From: Candidatus Hermodarchaeota archaeon
GTDB lineage: Archaea; Asgardarchaeota; Hermodarchaeia; Hermodarchaeales; Hermodarchaeaceae
Reading direction: 5' to 3'
DNA: 11,661 nt
Assembly (NCBI GenBank): GCA_016840065.1
Contig: JAEOTB010000071.1
Span: 1-11,661 of the forward strand
Shown in pieces: positions 1 through 11,661 of this stretch; position 1 is the stretch's first letter, and the number at the start of each line of letters is the position of its first letter. A program made the position numbers and the translations under genes. The notes beneath the pieces were generated by a model, which had not been told where the DNA came from, did not search any database, and saw nothing but the letters and a program-made list of their open reading frames with translations.

Positions 1-311
1 CCTGAAAGGATGAAAGTGGAGAAGAAAAGAATGAAGAGGATGCTGACATAGGCGATCACAATGCCTAGACCAATCATCGGGGGCCAAAAGGTTCTACACT
101 CTATTTTACTCCCTCTTTCTTCTGGGAGTATTCGGAATCTGATGTTCTTCGCAATCGATTCTGCAGTGATTCCCCACCAAACTCCATGCTCAATTTCTAG
201 CCCAATGGGGGGGCGGTCCTTAGCGATGCTACACCCTTCCTCAAGGGCGATTCGCTTCAATTCCACATAGGTCTCTTCAGGTGCGAGAATTGTCTTGATT
301 TCCTGCAGCAA
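1..311 (-). CDS. Hypothetical membrane protein, 5' part (runs off the left edge; not in ORF track)
   Basis: Manual translation of the minus strand is open from TTG at 311 (alternative TTG at 326/329) to base 1: MLQEIKTILAPEETYVELKRIALEEGCSIAKDRPPIGLEIEHGVWWGITAESIAKNIRFRILPEERGSKIECRTFWPPMIGLGIVIAYVSILFILFFSTFILS... It has a clear TM helix and a GGTGG RBS-like motif upstream of the TTG. Confidence 0.7.
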   Translation of the reverse strand, partial: MLQEIKTILAPEETYVELKRIALEEGCSIAKDRPPIGLEIEHGVWWGITAESIAKNIRFRILPEERGSKIECRTFWPPMIGLGIVIAYVSILFILFFSTFILS

Positions 312-420
312 AAGAAGGCCACCCAACAAATACAGGACTGGTCGAGTATATTTTTCTATTTTTCCTTGTAGGCAATTACTGTCCAAAAAGGGCTTAGAGA
401 ACTCGAAATTACCTGGTTTT

Positions 421-972
421 CTAGTAAAATTGGGGAGATAGAAACCGTGTCAGAGCACAAATCACGGCATCTCGTAAAATCGTTGTACGAGTCAATTTGC
501 CTTGAGTCAACACACCAATCACCCCAACTCCCTGGAAAAGGTTCTCCCCACCTAGAGTGTCATCGATTAACTGCTTGAAAGCATCGCTGGTGGGATCAAG
601 CTTCGCAACAAGCTCAGAGGGGAGTTGAAATCCTGATGAGCTGCCCAACCCTAACTCATCAGCCTTTAGCACCGCGGCAAAACCAAGAGCGAGCTTGTAT
701 TGATCCACAGTGATGATGCCCGCCTCAATGCCTACAGAAAAGTCCGCATCAGAAACTGCCAAAGCGGCTCCACGAACTCTTGTAAGGGCCCCCTGCAAAG
801 TTTCAGCCCCAGATGTGGGAACAGGTTTAACACCTGAAGAAACCTTTACACCCCTCACCTCTATAGCATCAAAATAGATTGAGAAGGCTTGCCGTGCCGC
901 CTCTACCTTCACCGGATTTTCTGAACCAACTACTACCTGCAAATTTTTCGCCTCCAGACCCTGCAATTTCAT
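421..972 (-). CDS. yjjX: Non-canonical purine NTP phosphatase (inosine/xanthosine triphosphatase, YjjX/NTPase_I-T family)
   Basis: Family motifs VVVGSENPVKVEAARQAF, SGV..P....ET..GA..R, VGIEAG and GVIGVLTQGKLTR. Start placed at ATG 972 (M22 of the track ORF) rather than 1035. Confidence 0.88.
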   Translation of the reverse strand: MKLQGLEAKNLQVVVGSENPVKVEAARQAFSIYFDAIEVRGVKVSSGVKPVPTSGAETLQGALTRVRGAALAVSDADFSVGIEAGIITVDQYKLALGFAAVLKADELGLGSSSGFQLPSELVAKLDPTSDAFKQLIDDTLGGENLFQGVGVIGVLTQGKLTRTTILRDAVICALTRFLSPQFY

Positions 973-1199
973 AGAATAAAAAATGAATGCCCATAAAGAA
1001 ACGGCGTTTCCACCAAGAAAGAATATAACGGTCAATTATCGAGCAACATACCCCTTTTTTAAGGAGAAAACCGATATTTCCCTTTAGAATCGTGAATTGC
1101 CGAATTATCTCATTCCCATGATACAAAAGAGATAAAAAGCGAACGCGGGTCTTGCGGAGAAGTCACATGACACTTTCGGCAAAAATGGAGTAGCCTTTG

Positions 1200-2249
1200 A
1201 TGAAACACGTTGGTATTTTAGGCTTCGGCGGATATATTCCCAAGTACCGCATCTCCGTCGAGGAAATTGCCCGGGTCTGGGGCAAAGATGGCAAAGCAAT
1301 CAGTCGAGGATTGAACCTGGAAGAAAAAAGCGTCCCAGGTCTCGACGAGGATACAACTACAATTTCTGTTGAGGCAGCACGCAACGCCATGAAATGTGCT
1401 CAGATTGATTCCCAGCGCATTGGCGCAATCTTTGTTGGTTCCGAGTCACATGTCTATGCAACAAAACCAACTGGAACAGTGGTGGCTGAAGCCATCAATG
1501 CGCCCAATAATATCCAGTGTGCTGATTTCTCCTTCGCCTGTAAGGCAGGAACTGCAGCCATCCAGGTATGTATTGGCTTGGTCAAGTCAAAGGAAATCGA
1601 TGTGGGTTTAGCCATCGGTTCAGACACAGCTCAGTCCAAACCAGGAGACGCACTGGAATACGCAGCAGCCGCTGGTGGTGCAGCCTTCCTCATTGGAACA
1701 GGAAAAGATTGTGTCGCCAAATTCGAAGGTACCTACTCCTATACAAGTGATACGCCGGATTTCTGGCGCAGGGAAGGAACAGATTTCCCAGAACACGGTT
1801 CACGGTTCACCGGAAAACCCGCTTACTTCCGTCATGTTCACCAAGCAGCTCTCGGACTCATGAAGAAGCTCAAAACCAAGCCTGAAGAATACGACTGGGG
1901 AGTCTTTCACTCACCGAACGGCAAGTTCCCAAGACGCGCAGCCAAAGCCCTTGGCATCCCCGAGGAGAAAATCAAGCCCTCCCTTGTTGTAGACAGAATC
2001 GGGAATACCTACGCCGGTAGTTCTCCCCTCGGTTTGGCAGCAACCCTTGATATAGCCAAACCTGGTGACCGCATACTCATGGTATCCTATGGCTCAGGCG
2101 CAGGGAGCGACGCCTTCAGCATCGAGGTTCTCGAACCCTTACTGGAGAAGCGAGAACACATGCCCAAGGTGGAAGACTATATCCAAGACAAAGTCAGCAT
2201 CGACTATGCAACGTATGCGAAACACCGCCGAACAATCAAAGTGGAGTGA
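1200..2249 (+). CDS. Hydroxymethylglutaryl-CoA synthase, archaeal type
   Basis: ~350 aa. [16 protein letters not shown] (catalytic Glu), FACKAGT (catalytic Cys), FHSPNGKFP (His), IGNTYAGS and [18 protein letters not shown] upstream. First gene of the thiolase/DUF35 cluster. Confidence 0.95.
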
Positions 2250-3430
2250 AAAAGAAAATGACTGATCCCAAAGATAGAGTCGCTGTAATAGGTATAGGAC
2301 AAACAAAGTTCGGGGAGCAATGGGATAAGAGTATCCGCCGTATCACCCTCACCGCAGCAGGAGCCTGCCTCGCAGACGCAGGCGTTGGAGGCGTGGATAT
2401 TGACGGGCTCTACGTAAGCAATACATCGACAAGCTCATTCATTCAGCAAGAACACCAAGCTGCCATGGCTGCAGACTCTGGGGGACTACTGCCAATTGCC
2501 TCAACCGAAGTAGAAGCAGCCTGTGCAAGTGGAGGTGTCGCAGTTCGCCACGCTTACATGGCAATAAAATCAGGCGAACACAAAGTAGTAATGGTGATTG
2601 GCTGCGAGAAAATGAGCGACATCTCAGAACGGGCAATCGCCGACACACTCATGAGTGCAGCAGACCGGGAATGGGAAAGCCAAATCGGAGCCACATTCCC
2701 CGCCCTATTCGCTCTTCTCGCCCGCCGCCACATGATGCACTATGGAACCACTGAAGAGCAGTTAGCCGCAGTCCCGGTCAAAGCCCACGCCAACGCTGTA
2801 AATAATCCCAACGCTCAATTTCGGTTTAAAGTAAGCATTGACCAAGTTCTCCGAAGCGCCCTTGTTGCCGACCCCCTGCGCGTATTTCACTGCGCCCCAA
2901 TATCGGATGGAGCAGCCGCACTAATTCTCTGCCGAGGTGACCTTGCTGAAAAATTCAGGGGAGAACCTGTCTGGATAAATGCCTCAACTCAAGCTTCTGA
3001 TACCCTTGCTCTTCATAGTAGACCCCATCTCACAACCTTCCGTGCCGTTAAACACGCAACAAAAATGGCCTATGACAAGGCCAAAGTCGAACCAAAGGAC
3101 ATCGATGTACTGGAACTTCATGACTCCTTTAGCATCAGCGAAATAATGGCCGTAGAAGATGTTGGGATTGTCGAGAAAGGTAAAGGCGGCTTCGCCATCG
3201 AGGAAGGATACACCTCTATGAAAGGAGAAAAGCCTGTCAATCCTAGCGGAGGACTCAAAGCAAAAGGCCATCCTGTTGGTGCAACAGGTATAGCACAAAT
3301 CGGTGAACTAGTTGAACAGCTCCGCCACACTGCTGGTCCCCGCCAAATCGAAGGTGCCAAAACTGCTCTCGCCCTAAACCTTGGCGGTACAGGCTCCACT
3401 GCAGTAGTTCACATACTTAGTAAGGAATGA
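2246..3430 (+). CDS. Acetyl-CoA acetyltransferase (acetoacetyl-CoA thiolase, archaeal type)
   Basis: EAACASGG (nucleophile Cys), [23 protein letters not shown] and C-terminal NLGG typical of archaeal thiolases. GTG start overlaps the HMGCS stop (GTGA); alternative ATG at 2258. Confidence 0.95.
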
Positions 3431-3451
3431 AGCCCAAAGGAGAAAACCAAG

Positions 3452-4030
3452 ATGAGTGATCAAAGCGTTCCAATGCTCTGGCGACGAATAAGACACCGCT
3501 ACAACCTAGTCGGTCGTCATTGTAAAACCTGCGACTCAAAATACTTCCCGCCAATCCCCCTCTGCAGGAAATGTAGAAGAAAAAGCGATCTTGTAGATTT
3601 CCAATTTTCTGGTCTAGGAAAAATCTACTCTTACACGATTATTAGGGATCCCCCCACGGGTTTCAGGGATCTCGCCCCATACGCTATCGCGATGATCCGC
3701 CTCGACGAGGGACCACTAGTTCTTTCCCAAATCGTTGACACGAAATTTGAAGACCTTAGAATAGGGATGAGTGTCCAAGTGGTCTTCCGCCGAATAGGTG
3801 ACGCAGGTCGAACCGGGGTCCTTCACTACTCCTACAAATTCAAGGCATTACCAGAATATGCAACAGGATACGTCATCGGAACAGTTGATGGCGAAGAGGG
3901 TGTCCAGCACATCCAAGTACCGGTTGAGGAGCGAGAGCGAACATCAGTTCGGAGAACCATCCAAGAAGCCAGTGATGCGGTTCGTCGCAGGAAAGCCAAA
4001 GAACCAACAGATGAGAAATCTGAAGGCTAA
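3452..4030 (+). CDS. DUF35-family Zn-ribbon + OB-fold protein (scaffold subunit of the archaeal thiolase/HMG-CoA synthase complex) with charged C-terminal extension
   Basis: CKTC...CRKC zinc ribbon, then GKIYSYTII, PYAIAMIRLDEG, IGMSVQVVFRRI and YSYKF. AAGGAG RBS. Canonical gene context. Confidence 0.92.
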   Translation: MSDQSVPMLWRRIRHRYNLVGRHCKTCDSKYFPPIPLCRKCRRKSDLVDFQFSGLGKIYSYTIIRDPPTGFRDLAPYAIAMIRLDEGPLVLSQIVDTKFEDLRIGMSVQVVFRRIGDAGRTGVLHYSYKFKALPEYATGYVIGTVDGEEGVQHIQVPVEERERTSVRRTIQEASDAVRRRKAKEPTDEKSEG

Positions 4031-4089
4031 GAAAAGCCGTTTCATCCTTCCTACTCTTCTGGAAGAATCACTTTGCAGTGAGATGAACC

Positions 4090-4162
4090 TATAAATACAA
4101 GAGCCGTAAGAAATGTGGCATCACCTTCACAATACCATCTAATAATGGTATTACTTACCATT
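4090..4162 (+). promoter_or_regulatory. Putative TATA box (TATAAATA 4090-4097) followed by overlapping inverted repeats (operator-like)
   Basis: AATACCAT(4131-4138)-6 nt-ATGGTATT(4145-4152) is a perfect 8-bp IR. AATGGTA(4144-4150)-5 nt-TACCATT(4156-4162) is a perfect 7-bp IR. Both lie upstream of the acylase RBS. Confidence 0.45.
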
Positions 4163-4178
4163 GATCGGAGGTCTCAGG

Positions 4179-6629
4179 TTGTCCGAAGAGAGAAAATCCC
4201 CATGTTCCTGTAAATCGTTCGCGGTACTGATGATTGGTATATTGATTCTGGGTATGTTGATGAGTGTCGTACCTTGGGTGCAGCCCAACGGTGGTCTTTG
4301 GATGGACATTCACTGGGCAAACCACCCTACTACCGCTACTGAAGCGCTTCCAGGGCTTGACGGAGAAATCACGATAGTCCGTGATAACATGGGCGTCCCT
4401 CATATCTTCGCCTCAACCGAACACGACCTGTATCTTGCCTGTGGATACGTCCACGCACAAGATCGCCTGTTTCAAATCGATGTATTCAGACGTCTAGCCC
4501 AGGGTCGACTTTCAGAGATATTTGGTGAGAACTATTTAATCGACGACATCTTCTACCGCAGCATAGGCCTCAACGAGACAGCATATGATTCCTATCAACT
4601 ACTCTCCTCTAATGCCCAAGGTCTGATTCAAGCCTACGCTGAGGGATTCAATCTTTACCTTGAGAGAATAGGGAGTCGCGTACCCTTGGAAATCCGTGTG
4701 CTGGGGTATATGCCAGAGCCTTTCACCCCCACAGATGTGTTGGTTATGGAACGCTTATTCGCTTGGATGGTTTCAGGTTCCCAAGCCTTCCAAGACCTGG
4801 ACATGGCAGTTCTAGTTGACGCCCTAGGTAATGATTCAGTCTGGAATGAACTCTTCCCAGTTCAACGCTACAACGATCTCCCCACCGTTCCCTCACCTGA
4901 TGTAAAAACAGAAGAATCAGCGAAATTCCAATCAAGCCTTCTTGAAGCCGCCAAATCGCTTGCAGCTCAATACCGGGAAATCATAGCCGATGGTCCTCTA
5001 CCCTCTTCTCCGCTGGGCGGCAGCAACGCCTGGGTCCTAAACGGTAGTCTCACGGAATCAGGTTCCCCCATTCTCTGTGGAGATTCCCATCTTAACCTCC
5101 TCATTCCCACTTTCTGGTATGAGGTCCACTTGGTAGGAGCAGGCCACAATATACGTGGCATCACACTACCTGGGTTCCCCTTTATCATGCAGGGTTACAA
5201 CAGCCATCACGCCTGGAGCTTTACAGCAATGAATTCTGATGATGCTGACTTTTACTACTATCTCTGGGACACAAGCGACCGAGATAGTTACTGGTGGCAG
5301 GGAAGCTGGAACTCAATAAATCAAGTTGAAGTTACAATCAACACGATCCAGGGGGGAATACTCACACCATACAACTACTTCTTCAACACCACAGTCCATG
5401 GTCCCCTATTTGACCAAGCGGATGGACGTTTCGCACTGAAATGGAATGGAAATAATGGGTCTCGGGCAGCTGAAGGATACCTCAATATTACCCGGGCATC
5501 AACCTATTCTGCCTTCGAAAACGCCCTAACAGCCCTTGACAATCCTAGCCTTAACTACCTCTATGCTGACACCTCAGATAACATCGCCTACCACGCCACT
5601 GGTCTACACCCCATCAGACCAGCAGGTGGAGGACCAACCCCCATGAACGGATCCGCTGGCACACATGAATGGCAGGGATTCATCCCATTTGTAGAACTAC
5701 CTCAGAGCTATAATCCATCCACTGGTTATCTGGTTAATGCGAATAACCGTCCAGTCAACTCTTCCTATCCCTATTACCTAGGATACACATTTGCTCCCGC
5801 CCACAGGGCTCAAAGAATAACAGAGCTGATCAATGACTCTACAGACCAAACAGTAGCAGACATGAAGTCAGTCCAGCTGGATGCCTACTCTCTCCAAGCT
5901 GCAGCTCTCAAAGACCTCATAGCGAGTGTTGTCCTCAGCGGCGTAACATCGACAAGCCACCCCCTGGTCCATGAGGCAGCCACCGAGCTTCAGAGCTGGG
6001 ATTGCCAAATGGTCACGACCAGTGTAGGTGCAACGATCTGGGCTAACTTTTACCAAATATACCGACAGGCCACTTTTGGAGATGAATACACAGATGCTGG
6101 TCTCCCAGAGGGACCTTTCCCAGACACCTCGGTGTTGGAGAATTTCACCCTAACCAATCACCCAACCTGGTTCAACAACATCAGCCAAGGCGGCACCCAA
6201 ACCCGTGATGACATAATACTGGAAAGTTTCATAGATTCCATCGGTGACCTCGAACGCCTTCTAGGAGCTAACATGGATTACTGGGAATATGGGAACGTAC
6301 ATGCCCTCGTCATCGATCACTCCATGGGCTCAACATTCCCCTATCTGAACGCCCCTGTAACTCCCATTGATGGCGGCGAATACACCGTGAACTACTGCCC
6401 TGGCTTCTATGTCAACACCGGTGCCACATGGCGACAAATCATCGACCTTGGCAACCCCGATCAGTCAGTGGGCGTCATCCCGGGGGGACAGAGCAGCAAC
6501 CCCTACAGTCTTCACTACATGGACCAGCTAGGTCTATGGATTGCAGGTGAATATCACTCCCTCAGCATCCCTGCAACACCAGGAACAGTAAGTAACCCCG
6601 AGTCCACCCTCACCCTTACACCAGCCTAA
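4179..6629 (+). CDS. Exported/membrane-anchored penicillin acylase family Ntn hydrolase (peptidase S45; penicillin/AHL acylase-like)
   Basis: N-terminal hydrophobic helix, then RDNMGVPHI, GYVHAQDRLFQ, GSNAW (nucleophile Ser, codon 5022-5024), DSHL, TVHGP, NANNRP and PGGQS...HYMDQL. Start reassigned to TTG 4179, 6 nt after GGAGGT (4167-4172); the track start is 4161. Confidence 0.93.
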   Translation: MSEERKSPCSCKSFAVLMIGILILGMLMSVVPWVQPNGGLWMDIHWANHPTTATEALPGLDGEITIVRDNMGVPHIFASTEHDLYLACGYVHAQDRLFQIDVFRRLAQGRLSEIFGENYLIDDIFYRSIGLNETAYDSYQLLSSNAQGLIQAYAEGFNLYLERIGSRVPLEIRVLGYMPEPFTPTDVLVMERLFAWMVSGSQAFQDLDMAVLVDALGNDSVWNELFPVQRYNDLPTVPSPDVKTEESAKFQSSLLEAAKSLAAQYREIIADGPLPSSPLGGSNAWVLNGSLTESGSPILCGDSHLNLLIPTFWYEVHLVGAGHNIRGITLPGFPFIMQGYNSHHAWSFTAMNSDDADFYYYLWDTSDRDSYWWQGSWNSINQVEVTINTIQGGILTPYNYFFNTTVHGPLFDQADGRFALKWNGNNGSRAAEGYLNITRASTYSAFENALTALDNPSLNYLYADTSDNIAYHATGLHPIRPAGGGPTPMNGSAGTHEWQGFIPFVELPQSYNPSTGYLVNANNRPVNSSYPYYLGYTFAPAHRAQRITELINDSTDQTVADMKSVQLDAYSLQAAALKDLIASVVLSGVTSTSHPLVHEAATELQSWDCQMVTTSVGATIWANFYQIYRQATFGDEYTDAGLPEGPFPDTSVLENFTLTNHPTWFNNISQGGTQTRDDIILESFIDSIGDLERLLGANMDYWEYGNVHALVIDHSMGSTFPYLNAPVTPIDGGEYTVNYCPGFYVNTGATWRQIIDLGNPDQSVGVIPGGQSSNPYSLHYMDQLGLWIAGEYHSLSIPATPGTVSNPESTLTLTPA

Positions 6630-6643
6630 AACAATTCAAAGAG

Positions 6644-7150
6644 ATGTATCGTGAAATGTCTACGCCTCGAGATAGTCTCCGCAGCTTCATCTACAAGGAA
6701 CATCATCCCGTTGCAGGCTTCCTGATATGTTTTTTCCTAGCGCTCCTCATCCAACTCATCGGCCAGGGTATATTCATAGCCATTGCCGGCGGTATTGCAG
6801 GTTTTCTCCTCAAACGTGATGTCAAAGCCATAATCATTACTTTTGCAGCTGGGACCTCAGTCTGGCTCCTCTTCTTCGGCATCCTATTCTTCCTCTACCC
6901 CCAAGCATCACTCGCCGCTTGGCTACTCCTCAGCCAGGTTTTCCCAGCACCCCAACTCCTCCTATCCCTCCTGGGCGGGCTAATCTGTGGGATTGGGGGA
7001 GAGATGGGAGTCATCGTTAGCGACTACTTCCAACCACCAGCAGAAATCACAATAAGGCCTAGACGAACACGCCCACCTGAACCACCAGCTGAACCTGCCC
7101 GCCGACGAAGGACAAAGCGAAGAAAACGAAAGAGGAAACGAAGCTCCTAA
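6644..7150 (+). CDS. Hypothetical integral membrane protein (about 4 TM helices) with Pro-rich linker and polybasic C-terminal tail
   Basis: Four Gly-rich hydrophobic segments. Tail RPRRTRPPEPPAEPARRRRTKRRKRKRKRSS. Starts 14 nt after the acylase stop; alternative ATG at 6656. Confidence 0.8.
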   Translation: MYREMSTPRDSLRSFIYKEHHPVAGFLICFFLALLIQLIGQGIFIAIAGGIAGFLLKRDVKAIIITFAAGTSVWLLFFGILFFLYPQASLAAWLLLSQVFPAPQLLLSLLGGLICGIGGEMGVIVSDYFQPPAEITIRPRRTRPPEPPAEPARRRRTKRRKRKRKRSS

Positions 7151-7229
7151 CAAAGGAGTAAGGGCTGAATTCTTTCCTCAAACAAAAAGAAAAAAAGGGC
7201 TTAGGGTTCCGGTTCTTTGAGGTCAGCCA

Positions 7230-7826
7230 ATGCCATCAGAAGATTCTCCCCTCACCGATGAATCCTCCCAACTGGATCAACTCCAACAAGCCCTAAGTGG
7301 AAAAGATCATCAAAAGCGGCTCGATGCCATACATGAGCTAGGACAGCTGGGACCAGCTGCCGTTCCTGTACTTCCACAACTTTACACCTCCCTCAAGGAC
7401 TCCAGCCCAGATATTCGCGCAGCTGCCGCCATAGCCGTGGGTTTCATCGGGTCCAAAAAATCTGTACCAGCTCTCCTCCCCCTCCTTGAGGATGAGAAAC
7501 AAGAAGTCAGGTTCCAAGCCATCAGCGCCTTGGCCTTCCTCTGTGACCCCCAGGTCGTCCAGCCCCTTCTTGAGCGCTTCGAAGTTGAGACACCCCTAAT
7601 CAAGGATCAGATCCTTCGTGCTCTCGGGCAATTGGGTGACACCTGTGCCTATCCTCTACTTGAGCGTGCCATAGCAGACGCTGACCCAAAGATACGCCGA
7701 GCCGCAGTGATAGGGTTTGGATTCCTCAAGGACCCACGCGCACGCCCCCTACTCAAACAAGCCACCGAAGACAAGGATAAACTGGTCTGCAGCGAAGCAA
7801 GGGAAGCTCTAAACCTTCTACCCTAG
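7230..7826 (+). CDS. HEAT-repeat protein (PBS lyase HEAT-like)
   Basis: ~31-aa repeats: LKDSSPDIRAAAAIAVGFIG, LEDEKQEVRFQAISALAFL, IADADPKIRRAAVIGFG, TEDKDKLVCSEAREAL. GAGGT RBS upstream. Confidence 0.9.
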   Translation: MPSEDSPLTDESSQLDQLQQALSGKDHQKRLDAIHELGQLGPAAVPVLPQLYTSLKDSSPDIRAAAAIAVGFIGSKKSVPALLPLLEDEKQEVRFQAISALAFLCDPQVVQPLLERFEVETPLIKDQILRALGQLGDTCAYPLLERAIADADPKIRRAAVIGFGFLKDPRARPLLKQATEDKDKLVCSEAREALNLLP

Positions 7827-8081
7827 AAGAAAAAACAACAAACCTGTGTTCCCAGATTGTCGGTCGGGGAGGCTTGTCAAGTACACGTTTCTTACGGTTT
7901 AGGCTAGAACTAGCTCTTTTCTATTTATGTTTATTTAAGAAAAATAATATAAAGTGGAAAAAACATCTATAGGTAGAGAAATCTGGTGAGGTAAGGCCAA
8001 CAAATCATTCCTGCTTGACACGCTTTTGAAAGAAAGAAAAGTGGAGAAGGATTTCCCCGCTGGATGGAAAGCTCGAAATGA

Positions 8082-8330
8082 CTAGCTTGCCTCGGCAACA
8101 CCCTCTGCCAACCGTCGACCCTTATCGGTTAACCTGTACCAAACATGGTAGACTCCACGATTCTCCTGGAGAACACCAGTCTGGGTGAGCCGCTTAAGGT
8201 GATAGGCAGCAGTTGAGGTAGGTATGTCGAGTTCCTTCGCGATTTCTCTAAGGAAGGCTTTGTCCTTCATAAGCTTACGCACGATCCTTCTCCGGGTGAC
8301 GTGCTGTAGTGCTTCTGCTTGTGTCAACAT
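8082..8330 (-). CDS. Winged helix-turn-helix transcriptional regulator (ArsR-like)
   Basis: ALQHVTRRRIVRKL...LREIAKELDIPTSTAAYHLKRLTQTGVL...WYRLTDKG is a typical ArsR/MarR-type wHTH. No Cys, so no Cys-type metal site. Confidence 0.85.
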   Translation of the reverse strand: MLTQAEALQHVTRRRIVRKLMKDKAFLREIAKELDIPTSTAAYHLKRLTQTGVLQENRGVYHVWYRLTDKGRRLAEGVAEAS

Positions 8331-8380
8331 CTTTAATCTGAATAATCATTTATTAAAACAAATATATAAGGGTTTCTATT
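8331..8380 (-). promoter_or_regulatory. Archaeal BRE/TATA element in the divergent wHTH / barrel-gene intergenic region, with palindromic candidate operator
   Basis: Minus strand reads GAAACCC-TTATATAT about 32 nt upstream of ATG 8330; the same bases read AAACAAA-TATATAAG on plus. AATAA-TCAT-TTATT (8341-8354) and TTTAAT-N14-ATTAAA (8332-8357) lie between the TATA and the wHTH start. Confidence 0.5.
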
Positions 8381-8443
8381 ACAGCCAAAAGCACCCAGAA
8401 AGAAAACGAAAACCACAAAAACAAGAAACTCCCTCAAAAACAG

Positions 8444-9790
8444 ATGGAAAACAGCAGGGTTGGTCATATGGCGAATAAACTACGGGTTTATCAGTCCAAG
8501 AAGACCCAACTCTACCAAAGGGGGGTAGCTACTCACTCACAAAAGTGGTCGTCGATTTCCCTTCTCCTTCTTTTCTTACTGACTACCTTTACACCAGTAA
8601 TTGACACAGCAGTTTTTCAACAACCCCCCTCGGTCAAGTTTCCCTCCACACGGCATAACGCAGTTCGAGATTTCGTAGCTGCTCTTCAGATGCCAGAAGG
8701 TGCTTTCATCAATAAGCTTACTCATGCTAGAGCGGAACAAAGACTTGGATCCTGTCGTAACGCAGCTCTAACATTGAGGGTTCTTAATGCATTTACTGTG
8801 ATTGATAGTGACGCAATGATTGACTTCGCAATTGATCGACAGCTTGCCGATGGAGGATTTGTAGATAGAATGGATTTCTGGGAGACAGGTTTGAGAGACT
8901 CTGGATATGCAGTACGAACTCTTGGTGCAGTAAACGCCGTAAACCTAATCAATCGTCCAGGTTTAGGGGAATTTCTTATGAGCTGCTATTTGGGAAACGG
9001 TGGATTCAATGGGATTCCAGGCAGTAGTCCCCTCTACGGTTGGATTTTGAGCAACACTGAAGACGCAGTGGCCTGCTTGGTAAGAACGGACCAACTTCAT
9101 CGGGTGGAAACCTCCGACATTGTTGACTTCGTGATGGAAAGGTATTGTACGGATGGAGGTTTCGCCTGGAATCCTGGAGAGGACCACGCTGTTCTCGCAA
9201 CTTATTATGCTCTTTCAATTCTATCAATGCTAGACGAGATGGATGAGATTACATCAGACTTGAGATCAGCAACCCTTGATTACGTAATGATTTACTACAA
9301 CACAGAGACTGGAGGCTTCTTTGAAGACACTCTAGCGAGGTTGATTCGCCCAATCCTGATTTTACAAATGCTTGATGGTTTATCTTTGGTGAATGCAACC
9401 AAGACAACAGAGCTGGTGTTTGCCCACCAGTCTCATAGACATGGTGGTTTCGTAGGAGCCTTTTCCAATGTTGACGATGCTGCATATGAGGAGCTGCATC
9501 GAACGCGTGAGGCTGTGGTTGTTCTAGACGCGCTTGGTACGCTTGGAGCTTTGGACGAGCCCTTTACGGTTGACGAGGCCCCGGTTCACACAGGTGATAA
9601 TACTCCACCAACGCTTTACACACCTCCTCCACCACCGCCTTTTACTTTAACACCTGATATTCTTGGTATGCTAATTCTCGTCACAGCGATTGGCAGCACC
9701 TTTGCAATAGTGATTGGTTATATAGTTCTTGGAAGGAAGACCACTAGAAAGAAGAAAGTGAAGAAAGTTCGCAGGAAACGTAGACGCTAA
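8444..9790 (+). CDS. Cell-surface prenyltransferase-beta/squalene-cyclase repeat (alpha/alpha)6-barrel protein with N-terminal signal helix and C-terminal Pro linker-TM-polybasic anchor
   Basis: Six repeats: FVAALQMPEGAF, FAIDRQLADGGF, FLMSCYLGNGGF, FVMERYCTDGGF, YVMIYYNTETGGF, LVFAHQSHRHGGF. N-terminal ISLLLLFLLTTF. C-terminal TPPPPPPF-ILGMLILVTAIGSTFAIVIGYIVLG-RKTTRKKKVKKVRRKRRR. Start is 8444 or ATG 8468. Confidence 0.85.
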   Translation: MENSRVGHMANKLRVYQSKKTQLYQRGVATHSQKWSSISLLLLFLLTTFTPVIDTAVFQQPPSVKFPSTRHNAVRDFVAALQMPEGAFINKLTHARAEQRLGSCRNAALTLRVLNAFTVIDSDAMIDFAIDRQLADGGFVDRMDFWETGLRDSGYAVRTLGAVNAVNLINRPGLGEFLMSCYLGNGGFNGIPGSSPLYGWILSNTEDAVACLVRTDQLHRVETSDIVDFVMERYCTDGGFAWNPGEDHAVLATYYALSILSMLDEMDEITSDLRSATLDYVMIYYNTETGGFFEDTLARLIRPILILQMLDGLSLVNATKTTELVFAHQSHRHGGFVGAFSNVDDAAYEELHRTREAVVVLDALGTLGALDEPFTVDEAPVHTGDNTPPTLYTPPPPPPFTLTPDILGMLILVTAIGSTFAIVIGYIVLGRKTTRKKKVKKVRRKRRR

Positions 9791-9999
9791 CAGGTTGTAG
9801 GTTTAAATTCACAATTAATTCTGTTTTGTCTGTTGGCACTAATACTCATCTAATTTCACATGACTTTTTTTCTCGGTTCAAGAATGTAGAACATTCGATG
9901 ACAAATGTCCTCTCTTCTAACGGGATATAAGGGCGTGGAATCTACTCTCAAATAAGCCAAGATAGCAAGAGAAACATCCCTGGGCTCAGAACCTAAAGA

Positions 10000-10018
10000 A
10001 AGCATAACTTTAAATGGG
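10000..10018 (+). promoter_or_regulatory. Putative TATA box (TTTAAA at 10008-10013) upstream of the secreted protease gene
   Basis: AAAGAAAGCATAACTTTAAATGGG about 55 nt upstream of ATG 10069, in a 278-nt intergenic gap. Confidence 0.3.
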
Positions 10019-10068
10019 AAAAAAATTAATGATGGCTGGGAATGGTTCACTAGAAACCATTCCATTCA

Positions 10069-11328
10069 ATGGGATTTGGAATGTTAACAAGAAAACAAGT
10101 GCTCCTTAGTGGAGCTCTAATAGCCTTAACAGCGACTATGTTCTTGCTCCCAGCATGCAACATACTATTCTTCAACCAGCAACAACCAGCGCTAATCCTT
10201 CCCACCCGAGCCGCACCACCACCTGGTGACGACGGTCCAGTAAGGGACCCAAGTGACCCATGGGGCGGCGACGGCGACGACGGCACTGGTCCTGGCGACA
10301 CTGATCCTGGCGACGGTCCTGGCGACACTGATCCTGGCGACACTACCCCCGATCCGATATTTTGGAAAGGGCTACTCGTTAATCACCACGGCCAAACACA
10401 ATCTATGATAGATGAGTTAAACCACATTACATCTATATTCAGAGACTCCATAGGTTACGACAACGGTGGAATGCATGACGGAGACACAATATATGCAGAA
10501 GGCTCTCAATTCGATGGCGATGCCTTTCTTACAAATGTCTTAGACGATCTATGTTCCCCTACTAGACCAACATTCGTTCACCTAACAGGTCACGGGATAA
10601 ACGTTGACGGTATCCCCTTCATACGACTAGACAATACTGATTCAACTCTAGAATACGAAGATATTCGCGCAGAACAATTCTACGTAGACGGAGGATCTTT
10701 TGCGGGTGTTGAACTGATCTTCATCAACGTATGCTATGTAATGTCACGGGAGACAATAGATATGAACAATTGGGCTTACGTCTGTTGTGATAAGATGAAC
10801 GGAGGTTCAATAATCGGCTCTACAAGTATGCCTGACGACTACGCTGCCTATTTCATGGCAACACAATTCTGGGAAGAACTACTCGATTTGAAAGGAGTAA
10901 ATAGCATCAACAAGGACAACATCCAAGACAACATCAAAGATGCCTTCTTACATGGTAGTGTAGATGCTCGACACACAGCAGAACATGCGGCAGATGCAGT
11001 GGTCCATCTAGTTACCGCTGGCGTTCACGCGATATCAGGTGCCCTCGAATGTCTCATTGTATACGAACAAACAGCCGCTCTCTATGCTCTTGCCTCTGGT
11101 CAATTATTAGTGTTTGCGGGTTTAGAATCTGCGATTATAGTTGAACTTCTCATTTTCATCTGGTGGCACATCGCATTACCAGGTGGTATACAGCTTCTTT
11201 CAGACCAGCTATGGATGAACGGAGTTATTCATCCTAGTCTGGATGCATATCAGCTACGAAGATCAGCTTACGGTGAACCTATTACGACAGGCGGAGCTGG
11301 GCATCACTTATACGTCTCTCCGGTCTAA
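10069..11328 (+). CDS. Secreted protein with clan CD (caspase-hemoglobinase fold; CHAT/legumain/gingipain-like) cysteine peptidase domain, Pro/Gly/Asp linker and hydrophobic C-terminal region
   Basis: Signal peptide (LTRKQVLLSGALIALTATMFLLPAC). TFVHLTGHG (His175, 10591-10593) and ELIFINVCY (Cys222, 10732-10734) each follow a hydrophobic beta strand, 47 residues apart. Downstream SIIGSTSMPDDYAAYFMATQFWEELL resembles the CHAT 'VIG....V.D..A..F...FY..L' segment. The CDS is solid; the product is a motif-level call. Confidence 0.72.
   Translation: MGFGMLTRKQVLLSGALIALTATMFLLPACNILFFNQQQPALILPTRAAPPPGDDGPVRDPSDPWGGDGDDGTGPGDTDPGDGPGDTDPGDTTPDPIFWKGLLVNHHGQTQSMIDELNHITSIFRDSIGYDNGGMHDGDTIYAEGSQFDGDAFLTNVLDDLCSPTRPTFVHLTGHGINVDGIPFIRLDNTDSTLEYEDIRAEQFYVDGGSFAGVELIFINVCYVMSRETIDMNNWAYVCCDKMNGGSIIGSTSMPDDYAAYFMATQFWEELLDLKGVNSINKDNIQDNIKDAFLHGSVDARHTAEHAADAVVHLVTAGVHAISGALECLIVYEQTAALYALASGQLLVFAGLESAIIVELLIFIWWHIALPGGIQLLSDQLWMNGVIHPSLDAYQLRRSAYGEPITTGGAGHHLYVSPV
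10288..10341 (+). repeat. Perfect 27-nt tandem duplication (GGTCCTGGCGACACTGATCCTGGCGAC x2) encoding GPGDTDPGD x2
   Basis: Copies at 10288-10314 and 10315-10341. The core CCTGGCGAC occurs four times, within a GC-rich patch encoding the P/G/D/T linker. Confidence 0.95.
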
Positions 11329-11339
11329 GGTGTAGTTCT

Positions 11340-11661
11340 ATGTTCAGTGTCAAAGGAGGTAGACAAACGAAAAAATCGTATACATTCTACCTCCTTTTTC
11401 TATTTTTTTCATCATTCTATTTATTTCCAGGGATTATAGACTCGCAAACGGAGACAATTACGTTACACGCTATTCGCTGTTCAAAAGCTTATGATACCAC
11501 AAGACATCAAGCAATAGTCGACTTCATCTCTGAACTCCAGATGGTGGATGGAGGCTTCATTGACAATCTAATGGAACCCCGCTCTGCTGCCATTCTGAAA
11601 GTATCCAAGTGGGCAACACTTGTCATGTCAGTACTTGACGAACTCTCTGCCATTGATGAAG
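11340..11661 (+). CDS. Second prenyltransferase-beta-repeat surface protein, paralog of 8444..9790; 5' part only (not in ORF track)
   Basis: ATG 11340, 11 nt after the protease stop, with AGGTG RBS-like motif; open to the window end: MFSVKGGRQTKKSYTFYLLFLFFSSFYLFPGIIDSQTETITLHAIRCSKAYDTTRHQAIVDFISELQMVDGGFIDNLMEPRSAAILKVSKWATLVMSVLDELSAIDE. Ungapped manual alignment to the 8444 protein gives 21/55 identities. Confidence 0.88.
   Translation, partial: MFSVKGGRQTKKSYTFYLLFLFFSSFYLFPGIIDSQTETITLHAIRCSKAYDTTRHQAIVDFISELQMVDGGFIDNLMEPRSAAILKVSKWATLVMSVLDELSAIDE

Follow-up and report, generated by a model that had tools for sequence, protein, structure and literature searches.

A conserved gene pair of Asgard archaea encodes a CHAT-type protease and a prenyltransferase-like toroid without zinc ligands, a putative surface module

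In a contig of a Candidatus Hermodarchaeota archaeon that was analyzed over its entire length of 11,661 nt (hereafter, the window), the gene for a CHAT-type clan CD cysteine protease is directly followed by a gene for an alpha/alpha toroid of the prenyltransferase beta-subunit family, and the same gene pair recurs, with the two proteins co-diverging, in other genomes of the same phylum. With moderate confidence, we interpret this pair as a self-contained two-gene surface module of Asgard archaea, in which the protease and the non-catalytic toroid would be cognate, membrane-tethered partners. No published description of a surface CHAT protease paired with a toroid was found, in agreement with an earlier note on this DNA that considered the pairing to be undescribed.

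The locus and its neighbors

The gene order recognized in the earlier note, namely, a winged-helix regulator on the minus strand followed by toroid A, the protease and toroid B on the plus strand, is borne out by the open reading frames:

8082-8330, minus strand: ArsR-type winged-helix (wHTH) regulator (Pfam HTH_5/HTH_20, E ~3e-8), divergent from toroid A
8444-9790, plus strand: toroid A, 448 aa (PF00432, E 2e-19)
9791-10068, plus strand: intergenic region of 278 nt, with a TATA-like TTTAAAT at 10010-10016, ~55 nt 5' of the protease ATG
10069-11328, plus strand: CHAT-type clan CD cysteine protease gene (cassette gene 1), 419 aa, predicted to be membrane-anchored
11329-11339, plus strand: spacer of 11 nt, taaGGTGtagttctATG, which holds a GGTG Shine-Dalgarno-like element and precedes toroid B
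11340-11661, plus strand: 5' part of the gene for toroid B, a prenyltransferase-beta-like alpha/alpha toroid (cassette gene 2), with the rest on contig C7 (128-1092)

The window is the whole of contig C54, and its final 127 nt recur without mismatch at the beginning of contig C7. Given this exact overlap, the toroid B gene is complete, and the rightward extension suggested previously yields a protein of 428 aa with the same build as toroid A. The part of toroid B encoded on C7 matches toroid A with an E-value of 7e-58, and the identity between the two toroids is 36%, as expected of the diverged paralogs for which they had been taken. The TTTAAAT element upstream of the protease gene is a putative promoter element. 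All three plus-strand products start with a basic-then-hydrophobic segment in the hydropathy profiles; the signal peptides assigned to them in the earlier note thus correspond to actual features of the N-termini, each of which may be removed as a signal peptide or retained as a signal anchor. On C7, the toroid B gene is followed by an open reading frame that, judged by eye, resembles an Opp/Dpp-type permease. Mevalonate genes are located upstream within the window and are not conserved neighbors of the cassette.

A CHAT-type protease with predicted membrane segments

When searched alone, the 419-aa protein produced no match in Pfam or NCBIfam. A family profile built from 36 sequences, however, matched the solved CHAT domain of 8TL0 with an E-value of 2.6e-8, and most of the distant family members matched PF12770, several of them above the gathering score. 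The AlphaFold2 (AF2) model (pLDDT 77.8 overall, >90 for residues 150-310) is consistent with this assignment. The best Foldseek matches of the model were CHAT, Csx29, C11, MALT1 and caspases, and in VIA-align, the closest structure was SAVED-CHAT (8TL0; Z 18.3, rmsd 2.5 Å over 185 aa), followed by gingipain, DdvA, separase and caspases. The scores were 15.2 for the gingipain RgpB, 15.1 for DdvA, 12.8 for OaAEP1 and 11.3 for PIG-K, and fell between about 10 and 15 for gingipain, separase, metacaspase, legumain and caspases. The caspase-like fold proposed in the earlier note is therefore recovered both by the family profile and by the model, which together identify the protein as a CHAT-type member of clan CD with a His/Cys dyad and predict that it is a peptidase. 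The following features were delineated, all on the plus strand:

10090-10182: N-terminal transmembrane (TM) helix or signal anchor, residues 8-38 (hydropathy and modelled helix 8-38)
10207-10359: Arg/Pro/Asp motif followed by a low-complexity Pro/Asp/Gly linker, residues ~47-97 (pLDDT low for 55-83)
10345-10908: caspase-hemoglobinase fold catalytic core, residues ~93-280 (AF2 model and VIA-align)
10591-10593: codon of His175, the predicted catalytic His of the H-G motif (HLTGHG), aligned with the HG of the 8TL0 CHAT domain
10732-10734: codon of Cys222, the predicted catalytic Cys (NVCY; family consensus LSACY), aligned with LNAC of 8TL0
10921-11244: long helical hairpin, residues 285-392 (modelled helices 285-342 and 348-392; hydrophobic stretches 312-332 and 340-378)
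11245-11325: terminal beta-strand (394-397) running back into the core, then a disordered Gly-containing tail (AF2 model)

Among the 36 family members, Cys222 and Gly176 are invariant, and the position of His175 is occupied by His in 29. The N-terminal TM helix is present family-wide, with a conserved Pro close to the helix end, and the motif RAAPPPxDDGPVxDPSDPW that follows it is almost unchanged in a paralog encoded on contig C18 of the same genome, although the overall identity between the two proteins is only 29%. The helical hairpin is probably embedded in the membrane; in some family members, it is just moderately hydrophobic. The architecture of the C-terminus, that is, the hairpin followed by the strand that joins the core (pLDDT 93 for residues 391-400, low beyond 409), is conserved in all 36 members, and a tail with a run of Gly residues ending in a short Pro/hydrophobic stretch is common.

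Toroids that lost the zinc site

All 22 toroids that were compared match PF00432, and the closest solved relatives of the family are beta subunits of protein prenyltransferases (E 4e-40 for the family profile against RabGGTase-beta and about 1e-15 against FTase-beta). Toroid A consists of a signal or anchor segment (35-59), the toroid itself, a Pro/Thr stalk, a TM helix (404-431) and a polybasic tail (432-448), and the stalk, TM helix and polybasic tail are found in all toroids. The zinc ligands of rat RabGGTase-beta, which we take to be D238, C240 and H290, a numbering with which the PDVCYSWW and DPFHT motifs in our alignment agree, correspond to Ala249, Leu251 and Leu305 in toroid A. Across the 22 toroids, these columns are variable, with mostly Trp at the equivalent of H290 and in no case Cys at the equivalent of C240, and the alignment contains no conserved Cys or His column at all. 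With the zinc site lost, the toroid would be a binding module rather than a transferase, and it may bind isoprenoids or peptides.

Conservation and co-divergence of the pair

In 19 of the 20 homologous loci, identified in 17 other genomes of the same phylum, a PF00432 toroid gene lies directly 3' of the protease gene, and the remaining locus is interrupted by a contig end. The genomes with paired loci span at least four GTDB families. In 18 of these 19 pairs, the spacing between the two genes ranges from -8 to +49 nt, with three overlaps. Adjacency of the protease and toroid genes is thus well above chance. The protease and toroid trees are congruent as well (Mantel r 0.905, with none of the 2000 permutations reaching this value), although shared species history contributes to this correlation. 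In the multi-copy genomes G386, G332 and G316, every copy belongs to the matching clade of both trees. The genome analyzed here carries two copies of the pair, the second one on C18. The C18 paralog and the protease of L072 lack the HG histidine and nevertheless retain the toroid partner, which favors a structural partnership. Taken together, the conserved adjacency and the co-phylogeny indicate that the protease is functionally coupled to the downstream toroid, as the earlier note had surmised for toroid B.

The module does not extend any further. Across the compared neighborhoods, no third gene recurs beside the cassette, the wHTH gene was not found next to any other cassette, and none of the 19 other loci has a toroid gene upstream of the protease, with a protease to toroid ratio of 1:1 in the other genomes. 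The wHTH regulator and toroid A, which the earlier note had included in the system, are accordingly only a neighbor and a solo paralog, respectively. The distribution of the module is patchy and resembles that of accessory genes.

Possible functions of the pair

Judging from hydropathy and the positive-inside rule, both proteins are likely to face outward from the membrane, in line with the earlier note. Under the interpretation that we favor, the catalytic domain of the protease would be located outside the cell, held near the membrane by the N-terminal TM helix and the hydrophobic hairpin. The toroid, whose gene would be translationally coupled to that of the protease, would be a type-I membrane protein with the toroid as the ectodomain, carried on a Thr/Pro stalk that leads through a TM helix to a long, polybasic tail in the cytoplasm. 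It could then act as the counterpart of the TPR repeats in the TPR-CHAT proteases (separase, Craspase, DdvA), gating the protease upon binding a ligand or substrate. The protease would probably cleave either a surface or exogenous protein that has been captured or the toroid protein itself, in its juxtamembrane stalk. In a more specific version, which we consider unlikely, the two proteins would make up a receptor that sheds its ectodomain in a ligand-gated manner. An external ligand, either a peptide C-terminus or an isoprenoid, would be recognized by the dead prenyltransferase-like toroid, and the CHAT protease, acting as a site-1 protease, would cut the juxtamembrane stalk, so that the stub consisting of the TM helix and the polybasic tail would be released or relocalized and convey a signal inside the cell. 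If so, regulated-proteolysis signalling of the kind known from DdvA and eukaryotic receptors would operate in the closest archaeal relatives of eukaryotes.

Alternatively, the toroid might be cargo rather than a regulator. A dedicated processing or sorting enzyme, akin to PorU, the PIG-K GPI transamidase or a sortase/archaeosortase, would cut the stalk-TM-polybasic anchor, after which the toroid would be released or joined anew to a lipid or the cell envelope. Strict 1:1 pairing fits one enzyme with one substrate, the fold also matches gingipain, the ligase OaAEP1 and PIG-K, and the tripartite C-terminus is unique to the toroids in this genome, where a TM helix combined with a polybasic C-terminus occurs only in them (4 of 2189 open reading frames). 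However, no short invariant motif precedes the toroid TM helix across clades, the polybasic tails (12-20 residues) far exceed known sorting signals, and the nearest fold is CHAT rather than C25 or C13. Furthermore, proteases devoid of the catalytic His keep their toroid, and three solo toroids in this genome bear the same type of anchor without a protease of their own. We therefore regard this possibility as rather improbable.

A nutritional exoprotease, which would supply a peptide-fermenting archaeon by breaking down proteins from the environment while the toroid captures the substrate or anchors the enzyme to the envelope, also appears doubtful. Such a role would be compatible with the predicted outward orientation of the catalytic domain (hydropathy and model), the patchy, accessory-like distribution and the permease-like frame on C7, but no peptide transporter gene recurs beside the cassette. 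Most CHAT and clan CD enzymes process specific substrates, and an enzyme of bulk degradation would not usually co-evolve so tightly, at 1:1, with a partner of its own.

Both models put forward in the earlier note fared poorly. In the first one, a polymorphic toxin/immunity system, the protease would process itself and free a hydrophobic C-terminal toxin, with toroid B as the immunity protein and toroid A as an orphan immunity copy. Tight coupling to the downstream gene and the additional solo paralogs in this genome are in keeping with this scheme. The C-termini, however, share one architecture across all 36 family members rather than being variable, and a hairpin followed by a strand that rejoins the core does not constitute a swappable toxin. 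Instead of small cytoplasmic immunity proteins, the partners are surface proteins of 430-470 aa, the 1:1 ratio elsewhere leaves no immunity arrays, genes for secretion or delivery are not conserved near the cassettes, and PADLOC gave no match, so that this model is very unlikely. Equally implausible is the second model, an extracellular cleave-and-lipidate machine in which the protease or transamidase cleaves surface proteins and the toroid catalyzes or delivers isoprenoid attachment: archaeal membranes are isoprenoid-based, the toroids are closest to prenyltransferases and the protease fold is common to PIG-K-type transamidases, but the Asp/Cys/His zinc ligands essential for prenyl transfer are missing in all 22 toroids, and no alpha-subunit-like or lipid-biosynthesis gene, including the mevalonate genes of the window, recurs beside the cassettes.

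Comparison with known systems

The Asgard protease shares the caspase-hemoglobinase fold with the CHAT proteases (PF12770), such as SAVED-CHAT (8TL0) of CBASS/type III CRISPR and the TPR-CHAT Csx29 of Craspase, and the H-x-x-x-H-G and A-C motifs of SAVED-CHAT align with its own. SAVED-CHAT and Csx29 are cytoplasmic and fused to SAVED or TPR in defense systems, whereas the Asgard protease is accompanied by a separate toroid gene outside any defense context. Its small size, N-terminal TM helix, inserted hydrophobic hairpin and Gly-rich tail are further differences, and it probably faces outward. In the TPR-CHAT proteases (separase, Craspase, DdvA), the helical repeat is fused N-terminally to CHAT; in the Asgard pair, the helical module is a separately encoded toroid rather than TPR, and no fusion of the two proteins was found, an absence that carries little weight.

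The prenyltransferase beta subunits (RabGGTase-beta, FTase-beta and GGTase-I-beta) have the same PF00432 alpha/alpha toroid but are cytosolic, retain the zinc ligands and pair with an alpha subunit, in contrast to the Asgard toroids, which have no zinc ligands, a protease as the partner and a predicted surface location. PorU, the sortase of type IX secretion, and PIG-K/Gpi8 have the clan CD fold in common with the Asgard protease; both are associated with membranes outside the cytoplasm and have C-terminal anchoring signals as their targets. For the Asgard pair, no conserved cleavage motif was identified in the toroid anchors, the other subunits of these machineries are absent, and CHAT is a closer match to the protease than C25 or C13 in both sequence and fold.

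A precedent is DdvA, an anti-sigma factor of Myxococcus xanthus that spans the membrane (PDB 8ROT) and has an extracytoplasmic CHAT and helical-repeat module that has been proposed to cut a flexible juxtamembrane linker (PMC11506125). The likeness lies in a CHAT domain, extracytoplasmic in DdvA and probably so in the Asgard protease, that belongs to a membrane protein and works with a helical-repeat module, and in the structural similarity to the model of the Asgard protease noted above. DdvA, however, is a single bacterial polypeptide in which TPR-CHAT is joined to an anti-sigma domain that binds an ECF sigma factor in the cytoplasm, whereas the Asgard pair belongs to an archaeal host, involves no sigma factor and carries its helical module, a prenyltransferase-like toroid, on a gene of its own.

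Gene content of the window and the contig break

The genome assembly analyzed here is 2.59 Mb in size and 84% complete, and one of its contigs, C54, makes up the entire 11,661-nt window. A homolog of VPS28 (ESCRT-I) encoded elsewhere in this genome (contig C69, 46334-46867, + strand) scores above the Pfam cut-off, a level that no protein of the 14 control genomes reaches, which fits and supports the Asgard placement; a search for the profilin family gave no match either in this genome or in any control genome and is, accordingly, uninformative on absence. The gene order and coordinates proposed in the earlier note were recovered as ORFs:

Genes at the right end of the window
8082-8330, - strand: ArsR-type winged-helix (wHTH) gene, 82 aa (ORF and domain match)
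8444-9790, + strand: toroid A, 448 aa (PF00432, "prenyltransferase alpha-alpha toroid", E = 2e-19)
10069-11328, + strand: protease, 419 aa (by itself, no Pfam or NCBIfam match)
11340 to contig end, + strand: toroid B, starting 11 nt after the protease ORF

The 3' end of C54 (window 11535-11661) repeats without mismatch the opening 127 nt of contig C7 (C7:1-127), and extending the sequence rightward through this overlap completes toroid B at 428 aa, with the same build as toroid A. The two toroids are 36% identical and are indeed diverged paralogs, as suggested previously. The assembly break is attributable to the presence of an 82% identical copy of toroid B on contig C49 (6418-7767, - strand). 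Beyond its transmembrane (TM) helix, this copy has a divergent C-terminus without the polybasic tail, which could mean that it is a duplicate undergoing decay or a recombinant.

A predicted membrane-anchored CHAT-type protease

The protease has a paralog on contig C18 of the same genome, with which it shares 29% identity and the motifs PTF[VL]HL.G.G and C-Y. Using a core profile of these two sequences in an exhaustive HMMER search of 1.84 billion representatives, we identified 20 distant relatives. The majority of these hit PF12770 (CHAT), in several cases with a score that exceeds the gathering threshold, and some are additionally matched by Peptidase_C25. In the 36-member family alignment, Cys222 and Gly176 are invariant, the HG histidine, His175, is present in 29 members and His171 in 28, in agreement with the His-Cys dyad originally proposed. 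The family profile aligns with the solved CHAT domain 8TL0 over both motifs (E = 2.6e-8). The AlphaFold2 (AF2) model built from the 36 sequences reached a pLDDT of 77.8 (above 90 across the core) and a pTM of 0.72, compared with a pLDDT of 33 from the two-sequence input. The top Foldseek ranks for this model were occupied by SAVED-CHAT, Csx29, C11 proteases, MALT1, caspases, metacaspase, legumain and gingipain, and VIA-align superimposed 185 aa on SAVED-CHAT (Z 18.3, rmsd 2.5 A), followed by RgpB (Z 15.2), DdvA (transmembrane anti-sigma factor; 15.1), separases (~14) and PIG-K (11.3). The caspase-like fold anticipated from the sequence is thus borne out by profile and model, which identify the 419-aa protein as a predicted CHAT-type protease of clan CD.

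A word-index search with the protease alone returned only the query, and one with the family profile returned 3 proteins in "near" mode and 0 in "longer" mode, apparently because low-complexity Gly/Pro words displace the real candidates. A five-sequence alignment detected no related locus in JGI metagenomes and a single one among genome contigs, from Dehalococcoidia; this protein is soluble and combines a coiled coil with CHAT, no toroid is encoded within 8 kb of it, and it is, therefore, a generic cousin. The protein atlas gave weak leads to bacterial CHAT/C25-like clusters, with scores of at most 0.88.

Segments of the protease in the AF2 model
Residues 8-38: N-terminal TM helix
After the TM helix: disordered Pro/Asp/Gly linker
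After the linker: catalytic core
Residues 285-342 and 348-392: two long helices with hydrophobic stretches
After the helical hairpin: beta-strand rejoining the core, high confidence
C-terminal end: disordered, Gly-containing tail

Because the hairpin exits the catalytic domain and then re-enters it, the hydrophobic C-terminal region is an integral part of the architecture rather than a detachable module. Near the N-terminus, the motif RAAPPPxDDGPVxDPSDPW (window 10207-10260) is near-identical in the protease and its otherwise divergent paralog, and much of the family has a conserved Arg after the TM helix; this region could be a pro-peptide or an autoprocessing site. At the C-terminus of many family members, a run of Gly leads into a short Pro/hydrophobic tail (such as ...PVIM, PVVM, PTPM, ITPY or LPF), which recalls the "aaX" portion of a CaaX box minus the Cys. 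Judging from these tails, the C-terminus of the protease might dock in the cavity of the partner toroid. A candidate lipobox at LLPAC was rejected because its Cys is not conserved across the family.

Predicted surface toroids that lack the zinc site

All 22 toroids that we aligned match PF00432 and, as a family profile searched against PDB, are closest to RabGGTase-beta (E = 4e-40), followed by FTase-beta (~1e-15) and squalene-hopene cyclase (~1e-6). They share one build, namely, an N-terminal basic-then-hydrophobic segment, the toroid itself, a Pro/Thr stalk, a TM helix and a polybasic tail of 12-20 residues, which, under the positive-inside rule, would place the toroid on the outside of the cell. 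In this genome, the stalk/TM/polybasic anchor is found in the toroids only (4 of 2189 ORFs), and polybasic C-terminal ends in general are found in 9 of 2529 ORFs, 4 of which are the toroids. A 168-aa multi-TM orphan encoded in the window (6644-7150, + strand), with no Pfam match and no homolog in this genome or near other cassettes, has a toroid-like polybasic C-terminal tail (RRRRTKRRKRKRKRSS).

In the alignment with 1DCE_B, D238, C240 and H290, taken here as the zinc ligands of rat RabGGTase-beta, match the PDVCYSWW and DPFHT motifs, and toroid A has Ala249, Leu251 and Leu305, respectively, in their place. Across the 22 toroids, these columns are variable, with Cys at the C240 equivalent in none, and no column anywhere in the alignment contains a conserved Cys or His. 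This excludes Zn-dependent prenyl transfer by the toroid, and the alternative of a thioester (TED-like) domain was rejected for want of a conserved Cys column. On the strength of these alignments, the partner is predicted to be non-catalytic. The cleave-and-lipidate machine envisaged in the earlier note, taken as a prenyl-transfer machine, loses its catalytic basis along with the Zn site, and we give it hardly any credence.

Protease and toroid form a conserved, co-diverging pair

A two-sequence profile detected no protease homolog in 40 relatives; with an 18-sequence profile, 33 of the 400 genomes searched from the same phylum gave a match. We examined neighborhoods (up to 7 kb of flank) of 20 small members (~220-450 aa) from 17 genomes. 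In 19 of the 20 loci, a same-strand toroid ORF directly follows the protease ORF, and the 20th is cut by the contig end, so that the adjacency noted previously extends to other genomes. The intergenic distances range from -8 to +49 nt, with one exception of 422 nt, where the toroid is split; in our genome, the gaps are 11 nt (C54/C7, with GGTG before the ATG) and 61 nt (C18).

The tree of the proteases agrees with that of the toroids (Mantel r 0.905, reached in 0 of 2000 permutations), a measure that shared ancestry inflates. Independently of shared ancestry, in genomes with two or three cassettes, each copy occupies matching clades in the two trees, which indicates that cassettes duplicate and diverge as units. 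The two genes are translationally coupled and diverge 1:1. The genome analyzed here contains three solo toroids (toroid A and those on C49 and C25), and the ratio of toroids to proteases is 1:1 in four other genomes; the solo toroids are therefore a lineage-specific extra, and the flanking of the protease by two toroids, correct for this contig, is peculiar to it. Among the genomes searched, the cassette is found only in this phylum, in at least four GTDB families.

None of the other gene families is shared by as many as three of the loci examined, and the wHTH gene, previously considered part of the system and absent next to other cassettes, is thus not a conserved partner. Farther upstream, HMG-CoA synthase, thiolase and DUF35/OB-fold (ChsH2-like) genes lie in tandem (1197-4030, + strand), in the order of the archaeal mevalonate-pathway entry complex; they are unlinked to the cassette in other genomes, and a functional tie was rejected for this reason. 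Also absent near other cassettes are an 822-aa Ntn hydrolase of the penicillin-amidase family (4161-6629, + strand; PF01804, E = 2e-194) and a 198-aa HEAT/PBS-lyase repeat protein (7230-7826, + strand). On contig C65 (L008:859-3621, - strand), a 481-aa ORF that shows no relationship to the CHAT family in hhalign (E = 0.09) lies immediately upstream, with a gap of 0 nt, of the gene for a more distant surface toroid of 438 aa (PF00432, E = 1e-17); these two genes may represent another toroid-plus-partner pair.

Proposed role of the cassette

The protease fold, with its dyad intact, probably faces outward. The HG histidine is missing from the C18 paralog and from L072, where neither position is His, yet both proteins retain their toroid, hinting (n = 2) at a structural partnership and not at an enzyme-substrate relation alone. 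The TPR-CHAT design, and DdvA above all, is the closest functional analogy and favors a membrane-tethered complex whose toroid would bind a ligand or substrate and gate the protease; by this analogy, we lean slightly toward such a complex. A sortase/PorU/PIG-K-like enzyme that processes the C-terminal anchor of the toroid appears rather unlikely, and a nutritional exoprotease quite unlikely. The toxin/immunity pair suggested in the earlier note is highly improbable, given that the C-terminal region is conserved and part of the fold and that the partner is a large surface protein; PADLOC gave no match for either protein and, for the wHTH gene, only generic wHTH domain matches.

Relation to known systems

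To our knowledge, there is almost no experimental information on the Asgard cell surface, and the cassette offers a defined two-protein target for studies of surface proteolysis or signaling in these archaea. The toroids, close sequence relatives of RabGGTase-beta that are predicted to be non-catalytic and extracellular, may bear on the origin of the eukaryotic prenylation machinery. Full-text literature searches turned up no archaeal pairing of a CHAT or caspase-like protease with a prenyltransferase-like protein, consistent with the original view that this pairing is undescribed. Both folds are already known; what appears to be new, from the gene sequences, is the encoding of a CHAT protease and a helical-repeat partner as two genes whose products are predicted to be membrane-anchored and extracytoplasmic, and we infer a combination for which we found no description, an outward-facing, membrane-anchored CHAT protease co-evolving 1:1 with a surface prenyltransferase-beta-like pseudoenzyme. 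Like the TPR-CHAT systems (separase, Craspase, DdvA), the cassette combines a CHAT protease with a helical repeat, but here the two are split over two genes. In DdvA, a periplasmic module of helical repeats and CHAT has been proposed to cleave a flexible juxtamembrane linker (PMC11506125). With the predicted orientation, the cassette would be the second example, after this bacterial protein, of CHAT proteases acting outside the cytoplasm.
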